A DNA stretch of 64,000 nucleotides from an uncultured delta proteobacterium (lineage in GTDB: Bacteria; Myxococcota; UBA727; VGSZ01): the NCBI GenBank assembly GCA_963775425.1, contig CAVZJB010000011.1, forward strand, positions 928,001-992,000. The letters run 5' to 3'. Positions 1 through 64,000 of this stretch are shown here, piece by piece. The notes below the pieces were generated by a model. That model searched no databases. It was not told where the DNA came from and worked only from the letters and a program-made list of their open reading frames with translations. The position numbers and the translations under genes were made by a program. Every line of letters begins with the position of its first letter. Position 1 is the first letter of the stretch.

Positions 1-1486
<1,486 letters not shown>

Positions 1487-1556
1487 GCGGCGAGTCTATC
1501 CGATATCCGTCCACGGAGTTGTGTACGAGAGGGAGGTGCTTTTCGCGCAGGAGCGG

Positions 1557-2819
1557 ATGCGCGAGCGTGAAGACGTGAAACGAACGTTGCTCATCATCGT
1601 CGCGCTCTTTGCGCTTTGCTTCGTCGCCTGGCTCCTGCTGTCGCGCGGTGGCGACGCGGGTCCCGCCGCGCCGACGGCGCGACCCGCGGCGGCGGATCGG
1701 CCCGCGCCCGCAACCGCCGCCGTCGTCGACGCGCCGGCGCCCGCTGTTTTGCGGACGGCGACGCGCGCGCCGAGCCCGCGGCTGTTCGACGTGGCGCCGG
1801 CGCCGGGCGACACCGCGCCGCCTTGCGCGCTCGACGGCCGCGTCGTCGCCGAAGGGCGGCCCGTCGCGGGCGTCGCGGTGACGCTGCGCCGTCAGGAGGA
1901 GTGGACGACGGTCGCGCGCGCCTCGGTGACGACCGGCGCCGGCGGCGCGTTCTCGTTCGGCGATGTGCGGCACGCCTGGTACCGCGTCTCGGTGGAACAG
2001 GACGGCTGGCTCCCCGCCACGAAGGCGTGGCGCTGCGACGACGGCGCGCCGCGGACGCTCGAGCTCGAGCTCGAGCGGGGCGACGCCAGGATCCACGGGC
2101 GCGTCACCGACGAAGCGGGCGGGCCGATCGCCGACGTCGACGTCACGGTGCAGGAAGTCGGCAGCGCCAACCACTTCCGCGTCGCGACGTACGTGGGCGT
2201 CGACGACGACGGCCGCTTTCAGCTCACGGTCGCGGGCGGCGCGCCGGAGGGCGGCGGGCCCAAGTACCGCGTCTACGCGACGGCGCCGGGCTACGGCTTC
2301 AAAGACCTCGACTGCAGCCCGGCCGTCGGTGACGACGTCACCCTCGCCTTCATGCTGCCGCGGGAGGGCTGGGTCGAGGGCGTGGTCACGACGAGCGACG
2401 GCGCGCCCGCCGCCGGCGCGGACGTCTTTCAGAAGGGCAAGGGCGCGCTCGTGGGCACGAGGACCGACGCCGAAGGGAAGTTCGCGATGGCCATGCGCCC
2501 CGGCTTCCCCCTCGACGTGGTCGCGCGCCTGCACGGTGAGACCGGGCGCGCCGCGTTGTCGCCGCTGTCGAAGGGCGAGTCGCGACTCGGCGTCACCGTG
2601 GCGCTCGCGCCCGGGCGCACGGTCAGCGGCCACGTCGAGGGGACGAGCGACGTCGGCGGGCTCGCCGTCCTGGTCACCGAGGTGGGCCTGGGGGGCGTGG
2701 TGGTCCCCACGACGACCGACGACGCCGGGCGGTTCAGCGTGGACGGGATGCCGGCCGTGTCGCTGCGGGCGATCCTGCGCGCTCCCGCCGTCGGTGTCGC
2801 CGTCATCGACGACGAGTAG
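1557..2819 (+). CDS. Membrane-anchored carboxypeptidase-regulatory-like (beta-sandwich repeat) protein, possibly C-terminally truncated
   Basis: N-terminal TM helix (LLIIVALFALCFVAWLLL), then repeats of G.V....G.P....V...T...G.F; start may be GTG 1575. Confidence 0.7.
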   Translation: MREREDVKRTLLIIVALFALCFVAWLLLSRGGDAGPAAPTARPAAADRPAPATAAVVDAPAPAVLRTATRAPSPRLFDVAPAPGDTAPPCALDGRVVAEGRPVAGVAVTLRRQEEWTTVARASVTTGAGGAFSFGDVRHAWYRVSVEQDGWLPATKAWRCDDGAPRTLELELERGDARIHGRVTDEAGGPIADVDVTVQEVGSANHFRVATYVGVDDDGRFQLTVAGGAPEGGGPKYRVYATAPGYGFKDLDCSPAVGDDVTLAFMLPREGWVEGVVTTSDGAPAAGADVFQKGKGALVGTRTDAEGKFAMAMRPGFPLDVVARLHGETGRAALSPLSKGESRLGVTVALAPGRTVSGHVEGTSDVGGLAVLVTEVGLGGVVVPTTTDDAGRFSVDGMPAVSLRAILRAPAVGVAVIDDE

Positions 2820-2954
2820 GCCGGCCGGCCCCGAAGCGGCGCCCACCGTCGATACAATCACGGTCGATTGGAAGTTGCCGTCGACGTCGACGGTTTCCGT
2901 CTACGACGTTGAGCCGAACATCGCGTCGACACGCGCGCGGTACTCGTTCGCTCC

Positions 2955-4412
2955 ATGGACTCGAAGCCGGCCGCTCTCCTCGTGCTCATGCTCGCCGCCG
3001 CCTGTGGCGCGCCCGTGTCGCAGGACATGCACCTCGCCGCCAGCGCCGAGGAGGCGCCCGCCGACGGGATCACCGAGGTCACGCTGCGCGCCTCGCTCGC
3101 GGGCGCGCCCGCCGGGGCCGTCGTCACGTTCACCATCGACGGCCCCGGCCTCCTCACCAAGACGAACGCGGCCGTCGAACAAGGCGTCGCCACGGTGGAG
3201 CTCTACGCGCCGTTCGAGTCCGACCTGGGCGGCGCCGCCACGGTGACGTCGACGGTGCACGCCACCGCGAGCTTCGACGGCGCCGCCACCGCCGACGCGA
3301 CCGTCTCGTTCACGGTGCCCACCGACGGCGCGCCCGCGCTCTCCGCCCGCGCCGAGCCCGATCGCGTCACCGCGGGCGGCGACGACGTCATCCGCCTCGT
3401 CGTCGACGGCCGCCGCCTCTCGAGCGCTGCCGTCACGCTCTCGGCCGCGCCCGCCGGCGTCGTCTCGCTGCCGGCGTCGATCACGCTCGACGAGACCGAG
3501 CCGGCGTTCTTCCACGGGACGCTCGATGTCGCGGCTCCCGCGTCCCCCGCGGACGTCACCGTCCACCTGAGCGCCGCCGGCGCCGCCGCCGACGCCGTGC
3601 TCCACTTCGTCGCGCCGGACGCGCCGCAGTTCGATCTCAGCGGCACCTTCGCCGAGGTGCAGTACGGCGTGGTGAAGATCGGCGACCTCATCTTCCTCGA
3701 CCCCGACCCGCAGTGCGTCATCGCGCCCACGCTGTTGCTCTCGCGCATCGTGCAGACGGGCCGCCACCTCGAGATCAGCAGCGAGACGTGCGACGTGCAG
3801 ATGCCGTCGGTCCGCGTGGTGTTCGTGGGCGAGAGCACCACCACCGTGGGGCCGGGCTTCGTGGACGCCACCAACGCGCGCGCCCCCGGCCCGCTCGAGG
3901 TCGAGCTCGGCGACGGCGACCTCGGACCCGGCGCCGCCTTCCAGCCCACGGTGGCGTCGTTCTCGGCGGCGCTCGTCGTGGGCGCCGACCTCGCGAGCCC
4001 CGAGGACGCGCTGCCCACCACCGCCGACGACCCGCGCGTCGCCGACGACGACAACGACGGCAACCCGGGCGTCACCATCCACAACTCCAATGAAGGCGAC
4101 CAGTACTGCGTCTTCCGCACCAGGACGTCGTCGATGAGCGGGTCCATCGTGGACTCCGACGGCATCGACGGGGTCGTCATCGGCGACACCGAGACCAACA
4201 TCCTGAACGGCGGCGGCGGCGGCTTGAGCCCGACCGTCACCGGCGCCCCCTCGCCGTTTTCCTTCCGGCGCGTCGACGGCAGAAACGGCGCGCCCGACAT
4301 CGCCGGCCGCGACGGCGACCCGGGCTCCATCTCCTGTGACGACGTCAAGAGCTACGCGGCCGAGCTGATGGCCGACGCCCCTCCTCCCGACACGAGCACC
4401 GCATGCGACTGA
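2955..4412 (+). CDS. Lipoprotein with Ig/invasin-like N-terminal domains and an uncharacterised C-terminal domain
   Basis: Lipobox LAAAC; APADGITEVTLRA Ig-like motif; LPTTADDPRVADDDNDGNPGVT motif. Confidence 0.75.
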   Translation: MDSKPAALLVLMLAAACGAPVSQDMHLAASAEEAPADGITEVTLRASLAGAPAGAVVTFTIDGPGLLTKTNAAVEQGVATVELYAPFESDLGGAATVTSTVHATASFDGAATADATVSFTVPTDGAPALSARAEPDRVTAGGDDVIRLVVDGRRLSSAAVTLSAAPAGVVSLPASITLDETEPAFFHGTLDVAAPASPADVTVHLSAAGAAADAVLHFVAPDAPQFDLSGTFAEVQYGVVKIGDLIFLDPDPQCVIAPTLLLSRIVQTGRHLEISSETCDVQMPSVRVVFVGESTTTVGPGFVDATNARAPGPLEVELGDGDLGPGAAFQPTVASFSAALVVGADLASPEDALPTTADDPRVADDDNDGNPGVTIHNSNEGDQYCVFRTRTSSMSGSIVDSDGIDGVVIGDTETNILNGGGGGLSPTVTGAPSPFSFRRVDGRNGAPDIAGRDGDPGSISCDDVKSYAAELMADAPPPDTSTACD

Positions 4413-5585
4413 TCTGTTTCCCTCGCCCCGAACGCGCGCGGCCGCGCAACGCCCGTGGGCACGTGTTGCTCGTCGCGCTCTTCAGCAGCGTCGCCGGCTG
4501 CGTGACCTTGCTCGACGACGCCGGCGCCCTCGACCTGCCCGTCGCGGACTTGTCGTGCCCTGCGGAGGTGCAGGCGGGGACGTCGTTCACCGTCGACGGC
4601 TCGGCCAGCCGCGCGCCCGCGGGCGGCTTCGCCTCCACGACGCTGACGCTCGTCCCCGGCGACCAGAGCGAGGATGCGCTCACGGCCACCTTCAGCGCCG
4701 ACGGCGCCGGCGTGGCCACCGCGCGGCTCGTGGTCGTCGACGCCGCCGGCAACACCGCGGAGGCCCGCTGCCGCATCGTCGTCGACGCGGCCGCCGGCGG
4801 CGAGGGCGAAGGCGAAGGTGACGACGCCGGCGAGGGCGAGGGCGAGGACGGCGTCGACCTCACCGGCACCTTCGCGCTGGTGGCGTACGACCACCCGCGG
4901 CTCGAGGGCGGCAGCCTCGACCCCGACGTGCAGTGCGGCGCCTCGCCCGCGCTGTCCTTCGTCACCGTCGAGCAGAGCGGGTCGCACGTGTCGCTCAGCG
5001 CGCGCACGTGCTCGGTGTCCCTGCCCGACGTGCAGATCCTCGGGCTCGGCGTGCAACACACCGACATCCCCGCGGCGCTCGTCGACGCGCTGCCGCCGGT
5101 GACGGCGTCGTTCGACCTCGACGGCACCACGCCCGGCGCGACCTTCGCGCCGCCGCTCGATCAGAATCGGCGCGGCGCAGATCGCGGGCGCGCACCTCGA
5201 CGACCCCGACGGGCCGCTCCCCACCGACGCCAACGACCCGCAGGTGCAGGACGACGACGGCGACGGCTGGCCCGGCGCCACCATCTTCGCCTCGGGCAAC
5301 GCCGAGGACGTCGTGTACCGGCGCTTCATCCGCGCGTTCCGCGGCACCATCGTCGACGCCGACGAGATCGACGGCTCCGACGACGGCAGCTACCAGGCCG
5401 AGAGCCAGGCGGCGCTCCTGTCGAACGTGCTCGGCTTCATGGTCCCCTCGGGCGAGGGCCTGCCGTCGACGTTCCGCATGGTCCGCTTCGACGGCGCCGG
5501 CTGCGACGACGTCCGCGCCGCCGCCGACGCCCTCCTCGCCGCGTTCCCCGCGCCGGCCGCCCCCGACGGGTGCGCCTCGTTCTGA
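4403..5585 (+). pseudogene. Frameshifted lipoprotein paralogous to 2955-4412 (PKD-like domain, short GE linker)
   Basis: Homology to the upstream gene (DLTGTFA..LDPDVQC) switches frame near 5165-5175 and continues as AQIAGAHLDDPDGPLPTDANDPQVQDDDGDGWPGATI...GCASF*; could be a sequencing indel. Confidence 0.75.
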
Positions 5586-5646
5586 GGGCCTCGCGCCCGC
5601 GGACGGCGACCGCTCCCCGAGCACGCGCGCGGCGGGGCGGGGACGC

Positions 5647-6792
<1,146 letters not shown>

Positions 6793-6884
6793 CGCCCCGC
6801 GGATCGTAGCGCCTCGCCGGGGCGGGGCGCGAGCACGCCGCCGCCGGTGTCCGGCCCAAGCGGAAGCCCCACGGCGCCGGCGTC

Positions 6885-6959
6885 GACGGGATCGGCGACG
6901 ACGGCATCGGCGACGACGGCATCGGCGACGACGGCATCGGCGCCAACGGGATCGGCGAC
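6885..6959. repeat. Intergenic 15-bp tandem repeat, 5 copies
   Basis: gacgg(c/g)atcggcgac units between two divergent genes. Confidence 0.9.
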
Positions 6960-7076
6960 GGGCCCCAGGCGCGCGTCGCCCGCCGCGTCAATGCGGGGCG
7001 CGTTTCCCGCGGTGGTTGCAGTGTGCGTTCTGCGTGCCATCACGCCGGCTGCCCCCCACCCGGAGGTCATGACGTC

Positions 7077-8981
7077 ATGCGCGCCCGGCTCCCCTCTCTC
7101 TGCTGTCTGCTCTGTGCCGCCGCCGCCCTCGCCGCGTCGTCGGCGTCCGCCCAGGTCGACATCCCGTCGCGGTTTTCGGCCACCGCGCCCGGCGGCATCA
7201 CCGCCATCGGCAACACGCTCGGCTTGAGCAAGGACACCGACGTCAACGGCCCCGGCGTGCGCGACTCCATCGGCACCTTCACCACGCTCGAGGACCTCGT
7301 CGACGACACGCCGGCCAACGCCGCCAACCCCTATCCGCAGGGCACCACGTTCGACTGGCACAGCGACGGGTCCTCGGCGTTCCTCTCGCTGCGCGAGGGC
7401 ACCGAGCTCGGCCTCACCGACGTCCTGTACGCCGAGCTCATCTGGGCGGGCAGCTACAAGTACGGCGACGAGGACGTCACCGCCGACCTCGATACGGCGG
7501 TCACGCTCAGCGCCGGCGGCAACGACCTCCAGGTCACGCCGGACCCCGCCACCGCGCTCACCATCGCCACCGTCTCGAGCACCACCGCGGCGTTCCCCGT
7601 CAACTACTACATGCGCTCCGCCGACGTGACGGACTTCGTGCGCGCGCAGCGCAGCGGCGAGTACCAGGTGCGCGGCGTGCCGGCCACGCAGACGGAGCTC
7701 ATCAACTCGTTGAACGCCGCCGGCTGGACGCTCGTGGTCGCCTTCCGCGACGACGCCGAGCCGCTGCGGAACCTCACCATCTTCGTCGGCGGCTCGTTCG
7801 TCGACGAGAACACGCAGGTGAGCTACAGCGTCGACGGCTTCTGCGCGCCCCCCACGGGCGCCGTCGCGGGCAAAGCCGCCATCAGCGCGCTCGAGGGCGA
7901 CGCCAACCTCACGGGCGATCAGCTCCTCATCGCGCCCGACGCGCAGGGCGCCTTCGTGCCGCTCGAGGGTCCGAACAACCCCGCGGACAACTTCTTCTGC
8001 TCGCAGATCAACGGCGCCGACGGCCAGCTCGACGACACCGGCACCTTCGGCGACCGCAACCAGGACGCCTTCGCGGGCACCAACATCCCCGGCGGGCGCC
8101 AGGGTTGGGACGTCACCACGGTGGCCTTGAGCTCCACCGACGGGCAGTTGGTCGCCGATCAGCGCGGCGCGGTGCTCCAGACCGTCACCACGGGCGACTC
8201 CTTCGTGCCCACGCTGGCCGCCTTCCAGATCGACGTCAACGCGCCCAACCTCACGACGTCGTCCATCCTGCCCGACGCCACCAACGTCACCACCGGTGAC
8301 ACGCTCTCGGTCACCTCCGTGGCGCGCAACACCGGCCTCGCCGACGCCTCGTCGGTCGTGTTCAAGCTCGCCGTCCCCGACGGCCTCGCGCTCACCCGCT
8401 TCACCTCGGACGGCACCGACGGCGACGCCAACGGCCAGGCCGTCGACGCCGCCGCCCTCGCCGCCGGCGTCGACGAAGGCAGCCTCGCGCCCGGTGAGTC
8501 GCGCACCGTGGTCATCGAGATGAGCGTCGAGGGCCCCCCGGCCTCGGGCTTGTTCTTCGTGCAGCCGTTGTGGAGCTACCAGTACCTCACCTGCGGTGAC
8601 GGCTCGCCGCCGCGCACCGAGACCTTCAGCGACGGCGCCGCGGTCACGTTCGTGCAGCCCCCGGCGCCCGACGCCGGCGTCACCGACCCCGACGCCGGTA
8701 ACGGCGGCGGCGACGTCGACGCGGGCAACGGCGGCGGTGACGACGTGGACGCGGGCAACGGCGGCGGTGACGACGTGGACGCGGGCAACGGCGGCGGCGG
8801 CGGCGTGGACGCGGGCAACGGCGGCGGCGGCGGCGACGGCGCCGGCCTCGGCGGCGACAACAGCGGCGTCGACGAGGGCTGCGGCTGCACCAACGCGTCC
8901 GGCACCACCGTCGTGGGCGCCGCCGCCTGGCTCGCGGCGCTCGCGCTCCTCGGGCGCCGCAAGCGCAGGTCGCCCGCGTAA
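7077..8981 (+). CDS. Secreted surface protein (DUF3344/DUF11-like) with MYXO-CTERM-type anchor
   Basis: Signal peptide; GNTLGLSK, VLYAELIWAG, AAGWTLVV motifs; DAGNGGG stalk; C-terminal GCGC + hydrophobic helix + RRKRR. Confidence 0.8.
   Translation: MRARLPSLCCLLCAAAALAASSASAQVDIPSRFSATAPGGITAIGNTLGLSKDTDVNGPGVRDSIGTFTTLEDLVDDTPANAANPYPQGTTFDWHSDGSSAFLSLREGTELGLTDVLYAELIWAGSYKYGDEDVTADLDTAVTLSAGGNDLQVTPDPATALTIATVSSTTAAFPVNYYMRSADVTDFVRAQRSGEYQVRGVPATQTELINSLNAAGWTLVVAFRDDAEPLRNLTIFVGGSFVDENTQVSYSVDGFCAPPTGAVAGKAAISALEGDANLTGDQLLIAPDAQGAFVPLEGPNNPADNFFCSQINGADGQLDDTGTFGDRNQDAFAGTNIPGGRQGWDVTTVALSSTDGQLVADQRGAVLQTVTTGDSFVPTLAAFQIDVNAPNLTTSSILPDATNVTTGDTLSVTSVARNTGLADASSVVFKLAVPDGLALTRFTSDGTDGDANGQAVDAAALAAGVDEGSLAPGESRTVVIEMSVEGPPASGLFFVQPLWSYQYLTCGDGSPPRTETFSDGAAVTFVQPPAPDAGVTDPDAGNGGGDVDAGNGGGDDVDAGNGGGDDVDAGNGGGGGVDAGNGGGGGDGAGLGGDNSGVDEGCGCTNASGTTVVGAAAWLAALALLGRRKRRSPA
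8690..8835. repeat. Coding repeat (D)VDAGNGGG x5 forming a stalk
   Basis: gacgcgggcaacggcggcgg units. Confidence 0.85.
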
Positions 8982-8999
8982 CCCGCGCGGGGGCCGCGC

Positions 9000-9698
9000 T
9001 CAGCGCGGCGGGTTGTCGTCGAAGCCGAAGGCCTCGTCGGAGGTGCGCGTCTCCTGCGGCGCGCCCCAGCGGACCGACGTGTCGTGCAAGGCGAGCAAGG
9101 TGTTCGGGCCGACGACGCCGTCCACGTTGATCCCGCGGCTGCGCTGGAACGCTTCGACGGCCTCGACGGTCTCCTGATCCATCACGCCCTCCTCGGCGTA
9201 GGCCGGCAGGAAGCCCTGGGCCTTGAGCAGGAGCTGCGCGTCGCGCACCTCGCGGCCGCGCGCGCCGGGGGACACGGTGATCCCGCGCAGGACGAGCGTG
9301 TCGAGCACCGGGGTCGCCGTGGAGCCACCCCTCGTCCTGAGGTCCCCGGCGATGTCGTGCGTCGACGTCATCGATGCGCCGGTGCCGGTCGCGCCCCAGT
9401 GCACGCCCTCGACGCCGCCGTCGAGGGCGCTGTCGAGGGCGCCGTCCGCGGGAAGGTCGTTGAAGCCGAGATCGACGCCGCCGTCGCCCTCGCCGAACGC
9501 GCTGATCGCGCCGGTCGCGCTGCCGGCGTCGCCCGCGCCCCCCGCGCCCCCCGCGCCCCCCGGAGCCGGCGGCGGCGGCGGTGGCGGAGGGAGCGGCTCG
9601 CCGATGTCGCTCTGTCGGGCCGCGCTGTCGTCGCGCAGGCAGCCGCTGCCGGCGACGGTGACGGTGACGAGAGCAAGGCCGAGCGTGGTGGCTTTCAT
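9000..9698 (-). CDS. Lipoprotein with peptidoglycan-binding domain (PG_binding_1)
   Basis: Lipobox AGSGC; GARGREVRDAQLLL...TVEAVEAFQRSRGINVDGVVGPNT. Confidence 0.85.
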   Translation of the reverse strand: MKATTLGLALVTVTVAGSGCLRDDSAARQSDIGEPLPPPPPPPPAPGGAGGAGGAGDAGSATGAISAFGEGDGGVDLGFNDLPADGALDSALDGGVEGVHWGATGTGASMTSTHDIAGDLRTRGGSTATPVLDTLVLRGITVSPGARGREVRDAQLLLKAQGFLPAYAEEGVMDQETVEAVEAFQRSRGINVDGVVGPNTLLALHDTSVRWGAPQETRTSDEAFGFDDNPPR

Positions 9699-9779
9699 CG
9701 CGATCCTCGCCTCAACGTAGGGACGCTCGCCGCCCGCCGCCGCGGACGACCTGACGCGCCGCGCGTGCTAAGGGAGCGC

Positions 9780-11696
9780 GTGGGCTTCGTCCTCCTCGTC
9801 GTCACGTGGGCCGCGGCCGCGTGGTGCGCGCGCGCGCTGTCGCGCCGCGCGGGCGTCCGTGCCGCCGCCGTCGACGTCGCGCTCGCGGCGGGCATGCTCG
9901 CGGTGATCCCCGGCGAGCTCGCCCGCTTCACCGGGAGCCTGCGCATCGGCATGGCCGTCGCCGCGGTCGCGTTCGCCGCCGTCGCGCTCGCGCTGCGCCC
10001 CGCGCTCCTGGCGAGCGTGCGCGCGCCCCGCTCCACGGTGTGGCCGGCGTGGCCGGCCGTCGTCGCAGGCGTCGTCGGGCTCGCCTGCGTCATCGACGGA
10101 GCGCTCACGCGCAACTTCTTCGACGAAGAGCACCACGTGCCCATGGCCACCGTCATCGCGCGCGGCGTGGTCCCGCCCGTGCACCCGCTCGTGCCCGGGC
10201 AGATCATCCCGTACCACTGGGGGATCGACGCGCTCTACGCGCAGCTCGTCGTCGCCGGCCTGCGACCCGACACCGCCATCAACGTCGTCACCATCGCTTC
10301 GTGGCTGCTCCTGCTCGGCGCGGCGGCGCTCCTCGGCGGGCTCGTGGCGGGGCGCGTGGGCGCCACGATCTTCGCCGTCGTCGCGCCGCTCGCGGGCAGC
10401 CCGCTGGCGCAGCCGCTCCACGACGGCATGGGCATCCTGCAGTTGAAGAACCCCTATCCCGCGCGCTGGATGGAGTGGACCCGCCGCCCGCCGCCGCTCA
10501 CGGCCGACTTCTTTCAGCACCCGCAGGGCCTCGCGTTCCCCCTCGTCCTCGTGGTGCTCGCCCTGTGGTGCGCGCGCTTTCCCGCACGGCTCGGCCCGCC
10601 CGACGGCGCCGCCGGCGGTGGCGCGGCCGACCCCGTCGACGGCGGCGCCGACGACCCCGGCGACCGCGCCGAGGGAAAGCGCCGGGCGCTCGCGGCGCTC
10701 CTGCTGTCGTTCCTCTCGCTGGTGCAGGCCATCCACTTCCTGGTCCTCGGCTTCGGCCTCGGCGCGTCGACGGTGTGGCTCCTCGCTCGTCGCCGTGAGC
10801 GCCCCGCAGGCGTGGCGCGCGACCTCGGCCTCCTCGCGGGCGCCCTCGCCCTCGCCGTCGCGTACGGCGGCTTCTTCGCCGTCCCGCTGCACGCGCACGC
10901 GGGGCCCCCGATGCTCCGCTGGGGCGTCGACTTCTTCGCCGACGGCTCGCCCATCGAGAAGGTGCTGCACCACCTCGTGGTCTTCGGCTTGCCGCTGTTG
11001 CTGCTCCCGGTCGCCGCGTGGCGGTCCACCGCGGGGGACGGCGGCGGGCGCCTGCGCGTCACCCTCGTCGCTGGCGCGCTCATCGGCTTGTCGCTGCCGA
11101 ACGTCGTCGTGTACGCCGGCTCGTGGGACATCGTGAAGCTCTGCAGCGCCGGCGGCTGGCTCGCCGGCATCGCCTTGTGCGACACGCTCGCGTGGGCGTG
11201 GACGCGGGCCACGTCCAGGGCGCGGGTGTGGCGCGCCGCCGTCGTCGTCGCCGCGGGCCTGACCGTCTGGTTCCCGCTCGCGTGGATGGCGACGCGCACC
11301 GTGATGCAGAGCCACTTCGGCGTCCCGCAAAAGCGCGATTGGCGCCTCCGCGACGACGTCCTCGCCGCCGGCCGCGCGGCCGGCCCGCACATCCCGAGCC
11401 GCGCCCGCGTCCTCGTCGGCGATCCCGAGCTCGCGCGCATGAACGGCCTGCTCGCGCCCGGCTTCGATCCGCGCCACTACGCCAACGGCCACATGCTCGA
11501 CTTCGACAAGGCGCGCCGCCTCGCGAGCGCGCGCCAGGTGGCCATGCGCACGCTCGACCCCGAGTCGCTCCGCGTCCTCGACGTCGACTACGCGCTCTTG
11601 AACAACCGCGAGGTCGCCCAGCTCGGACCCAAGCTCGCGCCGTTCAAGCCCGTGCGCATCGACGTCCCCGGCTACGCGCTCTACCGCTTGCGCTGA
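9780..11696 (+). CDS. Polytopic membrane protein, GT-C-fold (glycosyltransferase-like)
   Basis: Many TM helices; loop FFDEEHH...PP.HP..PG..IPYHWG; start chosen at GTG after AGGGAG (alternative 9765). Confidence 0.65.
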   Translation: MGFVLLVVTWAAAAWCARALSRRAGVRAAAVDVALAAGMLAVIPGELARFTGSLRIGMAVAAVAFAAVALALRPALLASVRAPRSTVWPAWPAVVAGVVGLACVIDGALTRNFFDEEHHVPMATVIARGVVPPVHPLVPGQIIPYHWGIDALYAQLVVAGLRPDTAINVVTIASWLLLLGAAALLGGLVAGRVGATIFAVVAPLAGSPLAQPLHDGMGILQLKNPYPARWMEWTRRPPPLTADFFQHPQGLAFPLVLVVLALWCARFPARLGPPDGAAGGGAADPVDGGADDPGDRAEGKRRALAALLLSFLSLVQAIHFLVLGFGLGASTVWLLARRRERPAGVARDLGLLAGALALAVAYGGFFAVPLHAHAGPPMLRWGVDFFADGSPIEKVLHHLVVFGLPLLLLPVAAWRSTAGDGGGRLRVTLVAGALIGLSLPNVVVYAGSWDIVKLCSAGGWLAGIALCDTLAWAWTRATSRARVWRAAVVVAAGLTVWFPLAWMATRTVMQSHFGVPQKRDWRLRDDVLAAGRAAGPHIPSRARVLVGDPELARMNGLLAPGFDPRHYANGHMLDFDKARRLASARQVAMRTLDPESLRVLDVDYALLNNREVAQLGPKLAPFKPVRIDVPGYALYRLR

Positions 11697-11697
11697 G

Positions 11698-12828
11698 CTA
11701 CGCGGTCCCGTTCGGCTGCTTGCTCGCGGCGAGCGCGGCGCCGGCGCGCTTCAACAGGTCGTCGATGACCTGATCGGTCTCGCTGAGCGTGGCGGCGCCG
11801 ACCATGACGGTGACCTCGAGGAGCTTCCCGTGGGCGAGCACGGAGGCCTTTTGCAGGCTCTTGCGCAGGCGGTCGCAGATGGCCTCGGCGCCGGCGGCGT
11901 CGGCCTCGGGGAGCACGGCGGCGAACTCGTCGCCGGCCTCGAGCCGCGCGAGCAGATCGGTCTCGCGGAGTGTGGCCTGGCACATGGACGCCACCGCGCG
12001 CAGCGTCTCGTCGCCGGCGTCGCGCCCGTAGGTGTCGTTGATGGCGTCGAGCTTCTCGACGTCGATCTTGAGCGCCGACAGCGAGCTCTTGCGCCGGCGC
12101 GCGAGCGCGATCTCGCGGCGGGCGAGCTGCTGGAGCTGGCGCTCGTTGTGGACGCCGGTGAGCTCGTCGTTGTGCCCGAAGCGCGCCAGGTCCTCGCGCA
12201 GCGCGAGCAGCTCCTGGCGCACGGCCTGGTTGCGCCGCACGCGCAGGCCCGTCGCGTGCGCCATGATCACGGCGCCGATGAGGCCCGGGATCAGGAAGAA
12301 GGCGATGGCGTACACGGCGTCCTCGGAGGCGCCGCCGCGCCACAGCGCGATCCCCGCGCCCACGACGACGCCGGCGGCGCAGGTGGCGGCCGCGCGCGCG
12401 TCGAGCGCGACCACGCCGATGGCCATGGCGATCAGCACGAAGGAGCCGACGCCGTACGCGAAGCCGTAGGGAAGGATGCTCACCACCGCGCCGATGGACG
12501 CGGCGCCGACGCCGGCGATGCCCGCCCCGAGCCACGCCGCCCGGTGCGGCACCGCGTAGCTGAGCGCGCCGAGCGCGCCGATGAGCAGCGCGCCGCCGGC
12601 CCGCCACATCCACAAGCGCCCGATCTGCTCGGGCGCGACGACGAGGTCCCAGCCGAACGACGCCGCGAGAAACAACACCCCCACGAGCGCTCCCACGCGC
12701 AGGGCGCGGCCGGCCGCCACCTGCGGGCCCGCGGAGTCGGAGCCGTACAGCGGGTCGGCGCCGTCGTCATCGCGGGCGCGCGGGGCCGCGGGGGCGGCGG
12801 GCGCGGGAGGTTCTTCTATGTCCGGCAT
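11698..12828 (-). CDS. Membrane GGDEF-domain protein with degenerate active site
   Basis: Several TM helices; DELTGVHN, INDTYGRDAGD, RETDLLARLEAGDEF. Confidence 0.85.
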   Translation of the reverse strand: MPDIEEPPAPAAPAAPRARDDDGADPLYGSDSAGPQVAAGRALRVGALVGVLFLAASFGWDLVVAPEQIGRLWMWRAGGALLIGALGALSYAVPHRAAWLGAGIAGVGAASIGAVVSILPYGFAYGVGSFVLIAMAIGVVALDARAAATCAAGVVVGAGIALWRGGASEDAVYAIAFFLIPGLIGAVIMAHATGLRVRRNQAVRQELLALREDLARFGHNDELTGVHNERQLQQLARREIALARRRKSSLSALKIDVEKLDAINDTYGRDAGDETLRAVASMCQATLRETDLLARLEAGDEFAAVLPEADAAGAEAICDRLRKSLQKASVLAHGKLLEVTVMVGAATLSETDQVIDDLLKRAGAALAASKQPNGTA

Positions 12829-12966
12829 GGAGCCCTCCGTCGACGTGAACGGACGACGAGTCTGCCACATCCGCGCCTCCCGGCGGCAGACGCCCGTACG
12901 CCTCCCGGCGCGGGCGGGTTGACAGCGGTCCGGCCCGGGATACGGTCGCCGCCAACGGAGAGAATC

Positions 12967-13989
12967 ATGACGAAGCGCATCGCCATCAACGGTTTTGGCC
13001 GCATCGGCCGCGTGTTGTTTCGCATCCTGCAGGAGCGTGCGAAGAACGGCGCCACCGACGTCGAGGTCGTGGCCATCAACGACATCACCGACGCGGCGAT
13101 GCTCGCCCATCTGCTCAAGTACGACTCGGTGCACCGCCGCTTCGACGGGACGGTGAAGCACGACAAGGACACCATCGTCGTCAACGGCAAGCCCATCAAG
13201 ATCTACGCGGAGCGTGATCCGGCCAAGCTGCCGTGGAAGACCCACGAGGTCGACGTCGTCGTCGAGAGCACCGGCCTGTTCACCTCCAAGGACGACTGCC
13301 TCAAGCACGTCGCCGCAGGCGCCAAGAAGGTGATGCTCACCGCGCCCCACAAGGGCACGCCGCCGGACATCACCATCTGCTACGGCATCAACCACGACAA
13401 GTTCACCAAGGACATGCAGGTCGTCTCCACGGCCTCGTGCACCACCAACTGCCTCGCGCCCGTCGCCAAGACGCTGATGGACTCGTTCGGCATCGAGCAG
13501 GCGTTCGTCACCACCATCCACAGCTACACCAACGACCAGCGCATCCTCGACCTGCCGCACAAGGACTTCCGCCGCGCCCGCGCCGCGGCCCTCAACATCA
13601 TCCCGACCACCACGGGCGCCGCGCAGGCGGTGGCCCTCGTGCTGCCGGAGCTCAAGGGCAGGTTCGACGGCATCTCGGTGCGCGTGCCCACGCCCGACGT
13701 GAGCCTCATCGACCTCACCTGCACGGTGAAGAAGTCCACCACCGCGGCCGACGTCAACGCCGCCCTCAAGGCCGCCGCCGACGGCCCCTTGAAGGGCGTC
13801 ATGGGCTTCACCGACGAGAAGCTCGTCTCCATGGACTTCATGCAGACGGTCGAGTCGAGCTACGTCGACGGCCCGTGCACCGCGGTGCTCAACGGCAACT
13901 TCCTGAAGGTCCTGTCCTGGTACGACAACGAGTGGGGCTTCACCAACCGCGCCGTCGACATCCTGGAGATGATGGCCAAAGCGGCCTGA
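12967..13989 (+). CDS. gap: Type I glyceraldehyde-3-phosphate dehydrogenase
   Basis: INGFGRIGR, ASCTTNCL, RVPT, WYDNEWG. Confidence 0.98.
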   Translation: MTKRIAINGFGRIGRVLFRILQERAKNGATDVEVVAINDITDAAMLAHLLKYDSVHRRFDGTVKHDKDTIVVNGKPIKIYAERDPAKLPWKTHEVDVVVESTGLFTSKDDCLKHVAAGAKKVMLTAPHKGTPPDITICYGINHDKFTKDMQVVSTASCTTNCLAPVAKTLMDSFGIEQAFVTTIHSYTNDQRILDLPHKDFRRARAAALNIIPTTTGAAQAVALVLPELKGRFDGISVRVPTPDVSLIDLTCTVKKSTTAADVNAALKAAADGPLKGVMGFTDEKLVSMDFMQTVESSYVDGPCTAVLNGNFLKVLSWYDNEWGFTNRAVDILEMMAKAA

Positions 13990-14161
13990 TCAAGCGCGCC
14001 CGCTCCCGCCGGTCGCTGATCTGCGCGGCTGGAGCTCCGCTCGCTGATCAGCGCGGCCCGCGGTGGGCGCGTGTAGGCGCGCGCGCCGGCGGTCGGGCCG
14101 TCGGCGGAGGGTAGGCCTTCCTGCCGAGGGCGGCGTCCGGAGTCCCGCCGAAGCACTCGGC

Positions 14162-15442
14162 ATGACTTCGGCCACCCTCTCCGCCAGCGTCCGCACCGCC
14201 CTCGCTCACGCCCTCGGCGCCGCCCTCGGCAGCGCCGACAAAGACGCCGCGGTGGGGACGACGGCTGCGCCGCCGCCGGCAGCTCCGTCGGCGCCGTCGG
14301 CAGCGAGGGCGGCGGTCCCGGCGCCGGTCCAGGGCAGCGCGCGGCGGCGGGCGGCGACGCAGGGGGCGCAGATCCAGGCGGCGCTCCACGCCCACGTGCC
14401 GCAGCCGCAGACGGCGTCGCCTGAGCGCGCGGCGTACGAGGCGAAGCTCGCCGCCTACGAAAAGGCGCACGACGCCTGGCAGAAGAAGACCGACGACTAC
14501 TGGACCGCGATGAAGGCCGCGCGGAAGGCCGGGCACTACATCACCGAGCAGCCGCCCGGGAAGTACGACGGCCCCCCCAAGCCGCACGCGCCCCCGCCGA
14601 CGGAGGCGCCGCAGATCGTGGTGGCGCCGCCGCCGTCGCCGCCGCCGACGCCGCCCGCGCACCCGCGCTCGAGCATCCCCAAGAAGCAGGACTTCATCGA
14701 CGCCGCCAAGAAGGTCTACGGCTTCACCCCCGAGCAGGCCGACGAGGCCACGTTCAAGAAGCGCTACGCCGCCGAGGCCAAGAAAGCGGGGCTCACCGCG
14801 GACGAGGTCGCGCGCGTGTACGCGTTCGAGACCGGCGGCAAGGGCAAGTACGACGACCAGCCCATCAGAAAAGACGGCACCGCCATCTCCACGGCGCTCG
14901 GCTACGCCCAGGTCATGAACGCCACGAGCATCGACATGGTCGCGCGCCACGGCGCCGCGTGGGCCACCGCCCTCGACAACGCCGGCAAGCACGGCAAGGC
15001 CGACGCCGTTCGCCGCATGGCCGCCGACGCCAAGGCCGTGGGCGACGACTGGAACAAGCAGCGCGCGTACGCCAAGACCCCGCAGGGGCGCGCGATGCAC
15101 GCGCTGAACCTCGACGTCGACGTCGGCCCCAAGATGCAGATGGAGATGCTCAAGGAGATCAAGAAGACCGGCGAGCGGCTCGGCGTGAAGGACCCGACGG
15201 CGGCGCAGCTCGAGCTCATGAACCTCGCCGGCGAGCGAAACGGCGCCCACATGATCACGCCGGAGACGACGAACCTCCCCACCGCCAACTTCTTCACGCG
15301 CGCGGGGTACGAGGCGAACCCGGTGACCCACAACCGCACCGGTGCGCAGTTGCTCGGCGAGATCGACAAGGACATGGACTTCTACGTGAAGAAGCCGGGC
15401 ACGCAGCAGTTCTACGCGGCGTTCCGCGCGCTCGGTCGCTGA
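14162..15442 (+). CDS. Hypothetical protein with probable lysozyme/transglycosylase-like C-terminal domain
   Basis: Ala/Pro-rich N-terminus; VARVYAFETGG...ISTALGYAQV resembles the catalytic-Glu and GxxQ motifs of the lysozyme-like fold. Confidence 0.6.
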   Translation: MTSATLSASVRTALAHALGAALGSADKDAAVGTTAAPPPAAPSAPSAARAAVPAPVQGSARRRAATQGAQIQAALHAHVPQPQTASPERAAYEAKLAAYEKAHDAWQKKTDDYWTAMKAARKAGHYITEQPPGKYDGPPKPHAPPPTEAPQIVVAPPPSPPPTPPAHPRSSIPKKQDFIDAAKKVYGFTPEQADEATFKKRYAAEAKKAGLTADEVARVYAFETGGKGKYDDQPIRKDGTAISTALGYAQVMNATSIDMVARHGAAWATALDNAGKHGKADAVRRMAADAKAVGDDWNKQRAYAKTPQGRAMHALNLDVDVGPKMQMEMLKEIKKTGERLGVKDPTAAQLELMNLAGERNGAHMITPETTNLPTANFFTRAGYEANPVTHNRTGAQLLGEIDKDMDFYVKKPGTQQFYAAFRALGR

Positions 15443-15459
15443 CCAGCGACTGGAGGGAG

Positions 15460-15492
15460 CGGCCGCGCTTGCTCGAGCGCGGCCGTTTTTTT
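15460..15492 (+). terminator. Rho-independent terminator
   Basis: cggccgcgct-6 nt loop-agcgcggccg followed by a T7 run. Confidence 0.85.
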
Positions 15493-15546
15493 GATCTGGC
15501 TCCAACCGGCGCCTACGGTGGCCACACGTCACCAAACGGAGCCGCC

Positions 15547-15786
15547 ATGCGCATCAGCCTGCACCGTCGTCGCCACATGAGCCTGCCGCCGCGCAAGCGC
15601 CGCTCGCCCAAGGTGCTCGTGCTCTTCATCGCGCTCACCACGGGGACCATGGCGTTCGCCGCGTCCCGCCTCGGCCGGGACCGGGCGCCGCCCGCGGCCG
15701 ACCCGCGCGTCACCGCCGTCGACGACGAGACTCTGGCCCTCGCCGACGAGCGCATCCACGCGCACCTGAAGAAGCTCGAACGGTGA
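15547..15786 (+). CDS. Small single-TM hypothetical protein
   Basis: GGAG upstream of ATG; basic N-terminus and hydrophobic VLVLFIALTTGTMAFAA. Confidence 0.55.
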   Translation: MRISLHRRRHMSLPPRKRRSPKVLVLFIALTTGTMAFAASRLGRDRAPPAADPRVTAVDDETLALADERIHAHLKKLER

Positions 15787-15810
15787 CGACGCGGGGCACG
15801 GGCCCCCGCC

Positions 15811-16545
15811 CTACTCGAGGCGGCGGCGGCCGTCGTCGGGGGTGACGCCGGCGTCGCGGGCGACCTCGTCGGCGACCGTCTGCAGGCTCTTTTTGAGCTG
15901 ACCCGCGGCCGCCGTGAAGACCTTCTCCGCGAGCTTGCGCTTGAGCTTGCCCATGAGCCCGCCGCCGAGCTTGTCCACGCGCGCGCGCTCCTGCTTGGTG
16001 GGCGGGCGATCGAAAGCGCCGTCGAACGAATGGAGCCGGGCAGGGGACGGCGTCCCCTCGTGAGGCTCGAGGCCCGAGTCGACGATCTCGACGAAGCGGC
16101 CGTCCTTCACCCGCAGCACCGTGGTGCGCATCAGGTGCGCGCTGGTCTGCTCCTCGAGCACCACGAGCTCCTCGCGCGCCACGGCGCCGACCTGCGCGGC
16201 GACGGCGTCGGCGACGGCCGCGCCGCCGGCCATGGCGTTGTACGGGAAGCGCGCGCGGCGAAAGAAGACCGTGATCATCATCAGCGGGCCGCTCTCGACG
16301 ACGAGCGGGCCGCCCTCGCCCTCGGCCTCGATGCGGAAGCGCGGGCCGCCCGCGAGGGGCGAGCGCGGGCGCCCGGGATCGACGGCCTCGACGTCGACGC
16401 GCACGGTGCGCCCGGGGAGCGCCTTCTGCACGAGCGCCACCAGGCGCTCGACGCCCGCCGTCGTCGACAGCGGCGGCTCCTGGCCCGCGCCGGCGTCTCC
16501 TGCGCGGCCGCCGGGCTCGGGATCCAGGATCTCGGGATCCACCAT
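15811..16545 (-). CDS. Hypothetical protein
   Basis: Globular-looking ORF from MVDPEILDPEP, divergent from the radical SAM operon. Confidence 0.65.
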   Translation of the reverse strand: MVDPEILDPEPGGRAGDAGAGQEPPLSTTAGVERLVALVQKALPGRTVRVDVEAVDPGRPRSPLAGGPRFRIEAEGEGGPLVVESGPLMMITVFFRRARFPYNAMAGGAAVADAVAAQVGAVAREELVVLEEQTSAHLMRTTVLRVKDGRFVEIVDSGLEPHEGTPSPARLHSFDGAFDRPPTKQERARVDKLGGGLMGKLKRKLAEKVFTAAAGQLKKSLQTVADEVARDAGVTPDDGRRRLE

Positions 16546-16636
16546 GAGGGAGGTCTTGCATCCCCGCCCAAAGGCGTCGACCCCGGGCGCGCGACCCGTT
16601 GCGCTCGGGTGTGCTCTCCACCGAGAGTCCGGCGCG

Positions 16637-16969
16637 ATGATCTCCGAAGCCGACGGCTGCGATCTCCTGGCCCGCGTGTTCACGTCGCGCGGCTACACCG
16701 TGGGTCGCGACATCTTCTTCGACGAAGAGGGCGTCACCTGCACGCTCGACGGCTGGGACGCCGAGGCACGCGTGGGCTTCGAATACCTCACCCGCTCGGC
16801 GGGTGATCACGAGGACCTCACCAGCGACGAGCTCGGCCGCCTCGCGGCCCGCATCGAGCGCGGGGAGCTCTACGTGTTCATCGTCGACGAGCGCGACGTC
16901 GTCGACCCCGCCGAGCTCGAAGAGGCCGCCAAGCTGTTCCTCGACGAGGTCGAACGGAGGCGCGCGTGA
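16637..16969 (+). CDS. Small PD-(D/E)XK/Vsr-like fold protein
   Basis: 110 aa; TLDGWDAEARVGFEY resembles the LDG-x6-FEY motif of restriction-endonuclease-like folds; stop overlaps the next GTG. Confidence 0.55.
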   Translation: MISEADGCDLLARVFTSRGYTVGRDIFFDEEGVTCTLDGWDAEARVGFEYLTRSAGDHEDLTSDELGRLAARIERGELYVFIVDERDVVDPAELEEAAKLFLDEVERRRA

Positions 16970-18222
16970 GGGCCTGGTCCGGAATTCAGCTCCTCGACAT
17001 CGCGCGTGAGCGCCGGGCCCTCGCGGCGGGGGAGCTCAAGGCGGTGAAAAAGGACATCGCCGACGCCGAGCGCGACATCAAGAAGCTCGACGCCGCCGTC
17101 GACGAGGCGTGGGCCGACCTGGCCGCCGCCGTCGTGCCCTCGCTCGATGGCGCCTGGCTGGACGCGCGCGCGTCCCAGCTCCACCTGCCCTGGATCGCGC
17201 AGGAGCACGTGAAGCAGCAGCACGAGGAGTATGTGCGCGCGCAGCAGGCGGTCGTCGCCGCCGTCGACGCCGACCCCCGCGCCGCCCCAGGCGCCGACAA
17301 CGCCATCGCCATCAAGCTCGCCGAGGTCGACGACGCCATCAGGCCGCTGCACGACAGCGTCACCACGCTGGAGTCGGAGCCCTACTTCGCCGAGCTCATC
17401 CGCACCAACTACGACACCGACGCGTACGTGGGCCGCTTCTGGCAGCTCTCGTACTATCGCCACTGGAAGAACGCCGACATCATCGTCGCCAAGCACGGCA
17501 CGCGTATGAGGGTCACGCGCTTCGCGGAGCTGCGCGACAAGTACAAGGAGGAGCAGGCCGCGCTCGGGTCGCTCATCGGCGAGAAGCGGCGGCTCGAGCG
17601 GGCGCGCAACGAGGTCGCCGGCCTGCTGCAGAAGCGCGACGCCGCCGCGCGCGCCGTCGAAAACGCTGCCGCGCGAACCCTCGGCGTCGTGCGCTCCAAG
17701 GTGCAGAGCCACCTGCGGCCGGTGGCCCTCGACGCCGTGGCCCAGCTCTTCCCCGGGGAGGAGGGCGTCGAATTCCGGCTCAAGCGCATCGCCGGCGTGC
17801 AGAAGAAGCGCGACTACGCGCGCGCGATGATGGAGCACTTCCTGTTGAGCACGCGCGACAACCTCTCGCGCGTCGTGCAGAAGGCGAGCCGCGCCGAGAC
17901 CAAATACGGGCGGGCCAAGAACGCGCGGCGCACCTTCCAGGTCGACGTCGACCGCGCCTTCCCCGACAAGCGCGACGCGTGGCGCAAGCGCCGCGACCGC
18001 TTCTCGTTCGGCATGAGGCGCCTGAGCGCGTTCGACGACTGGAGTCGCGGCTCGCTCGCCGGTGACTTCCTGTGGTGGGACGTGTTCATGGACGGCTCGC
18101 TCGACGGCCGCTTCATCCCCGAGGTCGGGAGCGCCGGCGCGTCCTCGAAGGCGCACGCGGCGGTGGCGGCGCGGCAACAGGCGTTGCTCGACGACCAGGC
18201 GCTCGAGCTCGACGTGAGCTGA
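16966..18222 (+). CDS. Coiled-coil/helical hypothetical protein
   Basis: Heptad-rich helices plus aromatic motifs YDTDAYVGRFWQLSYYRHWK and FLWWDVF. Confidence 0.8.
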   Translation: MRAWSGIQLLDIARERRALAAGELKAVKKDIADAERDIKKLDAAVDEAWADLAAAVVPSLDGAWLDARASQLHLPWIAQEHVKQQHEEYVRAQQAVVAAVDADPRAAPGADNAIAIKLAEVDDAIRPLHDSVTTLESEPYFAELIRTNYDTDAYVGRFWQLSYYRHWKNADIIVAKHGTRMRVTRFAELRDKYKEEQAALGSLIGEKRRLERARNEVAGLLQKRDAAARAVENAAARTLGVVRSKVQSHLRPVALDAVAQLFPGEEGVEFRLKRIAGVQKKRDYARAMMEHFLLSTRDNLSRVVQKASRAETKYGRAKNARRTFQVDVDRAFPDKRDAWRKRRDRFSFGMRRLSAFDDWSRGSLAGDFLWWDVFMDGSLDGRFIPEVGSAGASSKAHAAVAARQQALLDDQALELDVS

Positions 18223-18234
18223 ACGGAGGCATCG

Positions 18235-19887
18235 ATGAGGTCCGTCTCCTTCATGAGCTACGCGGTGAACGGCAGCGGCGTCGGTCACCTGTCGAGACAG
18301 ATCGCGGTGCAGCGTTGGCTGCGCCGGCTGTGCGCTTTGTGTGGCGTCCGCTCGCAGCACTGGTTTTTGACGACGTCGGAGGCGGACACGCTGCTGTTCC
18401 GCGAGGGCTTCGCGGGCTTCAAGCTGCCTTCGAAGACGGTGATCGAGGCGTCGGGCGTCGACAAGCTCGCCTACATCGCGCTCGCCAAGCAGTGGGTGTG
18501 GCACTCGCTGTCGTTGTTGCGGCCGGACCTGTTCCTCGTAGACACGTTCCCGAACGGCTCGTTCCACGAGCTGGTCACCTGCCTGGACCTCTGCGCCAGG
18601 AAGGCGCTCGTCTACCGGCCCGTGAAGGAAGAGCTCGCCGCGCGCGACGACTTCCGCGCGGTGGCGCGGCTGTACGACCGCGTCATCGTCCCCGTCGACG
18701 ACGACGCCGTCGCCGACGCCGCGCTCGCGGCCCTCGGGCTGCCGCCCGCGCAGGCGGCGGTGACGGGTCCGGTGATGCGCGTGGAGCGCTTCGAGCAGAT
18801 GCCCCGCGCCGACGCGCGCGCCGCGTTCGGCGCCGCCCCCGGCGACCGCGTCGTCCTGGTCAGCGGTGGCGGCGGCGGCGACCGGAGCGTGGCGCGCTTG
18901 TTCGAGGACGCGCTCGCCGCCCGGGAGGGGCTGGAGGGCGGCGCGCGCGCCGGCGGCGTGCACCTGGTGCTCGCCGCCGGCCCGCTGTTCCGCGGCGCGC
19001 CGCTGCGGGCGCCGGCGTCGACGTGGTGGACGGCGCCGGATCTGGCGGAGCACCTCCCGGGCGTCGACGCCGCGGTGTGTGCGGCGGGCTTCAACACGGC
19101 GCACGAGCTGTTGTTCGCGGGCGTTCCCACGGCGCTTTTGGCGCAGGAAAAGATCGCCGACGACCAGGCCGCGCGCGTCGCCGCCTTCGCCGCCCGCGGC
19201 GCCTGTCTCGCCGCCGCGCCGGGCGCGGCGGGGATCGCGTCTGCGCTCGCGACGCTCCTCGACGACGGCGCGGCGGCGGAGCTGAGCGCGCGCGCGCGCG
19301 AGGCGGTGCCGGACAACGACGCGCGCTCGGCGGCGGCGGCGGCGCTGTCGCTCGTGTTGCCCGAGCTCGAGGTGCGCCGTGCGCTCGACGCTCTCGAGGA
19401 CGACGCCCTCGCGCGGACGCGCGGCGCGGGCCTCTCGCTCGCCGAGGTCGTCGACGTGGCGGGCGCGCTCGGCGACGCCTTCGACCTCTCGGGAGCGCTC
19501 GACGTCATCGAGCGCGCGCACGAAGAGGGCGTCGCGCGGCAGACGCTGGCCAAGGTGACGGGGCTCCTGTCACGCAAGCTGCGCGTGGTCGGCGACGGCG
19601 CCGGCGTCGGCCGCGCGCTCGACGCGCTCTTCGACGCTCCGGCGGCGCGAGGGCAGTGGGCGGCCTTGCCGATGCTCTTGCAGATGCTGCCGTCAGAGCG
19701 GGTGTTGTCCCCGGAGGCGTGGACGCGCGAGCTGGTGGCGCTGCTCGAGGCTGCGGCGTCCGCCGGCCTCGACGTCTTCGCGGCCACACGGCTGCTCCAC
19801 GAGTGCAGCGAGGAGGCGGGCGACGCGTCGTCGAGCCGCCCGTTGTTCTCGGCGGCGGGCCGCCGCTTGAAGGAGCGCGCCGCGTGA
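18235..19887 (+). CDS. GT-B glycosyltransferase (GT28-C/PseG-like) with helical C-terminal extension
   Basis: YAVNGSGVGHLSR; LVSGGGGG; DAAVCAAGFNTAHE; DDQAAR; GGAGG RBS. Confidence 0.85.
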   Translation: MRSVSFMSYAVNGSGVGHLSRQIAVQRWLRRLCALCGVRSQHWFLTTSEADTLLFREGFAGFKLPSKTVIEASGVDKLAYIALAKQWVWHSLSLLRPDLFLVDTFPNGSFHELVTCLDLCARKALVYRPVKEELAARDDFRAVARLYDRVIVPVDDDAVADAALAALGLPPAQAAVTGPVMRVERFEQMPRADARAAFGAAPGDRVVLVSGGGGGDRSVARLFEDALAAREGLEGGARAGGVHLVLAAGPLFRGAPLRAPASTWWTAPDLAEHLPGVDAAVCAAGFNTAHELLFAGVPTALLAQEKIADDQAARVAAFAARGACLAAAPGAAGIASALATLLDDGAAAELSARAREAVPDNDARSAAAAALSLVLPELEVRRALDALEDDALARTRGAGLSLAEVVDVAGALGDAFDLSGALDVIERAHEEGVARQTLAKVTGLLSRKLRVVGDGAGVGRALDALFDAPAARGQWAALPMLLQMLPSERVLSPEAWTRELVALLEAAASAGLDVFAATRLLHECSEEAGDASSSRPLFSAAGRRLKERAA

Positions 19888-20996
19888 AAGCCGCCGAGGT
19901 GCGCCTGCAATCGCTCGAGGACGGCGTGGTCCGCCTGGGCCCGCAGACGGTGCACGTCGATCTCACCAACGCGTGCAACACCGACTGTGTCACCTGCTGG
20001 GATCACAGCCCGCACCTGACGCAGGCGCGGCCGGCGTCGTGGAAGCGACAGCGCGCGGACGCGGGCTTCGTGCGCGCGCTCCTCGACGACATCGAGGCGC
20101 TGGGCGGGCTCGAGGCGGTGATCCTCTCGGGCATGGGCGAGCCGTTCACGCACCCCGGCGTCTACGACGTGATCGCCGACGTCAAACGACGCGGCCTGCA
20201 CCTGACCATCATCACCAACCTCGTGGCCGCCGACGTCCGCCGCGTGATCGACCTCGGCGTGGACACGTTGCTCATCGGCGTGCAAGGCGCGTCGCAGCAG
20301 AGCTACCTGGCGTTTCATCCGTCGTTCTCGGCGCGGCACTGGTCGCTCTTGATGGAGCAGCTCGCGGCGCTCAAGGCCGCGGGCAGGCGCGACAAGCACG
20401 TGCAGGTGGTGTGCGCGCACAACGCCCACGAGCTCTCGGCGATGGTGGAGCTGGCGGCGGAGCACGGCGCGGCGCAGGTGAATTTCAAGCTCGCGTCGCT
20501 GCGCGCGGGGACGGAGGCGGTGCGCATCGACGACGCGCAGCGGGCGGCGTTGCTCGAGCGCGACATCGCCGCCGCGCGCGAGCGGGCGCAGGCGCTCGGC
20601 GTGGCGGAGAACCTCGAGGTGTTCCGGGCGCAAGTGGAGGCAGGCGGCGAGACCACGGCGCCCATCGAGGAGATCGGCTGCTTCCTGGGCACGTCGTACG
20701 CGCGCATCACCGTCGACGGCAGCGCGCAGTATTGCTGCAACACCGAGACCGTCGTCGGCCGCGTCGATGACGACACACCGTTTTCTTCGCTGTGGACCGG
20801 CGACGCCTGGGCCGCGATGCGCGCCCGTTTGCGCGAGGGGCGCTACTTCCCCGGCTGCCGGCAGTGCGGGAAGCTCAACCAGAACGTGAAGCTGTCGCGG
20901 CGCTTTCGCGCCCTCTTTGGCGTCGAGCGCTGGGCCCGCGTCGCCGGCGCGGAGACGGCGACCGTGCCGCGCGCGGCGCTGCGGGTGTTGCCATGA
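19884..20996 (+). CDS. Radical SAM protein with SPASM/Twitch-type auxiliary domain
   Basis: CNTDCVTC; SGMGEPF; C-terminal CFLG...YCCN...CRQC; GTGA overlap. Confidence 0.92.
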   Translation: MKAAEVRLQSLEDGVVRLGPQTVHVDLTNACNTDCVTCWDHSPHLTQARPASWKRQRADAGFVRALLDDIEALGGLEAVILSGMGEPFTHPGVYDVIADVKRRGLHLTIITNLVAADVRRVIDLGVDTLLIGVQGASQQSYLAFHPSFSARHWSLLMEQLAALKAAGRRDKHVQVVCAHNAHELSAMVELAAEHGAAQVNFKLASLRAGTEAVRIDDAQRAALLERDIAAARERAQALGVAENLEVFRAQVEAGGETTAPIEEIGCFLGTSYARITVDGSAQYCCNTETVVGRVDDDTPFSSLWTGDAWAAMRARLREGRYFPGCRQCGKLNQNVKLSRRFRALFGVERWARVAGAETATVPRAALRVLP

Positions 20997-21976
20997 CGCG
21001 CGGTGGGTACCGGGTTGGCGGCGCCGGCCCCGGGTCGCGCGGGCGCGGGCTGCCGATCGTCGACGGCGCCGTCCCGCTGGAGGGCGCCACCACCCTGGAC
21101 GCCGGCGCCCTCGTCGGAGCCGCGTGGCCGCACCGGCCGACGGTGGAGTGGCAGGTGTGCGGGCAGTGCAACTACGACTGCTCCTATTGCATCCAGTCGA
21201 AGAAGCACCGCGTCGGCGTCCCCGACGACGACGTCGTCGAGCGCTGCTTGGCGTTGCTCGCGGCGCTCCCCGGCCGCTGGGAGGTGAAGACCAGCGGCGG
21301 CGAGCCGTTTTCGACGAGGCTGTTCCTCGAGCGCATCGTGCCCGCGCTCGCGCGCGCCGGCCACATCGTCTCCACGCTCACCAACCTGTCGGCGCCGGCG
21401 CACAAGCTCCTCGAGTACGTCGGCATCCTCGGCGGGAACCTCGGCGTCGTCTCGGCGAGCCTGCACCTCGAGCACACCACGGCGCCCGTGTTCCTCGACA
21501 AGCTCACCGCCATGCGCGCGGCCACCCCTCACGGCCGCTTCGTCGTCAACGCCGTGCTCGTGCCCGAGCGGCTGCGCGAGCTCGTCGAGGTCAAGCGCGC
21601 CGTCGAGGGCGCCGGCTTCTCGTTTTTTCCGCAGCTCATGAAGGTGAAGCACGGCGTCTTCGCGTACACCCCCGAGCAGTGGAGGCTCGTCGAGGACGTC
21701 GTCGGCGATCCCGCCGAGGCCGCGCGCGCGCGCACCGCCAACATGGCCCCCGCGTACACGGGCCGGCGCTGCTTGAGCGGCGCGCGCTACTTCGTGCTCA
21801 TGCAAAACGGCGACGCCTGGAGCTGCCGCTCGGCCAAGCGCGTCGGCGAGGGCTTCCTCGGCAACGCCGTCGACGGCGGCGTGCGGCTGGCTGCGGCCGC
21901 TCGCGCGTGCGCCTACACCATCTGCCCCTGCGCCACGCCCGCCAACCGCGGGATGATCGAGGGCGTCTCCCCGTGA
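20993..21976 (+). CDS. Radical SAM protein with Twitch-like C-terminal Cys cluster
   Basis: CNYDCSYC; SGGEPF; CLSG...WSC...CAYTICPC; ATGA overlap. Confidence 0.92.
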   Translation: MTRGGYRVGGAGPGSRGRGLPIVDGAVPLEGATTLDAGALVGAAWPHRPTVEWQVCGQCNYDCSYCIQSKKHRVGVPDDDVVERCLALLAALPGRWEVKTSGGEPFSTRLFLERIVPALARAGHIVSTLTNLSAPAHKLLEYVGILGGNLGVVSASLHLEHTTAPVFLDKLTAMRAATPHGRFVVNAVLVPERLRELVEVKRAVEGAGFSFFPQLMKVKHGVFAYTPEQWRLVEDVVGDPAEAARARTANMAPAYTGRRCLSGARYFVLMQNGDAWSCRSAKRVGEGFLGNAVDGGVRLAAAARACAYTICPCATPANRGMIEGVSP

Positions 21977-22923
21977 AGCCACCGCCGCTCCCCGTGGTCC
22001 CTCCCGATCGCGTGATCCTCGGGGCCACGCCGGAGCCTCCCATCGGCGTGGTCGCGTGGAACATGAACACCTCCTGCAACTACCGCTGCTCGTACTGCAC
22101 GCAGCGCTTCCTTGACGACCGCACCCGCTGGGCCGCCGACGTCCCGCGCTTCCTCGACGGCTTTTCCCGCCTCATGGAGGCTCACCCCCGCTGGGAGGTG
22201 AAGCTCTCCGGCGGTGAGCCGTTCCTTCACCCGCGCTTCCTCGACGTGGTCGCCGGCCTGCGCGCGCGGGGCTTTCTCGTCGGCGTCGTCACCAACTTCT
22301 CGGCGCCGCGCGAAAAGATCGCCGCGTTCCTCGACGCCGCCGGCGACGGGCTCACGGTGCTCTCCTGCTCGCTGCACCTCGAGATCGTTCGAGGCGGCGC
22401 GCCCGGCGATGACGGCGCGACCCCCGATGACGGCGTCGGACACTTCATCGACAAATGCCGGTTTGCGCAGGCGCGCCTTCGGTCCGGCTCGCTCGTGGTC
22501 ACGACGGTGGCCACGCGGGCCGTCTTGCCGGAGCTCGCGGCGCTGCGCGAGCGCTTCGCGGCGGCCGGGGTGGCGCTCAAGGTGCAGCCGGAGAAGCAGG
22601 ACCGGGTGGTCATCGCGTACGACGACGGCGAGCTGCAGGAGCTCGTGCGGCTCGGCGGCCACAACGGCACCGGCGTCGTCGCCCACGACTTCCTCGGCCA
22701 GCCGTGCTGGTCGGGCGCCCGATCGCTGATCGTCGACGATCGCGGCGAGGTGTGGCGCTGCTACCCCGCCCGCCGCCACCGGGCCGAGCGCCTGGGCAAC
22801 CTGCTCGACGGCACCCTGCGCCTGTCGACGGGGCCCACGCCCTGCCGCTATGCCTATTGCAACTGCACGGTGCCCATCGCGCGCGGCATGATGCCCACGA
22901 CGGCACACGAGGGAGCCCGATGA
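21973..22923 (+). CDS. Radical SAM protein, paralog of the preceding gene
   Basis: CNYRCSYC; SGGEPF; CWSG...WRC...CRYAYCNC; GTGA overlap. Confidence 0.92.
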   Translation: MKPPPLPVVPPDRVILGATPEPPIGVVAWNMNTSCNYRCSYCTQRFLDDRTRWAADVPRFLDGFSRLMEAHPRWEVKLSGGEPFLHPRFLDVVAGLRARGFLVGVVTNFSAPREKIAAFLDAAGDGLTVLSCSLHLEIVRGGAPGDDGATPDDGVGHFIDKCRFAQARLRSGSLVVTTVATRAVLPELAALRERFAAAGVALKVQPEKQDRVVIAYDDGELQELVRLGGHNGTGVVAHDFLGQPCWSGARSLIVDDRGEVWRCYPARRHRAERLGNLLDGTLRLSTGPTPCRYAYCNCTVPIARGMMPTTAHEGAR

Positions 22924-23423
22924 AGTACACCACCTTTCGCACGCTCGCCGTCGGCGCCGTCGTCCTCGTCGCAGGCGGCGGCGTCGCCGGGTACCTGCTG
23001 TTGCGGCCGGCGCCGCCGCCGGAGGACCCGGTCCCGCTGCACGTGACCTCCGCGCCGGTGGCGCCCGCGCCTGGGCCGGCGGCACCCGCGCCGGCGACAG
23101 CCACGCCGGCGGCGGCCGCGCCCACGCCGACGACGCCCGGCGTGCGCGACGTCGACAACGCCATCCTCTCCCTCGTCAGCTCGCGGCCGGTGCAGGCGAA
23201 GATCAAAGACGCCACCAAGGGTCAGCCGTTCAAGGTGAACCTCTACAGCGACGACGGCGCCCACTGGACGCGCGCCAAGGTCGACCTCGATCGCGACGGC
23301 AACGACGACGAGAAGTGGACGTTCAAGGACGGCGCCTGGGAGCGCAAGGTGTCCAGCGCCGACGACGGCAGCAATTACGACGCGCGCTTCCTGCTCGGCC
23401 CGCGCGGATGGTCGAAGAAGTGA
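22920..23423 (+). CDS. Membrane-anchored protein with Pro-rich linker and DxDxDG motif
   Basis: N-terminal TM helix; KVDLDRDGNDDEKWTF; ATGA overlap. Confidence 0.8.
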   Translation: MKYTTFRTLAVGAVVLVAGGGVAGYLLLRPAPPPEDPVPLHVTSAPVAPAPGPAAPAPATATPAAAAPTPTTPGVRDVDNAILSLVSSRPVQAKIKDATKGQPFKVNLYSDDGAHWTRAKVDLDRDGNDDEKWTFKDGAWERKVSSADDGSNYDARFLLGPRGWSKK

Positions 23424-24349
23424 CGGCGCCGTTCCAGAGCCTCGAGGACGTCGAGCAGCGCCTGCGCGCCGTCGGGTATCTCCCCGACAAGCGGATCACC
23501 ACGTCGGCGCTGCTCGCGGTGAAGCTCGAAAAGCCGCTGCTCGTCGAGGGCCCCGCGGGCGTCGGCAAGACGGACCTGGCGCGCGCCATGGCGGAGGCGC
23601 AGCAGATGAAGCTCGTGCGCCTGCAGTGCTACGAGGGCATCGACGAGAGTCGCGCGCTCTACGAGTGGGAGTACGCCAAGCAGCTCCTGTACACGCAGCT
23701 CCTGCGCGACCACCTGCAGGAGCTGGTCGGCAAGAAGGCCAGGCTCGACGACGCCGTCGACGCGCTCACCAGGACCGACAGCATCTTCTTCTCGGAGCAC
23801 TTCCTCCTCGAGCGCCCGCTGCTGCACGCCATTCGCGCCGAGGAGCCTTGTGTGCTGCTCATCGACGAGATCGACAAGGCGGACCCGGAGCTCGAGGCGC
23901 TGCTCCTCGAGGTGCTCGCAGACTTCGCCGTCACCATCCCCGAGATCGGCACCCTGCGCGCGGTCACGCGCCCGCAGGTGCTCCTCACGTCCAACTCCAC
24001 GCGGGAGCTCTCGGACGCGCTGCGCCGCCGCTGCCTGCACCTCACCCTCGGCTACCCCGACCGCGAGCGCGAGCTGGCCATCGTGCGCGCGCGCGTGCCC
24101 GGCGTCGACGAGGCGCTGGCGCGCGCGGTGGTCGGCGCGGTGCAGAAGATCCGCACCTTGGATCTGCGCCGGGCGCCGTCCATCAGCGAGGTCATCGACT
24201 GGACCCGTGCCCTCGGCCTCCTCGGCCGCGGCGTCCTCGACGAGGGCACGCTCGCGGACACCATCGGCGTGATCATGAAGCACAAGGACGACGCGGCGCT
24301 CGTGCTCTCCAAGAAGGGCGACGTCGTCGTGGCGTCGCGCGAGCCCTAG
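23420..24349 (+). CDS. MoxR-family AAA+ ATPase (CoxD-like)
   Basis: GPAGVGKT; RLQCYEGIDESRALYEW; LLIDEIDK; ELSDALRRRC; start at GTG 23420 (alternative ATG 23408). Confidence 0.93.
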   Translation: MTAPFQSLEDVEQRLRAVGYLPDKRITTSALLAVKLEKPLLVEGPAGVGKTDLARAMAEAQQMKLVRLQCYEGIDESRALYEWEYAKQLLYTQLLRDHLQELVGKKARLDDAVDALTRTDSIFFSEHFLLERPLLHAIRAEEPCVLLIDEIDKADPELEALLLEVLADFAVTIPEIGTLRAVTRPQVLLTSNSTRELSDALRRRCLHLTLGYPDRERELAIVRARVPGVDEALARAVVGAVQKIRTLDLRRAPSISEVIDWTRALGLLGRGVLDEGTLADTIGVIMKHKDDAALVLSKKGDVVVASREP

Positions 24350-24422
24350 GGTCCGAGCTGCGGGACCGGGTCATAGGGTGTCGCCGCCGGAAGAGCCGCG
24401 CGTTCGCCTCGTGCCGTGAGCG

Positions 24423-24965
24423 CTACTTGAGCACGAAGAGAACCACGAGGCCGACCACGACCAGCGCGGCGACCACGCCGATGCCCACCATCACCATGGT
24501 GTTGCCGCCGCTGCGCGCGGGCGAGGCGGCGGCCGCGGCGGCGGCCTTGGCCTGCTGCTCCTCGGGCTCGACGACCTTGATGACGAAGCCCTCGGTCTCG
24601 AGCATGGCGATGAGCTCGCCGAGGAACTTGTCGTATTCGCTCTGGTAGAGGTCGAGCGCGCTCTGGAAGCGCTGGCGGTGGAGCATGTTGAGGGAGGCGT
24701 AGGAGCGCAGCTCGCACGAGCGCAAGCCGAGGTCGAGGAAGCCGCAGGTGATGGAGCCGGCGACGTCGCCGTTTTCGGCGCGCAGCACGATGGACTCGCG
24801 GGCCTGCTTGCCCCCACCCGTGGACTCCATCTTCGGCGCTTCGACGTTCACCACGCGCGTCACCGCCCCCGAAAAACGGGTGCCGGAGAACCGCTGGGTG
24901 ATGAGGTCACTCGCGGCCAGGGCCGCCTGCGCGAATGCTGTGAGCGCCTTCTTTTCGTACGTCAT
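24423..24965 (-). CDS. Hypothetical protein with C-terminal TM anchor
   Basis: MTYEKK...[15 protein letters not shown]...; hydrophobic C-terminal tail. Confidence 0.7.
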
Positions 24966-25109
24966 GGTGGCGACGCTACCACACGCCCCGGGGACCGGCC
25001 GTTCCCCGGGGAACGACGGCGCGTGCCGCCGCCCTTCCTCACCCTTGGCATGCAGACCGCCAACGGCTACACCACGCATCGAAATCATTCTTCCGACGAG
25101 GAGACAACC

Positions 25110-27383
25110 ATGATCGACGGCGTCGAGCTCATCCAGAAGGCGTACGCGCGCATGCAGCAGAAGCACGAGGAGGGCCGCAAGCACTTCGGCCGTCCGCTCA
25201 CGCTGACCGAGAAGATCCTCGTCGCGCACATGGACAAGGTCGCCGACGAAGACGGCAAGAAGCTCGAGCGCAAGAAGAGCTACGCCAACCTCTTCCCCGA
25301 CCGCGTCGCGCTCCAGGACGCCACCGCGCAGATGGCGCTCCTGCAATTCATGCACGCGGGCAAGAAGGAGGTGGCCGTCCCCTCCACCGTGCACTGCGAT
25401 CACCTCATCCAGGCGCACGTGGGCGCCAAGAACGACCTGCTGCGCGCCGTCGACGAAAACAGCGAGGTCTATGACTTCCTGCAGTCGGTCTCGCAGAAGT
25501 ACGGCCTCGGCTTCTGGAAGCCGGGCGCCGGCATCATCCACCAGGTCGTGCTCGAGAACTACGCGTTCCCGGGCGGCATGATGATCGGCACGGACTCGCA
25601 TACGCCCAACGCCGGTGGCCTCGGCATGATCGCCATCGGCATCGGCGGCGCCGACGCCGTCGACGTGATGGCCGGCTTCCCGTTCAACCTGCGCTGGCCC
25701 GGCGTCATCGGCGTTCACCTCAAGGGCTCGCTCAAGGGTTGGACGGCGCCCAAGGACGTCATCCTCAAGCTCATGGGGATCCTCACGGTGAAGGGCGGCA
25801 CCAACCACATCGTCGAGTTCTTCGGCGAGGGCTGCGCCTCCATCTCCGCCACCGGCAAGGGAACCATCACCAACATGGGTGCGGAGCACGGCGCCACCAC
25901 GTCGGTGTTCCCGTTCGACGACGCCATGGCCCGCTACCTCACCGCCACCAACCGCGCCGCCTGGGCCAAGCTCGCCGAGGCCAACGCGGGGGCGCTGCGG
26001 GCGGATCCCGAGGTCGCGGCCGAGCCGAGCAAGTTCTACGACCGCGTCATCGAGATCGACCTCGACACCCTCGAGCCGCACCTCGTCGGGCCGCACACGC
26101 CGGACCTCGCGCGCCCCGTGAGCGCCATGAAGGACGCGGTGCACAAGGAGAGCTACCCGGACAACCTCACGTCGGCGCTCATCGGCTCGTGCACCAACTC
26201 GTCGTACGAGGACGTGTCGCGCGCGGCGTCGCTGGCGGCGGCGGCGGAGAAGGCGGGATTGAAGGCGAAGGTGCCGTTCTTCATCTCGCCCGGCAGCGAG
26301 ACCATCCACCTCACCATCCAGCGCGACGGCCAGATGGCCACGTTCGCGTCGGCCGGCGGCACCGTGCTCGCCAACGCGTGCGGCCCCTGCATCGGGCAGT
26401 GGAAGCGCGACGACATCAAGGAGGGGGAGAGGAACACCATCGTCACCTCCTTCAACCGCAACTTCCGTGGCAGGAACGACGCCAACCGCGAGACCCTCGC
26501 GTTCATCGGCTCGCCCGAGATCGTCACGGCGCTCGCGTTCGCGGGCACGCTGTCGTTCAACCCCTTGAAGGACTCGATCAAGACGCCGGACGGCAAGGAG
26601 TTCACCTTCCCCGCGCCCACGGGCGTGGAGCTGCCCGAGAAGGGCTTCCTCGTCGATCAGAAGGGGTTTCTTCCGCCCGCCGCCGAGGGGGAGAAGGTCG
26701 ACGTGAAGGTCAATCCCAAGTCCAAGCGCCTCGCGTTGCTCGAGCCGTTTTCGCGGTGGAGCGGCAAGGACATCGGCGGCGCGTTCGTGCTGTTGAAGGC
26801 CAAGGGCAAGTGCACCACGGACCACATCTCGGCGGCGGGGAAGTGGCTCTCGTTCCGCGGTCACCTCGACAACATCTCCAACAACCTCTACATCGGCGCC
26901 ACCAACGCCTTCTCCGACGCCGTCGGCACCGTGAAGGACCAGCTCGACGGCGCGGTGAAGGACGTCCCCGCGGTGGCGCGGCACTACAAGGCCGAGGGCA
27001 AGCCCTGGGTGGTGTTCGGCGACGAGAACTTCGGCGAGGGCAGCTCCCGCGAGCACGCTGCCATGGAGCCCCGTCACCTCGGCGGCGTGGCCATCATCGT
27101 GCGCAGCTTCGCGCGCATCCATGAGAGCAACCTGAAGAAGCAGGGCATGCTGCCCCTGACGTTTTCCGATCCCGCCGACTACGACAAGGTGCAGGAAGAC
27201 GACACGGTCGACATCGTCGGGCTCGGCGCGCTCGCGCCGGGCAAGCCGCTCGAGGTCGTGCTGCACCACAAGGCCGGCGGCACCGACACGTTCCAGGTGA
27301 GCCACACCATGTCGTCGGAGCAGATCGAGTGGTTCAAGGCGGGCAGCGCGCTCAACGCGGTGGCCGGCGCAGGGAAACACTGA
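25110..27383 (+). CDS. Aconitate hydratase, mitochondrial (ACO2)-like clade
   Basis: [53 protein letters not shown]; GAGGAG RBS. Confidence 0.95.
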
Positions 27384-27488
27384 CGGGCGGCCGCGGCGAA
27401 TTGACGCGCGGCCGCTCCCTCCAGTCGCAATTGCCGCTCGACGTGGGGCGCTTCATGCGCTTAGCTCCGCCCCTACCCAGGGGAACCC

Positions 27489-28031
<543 letters not shown>

Positions 28032-28035
28032 TCCC

Positions 28036-28617
28036 ATGCCCACGACAGTCATGCGCGGCCGCTGCCCCCGGTCCTCGACCGCGGTCGCAGGTCGCGTCAC
28101 CGCGCTGGCGCTCGCCGCGTTCGTCGTGGCGGGGTGCGAGGGAAAGGCCGACGTCACCATCAACGCGGACAAGCCGGGCGAGGTGAAGCTCAACGGCAAG
28201 GACGCGGCGCAGGTGCACATCGAGAAGGACGGCAAGAAGCTCAGCGTCAACGGCCAACCCGCGGGCAACATCGACGTCAACGTGAACAACGGCAAGGTCA
28301 GCGTGACCACCGGCGCCGCGCCCGCGGACGCCAAGGCGCAGGCCGAGCAGATCTTCTCGCAGCGCTGCTCGGTGTGCCACGGCATGGACGGGAAGGGCGA
28401 CGGGCCGGGCGCGGCCGCGTTGAACCCCAAGCCGCGCAACTACACGGACGCGAAGTGGCAGGCCTCGGTCACCGACGACCTGATCGCCAAGACCATCGTC
28501 GAGGGCGGCGCCGCCGTGGGGAAGTCCCCGCTGATGGTTCCGAACGCGGACCTGAAGGACAAGCCCGACGTCGTGAAGGCGCTGGTGGCCAAGGTCCGTT
28601 CGTTCAAGACCCCGTAG
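28036..28617 (+). CDS. Monoheme c-type cytochrome lipoprotein, paralog
   Basis: Lipobox VAGC; CSVCH; heme domain near-identical to the upstream gene. Confidence 0.92.
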   Translation: MPTTVMRGRCPRSSTAVAGRVTALALAAFVVAGCEGKADVTINADKPGEVKLNGKDAAQVHIEKDGKKLSVNGQPAGNIDVNVNNGKVSVTTGAAPADAKAQAEQIFSQRCSVCHGMDGKGDGPGAAALNPKPRNYTDAKWQASVTDDLIAKTIVEGGAAVGKSPLMVPNADLKDKPDVVKALVAKVRSFKTP

Positions 28618-28635
28618 GCGGGCGGCCGCCCGCCT
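28616..28635. terminator. Perfect 20-bp palindrome between convergent genes; possible bidirectional terminator
   Basis: aggcgggcggccgcccgcct is its own reverse complement; no U tract. Confidence 0.5.
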
Positions 28636-28639
28636 GCGC

Positions 28640-29890
28640 TCACTCCGCGAGCCGCGCCTTCACCCACGCGACGCTGTCGTCGGTGGCGCGCTCAGCGGAG
28701 GCGAGGAAGCCGAAGGCCGTGTCGATGTGGGTGCCGTCGGGGACGAGCGTCAGCTCGACATCCACGCCGGCGGCGCTCAGGTCGTCGACGAGCGCGCGCG
28801 TGTAGCTCGCGGGCACGGTGACGTCCGCGGTGCCCTGCCAGATGTGGATGGGCGCCGTCTGCTCGAAGGGCGTGATGCGCGCGGCCTCGAAGCAATCGTG
28901 GACGAACGCGAAGCGGCTCCACTCCTGCGACGAGAACGCCTGCAGGAAGTCGGGCGTGAACACGTCGCCCGGGGTCTCGGAGATGGCGTCAGGCAACGTC
29001 GGCTCGCTCGTGAAAGATGGTGACCACATGCAGCGGGCCTGCATGAGGGCGTCCACGTCGGGCGCGAGCGCGTCGACGAAGACGCCGTCGGTGGACGCGC
29101 CTTCCTGTTGGGCGAAGGACCACACAGCGAGCGCAAAGTTGGGGATGTGCGCGCCGGCGAGGGTGATGCCCGGCGCCCACTGCTCCTCGTAGGCGCTCGC
29201 GGGCGCGCAGGCCGCGAACGCGCGGATGTCGAGCTCGGGCGCGTAGGTCGCGTGCAGCGCGGCAGCGGCGAGGCTCGCGTGGCCGCCTTGGGAGAGGCCG
29301 ACGACGGCCGCGCGGCCGTTGACCGGGACGGCCTCGTGGCGCGCGACGTTCATCGCGGCGCGGACGGCGTCGAGCACGGCGGCGCCCTCGCTGCGCTTGT
29401 CGAGGTAGCGCTGCAGGCCCGGCGTGCCGAGGCCGGGGTAGTCGGGCGCGATGCCAACGGCCCCGCGCGCGCCGAAGAGGCCGGCGAGGCCGGCGCCGCT
29501 GATGGTGTTGGAGACGCGGCACGGGTCGTCGAGCCCGACGGTGCCGTGGGCGTTGACGACGACGGGGAAGCCGTCCACGGGCGCGTCGCCGGCGAGGTCC
29601 GCGGGGAGCGTGAGCGTGGCCGTGCTCGACGCGCCGTCGGTGGCGTACTCGATGGTGAGCACGCGGTAGCCGTTTTCGATCTCGACGCCGGGCGCGAGGA
29701 GGGGCTCGAGATCCGCGCGGCTGAAGGTGCCGATGTCGGCGACGATGGCCCGGATGCAGCCGTTTTCGGTGCAAGCCGAATCGATGACGACGGGCGCGTC
29801 GGCGGGAGGCGCCGGCGGCGGCGTGCGCACGGGAGCGACGGGCGCGCACGAGACGGCGGCGAAAAAGAGGAGCGGCAGGAGGAAACGCAC
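28640..29890 (-). CDS. Secretory-lipase-type alpha/beta hydrolase lipoprotein
   Basis: Lipobox AVSC; AHGTVG; APDYPGLG; GLSQGG nucleophile elbow; QGTADVTV; GTH. Confidence 0.88.
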   Translation of the reverse strand: MRFLLPLLFFAAVSCAPVAPVRTPPPAPPADAPVVIDSACTENGCIRAIVADIGTFSRADLEPLLAPGVEIENGYRVLTIEYATDGASSTATLTLPADLAGDAPVDGFPVVVNAHGTVGLDDPCRVSNTISGAGLAGLFGARGAVGIAPDYPGLGTPGLQRYLDKRSEGAAVLDAVRAAMNVARHEAVPVNGRAAVVGLSQGGHASLAAAALHATYAPELDIRAFAACAPASAYEEQWAPGITLAGAHIPNFALAVWSFAQQEGASTDGVFVDALAPDVDALMQARCMWSPSFTSEPTLPDAISETPGDVFTPDFLQAFSSQEWSRFAFVHDCFEAARITPFEQTAPIHIWQGTADVTVPASYTRALVDDLSAAGVDVELTLVPDGTHIDTAFGFLASAERATDDSVAWVKARLAE

Positions 29891-29965
29891 GCCGCGAGGG
29901 TGGCACACGGTTTCGCCCGCACAACCGAGTCCCTCCCCTCGTCGGGAGCGTGTAGCCTCCGGGCG

Positions 29966-30745
29966 ATGCTGCGGTTCGCGCTGCCTCCTTCACTCGGCAC
30001 GGAGCGGCTCGTCGACGAGACGCGCGCCTTGCGCGACGCGCTCACGGATCTCCTGGCCGAGGCCGTCGACGTCACCGTGAGCCAGAGCTACGAGGCGCTC
30101 ACGCGCAACCTCCTCTCCGGCGCCGTCGACGTCGCGCACGCGCCGCCGTTCGTGTGCGCGCAGGTGGAGCCCCAGGGCGTGGTCATCGTCGCGCGCGCCG
30201 TCCGCCACGGCCGCGCCACCTACGGCTCCGCGCTGCTCAAGCGCAGAGGCGCCGACACGTCGCTGGCGCGGGCCAGGGGCATCCGCGCCGCCTGGGTCGA
30301 TCCCCAGTCCGTCGCCGGCTACCTCCTCCCCGTCGCGCACCTCGCGAGCACCCGGCGCCTCGATCCCGCGCGCCACTTCGCCGCGCAGACGTTCTTCGGC
30401 AGCTACCCCGCCGCGGTCGCCGCGGTCCTCGAGGCGCGCGCCAATCTGTGCGCGGTTCACGCGCAGCGCGGGCGCCCCGAGACCGTCCTTGAGTCCGTCG
30501 AGCACCACGCGCCGGGTCGTGGCGGCGAGCTCGAGATCATCGAGATGACCGACGAGATCCCCGGCGACGGCGTCGCCGTCTGCCAGGGCGCCGACGCCGC
30601 GGCGCTCAAGGCCGCGTTCCTCCACCTGCACAAGGAGCCGCAGGGGAGAAAGCTGCTCGACAACGTGTTCGTCGCCGAGCGCTTCGAGGCCGCGCCGCCG
30701 ATGGCCTACCGCGCGCTGTACGCCGTGGCCCCGCGCGATCCCTGA
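29966..30745 (+). CDS. PhnD/SsuA-like substrate-binding-fold protein without signal peptide
   Basis: AWVDPQSVAGYLLP, FFGSY, TDEIPGDG; no transporter genes adjacent. Confidence 0.8.
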   Translation: MLRFALPPSLGTERLVDETRALRDALTDLLAEAVDVTVSQSYEALTRNLLSGAVDVAHAPPFVCAQVEPQGVVIVARAVRHGRATYGSALLKRRGADTSLARARGIRAAWVDPQSVAGYLLPVAHLASTRRLDPARHFAAQTFFGSYPAAVAAVLEARANLCAVHAQRGRPETVLESVEHHAPGRGGELEIIEMTDEIPGDGVAVCQGADAAALKAAFLHLHKEPQGRKLLDNVFVAERFEAAPPMAYRALYAVAPRDP

Positions 30746-30753
30746 TCGCTCGG

Positions 30754-30839
30754 CGGAGCGGAAGGAGCTCCGAGCTCGGCGACGAAGACGCGCGCCGAGT
30801 TGAGCCGGGGCGCCGAGCTCTCCGCTCCTTTCCGCTCCG
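30754..30839. repeat. Long imperfect inverted repeat (REP-like hairpin)
   Basis: cggagcggaaggagc pairs with gctcctttccgctccg; gagctcggcg pairs with cgccgagctc. Confidence 0.75.
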
Positions 30840-30906
30840 GCGGTGGCGACGTTGCATAGCCTTCGCTGATTCCGAGCGCCCAAGCACTTCGCAACTCACC
30901 GGGCGA

Positions 30907-31266
30907 CAGGTTGAGCTGAAGACCCAGGCCGTGGACGACCTCATCGGCCCCGAGCACCCGGCTCGCCTGATCGACCGCGTGATCGGCGGGCTCGAGCTCG
31001 ACGGGCTCACAGCCAGCGCCAAGGCCGCGCAGTTTGGCGGTGGGCGCCCGATTACGAGCCCGGGGATGCTCCTGACGCTGTGGCTGTACGCGATAGGCCA
31101 AGGGCTCGGGAGCGCCCGCGAGATCGCGCGGCTGACGACGAACGACGACGCCTTCCGTTTTATCGTCGGCGATCTGCGCCCGAGTCACGACGTCATCGCC
31201 AGGCTCCGCGTCGATCACGGCGCCGCGTTCGACAAGCTCCTCACCCCCGCGAAGCTCACCGCCTGA
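30907..31266 (+). mobile_element. IS1182-family transposase remnant (N-terminal DUF772 part only)
   Basis: QVELKTQAVDDLIGPEHPARLI...GGRP...PGMLLTLWLYA...SAREIARL...FRFIVGDLRPSH; truncated before the DDE domain. Confidence 0.8.
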
Positions 31267-31478
31267 AGTCCGCGCCGACGTCGCATCGAGGCACGTCGGC
31301 GCGCACACGACCCACACGAAGCCGCTAGCGGGATCACAACACCGCTCGGACCCGCCGTTTCCTCACAACCTGCAGCGGTTCTTGCGCGCCGACGTGCCTC
31401 GCCACGTACGCCGCGCGGCGAGCCACCTTGTGGGCGGCTTCGCCGAGTGCTGCTACGAGCCTATTTTTCGCCAGCCCT

Positions 31479-33170
31479 TCACTCGACGACGACGCCGGGG
31501 ATCGACAGCGAGATCGCGTGGGTCCCCTCGGCCTGGGTCTCCGACCAGACGCGGCCGCCGTGGGCCTCGACGATGCCCCGCGCGATGCGCAGGCCGAGCC
31601 CGGCGCTGTCGTCGGCGACGCCCACGCGCCACGGACTGGCGAGCGAGAGGGCGCGCGCGGGATCTTCGATGCGGCCCCCGGTGCTCGTCACGGTGAACAC
31701 GATGTCCCTCTCGCGCAGCGATGCGCCGACGACGACGACGCCGTCGGGGCCGAGCCCATCCATGGACCACGCCACGGCGTTTCGGATCGCCTGCAGCACG
31801 CGGTCGCGGTCGCAGCGCACCCAGGGCAGGGGCGCGTCGACGGCGCCGTCGATGCGTACGCCGCGCAGCTCCGCCTGTGCCTGCAACATGTCGACGGCGT
31901 CGCGCGCGATGACATCCGGGGCGTGGTCGTCCAGGGAGAGGTGCAAGCGCCCGGCGCGCAACGCGTTCAGATCGACGACGTCCTCGATGAGCCGCGTGAT
32001 GCGCTCGACGTTTCGATGGATGCGCTCGGCGTGCGCCCGCACGCGCTGCGCTCTCGCGTCGCCCATCTCGTCGCGCAGGAGGCTCCCCGCGGCCATGAGC
32101 ACCGCGCTCAGCGGGTTGCGCAGGTCGCGCGACACCACCGACAGAACGTCCTCTCTGGCGCGCCCGGCTTCGGCGGCGTCCCGTCGCGCCGAGGCCACGG
32201 CCTCGCGCAGGCGCACGCGCTCGAGCGCGCGCGCGGCTTGCGCCGCGAGCAGCGAGAGGAACAACGGCTCCTCCACGCGCGGCGCGACGCCCGGCGCGAC
32301 GTCGAACGCGATCAGGCCGCGCACGCGGCCGCTGGCGACGAGCGGCACGCAGATGTCTCCGGCCGCGTCGCCGTCGTGCGGCGCGGTCGCCTCGAACGGC
32401 GCCTCCTCGGCCCGCCGCACCGGCACCGCCCGGACCCGGCTGCCCGCGCCGTCGTCGATGACGAAGAAGCGCGCGCGCGCGGCCCCGGCGGGGCCGGCGG
32501 CGGCGCGGACGACGATGGCGGCGATGGAGCCGTCGTCGTGACAGCCGTCGAGCGCCGCGCTCACCGCCGCAAACCGCTCGAGCGCCGCGCGGCCTCCCGC
32601 GTCGTCGGGCGTTGAGAGCGCCGCGTCGTTTTCGAGCGACGCGTCCTGCGCCCACGCGCTGTCGGCGCCCGCCGCGCGCTTGCCGCCGGCGAGGACGCCC
32701 GTGAGCAACGTGCAGCCGCGGCGCGCACACGCCTCCGCCCAATGCGCGCCGGCGAGCGCGGCGGCGTCACGGGGGCGCGTCTGTACGTAGACGCGCACGG
32801 CGTTCCCGACGGCGTGCTCCGCGGCGCCGACGAGGAGCGCGCCTGCCTCGCGGTCGAAGCGCTTGGCGTCGGGCGCGCCGTCGACGAAGATGCTGGCGAG
32901 CAGCTCGTCGGCGTCGCGCTCGAAGATGCGCTCCTCGCGCGCGCCGTGCCGCAGCGCCGCGGCCCCCGGACGGAGCGCCGCGAGCACGCCGTCGCGCTGG
33001 CGCGCGCTTGCGACGATGACGACCGCGCCGCCCGCGCGCAGCGCCGGCCCGAGGAACGCCGCGGCGCGCGCCACAGCCGCTTCGTCGTCGTCGGCGATGA
33101 ACATGGAGTGGCGTGGCGAGACGTCGTGGCGCTCGTGCTCGATGTGGGCGTTGGTGCTGGTCGTGGTCAT
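31479..33170 (-). CDS. MEDS-GAF-HisKA/HATPase protein with degenerate catalytic motifs
   Basis: MEDS-like N-terminus; VPLVASGRVRG (GAF); H-box reads VVSRDLRNPL; GLGLRIARGIVEAHGGRVW. Confidence 0.8.
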   Translation of the reverse strand: MTTTSTNAHIEHERHDVSPRHSMFIADDDEAAVARAAAFLGPALRAGGAVVIVASARQRDGVLAALRPGAAALRHGAREERIFERDADELLASIFVDGAPDAKRFDREAGALLVGAAEHAVGNAVRVYVQTRPRDAAALAGAHWAEACARRGCTLLTGVLAGGKRAAGADSAWAQDASLENDAALSTPDDAGGRAALERFAAVSAALDGCHDDGSIAAIVVRAAAGPAGAARARFFVIDDGAGSRVRAVPVRRAEEAPFEATAPHDGDAAGDICVPLVASGRVRGLIAFDVAPGVAPRVEEPLFLSLLAAQAARALERVRLREAVASARRDAAEAGRAREDVLSVVSRDLRNPLSAVLMAAGSLLRDEMGDARAQRVRAHAERIHRNVERITRLIEDVVDLNALRAGRLHLSLDDHAPDVIARDAVDMLQAQAELRGVRIDGAVDAPLPWVRCDRDRVLQAIRNAVAWSMDGLGPDGVVVVGASLRERDIVFTVTSTGGRIEDPARALSLASPWRVGVADDSAGLGLRIARGIVEAHGGRVWSETQAEGTHAISLSIPGVVVE

Positions 33171-33276
33171 GCGCGTCCCCTCGTGGCCAAGACAACGCGC
33201 CACGCGCGCATCGTCAATCTCAGACATAGGAACCGCGCAGCGGCGGACGTGCCGCGTACGGCCAAGCGTGCTGCGA

Positions 33277-33780
33277 TCACCCGCGCGCGAGCGATGCGGC
33301 GATGCGCGCGACGTGCGTGCGCACGAAGGTGCACGCCTCGTCGTCATCGAGGGCGGCGGGCCAGAGCATCTCCATGCCGGCGCCCGCGAAAGAGAAGGGG
33401 GCGCCGCCGTTCGCAGCCGCAGGCGCGCGCGCACGATGTCCGCGGCGACGATCCGGCACGGTGGCCACGAGCGCGGTCCCTTCCACCAGCGCGCCTACGG
33501 CGGAGAACGTCGACACCGAGCAACGCACGGTGCGCGCGACGCCGAGCATGTCCTCGACGATGCCGCGCAGATCGCCGTTGTACGAGACGATGACCTGCTC
33601 GGGCGCGGAGCGCGCGCGAGGCTCGGCTTCTTGCCGAGCGTGGCGTGCCGCGGATCGAGCACGCAGCGATCGCCGCCCCGAAACAGGGTGGTCCGCCGGG
33701 TGCCCGAAGGGACGTCGTCGGCGACGGTGACGGCGACGTCGATGCTGCGCGTGCGCAGCGCCTCGGCGACCGTGCGAAAC
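33277..33780 (-). pseudogene. LysR substrate-binding-domain remnant; frameshifted, HTH missing
   Basis: FRTVAEALRTRSIDVAVTVAD, VIVSYNGDLRGIVED and MEMLWPAALDDD segments lie in shifting frames. Confidence 0.8.
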
Positions 33781-33781
33781 C

Positions 33782-33913
33782 GCCCTGGGCGCGCTCGACA
33801 AGCCGCTGTCGGCCGCCGACCTCGCCGCGCTCGAGTCACTGCTGCCGAAGGACGCGGTGGCCGGCACGCGCCACGGCGCCGAGCAGATGAAGCACCTCGA
33901 CAGCGAGCGCTGA
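33782..33913 (+). pseudogene. C-terminal remnant of an aldo/keto reductase
   Basis: ALGALDKPLSAADLAALESLLPKDAVAGTRHGAEQMKHLDSER* matches typical AKR C-termini. Confidence 0.7.
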
Positions 33914-33947
33914 TCCTTCGTGCGCGACGCGGCGGCGTGTCCGCCGC

Positions 33948-35117
33948 TCAGCCTCTGAAGGCCGCGTGGCCGGTGAGGTGCTGCCCGATGACGAGGAGGT
34001 GGATGTCGTTGGTGCCCTCGTAGGTGTAGACGGTCTCGAGGTTGCACATGTGGCGCATCACCGGGTAGTCGTCGGTGATGCCGTTGGCGCCGAGGATGTC
34101 GCGGCACGTGCGGGCGATGTCGAGCGCGCAACGCACGTTGTTCATCTTGGCCATCGACACCTGCACCGGCTCGAGCTTGCCGGCCTCCTTCAGCCGGCAG
34201 AGCTGAAGCGAGAGGAGCTGCGCCTTGGTCAGCTCCGTCGCCATGGCGGCGAGCTTGCCCTGGACGAGCTGCATGGCCGCGATGGGCTTGCCGAAGGCGA
34301 CCCGCGTCTTGGCGAACTCGAGCGCGCTCTCCAGGCACGCCGCCGCCGAGCCGAGCACGCCGAAGGCGATGCCGCCGCGCGCCTCGAAGAGGCACGACAG
34401 CGCGCTCTTGAGGCCCGCGCTCTTCGGGAGCACGTTCGCGTCGGGGACGAACACCTCTTCCATCACCAGCTCCGCGGTGTCCGAGCAGCGGAAGCTCTGC
34501 TTCTTGTCGATGGCGAGCTGTGAGAAGCCCTTCATGCCCTTCTCGAGGACGAAGCCCTTGATGGAGCGCGCGTCGTCGCCGGTCTTGGCCCAGACCACGG
34601 CGACGTCGGCGCGGGTGCCGTTGGTGATCCAGCGCTTGGTGCCGGACAGCTTGAAGCCGCCGTCGACCTGAACGGCGCGCGTGCGCATGGAGGCGGGGTC
34701 CGATCCGGCGTCGGGCTCGGTGAGGCCGAAGCAGCCGACCTTCTTGCCGGCGGCGAGGTCGGGCAGGAAGCGCTGCTTCTGTTCGTCGGAGCCGAAGGTG
34801 AAGATCGGGTGCATGCAGAGGCTGCCCTGCACCGAGACGAAGCTGCGGATGCCGCTGTCGGCGCGCTCGAGCTCCGCGAGCGCCAGCCAGTAGGACAGCG
34901 GGCCCATGCCCGCGCAGCCGTAGCCGGTGAGCGTGGCGCCGAGGAGCCCCAGCTCCGCGAAGCCGGGGACGAGATCGTGTGGGAAGGTGCCGTTCCTGTA
35001 GTGCTCGGCCACCACGGGCGCCACGCGCTTGTCCACGAAGCGGCGCACGGTGTCGCGCACGGCGCGCTCTTCGTCGGTCAGGAGGTGGTCGATGTCGAAG
35101 AGGTCGGTGGGCCGCAT
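33948..35117 (-). CDS. Acyl-CoA dehydrogenase, glutaryl-CoA dehydrogenase-like
   Basis: ELERADSGIRSFVSVQGSL, GCFGLTEPDAGSDP, KRWITNG, ILGANGI, TYEGT. Confidence 0.92.
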   Translation of the reverse strand: MRPTDLFDIDHLLTDEERAVRDTVRRFVDKRVAPVVAEHYRNGTFPHDLVPGFAELGLLGATLTGYGCAGMGPLSYWLALAELERADSGIRSFVSVQGSLCMHPIFTFGSDEQKQRFLPDLAAGKKVGCFGLTEPDAGSDPASMRTRAVQVDGGFKLSGTKRWITNGTRADVAVVWAKTGDDARSIKGFVLEKGMKGFSQLAIDKKQSFRCSDTAELVMEEVFVPDANVLPKSAGLKSALSCLFEARGGIAFGVLGSAAACLESALEFAKTRVAFGKPIAAMQLVQGKLAAMATELTKAQLLSLQLCRLKEAGKLEPVQVSMAKMNNVRCALDIARTCRDILGANGITDDYPVMRHMCNLETVYTYEGTNDIHLLVIGQHLTGHAAFRG

Positions 35118-35169
35118 CTGCCCATGAATGCGCATCGGGTGACGACGTGCAATGCGCTATTGTGTCCGC

Positions 35170-36252
35170 ATGGTTCGTTTCCTCCTGTTTGCCCAGCTCG
35201 TCGCCGCCGCGCCCGCGCTCGCCGCGGACGCCTTCCTTTGCAGCGACAGCTTCAGCGCCGGCGACAACGCCGACTTCGAGCTCGGCTTCGCGTCGGGGGA
35301 GGAAGCGGCCGTGCAGATCGCGCCGCCCGTGGACGCGTTCCCGCTCACCCTCACGAGCGCGTTCCTGTTCTACGGCCAGAACGACGACAACAACGGCTCC
35401 GTCGAGACGCTCGTGGTCTACGACGACGCCGGCGGGCTCCCCGGCACGGAGCTCGGCACCACGCAGGCGCCGCTCGTGGACTCCACGGAGCAGCTCAACC
35501 AGGTCGCGTTCAATCCGCCCCTCACCGTCGCCGGCGGACCGTTCTGGGTCTCGCTGCGCCTCACCCGCGGGGGCGACGCCCTCAACGGCGCGCCCGGGCC
35601 CGCCGCCGACGGCGCCGCCAGCGCCACGCAGAGCGCCATCTTCGCCGGCGGCCAGTGGAACGTCGCCGGTGACCTCGGCGTCACGGGCAACTGGATCATC
35701 CGCGCCGAGGCCACCACGGCCGCTGCCCAGGACGACGCCGCGTGCCGCCTCGACGGCGGCAGCATCGCCGGCGGCGAGGGAGAGGGCGAGGGCGAGGGCG
35801 ACGTCGGCGAGGGTGAAGGCGAGGGCGAAGGGGAAGGCGAGGGCGAAGGCGAAGGCGAAGGGGAAGGCGAGGGCGACGCCCCCGGCCTCACCCTGACGAG
35901 CGTGAACCCGCCGACCACGGTCGAGGGGACGGAGGTGCGCGTCACGGTCACCGGCAGCGGCTTCGTCGACGGCCTGGCGCTGCGCGTGGGATCGCTGCCG
36001 TGCACGGGGGTCGAGGTCCAAAACGACGGCGCCGCGCTCGCCACGGTGCCCGCGGGCCTCGCTGCCGGTGTGTACGACGTCATCGCGCAGCAGGGCGCCG
36101 ACCAGTTCGTGTTCCCGAGCGGCTTCACGGTGACCCCGGGCGGCGGCTGCGGCTGTGCGTCCTCGGGGGACGGTGCGCCGCTGTTCGCGTGTGGGGCCGC
36201 GCTGCTCTTCGCCGCGCGCCGTCGCCGTGCGCGCGTGCGCCGCCTGCGCTGA
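35170..36252 (+). CDS. Surface protein with (GE)n linker, IPT/TIG domain and MYXO-CTERM-type anchor
   Basis: Signal peptide; LTSVNP...VTVTGSGF; GGCGC + hydrophobic helix + RRRR. Confidence 0.85.
   Translation: MVRFLLFAQLVAAAPALAADAFLCSDSFSAGDNADFELGFASGEEAAVQIAPPVDAFPLTLTSAFLFYGQNDDNNGSVETLVVYDDAGGLPGTELGTTQAPLVDSTEQLNQVAFNPPLTVAGGPFWVSLRLTRGGDALNGAPGPAADGAASATQSAIFAGGQWNVAGDLGVTGNWIIRAEATTAAAQDDAACRLDGGSIAGGEGEGEGEGDVGEGEGEGEGEGEGEGEGEGEGEGDAPGLTLTSVNPPTTVEGTEVRVTVTGSGFVDGLALRVGSLPCTGVEVQNDGAALATVPAGLAAGVYDVIAQQGADQFVFPSGFTVTPGGGCGCASSGDGAPLFACGAALLFAARRRRARVRRLR
35773..35874. repeat. Gly-Glu repeat tract (coding)
   Basis: (ggcgag/ggcgaa)n. Confidence 0.9.
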
Positions 36253-36302
36253 CGAGGGGCGTCCGGCCTTGAGCCGCGTCGGGCATGGTGCCAATAGGCG
36301 GC

Positions 36303-38107
<1,805 letters not shown>

Positions 38108-38144
38108 CGCCGCCGCCGCCGCCGCCGTCATCGGGGCGCGCGCG

Positions 38145-38913
38145 TCACCGGCGGACGGGGACGACGAGCACGCGCCCCTCGGACACCACGAGCGCGTCGT
38201 CGCCGTCGGCGCCGATGAGGGACGACTCGGGCGGGGCCATCCACGCGGCGAGCTCCTTGCCGCTGGCGGGGTCGAGCAGCTCGAGCTCGCCGGCGTTGTC
38301 GACGACCAGCCCGCCCCGCACGAAGACCGCCGTGCTCCCGGCGAGCGGCAGCACCCGGGGCGCTCCGCGCGGCGCCGGCGTCACCAACTTAAGGCCGCGC
38401 TCCCGACGGACCACCGCGTGGCGCCCGTCGGGCGACACCCTCAACAGCTCATCGAGCCCCGGCCGCACCCCGACGTCGAGGGCGACGCCGCGCAACACCA
38501 GGTGCCCGGCCGCCACCATCGCCGGCCGATCCTTCGCGTCGACGTCGACGGCCGTCACCCGCGTCGCGATGATCGGCTCCTCGGCGGCGCCGGTGTCGAC
38601 GTCGACGCGGAACAAGCGGCCGCCGCGCACCACCCACGCGGTCGCTCCGCCCCTCGTCACGCGGGCCGGTCGCGGGACGGCGAGCCCGGCGCGCGCCCGC
38701 GCACCGTGAACGCGCCGTCGCGCTCGACGACGCGCGCCACCGAAGGCCCGGCCACGACGGTGGTGTGCGCGCGTCCGGCATGCGCACGTCGCCCGACAGG
38801 CCGGGCGCGAAGAACAGCAGCTTGCCGCCGCCGTCCCACACCCGCAGCCCGTCGATGGACACGGTGGCGACGCGGCTGCGGTCGGGCGACAGCGCCGCCG
38901 CGCGCGGCGCCAT
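38145..38913 (-). pseudogene. Frameshifted beta-propeller (WD40-like) remnant
   Basis: [11 protein letters not shown]...LRVWD and [10 protein letters not shown] motifs split over three frames. Confidence 0.6.
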
Positions 38914-38921
38914 CGGGTGCC

Positions 38922-39050
38922 GCCCTCGACTTCAACCGCGCCTACAACCCGCCGTGCGCGCTCACGCCGTTCGCCACGTGTCCGCTGCCGCGGCCGGAGA
39001 ACACGCTCGCGGTACGCGTCGCCGCCGGCGAGAAGAAGGTCGCGGAGTAG
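38922..39050 (+). pseudogene. C-terminal remnant of a DUF1684 protein
   Basis: [37 protein letters not shown]; no upstream body. Confidence 0.8.
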
Positions 39051-39108
39051 GCACGGCGGCGCGCTTGCGCGACGAGGAAGGCACGCGTCGTCTGAGGTCG
39101 GCAGATCT

Positions 39109-39873
39109 TCAGCCGAGCCGGAGCTCACCGAGTAGCGCGCGCGGCGTCGCCCCTGCGATCGCGCGGAACTCGGCGATGAGATGCGCCTGGTCGTAGTAGC
39201 CGACCTCGGCGGCGATGCTCGCCCAGCTCGCGTGCGCATCTTTGCGCGCGGCTCGCAGCGCGCGATGGAAGCGCGTGACCCTCACGAACGCCTTGGGGCT
39301 CATGCCGACGGTCTCACGGAACACGCGACGCAAGTGCCGCTCGCTCACCCCGAGGTCGTCGGCGACGGCGCTGACGCTGGCGCTCGTGAGCCTGTCAGCG
39401 GCGGCGAGCGCGAGCTGCGCGGGGGGCCGCGCCCCCGAGGTCGCGAGGCGCTCGGCGATCGCGCGCTGCAGGCGGGCTGCCGCAACACCCGTGTCGCGCG
39501 CGTCGGCGAGGTAAGCGCACAGTCGCCGCGTGGCGGCCGCGCCCCACAGATCTTCGAGCGCGACGATGCGCCCCGCCAGCGCGGAGGCAGGAACGCCGAG
39601 CAGCGCGTCCGGCGCGCCCAGGTGCAGGCGCGCGGTTACGCTCCGCTGTCCGCTGCGGACGACCTTGCGATGTGCCTTGTCCCGTGCGCCGAACGCATGC
39701 ACGTCGAGCCCGTTGTGCGCCGACGGCCCGAAACGCGCGACGAGGTGGATCTCCGGGCGCGGCATCGCGACGCGCGGCATGTCGCGGTCGCACTCGTCTA
39801 CGAACAGCGCCGCCACGGCGGACGCGGTCGACGCGATCGGCGCGATGCGTTCGTGGATTGCGCTCGTTGGCAT
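39109..39873 (-). CDS. AraC-family transcriptional regulator
   Basis: VADDLGVSERHLRRVFRETVGMSPK; IAAEVGYYDQAHL. Confidence 0.92.
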   Translation of the reverse strand: MPTSAIHERIAPIASTASAVAALFVDECDRDMPRVAMPRPEIHLVARFGPSAHNGLDVHAFGARDKAHRKVVRSGQRSVTARLHLGAPDALLGVPASALAGRIVALEDLWGAAATRRLCAYLADARDTGVAAARLQRAIAERLATSGARPPAQLALAAADRLTSASVSAVADDLGVSERHLRRVFRETVGMSPKAFVRVTRFHRALRAARKDAHASWASIAAEVGYYDQAHLIAEFRAIAGATPRALLGELRLG

Positions 39874-39974
39874 GTGACGATTCTGGGTGCGCGATCGACC
39901 ATCGCGCAAGGTCCCGCGCGCGCATGTCCGCTTCTTCCAATCTCGGGCGCGCGACGGCCGCTACGTTGTGCAGC

Positions 39975-40808
39975 ATGAAGATCCTCGTCACCGGAGCGAC
40001 CGGAAAGGTCGGCAGCCGCCTCAGTAGACGCCTCGCCCAGCGCGGTGATGACGTGCGCGCCCTGGTGCGCGACCGGGCGCGCGCCGACGACCTGCGCGAA
40101 GCGCGCGTCGAGCTCGCCGAAGGCGATCTGCTCCGGCCGGATTCACTCGCGGCCGCGGTGCGCGGCGTCGACGCCGTGGTCCACTGCGCGGCCTTCTTTC
40201 GTGGCGCGACGCCCGAGCAAGCGCACGAGGTCAATGATGTCGGCACGCGAAACCTCGCGACCGCCGCCCGCGCCGCCCTTGTCAAGCGCTTCATCTTCAC
40301 GAGCACCGGGCTGGTCTACGGCTCGAATGGTGGCCGTCTCGCGCACGAGGACGACGCGTGCGCGCCGACCGCCGCGTACCCGGTGAGCAAGCTCGTCGCC
40401 GAGCGCTTTCTCCTCGCGATCGACGGGCTCGACGTGCGCGTGCTGCGGCTGCCGTTTGTCTACGGCGACGGCGATGCGCACATCGCGGAGGCGATCGGGA
40501 TGATGCGCGGCTTCCCGCCGACGCAGCGCATGTCGATCGCGCACCACGCTGATGTCGCGCAAGCCGTCGCGCGCCTGCTCGACGCCGCGTCGCCGGCCCA
40601 TCGCATCTACAACGTGGTCGACGACGAAGCCCCCGACTTGGCCACGTTGTTCGCGTCCGTGGGCGCGCCGCCGCCCGATGGCTCTGCCGTCGAGGCCGCG
40701 CGCGCCTTCGACTGTCTGCTGGACGGTCGCCGCATCCGCGAAGACCTCGGCTTCGAGCCCACGTTCCCCCGGCTCGCGGACGCGCCGCGAGCGTTGGAAC
40801 GCGGCTGA
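39975..40808 (+). CDS. NAD-dependent epimerase/dehydratase family protein
   Basis: ILVTGATGKVG; VVHCAA; YPVSK. Confidence 0.92.
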   Translation: MKILVTGATGKVGSRLSRRLAQRGDDVRALVRDRARADDLREARVELAEGDLLRPDSLAAAVRGVDAVVHCAAFFRGATPEQAHEVNDVGTRNLATAARAALVKRFIFTSTGLVYGSNGGRLAHEDDACAPTAAYPVSKLVAERFLLAIDGLDVRVLRLPFVYGDGDAHIAEAIGMMRGFPPTQRMSIAHHADVAQAVARLLDAASPAHRIYNVVDDEAPDLATLFASVGAPPPDGSAVEAARAFDCLLDGRRIREDLGFEPTFPRLADAPRALERG

Positions 40809-40856
40809 GCGTGACGGGTGAGCGGGAGAGCGGCTCGAAGCGATCGTGTCCCGCCG

Positions 40857-41287
40857 TCACACCGGGGGCGCTAAGAACGAGCACGTGGGGCGCGCGCTCT
40901 CGTGATCCGCCGTGGCTTCGCGCGTGGTGCCGTCCGCGAGCCACACGCGCATCACGATCTGCGCGCTGCACGCCGCCGACACGGCGCGGCCGTGGCAGTC
41001 GCCGTCGCAGAACGCGGTGTCCGCGGTCCATGAAAACGGCGCCAACGCCTGATCGTCGAAGCGCGCCGCGAGCACGTACTCGCCGTTGTCGTTCGGGGCT
41101 CCCCAGTCGAAGCCGTCGGCGTCGTCGAAGATCGTTGGCGCGTCGAACACCACGTCGCGCGCGATCCACTCCACCGACGCCACGTCGAGCGACGCGTCCG
41201 CCGACGGCACCAGGTCTTCGCGTTCGTCGATGGGTCCATGGTACGCGGCGTCGAACGCGACGCCGTCGCCGAACGCGGACGTGCCTC
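40857..41287 (-). pseudogene. C-terminal part of an acidic extracellular-type protein; 5' end apparently missing
   Basis: Reading frame GGTSAFGDGVAFD...TCSFLAPPV* with no signal peptide; abuts an opposite-strand fragment. Confidence 0.4.
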
Positions 41288-41434
41288 CGTGGCGCGGCCT
41301 TCGCCATGGCCGCGACGCTCCACGCCGCGTGGCTCTTCACGATCGACGATCACGCAGCCATCGTGGAGATCGAGATGGTCATGGACCCCGCGCGCCTCGG
41401 CGGGCTCGTCGTCACCTTCGACCGCCATCACTGA
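41288..41434 (+). pseudogene. Possible C-terminal remnant of an ECF41/SigJ-type sigma factor
   Basis: GAAFA...WLFTIDDHAAIVEIEMVMDPARLGGL resembles the FTI..G.IVEI..IADP.RL end of the SnoaL-like extension. Confidence 0.5.
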
Positions 41435-41478
41435 CCGCGGCGAGCGCAGGAGAGCGGACCTGTGGTACCTCTGATCGC

Positions 41479-42240
41479 ATGCTGGCCCTGCTCCTCCTTG
41501 CCGGGACACCCGTCGCAGCGCTCCCGGCCGCCGCCGAGCCTTCCGGGCCGACGTCGTCGAGCGCGCCCTTCGAGACCATGAAGGTGCTCGTCCTCGACTT
41601 TCGGGCGGATGGCGCCGCGCCGTCGACCACGCGCGTCGTGCGCGACGAGATCGCCATCGACCTCGGCCATGACAAGCGCTTCGAGGTGCTGACCTCGGAG
41701 GACCTGCGGCGCACCGTGTCCGTCGAGTCCGATCGCGAGCAAGCCGGGTGCACGAGCGAGAGCTGCCTCGCGGAGCTCGGCGCGGCGATGGGCGCGCGCT
41801 ACATCGTCCACGGCAGCGTCGGCGTGCTCGGGAGCTCCACCGTCGTGCAGCTCAACCTCTTCGACACCAAGGCCGCGAAGGCCATCGACCGCGAGAGCGC
41901 GGAGGCCCTGTCGAAGGAGGCGCTCCTCGACGCGCTGCACGGCGCCGTGGCGCGGCTGCGTGCGCACATCGGCGGTGAGCCCGAGGGCCCGTCGCCGCTC
42001 TTCGTCACCGGCCTCGTCGGTGCCGGCGTCGGCGGCACCGCGCTCGTCGCGAGCTTGCTCGGGGTCGCGGTCACGCTGCCGACGGTGAAGAACACCACGC
42101 CGCCGGCGTCGGGCGGGCCCTCGGGCAACGACCGCGGCACGGCGCAGGTCGTCGGTGCGCTGTCCACCGTCGCCGCCGGCGTGTCCGGCGCCGTCCTCGC
42201 CGGCAGCGTCGCCGTGCTCGCCGCGGGGCTCGCCGAATGA
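41479..42240 (+). CDS. Secreted TolB-N/CsgG-like fold protein with C-terminal hydrophobic hairpin
   Basis: VLVLDF...FEVLTSEDL...GCTSESCLAELGAAMGARYIVHGSVG. Confidence 0.75.
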   Translation: MLALLLLAGTPVAALPAAAEPSGPTSSSAPFETMKVLVLDFRADGAAPSTTRVVRDEIAIDLGHDKRFEVLTSEDLRRTVSVESDREQAGCTSESCLAELGAAMGARYIVHGSVGVLGSSTVVQLNLFDTKAAKAIDRESAEALSKEALLDALHGAVARLRAHIGGEPEGPSPLFVTGLVGAGVGGTALVASLLGVAVTLPTVKNTTPPASGGPSGNDRGTAQVVGALSTVAAGVSGAVLAGSVAVLAAGLAE

Positions 42241-43253
42241 GCCCGCGCGCCACAGCTCTCGTCTGCGCCCTCTTCCTTGCCGTCGTGCTCGCGCTCGGCG
42301 CGGCCGCCTGTGAATTCTTCTCGCCGCTGGCGTGCACCGAGAGCGCGAGCTGCCCCGACAGCGCGTCCCACTGCGTCGACGGCGTGTGCGTCGCCCGCAC
42401 GGGCGAGGGTGAGGGTGAAGGCGAAGGCGAGGGTGAGGGCGAAGGCGAAGGCGAGGGTGAGGGTGAAGGCGAAGGCGAAGGTGAAGGCGAAGGCGAAGGC
42501 GAAGGCGAGGGCGAAGGCGAGGGTGAAGGTGAAGGCGAGGGCGAGGGCGAGGGCGAGGGCGAGGGCGAGGGCGAGCCGCCGCTGAACGTGCTGATCCAGG
42601 CCGTGCAAGACGGGACCGTCGATCTGGAGACCACCGTCGAGCTCGACCACGTCATCGTGACGGCGCTGGTGCGCCCCGGCAACGTGACCGTCGCGGTCCA
42701 GGAGCCGTCGGGCGTCACCTCGGGCGCGCACACGTATCCAGACTTCGCCGGCATGGAGCTGTTCGCGGCGGCCGCGGACGCGGCGTCGGTGCCGGGCCTT
42801 TCGAGCCTCTCCGTCGGGGACTGCATCGACGTCGTCGGCGTGAGCAGCGAATTCCGCGGCCAGACACAGATCGCCCCCATCTCGTCCATCACGACAGCCA
42901 CGGGCTGCGGGAGCGCGCCGGCGCCGCTCGTCGTCGACGTGGCCGACGTCGCCAGCAACGCCGCCGCCGGCGGGCCGGGGCCGAGAGCGGAGAGCCTCGA
43001 GGGCGTGCTCATCGAGCTCCAGGACGTGACCGTGCTCTCGGGAGACGAGCAGGCCTTCAAGGTCGCCTCCTCGAGCGGCGGGACGGAAGAGGTGGATGTC
43101 AACCCGTTCCTCACGGGCGGGAGCTTCACGACGCCGATCAGCGTCGGGCAGACCTTCTCGTCGCTGGTCGGCGTCTACGCCGAGTTCGACGCGCTCTCGG
43201 GCGAGAGCTTCTATTTCCTCGAGCCCCGCAGCGACGCCGACCTCACGCCGTGA
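42237..43253 (+). CDS. Lipoprotein with long (GE)n linker and OB-fold-like domains
   Basis: Lipobox AAAC; Cys-rich head; VGDCIDVVGVSSEFRGQTQI; AESLEGVLIEL; LEPRSDAD. Confidence 0.8.
   Translation: MSPRATALVCALFLAVVLALGAAACEFFSPLACTESASCPDSASHCVDGVCVARTGEGEGEGEGEGEGEGEGEGEGEGEGEGEGEGEGEGEGEGEGEGEGEGEGEGEGEGEGEPPLNVLIQAVQDGTVDLETTVELDHVIVTALVRPGNVTVAVQEPSGVTSGAHTYPDFAGMELFAAAADAASVPGLSSLSVGDCIDVVGVSSEFRGQTQIAPISSITTATGCGSAPAPLVVDVADVASNAAAGGPGPRAESLEGVLIELQDVTVLSGDEQAFKVASSSGGTEEVDVNPFLTGGSFTTPISVGQTFSSLVGVYAEFDALSGESFYFLEPRSDADLTP
42402..42575. repeat. Uninterrupted Gly-Glu repeat tract, about 29 units
   Basis: 174 bp of gg(c/t)ga(g/a). Confidence 0.95.
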
Positions 43254-43256
43254 GGC

Positions 43257-43446
43257 TCAGGCGGGCCAACCCGCCGGGACGAGGTGCAGGAGCGGTTGCT
43301 GCAGCAGCGGCGCGACGACGTGGAGGATGATGTCGCCTGAGCGCGTTCATGTACGGCAGCACGCACACGGTTCCGACGACGGAGCCGGCCCAGATCGCGA
43401 CCGCGGTGCGCGAGAAGAACCGGCCGCGCTCGCCCGAGCGTGCCAC
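43257..43446 (-). pseudogene. Internally deleted CPBP (Abi/CAAX)-family protease remnant
   Basis: N-terminal AIWAGSVVGTVCVLPY joined out of frame to C-terminal GDIILHVVAPLL...WPA*. Confidence 0.5.
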
Positions 43447-43739
43447 CTTGTCAGCATAGCAACGGCGCCGCGCGGGGCTTCATGCGCGGAGCGCCGCGAC
43501 GTCACCGCCGCCACGAAGTGCAGCGTGTCCGCGCTGCGACGGGCGCATGGTTCGCGGAAGGAGCGCCGCCGGCGGGGACGGCGGCGAGGCCCTTCCCCGT
43601 ACGGCGCCCGCCACCGGCACCTTGACGGCATTGCTTGCGCCCACTCGCCCGACGCGGAAGGGCCTCGTCGCCGGTCCAGGCGGCGCGGCCCAGTCCTCTG
43701 GGGTGCAAGGTCGCGGGCGATGTATTAGGCGTCGAACCC

Positions 43740-45068
43740 ATGGGCAGCCAGCGCACGCTTCGGGCCGTCAAGGGCATGAACGACCTCTTCGAGGAGGAGC
43801 TCGCCGCGTGGCGCCATCTCGAGGACGCCGCGCGCGAGGTCTTCCTCGCGTTCGCCTACGGCGAGATCCGCACGCCTCTCGTGGAGGAGACCGAGCTGTT
43901 CGTCCGCGGCGTCGGCGAGGGCACCGACATCGTCGGCAAGGAGATGTTCCGCGTGGTGCGCGCGCCGCCCGCCGGCGGCGTCGCCCACGGCCCCGAGGAC
44001 AAGGAGAGTCTCTCGCTGCGTCCCGAGGGCACCGCCGGCGTCGTCCGCGCCATGCAGGAAAACGGCAAGCTCGTCGCCGACGCGTACCACAAGGTCTTTT
44101 ATCTGGGCCCCATGTTCCGCGCCGAGCGCCCGGCCAAGGGGCGCTACCGGCAGTTCTCGCAGCTCGGCTGCGAGGTGCTCGGCTACGCCGATCCCGCGGC
44201 CGACGTCGAGGTCATCGCCCTCGTGCAGGCGTTGCTCGAGCGCCTCGGCGTCGCCGGCGACACGCGCCTGCTCCTGTCGTCGCTCGGCGACGCCGGCCCC
44301 GATCGCCAGCGCTACAACGAGGCCCTGCGCGCCTACTTCGCTGCGCACAAAGACGCGCTCAGCGAGGACAGCCTGCGAAGGCTCGAGCAGAACCCCCTGC
44401 GAATCCTCGACAGCAAGGACGAGGGCGATCAGAAGCTCGTCGTCGACGCCCCCAAGCCCCTCGACTTCCTCTCCGAGGACGCGCGCGCCCACTTCGCCGC
44501 CGTGAAGCAAGGCCTCGACGACCTCGGCGTCGCGTACACCGTCGAGCCCAAGATCGTCCGCGGCATCGACTACTACACGCGCACCGTCTTCGAGTTCGTC
44601 GGCGAGGCCGGGCTCGGCGCGCAGTCCACCGTCGCCGCCGGCGGCCGCTACGACGGGCTCGTCGAGGAGCTCGGCGGCCGCGCCACCCCCGCCGTCGGCT
44701 TCGCCGCCGGCATCGAGCGGCTGCTCCTGATGATCGCCGCGCTCGGCAAAACGCCCCCCGCGCGCCCGTGCACGCTCATGCTCATCGCCGCCGACGACGG
44801 CGGTCGGGCGATGTGCAGAAAGCTCGCATACGCGCTCCGCCGCGCCGGCGTCCGCGTCGACGTCGATCTGCGGGCGCGGAGCGTAAAGGCCCAGATGAAG
44901 CACGCGGACAAATCCGCGGCGCTCTTTACGGCGACCGTCGGGTCGAGCGAGATTGAGCGCGGCTCGATGCCGTTGAAGACGATGGCCACCGGCGCCGTCG
45001 TTGACGTACCCCTTGTGCCCGCGGCCCTGCACCGCGAGCTGCTCGCGCGCACCTCCGAGGTTCCATGA
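43740..45068 (+). CDS. hisS: Histidine-tRNA ligase
   Basis: LRPEGTAG, GPMFRAERPAKGRYRQF, VRGIDYYT, GGRYDGL, GFAAGIER. Confidence 0.98.
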   Translation: MGSQRTLRAVKGMNDLFEEELAAWRHLEDAAREVFLAFAYGEIRTPLVEETELFVRGVGEGTDIVGKEMFRVVRAPPAGGVAHGPEDKESLSLRPEGTAGVVRAMQENGKLVADAYHKVFYLGPMFRAERPAKGRYRQFSQLGCEVLGYADPAADVEVIALVQALLERLGVAGDTRLLLSSLGDAGPDRQRYNEALRAYFAAHKDALSEDSLRRLEQNPLRILDSKDEGDQKLVVDAPKPLDFLSEDARAHFAAVKQGLDDLGVAYTVEPKIVRGIDYYTRTVFEFVGEAGLGAQSTVAAGGRYDGLVEELGGRATPAVGFAAGIERLLLMIAALGKTPPARPCTLMLIAADDGGRAMCRKLAYALRRAGVRVDVDLRARSVKAQMKHADKSAALFTATVGSSEIERGSMPLKTMATGAVVDVPLVPAALHRELLARTSEVP

Positions 45069-45724
45069 TGATTTCCCGTCTCGCCCCCATCGCCGCCGCC
45101 GTCTTCGCCGCCACCCTCGCGCACGCCGGCGGCGACACCGCGCCGGGCGTCACCGGGGGCGACGAGGGGCTCAAGCCGGGCGTTTCGGCGCCGCAGTTCA
45201 TGCTGCCGGTGGTCAACGACTTCGCCGGCGGCCGGAAATGGGGCCCGGGCAAGTGGACGGGGAGCTCCACCAAGGACGCGAAGAAGCTCGTCGTCATGAG
45301 CTTCTTCGCCACCTACTGCGAGCCCTGCAAGAAGGAGATGCCCGAGCTCGCGCGCATCTACGAGGCGTACAAGGATCAGGGGCTCGGCGTGATGCTCGTG
45401 TCCATCGACAAGGGCAACGAGCAGCGCCAGACCATCATCGACCTCGCCAAGCAGAACAAGGTCACCTTCCCCGTGATGCACGACCGCTTCCAGGTCGTCG
45501 CCCGCCGCTACTCGGCCGAGCGCCTGCCGTACATGTTGATGCTCGACAACACCGGCACCGTGAAGACCGTGCACGTCGGCTACACCGACGACGTCAAGGC
45601 CAACCTCGAAAACGAGGTCCGCGCGGGCCTCGGGCTGCCGCCGCTCGCCGCCGCCGACGCCGCTCCGCCGCCGAGCAAGAAGGCGCCGGCGAAGCACGGA
45701 CGCGCCCGCAAGGGGAAGGGCTGA
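45065..45724 (+). CDS. TlpA/ResA-family thiol-disulfide oxidoreductase
   Basis: Signal peptide; FFATYCEPCKKEMP. Confidence 0.9.
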   Translation: MMISRLAPIAAAVFAATLAHAGGDTAPGVTGGDEGLKPGVSAPQFMLPVVNDFAGGRKWGPGKWTGSSTKDAKKLVVMSFFATYCEPCKKEMPELARIYEAYKDQGLGVMLVSIDKGNEQRQTIIDLAKQNKVTFPVMHDRFQVVARRYSAERLPYMLMLDNTGTVKTVHVGYTDDVKANLENEVRAGLGLPPLAAADAAPPPSKKAPAKHGRARKGKG

Positions 45725-45725
45725 G

Positions 45726-46262
45726 ATGCTCGGGCTCGCGCTCGCGTTCTCCATCGCCGCCGCTCCCGCCGCCGCCGACGATCGCACGCTGGTCTTCGTC
45801 GACGACGTCCAGGCCGCCGACAAGGCCCTCGGCCCCGACGCCACCGCGCTCACCACGGCCCTGTGCGCCGCCATCGGCAAGGACAAGCGCTTCGACGTCC
45901 TGTGCGCGCCCGACGTCAAGCAGATCCTGAGCTTCGCCGCCACCGCCGCCATGGTCGGCACCAGCGGCGATGGCCCCGGCGGCGCCATCCAGAAGCGCCT
46001 CGATCACGCCAAGGACGTCGTGAGCGCGTTGTTCAAGAGAGAGGGCGGCAAGTACGTCCTCGTCATCAAGGCGGGCCCCAAGGCAGCCGGGGCGCCGGCC
46101 ACCGCCCTGTACTCCGACAAGGCCGTGATCGCCCTCGAGGAGAAGGGCGACAACCCGCGCGCCATCCTCGACAAGATGCCCGCGCTGGCCGCGCGCGTCA
46201 GCGCCGCGCTCTTGCCGGCGGCCGCCACGCCGCCGCCGCCGCCCGCGCCCCTCAAGCGGTAG
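45726..46262 (+). CDS. Secreted hypothetical protein
   Basis: Signal peptide; ALCAAIGKDKRFDVLCAPDVKQIL, loosely similar to the 41479 protein. Confidence 0.7.
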   Translation: MLGLALAFSIAAAPAAADDRTLVFVDDVQAADKALGPDATALTTALCAAIGKDKRFDVLCAPDVKQILSFAATAAMVGTSGDGPGGAIQKRLDHAKDVVSALFKREGGKYVLVIKAGPKAAGAPATALYSDKAVIALEEKGDNPRAILDKMPALAARVSAALLPAAATPPPPPAPLKR

Positions 46263-46380
46263 CGGGCCACACGCCCCTTGGCTGGTTTCGATGCAGCGAG
46301 CCGCGCGCCCTTGAGCGCCGCACAAGCGAAGTCGTACGACTGTACGGCAGCGAATCATCATCGCTGAAAAGGAGCCTGAA

Positions 46381-46893
46381 ATGCGCGTCGTCGTGCTCGC
46401 TTGCGTCGGTCTCGTCGCGGGATGCGGTCTGGATTTGTCGCAGCTCGGTGACCTCGCCAACAAGGACAAGGGCGGCGATGACCCGGGCGGCGTGTCCCAG
46501 GGGATCGGCAATTGCGACGCCGCGGCAAACGTCGCCCAACAGCTCGCGTCGACGGCGGACCCGGGACCGCCGCCTGCGATGACCGGCGGCACCATCGTCG
46601 ACGGGACCTACGCCCAGACGGCGCACGTCTATTACGAAAACGACGCGAACTCGAGCAACGACGCGGAGACCCTCGTCTTCGCCAACGGCACCGTGAAGCA
46701 AATCGCCTCGGACAACGGCGGTCCCGACCAGATCGTCGGGGGGACGGTGACCACGTCGGGCAACGCGCTCACCTTCACCCTGGTCTGCCCGCAAGCGCTG
46801 ACCATCGACGGCACCTACACCGCGACGGACACTACGTTCACCTTCATTCGCTCCGACGACCCGGATCGAGTGGTGACGTTCACCAAGCAGTAG
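46381..46893 (+). CDS. Lipoprotein, beta-barrel-like hypothetical
   Basis: AAGGAG RBS; lipobox VAGC; PPPAMTGGTIVDGTY. Confidence 0.8.
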   Translation: MRVVVLACVGLVAGCGLDLSQLGDLANKDKGGDDPGGVSQGIGNCDAAANVAQQLASTADPGPPPAMTGGTIVDGTYAQTAHVYYENDANSSNDAETLVFANGTVKQIASDNGGPDQIVGGTVTTSGNALTFTLVCPQALTIDGTYTATDTTFTFIRSDDPDRVVTFTKQ

Positions 46894-46899
46894 CCGGGC

Positions 46900-46929
46900 A
46901 AAAAAACAACCCCGCCGGGGGGCGGGGTG
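46900..46929 (-). terminator. Rho-independent terminator downstream of tRNA-Leu
   Basis: Minus strand reads ACCCCGCC-loop-GGCGGGGT then TGTTTTTTT. Confidence 0.85.
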
Positions 46930-46931
46930 TC

Positions 46932-47016
46932 TGGTGCGCGGAGGGAGACTCGAACTCCCATGCCTCGCGGCGCTACCACCTCAAGATAGTGTGTCTACCA
47001 GTTCCACCACCCGCGC
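46932..47016 (-). tRNA. tRNA-Leu (anticodon GAG)
   Basis: GCGCGGGTGGTGGAACTGGTAGACACACTATCTTGAGGTGGTAGCGCCGCGAGGCATGGGAGTTCGAGTCTCCCTCCGCGCACCA: acceptor stem, long variable arm, TTCGA loop, CCA end. Confidence 0.97.
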
Positions 47017-47081
47017 GCGGCCAGAGCGCGATAACTGCCGCAGCTTCGTTCAGAAAGCAAGGGCGTAGTCGCCGGTCGAAC

Positions 47082-47633
47082 CTACGGAGCCTTCGCGGGG
47101 GCCGGCGCGGGCGCCGCGTCCGAGGAGGGGGCGCTGTCCGCGGGCTCCGCGGGGGCGGCGTCGTCATCGGCGTCCGCGTCGTCGGCCTTGGCGTCGTCCG
47201 TGCCCTTGGCGTCGTCGGCCTTGGCGTCGTCCGTGCCCTTGGCGTCGTCGGCGGGCTTGGCGTCGTCGGCGGGCTTGGCGTCCCCGGTGGCCGCGGGGGC
47301 GGCCTTGTCACCGGTGGCGGCGCCGTCGTCGGCCTTGTCGTCGCCCTTCTTCTTGTCGCCGTCCTTTTGTGTGGCGACGGCCTTGGTCTTCATCACCGAG
47401 GTGGTGTGGGACACGAAGTAGCTGAGCGAGATGGAGGTGATCATGAAGACCACCGCCGACGCCGCCGTGAGCTTGGCGAGGAAGGTGTTGGCGCCGCGGC
47501 CGCCGAACACCGTCTGACCGCCCGCGCCGCCGAACGCCGCGCCCATACCTCCCCGCGCGCCGGGCTGAAGCAGCACGAAGAGAATGAGGAAGAGGGACAC
47601 GAGGACGTGCAGGATGATCAAAAAGGCGGTCAT
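47082..47633 (-). CDS. secG: Preprotein translocase SecG with long acidic C-terminal tail
   Basis: ILFVLLQPG..GGMGAAFGG...FLAKLT; lies between tpiA and tRNA-Leu. Confidence 0.95.
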   Translation of the reverse strand: MTAFLIILHVLVSLFLILFVLLQPGARGGMGAAFGGAGGQTVFGGRGANTFLAKLTAASAVVFMITSISLSYFVSHTTSVMKTKAVATQKDGDKKKGDDKADDGAATGDKAAPAATGDAKPADDAKPADDAKGTDDAKADDAKGTDDAKADDADADDDAAPAEPADSAPSSDAAPAPAPAKAP

Positions 47634-47675
47634 GGCCGCTGTGGTCTACGAGCCCCGTCGCTCGACGGCAAGCCC

Positions 47676-47771
47676 CGTCAGACCCGCGCCCGTCAGACCC
47701 GCGCCCGTCAGACCCGCGCGCCAGACCCGCGCCCGCCAGACCCGCAGCGTCAGACCCGCCGTCAGACCCGG
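47676..47771. repeat. Seven degenerate tandem copies of a CAGACCCG core; the last overlaps the tpiA stop
   Basis: cgtcagacccgcgcc and variants. Confidence 0.85.
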
Positions 47772-48529
47772 CCCAGCCCGGCCTCGGCGATCCGGAGCAG
47801 GCTCTCGGCCTCCAGGCTCGCCCCGCCCACCAGGGCCCCGTCGACGTCCGGCTCCGCCAGCAGCTCGGCGGCGTTGTCCGGCTTGACGCTGCCGCCGTAT
47901 TGGAGGCGGACCAGGGCAGCCTTGTCGCCGAAGTGCTTGTCGAGGAGCTTGCGGATGAGGGCGTGGACCTCCTGCGCCTGCGTCGGCGTGGCGTTCTTGC
48001 CGGTGCCGATGGCCCAGACGGGCTCGTAGGCGAGCACCAGGCGGGCGACCTCGTCGGCCTTGACGACGTCGAGGATGGCCTCCGTCTCGTGGGTCACCAC
48101 GCTCACCATCTTGCCGTTTTCGCGTTGCGCGAGGGTCTCCCCGACGCACGCGATGGGGACGATGCCGGCGTCGAGGGCGGCGCGGACGCGCTTGGGAACC
48201 GTGGTGTTGTCGTCGCCGAACATCGCGCGGCGCTCGCTGTGCCCGCAGATGGCGTGGGTGACGCCGAGCTCCTTGAGGTGCGCGGCGCTCCACTCGCCGG
48301 TGAACGCGCCCTTCTCGGCCCAGTGGACGTTTTGCGCGCAGATGGCGAGGGCGCTGCCGCGCGCGGCCTCGCACGCCGCGAACAGCGTGGTGGCGACGGG
48401 CGCGACGGCCAGCTCGACCTTGCCCTGCAGCCTGCCGATGCCGGCGACGAGGGCTTCCACCTGGCGGCGCGTGGCGTCGACGCCGAGGTGCATCTTCCAA
48501 TTGCCGCAGACGAAGGGGGTGCGCGCCAT
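47762..48529 (-). CDS. tpiA: Triosephosphate isomerase
   Basis: GNWKM, GAFTGE, GHSERR, AYEPVWAIGTG, YGGSVK, DGALVGGASL. Confidence 0.98.
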   Translation of the reverse strand: MARTPFVCGNWKMHLGVDATRRQVEALVAGIGRLQGKVELAVAPVATTLFAACEAARGSALAICAQNVHWAEKGAFTGEWSAAHLKELGVTHAICGHSERRAMFGDDNTTVPKRVRAALDAGIVPIACVGETLAQRENGKMVSVVTHETEAILDVVKADEVARLVLAYEPVWAIGTGKNATPTQAQEVHALIRKLLDKHFGDKAALVRLQYGGSVKPDNAAELLAEPDVDGALVGGASLEAESLLRIAEAGLGRV

Positions 48530-48697
48530 GTCGAGAGCCTCCGGGGAGCTGGATGCGCCTACCGCGCGGCCGATGCAACTGCCCCCCGTGGCGCCAGGGG
48601 GCGACGCCTGCACACATCCCGGGACGTCGGCTCCTGCCGAGGCGCGCACACCGCCTCGCGACGGCGTCATGCGCGAGGTTTGGGCTACGATCCATTC

Positions 48698-50575
<1,878 letters not shown>

Positions 50576-50583
50576 GGTCCACC

Positions 50584-51221
50584 ATGCGCTGCGCCGCCCT
50601 CCTCGCCCTCTCGCTCGCCGTCGCTCCCGCGGCGCGTGCCGACGACGCGACGGCGCGCGCCAAGAAGGCCTTCGAGGCGGCCACGGCGGCCTTCGAACGT
50701 GGTCGCTACGACGTGGCGCTCGCCGGCTACACCGAGGCCTACGGCGACAAGCCCCTGCCGGCGTTCCTCTTCAACATCGGCCTGTGCCATCGAAAGCTCG
50801 GCCACCACGACGAGGCCGTCGACTTCTTCACGCGCTACCTCGAGGCGCAACCCAAGGCGAAGAACCGCGCCGACGTCGCTGCCATGCTCGCCGAGGAAGA
50901 GAAGCTCCTGCGTGCAGCCCCGCCCCACCCCCCGGGGGTGGCGCCGCCCGGCGAGGCCGCGCACGCGCCGGCGAGCCCGGAGACGACCACCGCAGCGCCG
51001 GCGAGCCCTGCGCCGTCGGAGGGCCAGCCCGCGCGCGCGGGTCCGGCGAGCGAGGACGCGGCGCCGAGCCCCGACGGCGACGGCGGCGACAACCTCATGC
51101 CCTGGCTCGTCGGCGGCGGCGTCGCCACCGCGCTCGCCGTCGGCGCGGCGGTCACCGTCGCGCTCGTGGCCACCGCCAAACCGGCGCCGGTGGCCACCAT
51201 CGACCTGCGCGGAGCGACCCC

Positions 51222-51225
<4 letters not shown>
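50584..51225 (+). CDS. Secreted TPR protein
   Basis: Signal peptide; AKKAFEAA...FLFNIGLCHRKLG...FTRYL; C-terminal hydrophobic helix. Confidence 0.88.
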
Positions 51226-54329
<3,104 letters not shown>

Positions 54330-54392
54330 GCGCCCCTTCTGCGGGGGGTTCCGTGCTAGACCGCCGCCTCCACTGAGATCCAGGAGATCATC

Positions 54393-55262
54393 ATGCAGAA
54401 AATTCTCGTCACCGGTGCCACCGGCAACGTCGCCCAGAACGTCATCAAGCAGCTCCGCGGCCAGAACCTCGACGTGCGCTGCCTCGTGCGCAGCGAGGGC
54501 AAGGGCGAGGCGCTCAAGGCCGCCGGCTGCGAGCTCGCCGTCGGTGACTTCACCGACAAGGCGTCGCTCGTGAAGGCGCTCGACGGCGTCGACACCGTGT
54601 TCCTCGTGACCCCGATGCACGAAGACGCCGCCACCTGGGCGGGCAACGTCATCGAGGCCGCGCAGCACCTGAGCCACAAGCCGCGCGTCGTGCGCCTGTC
54701 CGCGTTCGCGTCGTCGGTGGACGGCCCCACGGACAACAGCAAGCTCCACGGCCACACCAATCACCTGCTCGCCGTCTCGGGCCTGCCGTACTGCATCCTG
54801 CAGCCGAGCTTCTTCATGCAGAACATGTTCATGAGCGGCCAGTCCATCGCCAAGGACGGCTCCATGCTCTGGGGCATGGGCGACGCCAAGCTCGGGCTCA
54901 TCGACGTGCGCGACATCGCCGACGTGGCCGTCAAGGTCCTCGTCGACCACTCGTGGGACTTCGGCACCTACGTGCTCACGGGCCCCGAGGCGCTGTCGTT
55001 CCACGACGTCGCCACCTGCCTCACCACCGTGCTCGGCAAGGAAGTGAAGTACGTGCCGGTGGCGGTTGACGCCGTCGCCAAGGGCGCCAAGGAGATGGGC
55101 ATGAGCGCGTGGGGCGCCAACGTGATCAAGGACTACTCGACGTTCTACGGCGCCGACAAGGCGTCCTTCATCACGTCGTTCGTCGAGAAGATCGCGGGCC
55201 ACAAGCCGCGCTCGTTCGACGTGTTCGCCAAGGAAGTGCTCGCGCCGGCCTTCCAGCGCTGA
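54393..55262 (+). CDS. NmrA-family/atypical SDR oxidoreductase
   Basis: ILVTGATGNVA; QPSFFMQN; IDVRDIADVA; LTGPEALS. Confidence 0.9.
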   Translation: MQKILVTGATGNVAQNVIKQLRGQNLDVRCLVRSEGKGEALKAAGCELAVGDFTDKASLVKALDGVDTVFLVTPMHEDAATWAGNVIEAAQHLSHKPRVVRLSAFASSVDGPTDNSKLHGHTNHLLAVSGLPYCILQPSFFMQNMFMSGQSIAKDGSMLWGMGDAKLGLIDVRDIADVAVKVLVDHSWDFGTYVLTGPEALSFHDVATCLTTVLGKEVKYVPVAVDAVAKGAKEMGMSAWGANVIKDYSTFYGADKASFITSFVEKIAGHKPRSFDVFAKEVLAPAFQR

Positions 55263-55377
55263 TCTGCGCGGTGTGACGACATCCGCGGCGGAAGGACGTT
55301 GCGTCGTTGACGACGCCGACGTGCCCCGCCGCGGATGTCGCCTTGTTCGAGCCGCGGTCGGCCGCTACCCTGGCGTC

Positions 55378-55812
55378 GTGGACGTCGAAGAGCAGAGCGT
55401 TCGCGGCAAGCCCCGCGGGGTGTTCCTCGGGGGCTTCTTCGTGTTGTGCCTCGCGATCGCCGTGATCATGGCCTTCGCCACGGTTTTCAGCGTCACGCTC
55501 TCGCTGTCCGCCCCGCACCGACCTGACGAGCCCGTGGTGGCGCGCACGCTGCTCGTCGGCACGGTCAGCTTGGCGATCTGCGCGTTCTTCGCTCTGGTCT
55601 CAAAGCGCATCTTCGACGAGTGGCGGGGACGCAGCGTCGCGCACGTCATCCCCCCCGCGCTGACAGTGCCGATCGCGTTCGCGCTCGGCGCCGGGGGCCT
55701 CGCGGCGTCATTTGCCTCGGACCGCCCCACGTATGGCGTGGGAGCGAGTGTCATCTTCATCGGCTACGCGGTCATGGCCACGTGGCGCTGGATCAAGAAG
55801 AAGCGCGCATGA
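55378..55812 (+). CDS. Four-TM hypothetical membrane protein
   Basis: Four hydrophobic segments; start uncertain. Confidence 0.6.
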   Translation: MDVEEQSVRGKPRGVFLGGFFVLCLAIAVIMAFATVFSVTLSLSAPHRPDEPVVARTLLVGTVSLAICAFFALVSKRIFDEWRGRSVAHVIPPALTVPIAFALGAGGLAASFASDRPTYGVGASVIFIGYAVMATWRWIKKKRA

Positions 55813-55836
55813 GCGGCGCCTCCTCCCTCGCGGCGC

Positions 55837-56280
55837 TCACGCCTTGTTGAGCAGGTCCCGGATCTCGGTCAGCAACACGACGTCGGCCGGTGGAGGGGGA
55901 GGCTCTGCGGGAGCAGCAGCGGCCTCCTCCTTGGCCATGCGCTCCTTCAGGTGGTTCACGCCGCGCACCACGAGGAACACGGCGAACGCCAGAACCAGCG
56001 TGTTGACCAACACCGTGGCGAACGCGCCGTAGCCGAGCACGACGGCGCCGGCGAGCTTGCGGGCCTCGGCGAGCGGGGTCCCCGGCTCTACCGTCCCCTT
56101 GAGAATGACGTAGCTGTTCGAGAAGTCGGACTTCCCGATGAGGCCCGTGAGCGGGACGATGAGCTCGTTGACGAACGACTTGAGGATCGTCGTCATCGCG
56201 CTGCCGATGATGATGCCGACGGCGAGGTCGATGGCGCTGCCCTTGCCGATGAAGTCGCGGAAGTCTTTCCACAGAGACAT
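55837..56280 (-). CDS. mscL: Large-conductance mechanosensitive channel
   Basis: DFRDFIGKGSAIDLAVGIIIG; YGAF; LLTEIRDLL; GGAGGG RBS. Confidence 0.95.
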   Translation of the reverse strand: MSLWKDFRDFIGKGSAIDLAVGIIIGSAMTTILKSFVNELIVPLTGLIGKSDFSNSYVILKGTVEPGTPLAEARKLAGAVVLGYGAFATVLVNTLVLAFAVFLVVRGVNHLKERMAKEEAAAAPAEPPPPPADVVLLTEIRDLLNKA

Positions 56281-56292
56281 GTCACCCTCCAA

Positions 56293-57691
<1,399 letters not shown>

Positions 57692-57704
57692 CGTGTCCTC
57701 GCGC

Positions 57705-58691
57705 TCAGAAGAGCTTGTAGGAGAGCAACACCGACGTCGCGATGTCATAGTTGGTGTACGCGTTGCGTCGCGCGATGGCGCCGTTGTCCCAGGCGGCGTT
57801 CAGCGTGACGCCGATGCTGAGGCTCTGGTTCAAGCTCACGTTCAGCGTGTTGGTCCACGCCGCGATGGTCGCCTCGCCGAGGCCGAGCTTGTTGTCGCCG
57901 CCGCCGAGGCGCGCCTTCTCGAAGGGCGCGTCCACCGACGGGAAGATGTTGGGGATGATCTCGAGCGTGGTGGTGTAGCTGACGTTGTCCGACAGCGCGT
58001 TGGTGTACGCCAACGCGAAGCGCGCGCCGATGGTGCCGGTCTCTTCGAGCTGCGTGTCGTCGTAGATGTCGACGCGGCCGTCCTTGTTGGTGTCGACGCC
58101 GACGGGCGTGTCATCGATGGTGTAGACGACGCCGGCCTCGCCGGAGAGCGAGTGCTTCTTCAGGTTGAAGAAGTAGTGCCGGTATCCGAGCTCGCCGCGC
58201 AGGCGCGCGAGCAGGTTGGCGGCGGAGTCGTGGAACACGAGGGCGGCGACGTAGAGCGAGTCGTTTTCGGCGAGGAAGTAGTCGTAGCGCAGCTTGGCGC
58301 CCGCCACGGTGGCCGCGCGGTTGTTCGGGTCGAACAGCGGCAGGCCGTAGCCGTTGGACGGATCGCCGTCGGGGTCCTGCGCCACCGACGTGAGCCCGGC
58401 CGCGAGCTCCACGCGGAAGCCGTGCTGGAGGACCCGCGCCTGGTAGTAGCCGCCGGCGCGCCCGGCGGCGGAGGAGGTGTTGCCGTCGTTGAAGAGGATG
58501 CCGAGCGAGACCTGCGCCTCCTGCGACAGCGTCGACGACACCTTGGGCGGCGGCGCGGCGACGGCCTCCTGCGGCTTGGCCTTGTCGACCTTGGACGGGT
58601 CGAGGTCTTCGACCTGCGCGCGCGCCGACAGCGCGGACGCGAAGACGAGAGTGACGAGCACGGGGTGGGAGAGCATGGGCGACATCGGCAT
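57705..58691 (-). CDS. DUF481-like outer-membrane beta-barrel protein
   Basis: Signal peptide; NDGNT; LRYDYFL; ELGYRHYF; ends LSYKLF. Confidence 0.75.
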   Translation of the reverse strand: MPMSPMLSHPVLVTLVFASALSARAQVEDLDPSKVDKAKPQEAVAAPPPKVSSTLSQEAQVSLGILFNDGNTSSAAGRAGGYYQARVLQHGFRVELAAGLTSVAQDPDGDPSNGYGLPLFDPNNRAATVAGAKLRYDYFLAENDSLYVAALVFHDSAANLLARLRGELGYRHYFFNLKKHSLSGEAGVVYTIDDTPVGVDTNKDGRVDIYDDTQLEETGTIGARFALAYTNALSDNVSYTTTLEIIPNIFPSVDAPFEKARLGGGDNKLGLGEATIAAWTNTLNVSLNQSLSIGVTLNAAWDNGAIARRNAYTNYDIATSVLLSYKLF

Positions 58692-58850
58692 CCTTCCCTG
58701 ACGAGCGCGCGGGTAGACCCGCAGGCGCCAGTTTCGTCAACCACGTCCGCGCTCCGGTTGCGGGGTGGCAGGCGGCGCGCGTGCGGCGCTGATCTGCTGT
58801 AATGGTCCGCCCCGCGGGGCGTTTCATCAGCAATTCGTGAGGGGAAGCGC

Positions 58851-59426
58851 GTGGACGACCGCTGGGCTGCCGATGCCGACGAGATGACCGCCGTGGCGCG
58901 CGGCGACGACGTCGCGTTCACGCGGCTGTATCGCAGCCACCACCCGCGCGTCTTCCGCGTGGCCTGCGGCATCCTCGGTGATCGCGAGGCTGCCCGGGAC
59001 GTCGCCCACGACGCCTTCCTCAAGCTCCTCGCCGTCGCGCCGCGCTGGGAGCCGCGGGCGCGCGTGGACACGTGGCTCCATAAGGTCACGGTGAACGCGT
59101 GCCTGTCCTGGCGGCGACGCCTCGTGCGCGCGCTGGTCCCGATGCCGGTGGCCGAGGCGAAGAGCGCCGTCGACGTCGTCGCCGACCGCGAGGCGCGCGA
59201 GCAGACCCGGCGAGCGCTCGCGCATCTCTCGGCGCGCGACCGCGCGCTCGTCGTGCTGCACCTCGATCAGGACCTCGCGGCCCACGAGATCGCTCCGCTC
59301 GTCGGGCTGACCGACAACGCCGCCCGCGTCGCGCTCCACCGCGCGCTCGAACGCGTGCGCCGTCATTTGCCCGGGGAGGCGTCGTCGGGCGCCGCCGCGG
59401 CTGATCCGCGAAGGGTGCTGCCATGA
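58851..59426 (+). CDS. ECF sigma-70 factor
   Basis: AFTRLY..H; ARDVAHDAFLKL; TWLHKVTVN; EIA...RVALHRA. Confidence 0.92.
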   Translation: MDDRWAADADEMTAVARGDDVAFTRLYRSHHPRVFRVACGILGDREAARDVAHDAFLKLLAVAPRWEPRARVDTWLHKVTVNACLSWRRRLVRALVPMPVAEAKSAVDVVADREAREQTRRALAHLSARDRALVVLHLDQDLAAHEIAPLVGLTDNAARVALHRALERVRRHLPGEASSGAAAADPRRVLP

Positions 59427-59728
59427 ACGATCTGAAGGCGCGCGTGCAAACGCTCCTCGACGCCGAGATGCCCACTGCGCGCGAGGGTGACAGCGACCTC
59501 GCCCTCCTCCTCGCCCGAACGCGTCGTCACCGCGGGCTCGTGTGGGGCTCCGCCGTGCCGGCTGCGCTCGCCACCGCCGCCGTCGTCGCCTTCGTGGTCG
59601 TACGTGGCCACACGCCGCTGGAGCACAACCGCGACGAGCCGCTCTACATCTCCGTCGCCGACGCCGGCGATCCGCAGTCCGCCGTCATCATCGATCTCCG
59701 GTTGTCACCGCAGCGCAAAGGAAGATGA
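59423..59728 (+). CDS. Small single-TM putative anti-sigma factor
   Basis: ATGA overlap with the sigma gene; one TM helix. Confidence 0.7.
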   Translation: MNDLKARVQTLLDAEMPTAREGDSDLALLLARTRRHRGLVWGSAVPAALATAAVVAFVVVRGHTPLEHNRDEPLYISVADAGDPQSAVIIDLRLSPQRKGR

Positions 59729-60555
59729 ACATGGCCCTGTTGTCCGTTTCGACCCTCGCCCTCGCCGTCGCGCTCGGCGCCGTCGCGCCGCAGCTCCCGC
59801 CGGGGACGCGCAACGTGAAGGTCACCCTGCACCTCGAAGACGCGGACGTCGCCAACGTCTATCGGCTCGTCGGTGACATCGGCCGCATGAGCGTCGTCCT
59901 CGACGCCTGCCTGGCGCGCGAGAAGGTGAGCCTCCGCCTGAAGGACGTGCCCCTGTCGATGGTGCTCGACGCCGTGGACGAGAAGGTCGGCAGCACGCGG
60001 ACGCTCGAGGGCGGCGTGCTCGTCGAGCATTGCGGCGGCGCGCCGCGCGACGACGACCAGAGCCTCGACAAGCGCATCACGGTCAGGATGAAGAGCGTGA
60101 AGCCTGCGGACGCGCTCGCCGCGGTGGCGTCGCTTGTGAACGCGGGCACCGCCGGCGTCGTCGACGCCGCGCCCATCACCATCGATGTCGAGGGCGTCGC
60201 CGTGCGCGAGGTGCTCGCGACGATCGGGAAGGCGATGGGCTTCGACGCGGTGGACTTCGCGAGCGGCGTCCTCGTGCCGGCCCGCGCGCCCGCGCCCGCG
60301 CCGAAGAGGGACGTCGCGCCGGGGTTCGACAAGAAGGTCACCATCGAGCTGCGCCAGGTCGGCGTCGCCAACCTGTACAAGCTGCTCGGCGAGATCACCG
60401 GGAGCGCGATCTCGATCCCCACGTGCGTCGAGGACAAGAAGGTCGACTTGAAGCTGAAGAACGCGCCGGCCGACCTGGTGATGCGCGTGCTCGACGCGAA
60501 GCTCGGCACCACGCACGTCTACGGCGGCGGCGGCGCCGTCGTCAGCTGTCGCTGA
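59725..60555 (+). CDS. Secreted protein with three STN/secretin-N0-like repeats and no secretin barrel
   Basis: KVTLHLEDADVANVYRLV..KVSLRLKDVP; RITVRMKSV..ITIDVEGV; KVTIELRQVGVANLYKLL..KVDLKLKNAP. Confidence 0.75.
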   Translation: MNMALLSVSTLALAVALGAVAPQLPPGTRNVKVTLHLEDADVANVYRLVGDIGRMSVVLDACLAREKVSLRLKDVPLSMVLDAVDEKVGSTRTLEGGVLVEHCGGAPRDDDQSLDKRITVRMKSVKPADALAAVASLVNAGTAGVVDAAPITIDVEGVAVREVLATIGKAMGFDAVDFASGVLVPARAPAPAPKRDVAPGFDKKVTIELRQVGVANLYKLLGEITGSAISIPTCVEDKKVDLKLKNAPADLVMRVLDAKLGTTHVYGGGGAVVSCR

Positions 60556-60623
60556 CTGCGTGGCCTCGATCTCCGCATTGAGTCCCGGCGAGGCCTCCGG
60601 TACACCGCGACCAGGGGGTCACC

Positions 60624-61565
60624 GTGTCCACGCGTCTTGCCTTCGTCGCCCTGCTCCTCGCCTCGGCACCCGTGGCCGCTCAGGCGGACCTCGAGTCCGC
60701 GTTCGGTGAGTGCGACACCCTGCGCGCAGGCTTCACGGATCCGGGCCAGTCCACCACGTTCTTCTCGGCCGGCGCCGGCTACGACGTCTTCGTCGGCCGC
60801 GACTTGATGAGCAACTGGACGTCGGCCGTCCTCAACATGTTCCCCGATGTGGTCTTCCCGCTCGACCTCGACCTCGTCGGCCTCGGCGCCGACTTCTCGG
60901 TGGCCGGCTCGGCGGTGAACGACAACGACGCCGTCGACCTCTGCGTCGTCTCCAGCCTCATCACCAACGTCGCGGAGGTCGAGCCCGACGGGAACCTCTC
61001 GCAACAGGGCCGCACCTTCGCAGTGCGCTTCTTTTCGACCACGGCCCCCGTGGGGCAGCTCAGCCTGGTGCCTCCTGCGGAATTCGGCTGGTCGCTCGTC
61101 ACGTCCAACGACTGCCCGCCGGAGCGCCCGGCGTGCGAGATGCGCTGCCTCCGGTACGACGCCACGAACGGCTGGAGCGACATCGGCGCCGTCGCCGCCG
61201 ACGGCAGTTGCACCCACACGGAGCTCGACGGCGTCTTCGGGGTCTTCGCCACGCTGGGCGGCGCGAGCGAAGGCGAAGGTGAAGGCGAAGGAGAGGGCGA
61301 AGGAGAGGGCGAAGGCGAAGGCGAAGGCGAAGGCGAAGGAGAGGGCGAAGGCGAAGGCGAAGGAGAGGGCGAAGGCGAAGGCGAAGGAGAAGGCGAGGGC
61401 GAAGGCGAGGGCGAGGGCGAGGGCGAAGGCGAAGGCGAAGGAGAGCCGACCGACGGCTGCACCTGCGCATCGACGCAGCTCGGCGCCGATGCGCTCACGC
61501 TCAGCCTCGTGCTGCTCGGCCTCGGCCGTCGCCGCCGGGCAGCGGCTCCACGATGTGGGCGATGA
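60624..61565 (+). CDS. Surface protein with (GE)n linker and MYXO-CTERM-like anchor
   Basis: Signal peptide; long GE tract; GCTC + hydrophobic helix + RRRR. Confidence 0.82.
   Translation: MSTRLAFVALLLASAPVAAQADLESAFGECDTLRAGFTDPGQSTTFFSAGAGYDVFVGRDLMSNWTSAVLNMFPDVVFPLDLDLVGLGADFSVAGSAVNDNDAVDLCVVSSLITNVAEVEPDGNLSQQGRTFAVRFFSTTAPVGQLSLVPPAEFGWSLVTSNDCPPERPACEMRCLRYDATNGWSDIGAVAADGSCTHTELDGVFGVFATLGGASEGEGEGEGEGEGEGEGEGEGEGEGEGEGEGEGEGEGEGEGEGEGEGEGEGEGEGEGEGEPTDGCTCASTQLGADALTLSLVLLGLGRRRRAAAPRCGR
61269..61445. repeat. Gly-Glu repeat tract (coding)
   Basis: (ggcgaa/ggagag/ggcgag)n. Confidence 0.95.
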
Positions 61566-61721
61566 CCGTCGCCGCCGGCGTGTGCCGAGAGAGCGCCGAT
61601 CGCGCCCTTCGCTCGTCGACGGCGCTGAGGGCGGCGTGCGGGGTCTGGTCCTTGGATGGTCAGCGGTCCAACGTCGAGCGCCTCGGCTGATTCGTTCGCC
61701 CCGAGCATGTGAGGGCAAACC

Positions 61722-62078
61722 ATGCGCACGAGATTCCTCCTCCTCCTCCTCGCCGTCGCGGGCGCGGTCGCGCTCGGCACCGTGTGGTTGTCGGCCGCGC
61801 CTTCGCCCGCTGTGCCGGCGCCCGCCGCGCCGGCGCCGACAACGACGTCGACGAACGTCACCGCGAGGCGCGTGCGCAAGGTGCTCGACGCCGCGTTCGG
61901 CGCCAAAAGCGTGCACATGCGCTCCACGGACGGCAACACGCGCACGACGCTGTTGGACGTGGATAGCCGCCCCGAGGCGATCGCGCGCGCGTTCGCCGCT
62001 GCGCCGGTGGCGGAGGGCGTGCGTGTGACGGTGGACAGCATCGACGCGCACGGCGTGCACGCGCACGTCGCCGACTAG
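61722..62078 (+). CDS. Small secreted or membrane-anchored hypothetical protein
   Basis: N-terminal hydrophobic helix; GAGGG upstream. Confidence 0.6.
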   Translation: MRTRFLLLLLAVAGAVALGTVWLSAAPSPAVPAPAAPAPTTTSTNVTARRVRKVLDAAFGAKSVHMRSTDGNTRTTLLDVDSRPEAIARAFAAAPVAEGVRVTVDSIDAHGVHAHVAD

Positions 62079-62221
62079 AACTGCGATCGGGTCGCCGCGA
62101 GTGTTCGGATGCGGCTCAGCGTGATGGGCGAGCGGCGAGCGGTCACGTGTACCGCGAGCCGCGATCGCACGGCCGAAGTCGACGCGCGCGCCTGCGCCCC
62201 GCTGCCGTGATCGAAGGGCGG

Positions 62222-62947
62222 TCAGCAGCCGCCGGGGGCGTGCGCGATGTACTCGTCGAGCGGGCCGAGCCCGACACCTCTTCTCAGCTCATCGACGCGC
62301 TTGTCGTCCTCGAGTCGCGGGTGAACCTTCTTGCCGTCTTTGCATTCGTATTGGGTGCCGAAGCGCTGCGGGCGGCCCTCGCCCTGCGCCACGCGATCAT
62401 ACAGGTAGGCCCAGTTCGCGTCGGAGACCTCGTGGCTCTTGCGCAGCGCCGTCATGAGCGCGAGCGCGTGCTTCTGAAACGCGCGGTCGCCGTCGGCGTG
62501 CTGCGCGATGATGAACGCGCTCTTCGCCGCGTCTTCGCCGAAGACGCTCGCCTTCGGCCACCCGTGCACCGCGATGATGTCCTTCAGGAGCGGGATATCG
62601 GCCGCGAAGACGTCCTGCTCCCGAGCGTCGGCGTAGAGGACGGCGGCAGCGAAGCCGGGCGCGCCTTTGCGCTCGGCGAACGCATGCATCATGAACAGCT
62701 GCCACACCTGATCTTCGTCCCACGCGAGCGCAAGCCTCCGCTTCACCCACCGCACGTCATCGAGCTGAACGCCGTCGGCGAACAGGGCGAGTCGACGCTC
62801 GGCGAGCTTTCGCTCGCAGCTGAGCACTTCGTCGCGGATGGTGGCGGCCCCTTGCCAACAGGGAGGCGGGTCGGTCGCGGGCGCGGGCGCCCCCGCGAGA
62901 ATGAAGATGGCGAAGGCGACGGTGGGCATGACGTCGGTACCTATCAT
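62222..62947 (-). CDS. DUF6624-like secreted protein
   Basis: EDQ...LKDIIAVHGWP...AFIIAQHAD...AYLYDRV..G.PQRFGTQ...VDELRRGVGL. Confidence 0.8.
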   Translation of the reverse strand: MIGTDVMPTVAFAIFILAGAPAPATDPPPCWQGAATIRDEVLSCERKLAERRLALFADGVQLDDVRWVKRRLALAWDEDQVWQLFMMHAFAERKGAPGFAAAVLYADAREQDVFAADIPLLKDIIAVHGWPKASVFGEDAAKSAFIIAQHADGDRAFQKHALALMTALRKSHEVSDANWAYLYDRVAQGEGRPQRFGTQYECKDGKKVHPRLEDDKRVDELRRGVGLGPLDEYIAHAPGGC

Positions 62948-63027
62948 GGCGCGAAAATGCCCAACAGCCGCGCGCCGCACGCGCTGCCCGACGAGCCGCC
63001 GGCCAGAACGTCGCCCCCACGAGCCGC

Positions 63028-63405
63028 GTCCTCGACGACGACGACGGCGTGCCCCGCGAGTGACTCGCGTCGCTGCGCGCGCTCGAGCCCGCGCTCGACG
63101 CGTGCGCGCGGCGCTCCCCGGGCGCGGCGGTCGAGCTCTCCGCGATCCCCGTCGCCGCCGACGGCAGCGTCGGCGCACCCGCGGGCCGGCCGCAGACCGC
63201 GTTTTCGAAGTGCGTCGCCGCGGCCGTGTCCTCGGCGCACATGCCTGCGCCGCGCGCCGTTGTCGCGTTCGACCTCGACGTCCGCGCCGATCGCGGCGAC
63301 GGCGCGCGCGCCTTCCTCTCGGCAGACGCCGTCCTCACGGCCGCGGCCCTCGCGCCGCCGGCCCCGGTCGAGCCGCGCGCCGCGGCGGGCGCGCCCCCGG
63401 GGTAG
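63028..63405 (+). pseudogene. Remnant with AgmX/TonB-C-like domain and an in-frame stop at 63061
   Basis: LEPALDACARR...VAADGSV...FSKCVAAAV; no usable start codon. Confidence 0.4.
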
Positions 63406-63718
63406 CGGCATTGAGGACGCGCGCTCGGGCGTTGCGCGGACTTGTCAGGCCGATGTGTCAGCGCACATCTCCGGTCGAACGCCGCGCGGCGGCGACCACG
63501 GCGCGCGCGGTGGCGGTTTGTCGTCGACAAAGGGCGCTCGTGACGCGCTGCGCGCGCGCACCGCGAATGTAGGCGCAGTGACGACGAGCGCCGCACGTCG
63601 CCGCACCGAGGTCTACTTGTCTCACGGTCGCAGCGCTGATTTTCGGATCCGACACGCAACTTCAAAAGCGCTCCTTCGAAGGCCGGCGCGTGACGCCGCT
63701 TTCACAGGGAGGCCGCTC

Positions 63719-64000
63719 ATGACGAAGACTTCACTCTCGATCGCAGGTGTCGTCGTCCTCTCCGCAGCCGCGGGCTGCGTGAACGCCGTCGACCCGGGCG
63801 GCGCCGTCGCGCTCCCGCCCACGTACGACGAGCTCCTCGCCGACACGTACCAGGAGCCCGGCACGGGCATCTTCATCGTCGACGGCGACGTCCCCGTCCT
63901 CGACGAAAAGCGCCTGCATCTGTTCTACGACCAGCTCATCGCCGACTTCGAGGCCGAGCAGAGCGGCGCCGGCACGAGCACAAAGGAGCAGCCCCTCGCG
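63719..64000 (+). CDS. Lipoprotein, probable myxobacterial M57/matrixin-type metalloprotease; 5' part only
   Basis: GGAGG RBS; lipobox AAGC; TYQEPGTGIFIVDGDVP...EKRLHLFY pro-region motif; no HExxH inside the window. Confidence 0.55.
   Translation, partial: MTKTSLSIAGVVVLSAAAGCVNAVDPGGAVALPPTYDELLADTYQEPGTGIFIVDGDVPVLDEKRLHLFYDQLIADFEAEQSGAGTSTKEQPLA

Follow-up and report, generated by a model that had tools for sequence, protein, structure and literature searches.

A widespread cassette of a glycosyltransferase and three radical SAM enzymes beside a candidate carrier protein with an invariant terminal serine

Described systems with related features

Mycofactocin biosynthesis (MftA-F) uses a gene-encoded precursor whose C-terminal residues are the target of a SPASM radical SAM enzyme (rSAM), and a glycosyltransferase (GT) decorates the product. 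The cassette described in this work differs from that system, in which a short precursor peptide is bound via an RRE protein, a peptidase and a flavoenzyme are required, and the GT belongs to another family. Another example is provided by LysW-type amino-group carriers and pearlin scaffold peptides. These are acidic carriers on which chemistry takes place at the final residue, and they serve as docking sites for unrelated enzymes. This last-residue chemistry is the likeness to what is proposed below for our cassette. These systems are set apart from it by their descriptions: attachment proceeds via the side chain of a C-terminal Glu or through extension that depends on tRNA, and they are not known to be defined by GTs or rSAMs. 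The O-oligosaccharyltransferases TfpO (PilO) and TfpM are periplasmic membrane enzymes that use lipid-linked glycans and act on type IV pilins; by description they are distinct from the cassette, with its soluble GT-B enzyme, cytoplasmic carriers and attached rSAMs.

In the maturation of the siderophore-microcin MccE492 (MceC, MceI, MceJ), a sugar-bearing moiety is reported to be joined post-translationally to the C-terminus of a polypeptide, and the gene cluster includes a GT (PMC6071977). The modification proposed below shares with it a GT in the cluster and a C-terminal, sugar-bearing moiety on a gene-encoded polypeptide. MccE492 differs in being a small exported toxin whose GT has enterobactin, not the peptide, as its substrate, and in having no rSAMs; its cluster also carries exporter and immunity genes, none of which occur at the cassette.

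Extent and components of the cassette

The window analysed here is a stretch of 64,000 nucleotides from an uncultured delta proteobacterium, in which genes g1 to g8 lie on the forward strand. A sequence-only reading of this DNA had described eight co-directional genes with closely coupled junctions, and that description holds. All eight ORFs are open and tightly packed. Third codon positions have a GC of 0.90-0.97 and second positions one of 0.40-0.55, and the same genes were recovered when genes were called independently from GC3. GTGA overlaps occur at 16966, 19884, 21973 and 23420 and ATGA overlaps at 20993 and 22920, while g2 and g3 are separated by a 12-nt gap with GGAGG, ahead of the g3 ATG at 18235. 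Five of the six 4-bp overlaps stand as reported; at the sixth, the GTGA at 23420 is present, but a 16-bp overlap of g7 and g8 is more likely, because the in-frame ATG at 23408 corresponds to the start of the MoxR orthologue in the relative G006 (N-termini MSETTVPF.. against MVEEVTAPF..). The g8 gene thus probably begins at 23408. Short gene overlaps are common in high-GC operons. Strong evidence that the grouping of g1-g7 exceeds chance comes from synteny in other genomes: the order g1 to g7 is kept in two genomes of the same family (G005 and G009), as far as the contig end in two more (G007 and G008), and beyond this family in two further ones of the phylum (G047/G056; G108).

The distribution of the genes was surveyed in the best 80 of 412 GT relatives on genome contigs. 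In these loci, g2 was found in 69/80, g4 in 60/80, g5 in 50/80, g6 in 42/80, g7 in 40/80 and g1 in 37/80, and no other flanking family appeared in more than 9/80. In 51 loci the sequence extends 6 kb or more from the start of the GT, which was taken as room for g4-g7; 39 of them carry g4, g5, g6 and g7, colinear in every case. The remaining 12 are without this set, which counts against the explanation preferred below, some having a different rSAM together with uncharacterised 320-aa proteins and others nothing recognisable. Loci carrying g3-g7 come from MAGs labelled as several phyla. No model in Pfam, NCBIfam or PADLOC covers the system. The g1-g7 block (16637-23423) is one copy of a widespread, uncharacterised cassette. 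The sequence-only reading had suspected a modification system with no characterised counterpart. A co-conserved cassette of modification type is supported, and neither of the refuting outcomes named with that reading was seen: homologues of the genes are co-conserved in other genomes, and no curated model matches them.

That reading had also counted eight genes in the unit, while suspecting that the last two might be merely co-transcribed. The cassette comprises seven genes, not eight, so the suspicion was right for g8 and wrong for g7. The g8 product (23408..24349, + strand) is a MoxR/AAA_5 ATPase (AAA_5 7e-13; NCBIfam MadB_ATPase 343 bits vs a cut-off of 475). Its gene shares its first 4 or 16 bp with the 3' end of g7, with no terminator-like site between them, which would suit a true eight-gene system in which the ATPase remodels or activates an rSAM/GT complex. 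Such a system is nevertheless highly improbable, since a MoxR ATPase adjoins the cassette in 0/80 of the best 80 of 412 GT loci. In G005 and G008 the g8 orthologue (61-62% identical) lies on a different contig from the cassette, and G002, G004 and G006 possess the orthologue (72-74% identical) with no match to g2 or the GT. The upstream flank gene (15811..16545, - strand; 244 aa, no family) is outside the cassette and marks the insertion point: in G006, 64-79 bp separate its homologue from the start of the MoxR gene, and nothing of the cassette lies between. By this synteny, g1-g7 is a 6.8 kb block placed ahead of an older neighbour, the MoxR gene, which is now read through from the cassette.

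The GT, g3 (18235..19887, + strand; 550 aa), is of GT1/GT28 type. Its earlier label of GT-B enzyme is backed by weak matches to murG (TIGR01133) and PDB 3s2u, and by matches of the short-form GT to murG (9e-13) and a macrolide GT (1e-10). Its residues of catalytic type are all conserved, with G13, G15, G17, H18, D103, E291, D309 and Q311 invariant in 15 sequences. A helical C-terminal extension begins at about residue 385 (19387-19884, + strand) and is found only in GT forms that adjoin a helical carrier.

Profile matches confirmed the domain labels previously given to the rSAMs and to g8, and the CxxxCxxC motif is intact in all three rSAMs, as had been reported. The g4 enzyme (19884..20996, + strand) carries a SPASM/twitch-type C-terminal domain (Pfam Radical_SAM 2e-11, SPASM 1.4e-6), and all its NCBIfam matches are far under cut-off, including that to the mycofactocin rSAM MftC (28.7 bits vs 265). 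The paralogues g5 (20993..21976, + strand), with a five-Cys C-terminal domain, and g6 (21973..22923, + strand) both match Pfam Radical_SAM and cross-match at 28-38% identity. Their best-scoring named family is STM4011 (NCBIfam NF038073), which is itself uncharacterised; the match spans the C-terminal Cys-rich region and reaches 40.7 bits for g5 and 49.1 bits for g6, far under the cut-off of 200. In aligned homologues (g4, n=56; g5, n=45; g6, n=41), conservation is 100% for the three cysteines of the cluster and for the five C-terminal ones. No RRE/PqqD-like recognition domain was detected in g4-g6 with Pfam or NCBIfam. This counts against the explanation preferred below, as does the unusual circumstance that three rSAMs would work on a single residue or a single sugar.

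A core member of the cassette, to judge from its presence in 39/51 loci with room, is the membrane-anchored protein g7 (22920..23423, + strand), which always follows g6 and contains one TM helix, a Pro/Ala-rich linker and one to four copies of a beta domain of about 95 aa. Its N-terminus is conserved as M-K-F/Y-K/T-T-F-R (alignment A3 of invariant residues), and it has no Cys. In the AF2 model (pLDDT >90), the domain is formed by a helix and six strands; structural comparison revealed no clear relative, only a faint resemblance to the Osh4/ORP and LolA lipid-binding beta folds (Z 4.4-6.9). If the positive-inside rule holds, g7 would lie outside the cytoplasm; this location and the lack of Cys count against the explanation preferred below.

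The g2 protein and its terminal serine

The g2 gene (16966..18222, + strand) encodes a 418-aa protein, proposed to be the substrate or carrier of the cassette, whose family includes 631 representatives at E<=0.001. Previously labelled a coiled-coil protein, it forms a long curved helical bundle in a confident AF2 model (pLDDT 93.6, pTM 0.80). BAR-family domains make up 9 of its 14 best structural neighbours, and the best of these (BAR, F-BAR and I-BAR domains) score Z 8.8-10.3; the top ones include the FAM92A1 BAR and Rgd1p F-BAR domains (Z 10.3, rmsd 4.1-4.2, 151-154 residues aligned). The likeness to BAR-domain membrane scaffolds is one of modelled shape; these Z values are under the chance level for helical proteins (about 13), and there is no sequence similarity.

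Directly ahead of g2 lies g1 (16637..16969, + strand), a 110-aa acidic protein proposed as its accessory partner. It always holds this position when present (35/66 loci with room upstream), is fused to g2 in locus L066, and is kept together with g2 in the absence of the GT in locus L013. The earlier label "nuclease-like" is a lead only: g1 has no match in Pfam, NCBIfam or PDB profiles, and its language-model neighbours in the Atlas are DUF559 and PvuRts1I-like families (0.85-0.86). It possibly has a PD-(D/E)xK-like fold without the Lys.

The C-terminal tail of g2 (residues ~390-418; 18133..18219, + strand) ends ..D-V-S, with AGC at 18217-18219 as the terminal Ser codon, and is predicted to be disordered (AF2 pLDDT 55/55/43 in the last three 10-residue blocks). 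Beside a GT, members of the family end in a variable disordered tail followed by Ser, usually as [D/E]-x-S. The terminal Ser is present in 69/69 g2 homologues of loci L051-L130, where position -3 is D in 56 and E in 6, and in 7/7 of L009-L012, L035, L036 and L040; L051 is a locus of Enhygromyxa salina DSM 15201. It is also found in 19/19 phylum-search loci, a set that partly overlaps the other counts. Among representatives each drawn from a separate cluster at 50% identity, 150/151 have it, and the sole exception is a 339-aa fragment that covers just profile positions 1-339 of 433. The residue is encoded by five codons (TCC 22, TCG 18, TCA 12, AGC 9, TCT 8) and followed by all three stop codons, with a spacing to the GT start of -4 to +114 nt; this variety means that selection works at the protein level.

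Similar ends were found on other proteins beside GT relatives. Non-homologous type-B helical proteins upstream of such GTs are also Ser-ended (..ISS, ..PES), and a signal-peptide/TPR protein in the same position ends ..DHS in 6/6 loci. Distant GT relatives at L048 and L049, two loci that lack rSAMs, have beside them a small acidic protein that is Cys-rich, resembles a zinc ribbon and ends ..GGS. Conversely, two g2 homologues without a nearby GT end ..AER and ..DDD, and their genomes yielded no GT match. In L047, the protein upstream of a GT relative (E 3.5e-21 to g3) ends ..GAGR, which indicates that the rule fails for some distant GT relatives. Within the g2 family, the invariant C-terminal Ser tracks GT presence across the loci compared, and g2 is the best candidate for the coiled-coil substrate suggested earlier. 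An invariant C-terminal motif might instead act as a docking peptide or as a signal for sorting or stability, which counts against the explanation preferred below.

Proposed modification and rival explanations

On conservation and gene content, we give a probability of about one half to the reading that g2 is a substrate or carrier, that the GT glycosylates its C-terminal Ser and that the rSAMs tailor the adduct. In this mechanism, a cytoplasmic GT1/GT28-type GT would recognise the end of the g2 tail and O-glycosylate the terminal Ser, the helical extension of long-form GTs holding the g2 body. Radical chemistry by the three auxiliary-cluster rSAMs would follow, tailoring either the sugar or its junction with the Ser. 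With its 7-residue cytoplasmic N-terminus and its beta domain outside, g7 may tie the assembly to the membrane, and g1 may serve as an accessory partner of the g2 body. The proposed chemistry is based solely on gene content and conservation, which is a point against it. A nucleotide, also named earlier as a potential substrate, is not indicated.

A membrane glycolipid or glycan pathway is a clearly less probable explanation. At the inner membrane, the GT and rSAMs would produce or modify a glycoside, either lipid-linked or of small-molecule type, with g2 as a BAR-like peripheral scaffold, g7 as the membrane partner and [D/E]-x-S as just a GT-recruiting docking peptide. The weak matches of the GT to MurG, an enzyme with a lipid-linked acceptor, the BAR-family neighbours of g2, the anchoring and faintly lipid-binding-like domain of g7, and one variant with the Ser-ended tail on a membrane protein agree with such a pathway. 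However, neither the conserved set nor its flanks contain lipid- or sugar-nucleotide-synthesis genes, a flippase or a transporter; non-enzymes account for two or three of the conserved genes (six or seven in all), a composition not typical of small-molecule pathways; the g2 scores lie under helical noise; and an invariant last residue on four unrelated carriers would be needless for a mere docking motif. Rather unlikely is carrier-templated synthesis, in which the GT and rSAMs would assemble a sugar-derived metabolite or cofactor on the Ser-ended tail, as on LysW-type carriers, on pearlin scaffold peptides or in mycofactocin, and an enzyme encoded elsewhere would release it. An acidic disordered tail and the last residue are all that the unrelated carriers share, and the L048/L049 protein recalls LysW; in mycofactocin, too, a GT accompanies a SPASM rSAM that works on the C-terminus of a peptide. 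Against this, the flanking families of the 80 loci include no conserved peptidase, hydrolase, exporter or user enzyme, a structured carrier of 420 aa with partners g1 and g7 exceeds the needs of a scaffold, and the match to the mycofactocin rSAM model is far under cut-off.

Anti-phage defence, raised as a possibility by the sequence-only reading, is unsupported and very improbable. Here the rSAMs would resemble viperin and produce modified nucleotides, alongside a nuclease-like g1 and the AAA ATPase. This explanation draws on the endonuclease-fold leads of g1 and on weak N-terminal matches of g4-g6 to prokaryotic viperin (PADLOC pVip 20-50 bits; NCBIfam 24-46 vs a cut-off of 180). These matches, however, span just the shared rSAM core (about residues 25-140), PADLOC otherwise yields only weak partial AAA matches and no model matching g1, g2, g3 or g7, and the ATPase is outside the cassette. 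Housekeeping genes (GAPDH, aconitase, cytochromes c) make up the flanks, and no recurrent defence or mobile genes occur in the 80 loci.

Glycosylation and radical tailoring of the g2 end remains our preferred reading. The association of a GT and three rSAMs with a Ser-ended disordered tail suggests a new type of modification at protein ends.

Gene content and limits of the cassette

The eight co-directional genes described by the sequence-only reading are all open on the forward strand, with GC3 values of 0.90-0.97 in a window of 72% GC and with the codon-position GC pattern of real genes, and the same eight were recovered by a separate GC3-based gene call. They encode the small protein g1 (16637-16969, 110 aa), the helical protein g2 (16966-18222, 418 aa), the glycosyltransferase (GT) g3 (18235-19887), the radical SAM enzymes (rSAMs) g4 (19884-20996), g5 (20993-21976) and g6 (21973-22923), the membrane-anchored protein g7 (22920-23423, 167 aa) and the MoxR ATPase g8 (23408-24349). 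Proteins g1 and g2 have no Pfam or NCBIfam family, and g7 is likewise without one. The junctions read as had been claimed, with GTGA overlaps at 16966, 19884 and 21973, ATGA overlaps at 20993 and 22920, and a 12-nt gap containing GGAGG ahead of the g3 start (ATG 18235). The last junction is the exception: GTGA is present at 23420 as well, but the in-frame ATG 23408 aligns with the start codon (ATG) that a relative uses for its orthologue of the ATPase, which makes a 16-bp overlap of g7 and g8 more likely than a 4-bp one. A scan of 15500-25200 yielded no promoter-like sites, and its 10 terminator-like sites, all within coding sequence, were judged unconvincing. The flanks are housekeeping genes, encoding GAPDH, a GGDEF protein, an aconitase and two cytochromes c. 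The aconitase is of the mitochondrial type (25110-27383; TIGR01340, 1104 bits), and downstream of it lie the tandem paralogous c-type cytochrome genes (27489-28031 and 28051-28617, both (+)), whose 'cytochrome 579' matches are weak (37-39 bits; cut-off 280).

A g2 query found matches in 8 of 41 related genomes. The order g1-g2-g3-g4-g5-g6-g7 is identical in G005 and G009, which belong to one genus (genus label g4) of the window's own family, and it is the same in G007 and G008 as far as the contig end. With a GT query, full-length relatives were found in several families among 401 genomes of the phylum; the full gene set surrounds the GT in two of these genomes (G047 and G056), and g2 to g7 are present in a third (G108). 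When a GT alignment was searched against one genome per species, 412 relatives were obtained, and the best 80 of the 412 loci were examined. These come from Enhygromyxa salina DSM 15201 and from MAGs labelled Myxococcota, Acidobacteriota, Planctomycetota, Gloeobacterales, Actinomycetota, Anaerolineae, Ozemobacteraceae and others; overall, relatives of the helical family or the GT occur in MAGs labelled Myxococcota, Acidobacteriota, Planctomycetota, Cyanobacteria (Gloeobacterales), Actinomycetota, Chloroflexota and others. As a side observation, f6, a family of the order to which this 8.3 Mb genome belongs, comprises 21 genomes of 0.3-3.4 Mb, none with a g2 match and one with a marginal GT match.

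In tblastn searches of the 80 loci with the window proteins, g2 was found in 69, g4 in 60, g5 in 50, g6 in 42, g7 in 40, g1 in 37 and g8 in none. Genes g4 to g7 occur together in 39 of the 51 loci that reach at least 6 kb past the GT start, colinear and on a single strand in all 39, and among the 66 loci with room upstream, g2 is present in 60 and g1 in 35. Any further flanking gene family is limited to at most 9 of the 80 loci. Because of these counts, g7 is a core member of the cassette and the ATPase is not. The supposed eight-gene unit therefore consists of seven genes (16637-23423), although the eight ORFs exist, and the suggestion that the two 3' genes are merely co-transcribed holds for g8 but not for g7.

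The ATPase has a genomic history of its own. Its orthologues, 61-74% identical, lie on contigs other than that of the cassette in G005 and G008 and are also present in G002, G004 and G006, three genomes without a g2 or GT match. In G006 the ATPase gene lies 64-79 bp from a homologue of the window gene at 15811-16545 and is followed by homologues of the gene at 24423-24965 and of the aconitase, which is the window gene order minus g1-g7. Gene order thus points to the ATPase as an older neighbour of the cassette; judged from G006, the 6.8 kb g1-g7 block has an old divergent promoter region on one side and, on the other, the ATPase gene, now presumably read through from the cassette. The search for direct repeats flanking the block returned only GC-rich chance matches, with no attachment-site-like pair and no mobile genes, and for that reason gain in the window and loss in G006 are indistinguishable. 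The gene at 24423-24965 (-) encodes a 180-aa protein whose only family match, to DUF6480, is faint (E 0.006); G006 and G005 retain it next to the MoxR ATPase (53-63% identical). Upstream of the MoxR orthologue in G005 lies a different gene, encoding 529 aa (L138:10937-12526 (-)), that overlaps it by 4 bp; the genes to which the ATPase is translationally coupled thus differ between genomes and are unrelated. No VWA match of the kind expected of a MoxR-VWA chaperone pair was found in either neighbour of g8 (g7 and the minus-strand gene 24423-24965). The label 'MadB family AAA-type ATPase' was not adopted for this AAA_5/MoxR-type protein, which scores 343 bits on that model (cut-off 475): NCBIfam is the sole source of the name, the literature searched yielded no paper on an ATPase of this kind, and the 'MadB' papers found there concern a lanthipeptide dehydratase and other proteins. 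For annotation, the lesson is that translational coupling by itself misassigned a neighbouring ATPase to the system.

Variants, carriers and the terminal serine

Besides the window's form, called type A, related forms of the system were found around other GT relatives. In type B (L037-L039, L070, L074 and others), the order (g1)-helical protein-long GT is accompanied by a different rSAM of ~357 aa and by one or two family-less proteins of ~320 aa (for example, L070:9375-10343 (-), L039:13113-15070 (+) and L037:4623-6592 (+)). The ~320-aa proteins share an N-terminal ..T-x-Y/F-F-N-P.. motif, have no Pfam or NCBIfam match and occur in 8 of the 80 loci. In the myxococcal-type form (L041-L045, L050), the GT is short (~360 aa), lacks the C-terminal extension and is accompanied by a g4-like SPASM enzyme and, in most cases, by a single g5-like rSAM; a protein with TPR matches precedes the GT and, judged from its sequence, seems to contain a signal peptide and, ahead of its tail, a hydrophobic segment. 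Two distant GT relatives (L048, L049; genus g90 of the phylum search) lack a nearby rSAM and directly follow a small Cys-rich acidic protein of 118-128 aa (L048:9121-9507 (+), L049:10428-10784 (-)) with a weak B-box zinc-binding match (E 2e-4) and an acidic Tyr-rich tail. They may represent a minimal pair of carrier and GT, in large myxobacterial genomes of the cultivable type. The carriers, that is, the proteins encoded directly upstream of the GT, comprise a BAR-like helical protein, a helical protein with a Pro/Trp tail, a TPR-type membrane protein and a small protein resembling a zinc ribbon.

The structure of g2 is predicted with a pLDDT of 93.6 and a pTM of 0.80, and since the last ~30 residues drop to a pLDDT of 55-43, the protein is predicted to have a disordered tail. 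Tails of the g2 family vary in length and sequence and are acidic and often His-rich. Their last residue is constant. Window g2 ends ..D-V-S, and a terminal Ser is found in all 69 g2 homologues of the 80 loci (L051-L130), with D at position -3 in 56 and E in 6, as well as in 7 of 7 further type-A loci. A word-indexed protein search gave only 3 matches to g2 and understated the family; a full HMM search recovered 631 members among 1.84 billion cluster representatives, 527 of them at E<=1e-10. Among the 151 representatives with a readable end, 150 terminate in Ser, the exception being a 339-aa fragment that stops inside the profile. The Ser codon may be TCC, TCG, TCA, TCT or AGC, all three stop codons follow it, and the distance from it to the GT start varies from -4 to +114 nt. 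This variation argues that the constraint is at the protein level rather than in the DNA. Such an invariant end to a disordered tail is rare and lends itself to a sharp test.

The same ending recurs in carriers of other families. The C-terminus reads ..ISS or ..PES in type-B helical proteins, ..DHS in the TPR proteins (6 of 6 loci, with further loci besides) and ..GGS in the small Cys-rich proteins. Conversely, two g2 homologues encoded beside g1 in genomes without any GT match (G017 and G012) end ..AER and ..DDD. One exception is a distant GT relative (L047) that follows a protein ending ..GAGR; at L046 the upstream gene was uncallable. In these proteins, the Ser ending tracks the GT rather than the carrier family. 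This agrees with the suggestion that the helical protein is a substrate, and g2 remains the likely one. Foldseek searches of the PDB with g2 returned only generic coiled coils (E of at least 0.06). Its top structural neighbours are BAR-family domains (Z 8.8-10.3), which hint at membrane binding, though within the noise for helical proteins, whose background reaches ~13. Complex prediction of full-length GT with g2 scored 0.10, against a mark of 0.32, a result that counts neither for nor against binding.

Enzymes and accessory proteins

All curated models tested fell far below their cut-offs for the enzymes, and the non-enzyme parts match no Pfam, NCBIfam or PADLOC model. The matches of g3 to MurG are weak (PDB 3s2u, E 3e-3), and the MurG (GT28) equivalog level is not reached (TIGR01133, 25.7 bits against a cut-off of 250); the short-form GT gives a murG match at 9e-13 and a macrolide GT match at 1e-10. 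In 15 GT sequences, G13, G15, G17, H18, D103, E291, D309 and Q311 are invariant, covering an N-terminal Gly-rich loop with His and the donor-side motifs of the C-terminal part. By these motifs, g3 qualifies as a GT-B nucleotide-sugar glycosyltransferase of the GT1/GT28 superfamily. In enzymes of this superfamily, an N-terminal His and an Asp serve as the base for the acceptor hydroxyl, and a C-terminal D-x-Q binds the sugar donor. Only where the upstream protein is helical does the GT carry its long C-terminal extension; the match of this extension to BurrH in the PDB (E 4e-4) was regarded as compositional, reflecting Ala/Leu-rich helices.

The CxxxCxxC motifs and extra C-terminal cysteines reported for all three rSAMs were confirmed, and the three cluster cysteines and five more C-terminal ones are 100% conserved in alignments of g4 (56 homologues), g5 (45) and g6 (41). 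Enzyme g4 matches Radical_SAM and SPASM; g5 and g6 match Radical_SAM, and the named family closest to them is the uncharacterised STM4011 family (NF038073), with 40.7 and 49.1 bits, below its cut-off of 200, while the myxococcal-type homologue scores 47.8. The MftC-type (mycofactocin) model TIGR03962 gave 28.7 bits against a cut-off of 265, and the viperin model NF038283 gave 24.5, 27.1 and 46.2 bits against 180, with only residues ~25-140 matching. PDB sequence searches with g4-g6 returned nothing below E 4e-5. Pfam and NCBIfam scans found no RRE/PqqD-like domain, though distant RREs can escape HMMs; the CxxxCxxC of g4 begins at residue ~31, so it has no N-terminal domain. A short precursor peptide with leader and core is also missing beside the rSAMs, as had been noted: g1, g2 and g7 are the only non-enzyme products, and the junctions, overlapping or 12 nt apart, leave no space for a small ORF.

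For g1, no Pfam or PDB-profile match was obtained. Its D38 and E49 are invariant, with no conserved Lys after them as in the motif of PD-(D/E)xK nucleases (T52 is near-invariant), and the Atlas leads to endonuclease-fold families reach only 0.85-0.86. At L066:6264-7913, in a MAG labelled Treponemataceae, g1 and g2 form a single 549-aa ORF, which is a natural fusion or else an artefact of assembly or frame. Because of this ORF and because the two genes stay together in GT-less pairs, g1 seems to go with the body of g2. Protein g7 opens with a highly conserved M-K-F/Y-K/T-T-F-R, followed by a single TM helix, a linker and a ~95-aa beta domain that contains an acidic D-L-D-R-D..D-E-K-W loop and is present in one to four copies. 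Two copies are common (L051, L054, L056 and others), and four in tandem occur in a Pirellulaceae-labelled MAG (L088:6456-7958). Structural comparison of the domain (Foldseek, VIA-align) found nothing clear, the best matches being Osh4 (Z 6.9), the beta-meander domain of GtfA/TarM/Gap1 (Z 5-6) and OspA-like sheets.

A putative modification of the carrier C-terminus

A role in defence, raised by the sequence-only reading, is unsupported: PADLOC gave no match for g1, g2, g3 or g7, only weak partial pVip matches in the shared core of the rSAMs and weak AAA matches for the ATPase, and the flanks are housekeeping genes. Its view that no characterised pathway has this gene set agrees with the literature searched, in which nothing was found that links radical SAM enzymes and a glycosyltransferase with a bacterial BAR domain, with a C-terminal serine or in a set of three rSAMs. 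For chemistry performed at a carrier's end, mycofactocin, LysW-type carriers and pearlins offer analogies. The pilins undergo C-terminal Ser/Thr glycosylation by the periplasmic OTases TfpO and TfpM (PMC9829042), and siderophore-microcins acquire a glycosylated siderophore at the C-terminus (PMC6071977). None of these systems shares the enzyme families, compartment or gene set of the cassette.

The conserved gene set, the invariant tail end associated with the GT, the conserved GT residues and the conserved rSAM cluster cysteines are the observations on which a mechanism can be built. With His18/Asp and D-x-Q conserved, and given the roles of these residues in GT1/GT28 enzymes, the GT would be an active O-glycosyltransferase. 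The terminal Ser is its most likely acceptor, as its genomic partners have nothing in common except the [D/E]-x-Ser-COOH end. The more likely target of the rSAMs is the group added by the GT, or the Ser-sugar junction, rather than the variable tail, because rSAM sets differ between variants and the tail end is constant. The helical extension of the long-form GT may hold the body of g2, and g7, with its cytoplasmic start and TM helix, probably anchors the assembly at the membrane; this fits the myxococcal-type form, in which a single membrane protein bears both an outside domain and a Ser-ended cytoplasmic tail. We give a probability of roughly 40% to the reading as a whole, namely, that a GT family spread over many phyla recognises the [D/E]-x-Ser-COOH end of unrelated carriers and glycosylates the last residue, that in the full cassette the three auxiliary-cluster rSAMs rebuild the sugar into a new group bound to the protein, and that, with g7, this marks or wires a membrane-associated scaffold.

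We rate the cassette as a form of rSAM/GT-dependent protein maturation, and it may prove to represent a new class of protein C-terminal modification. Its confirmation would also add a new substrate class for radical SAM enzymes and provide a cytoplasmic counterpart of pilin C-terminal glycosylation.
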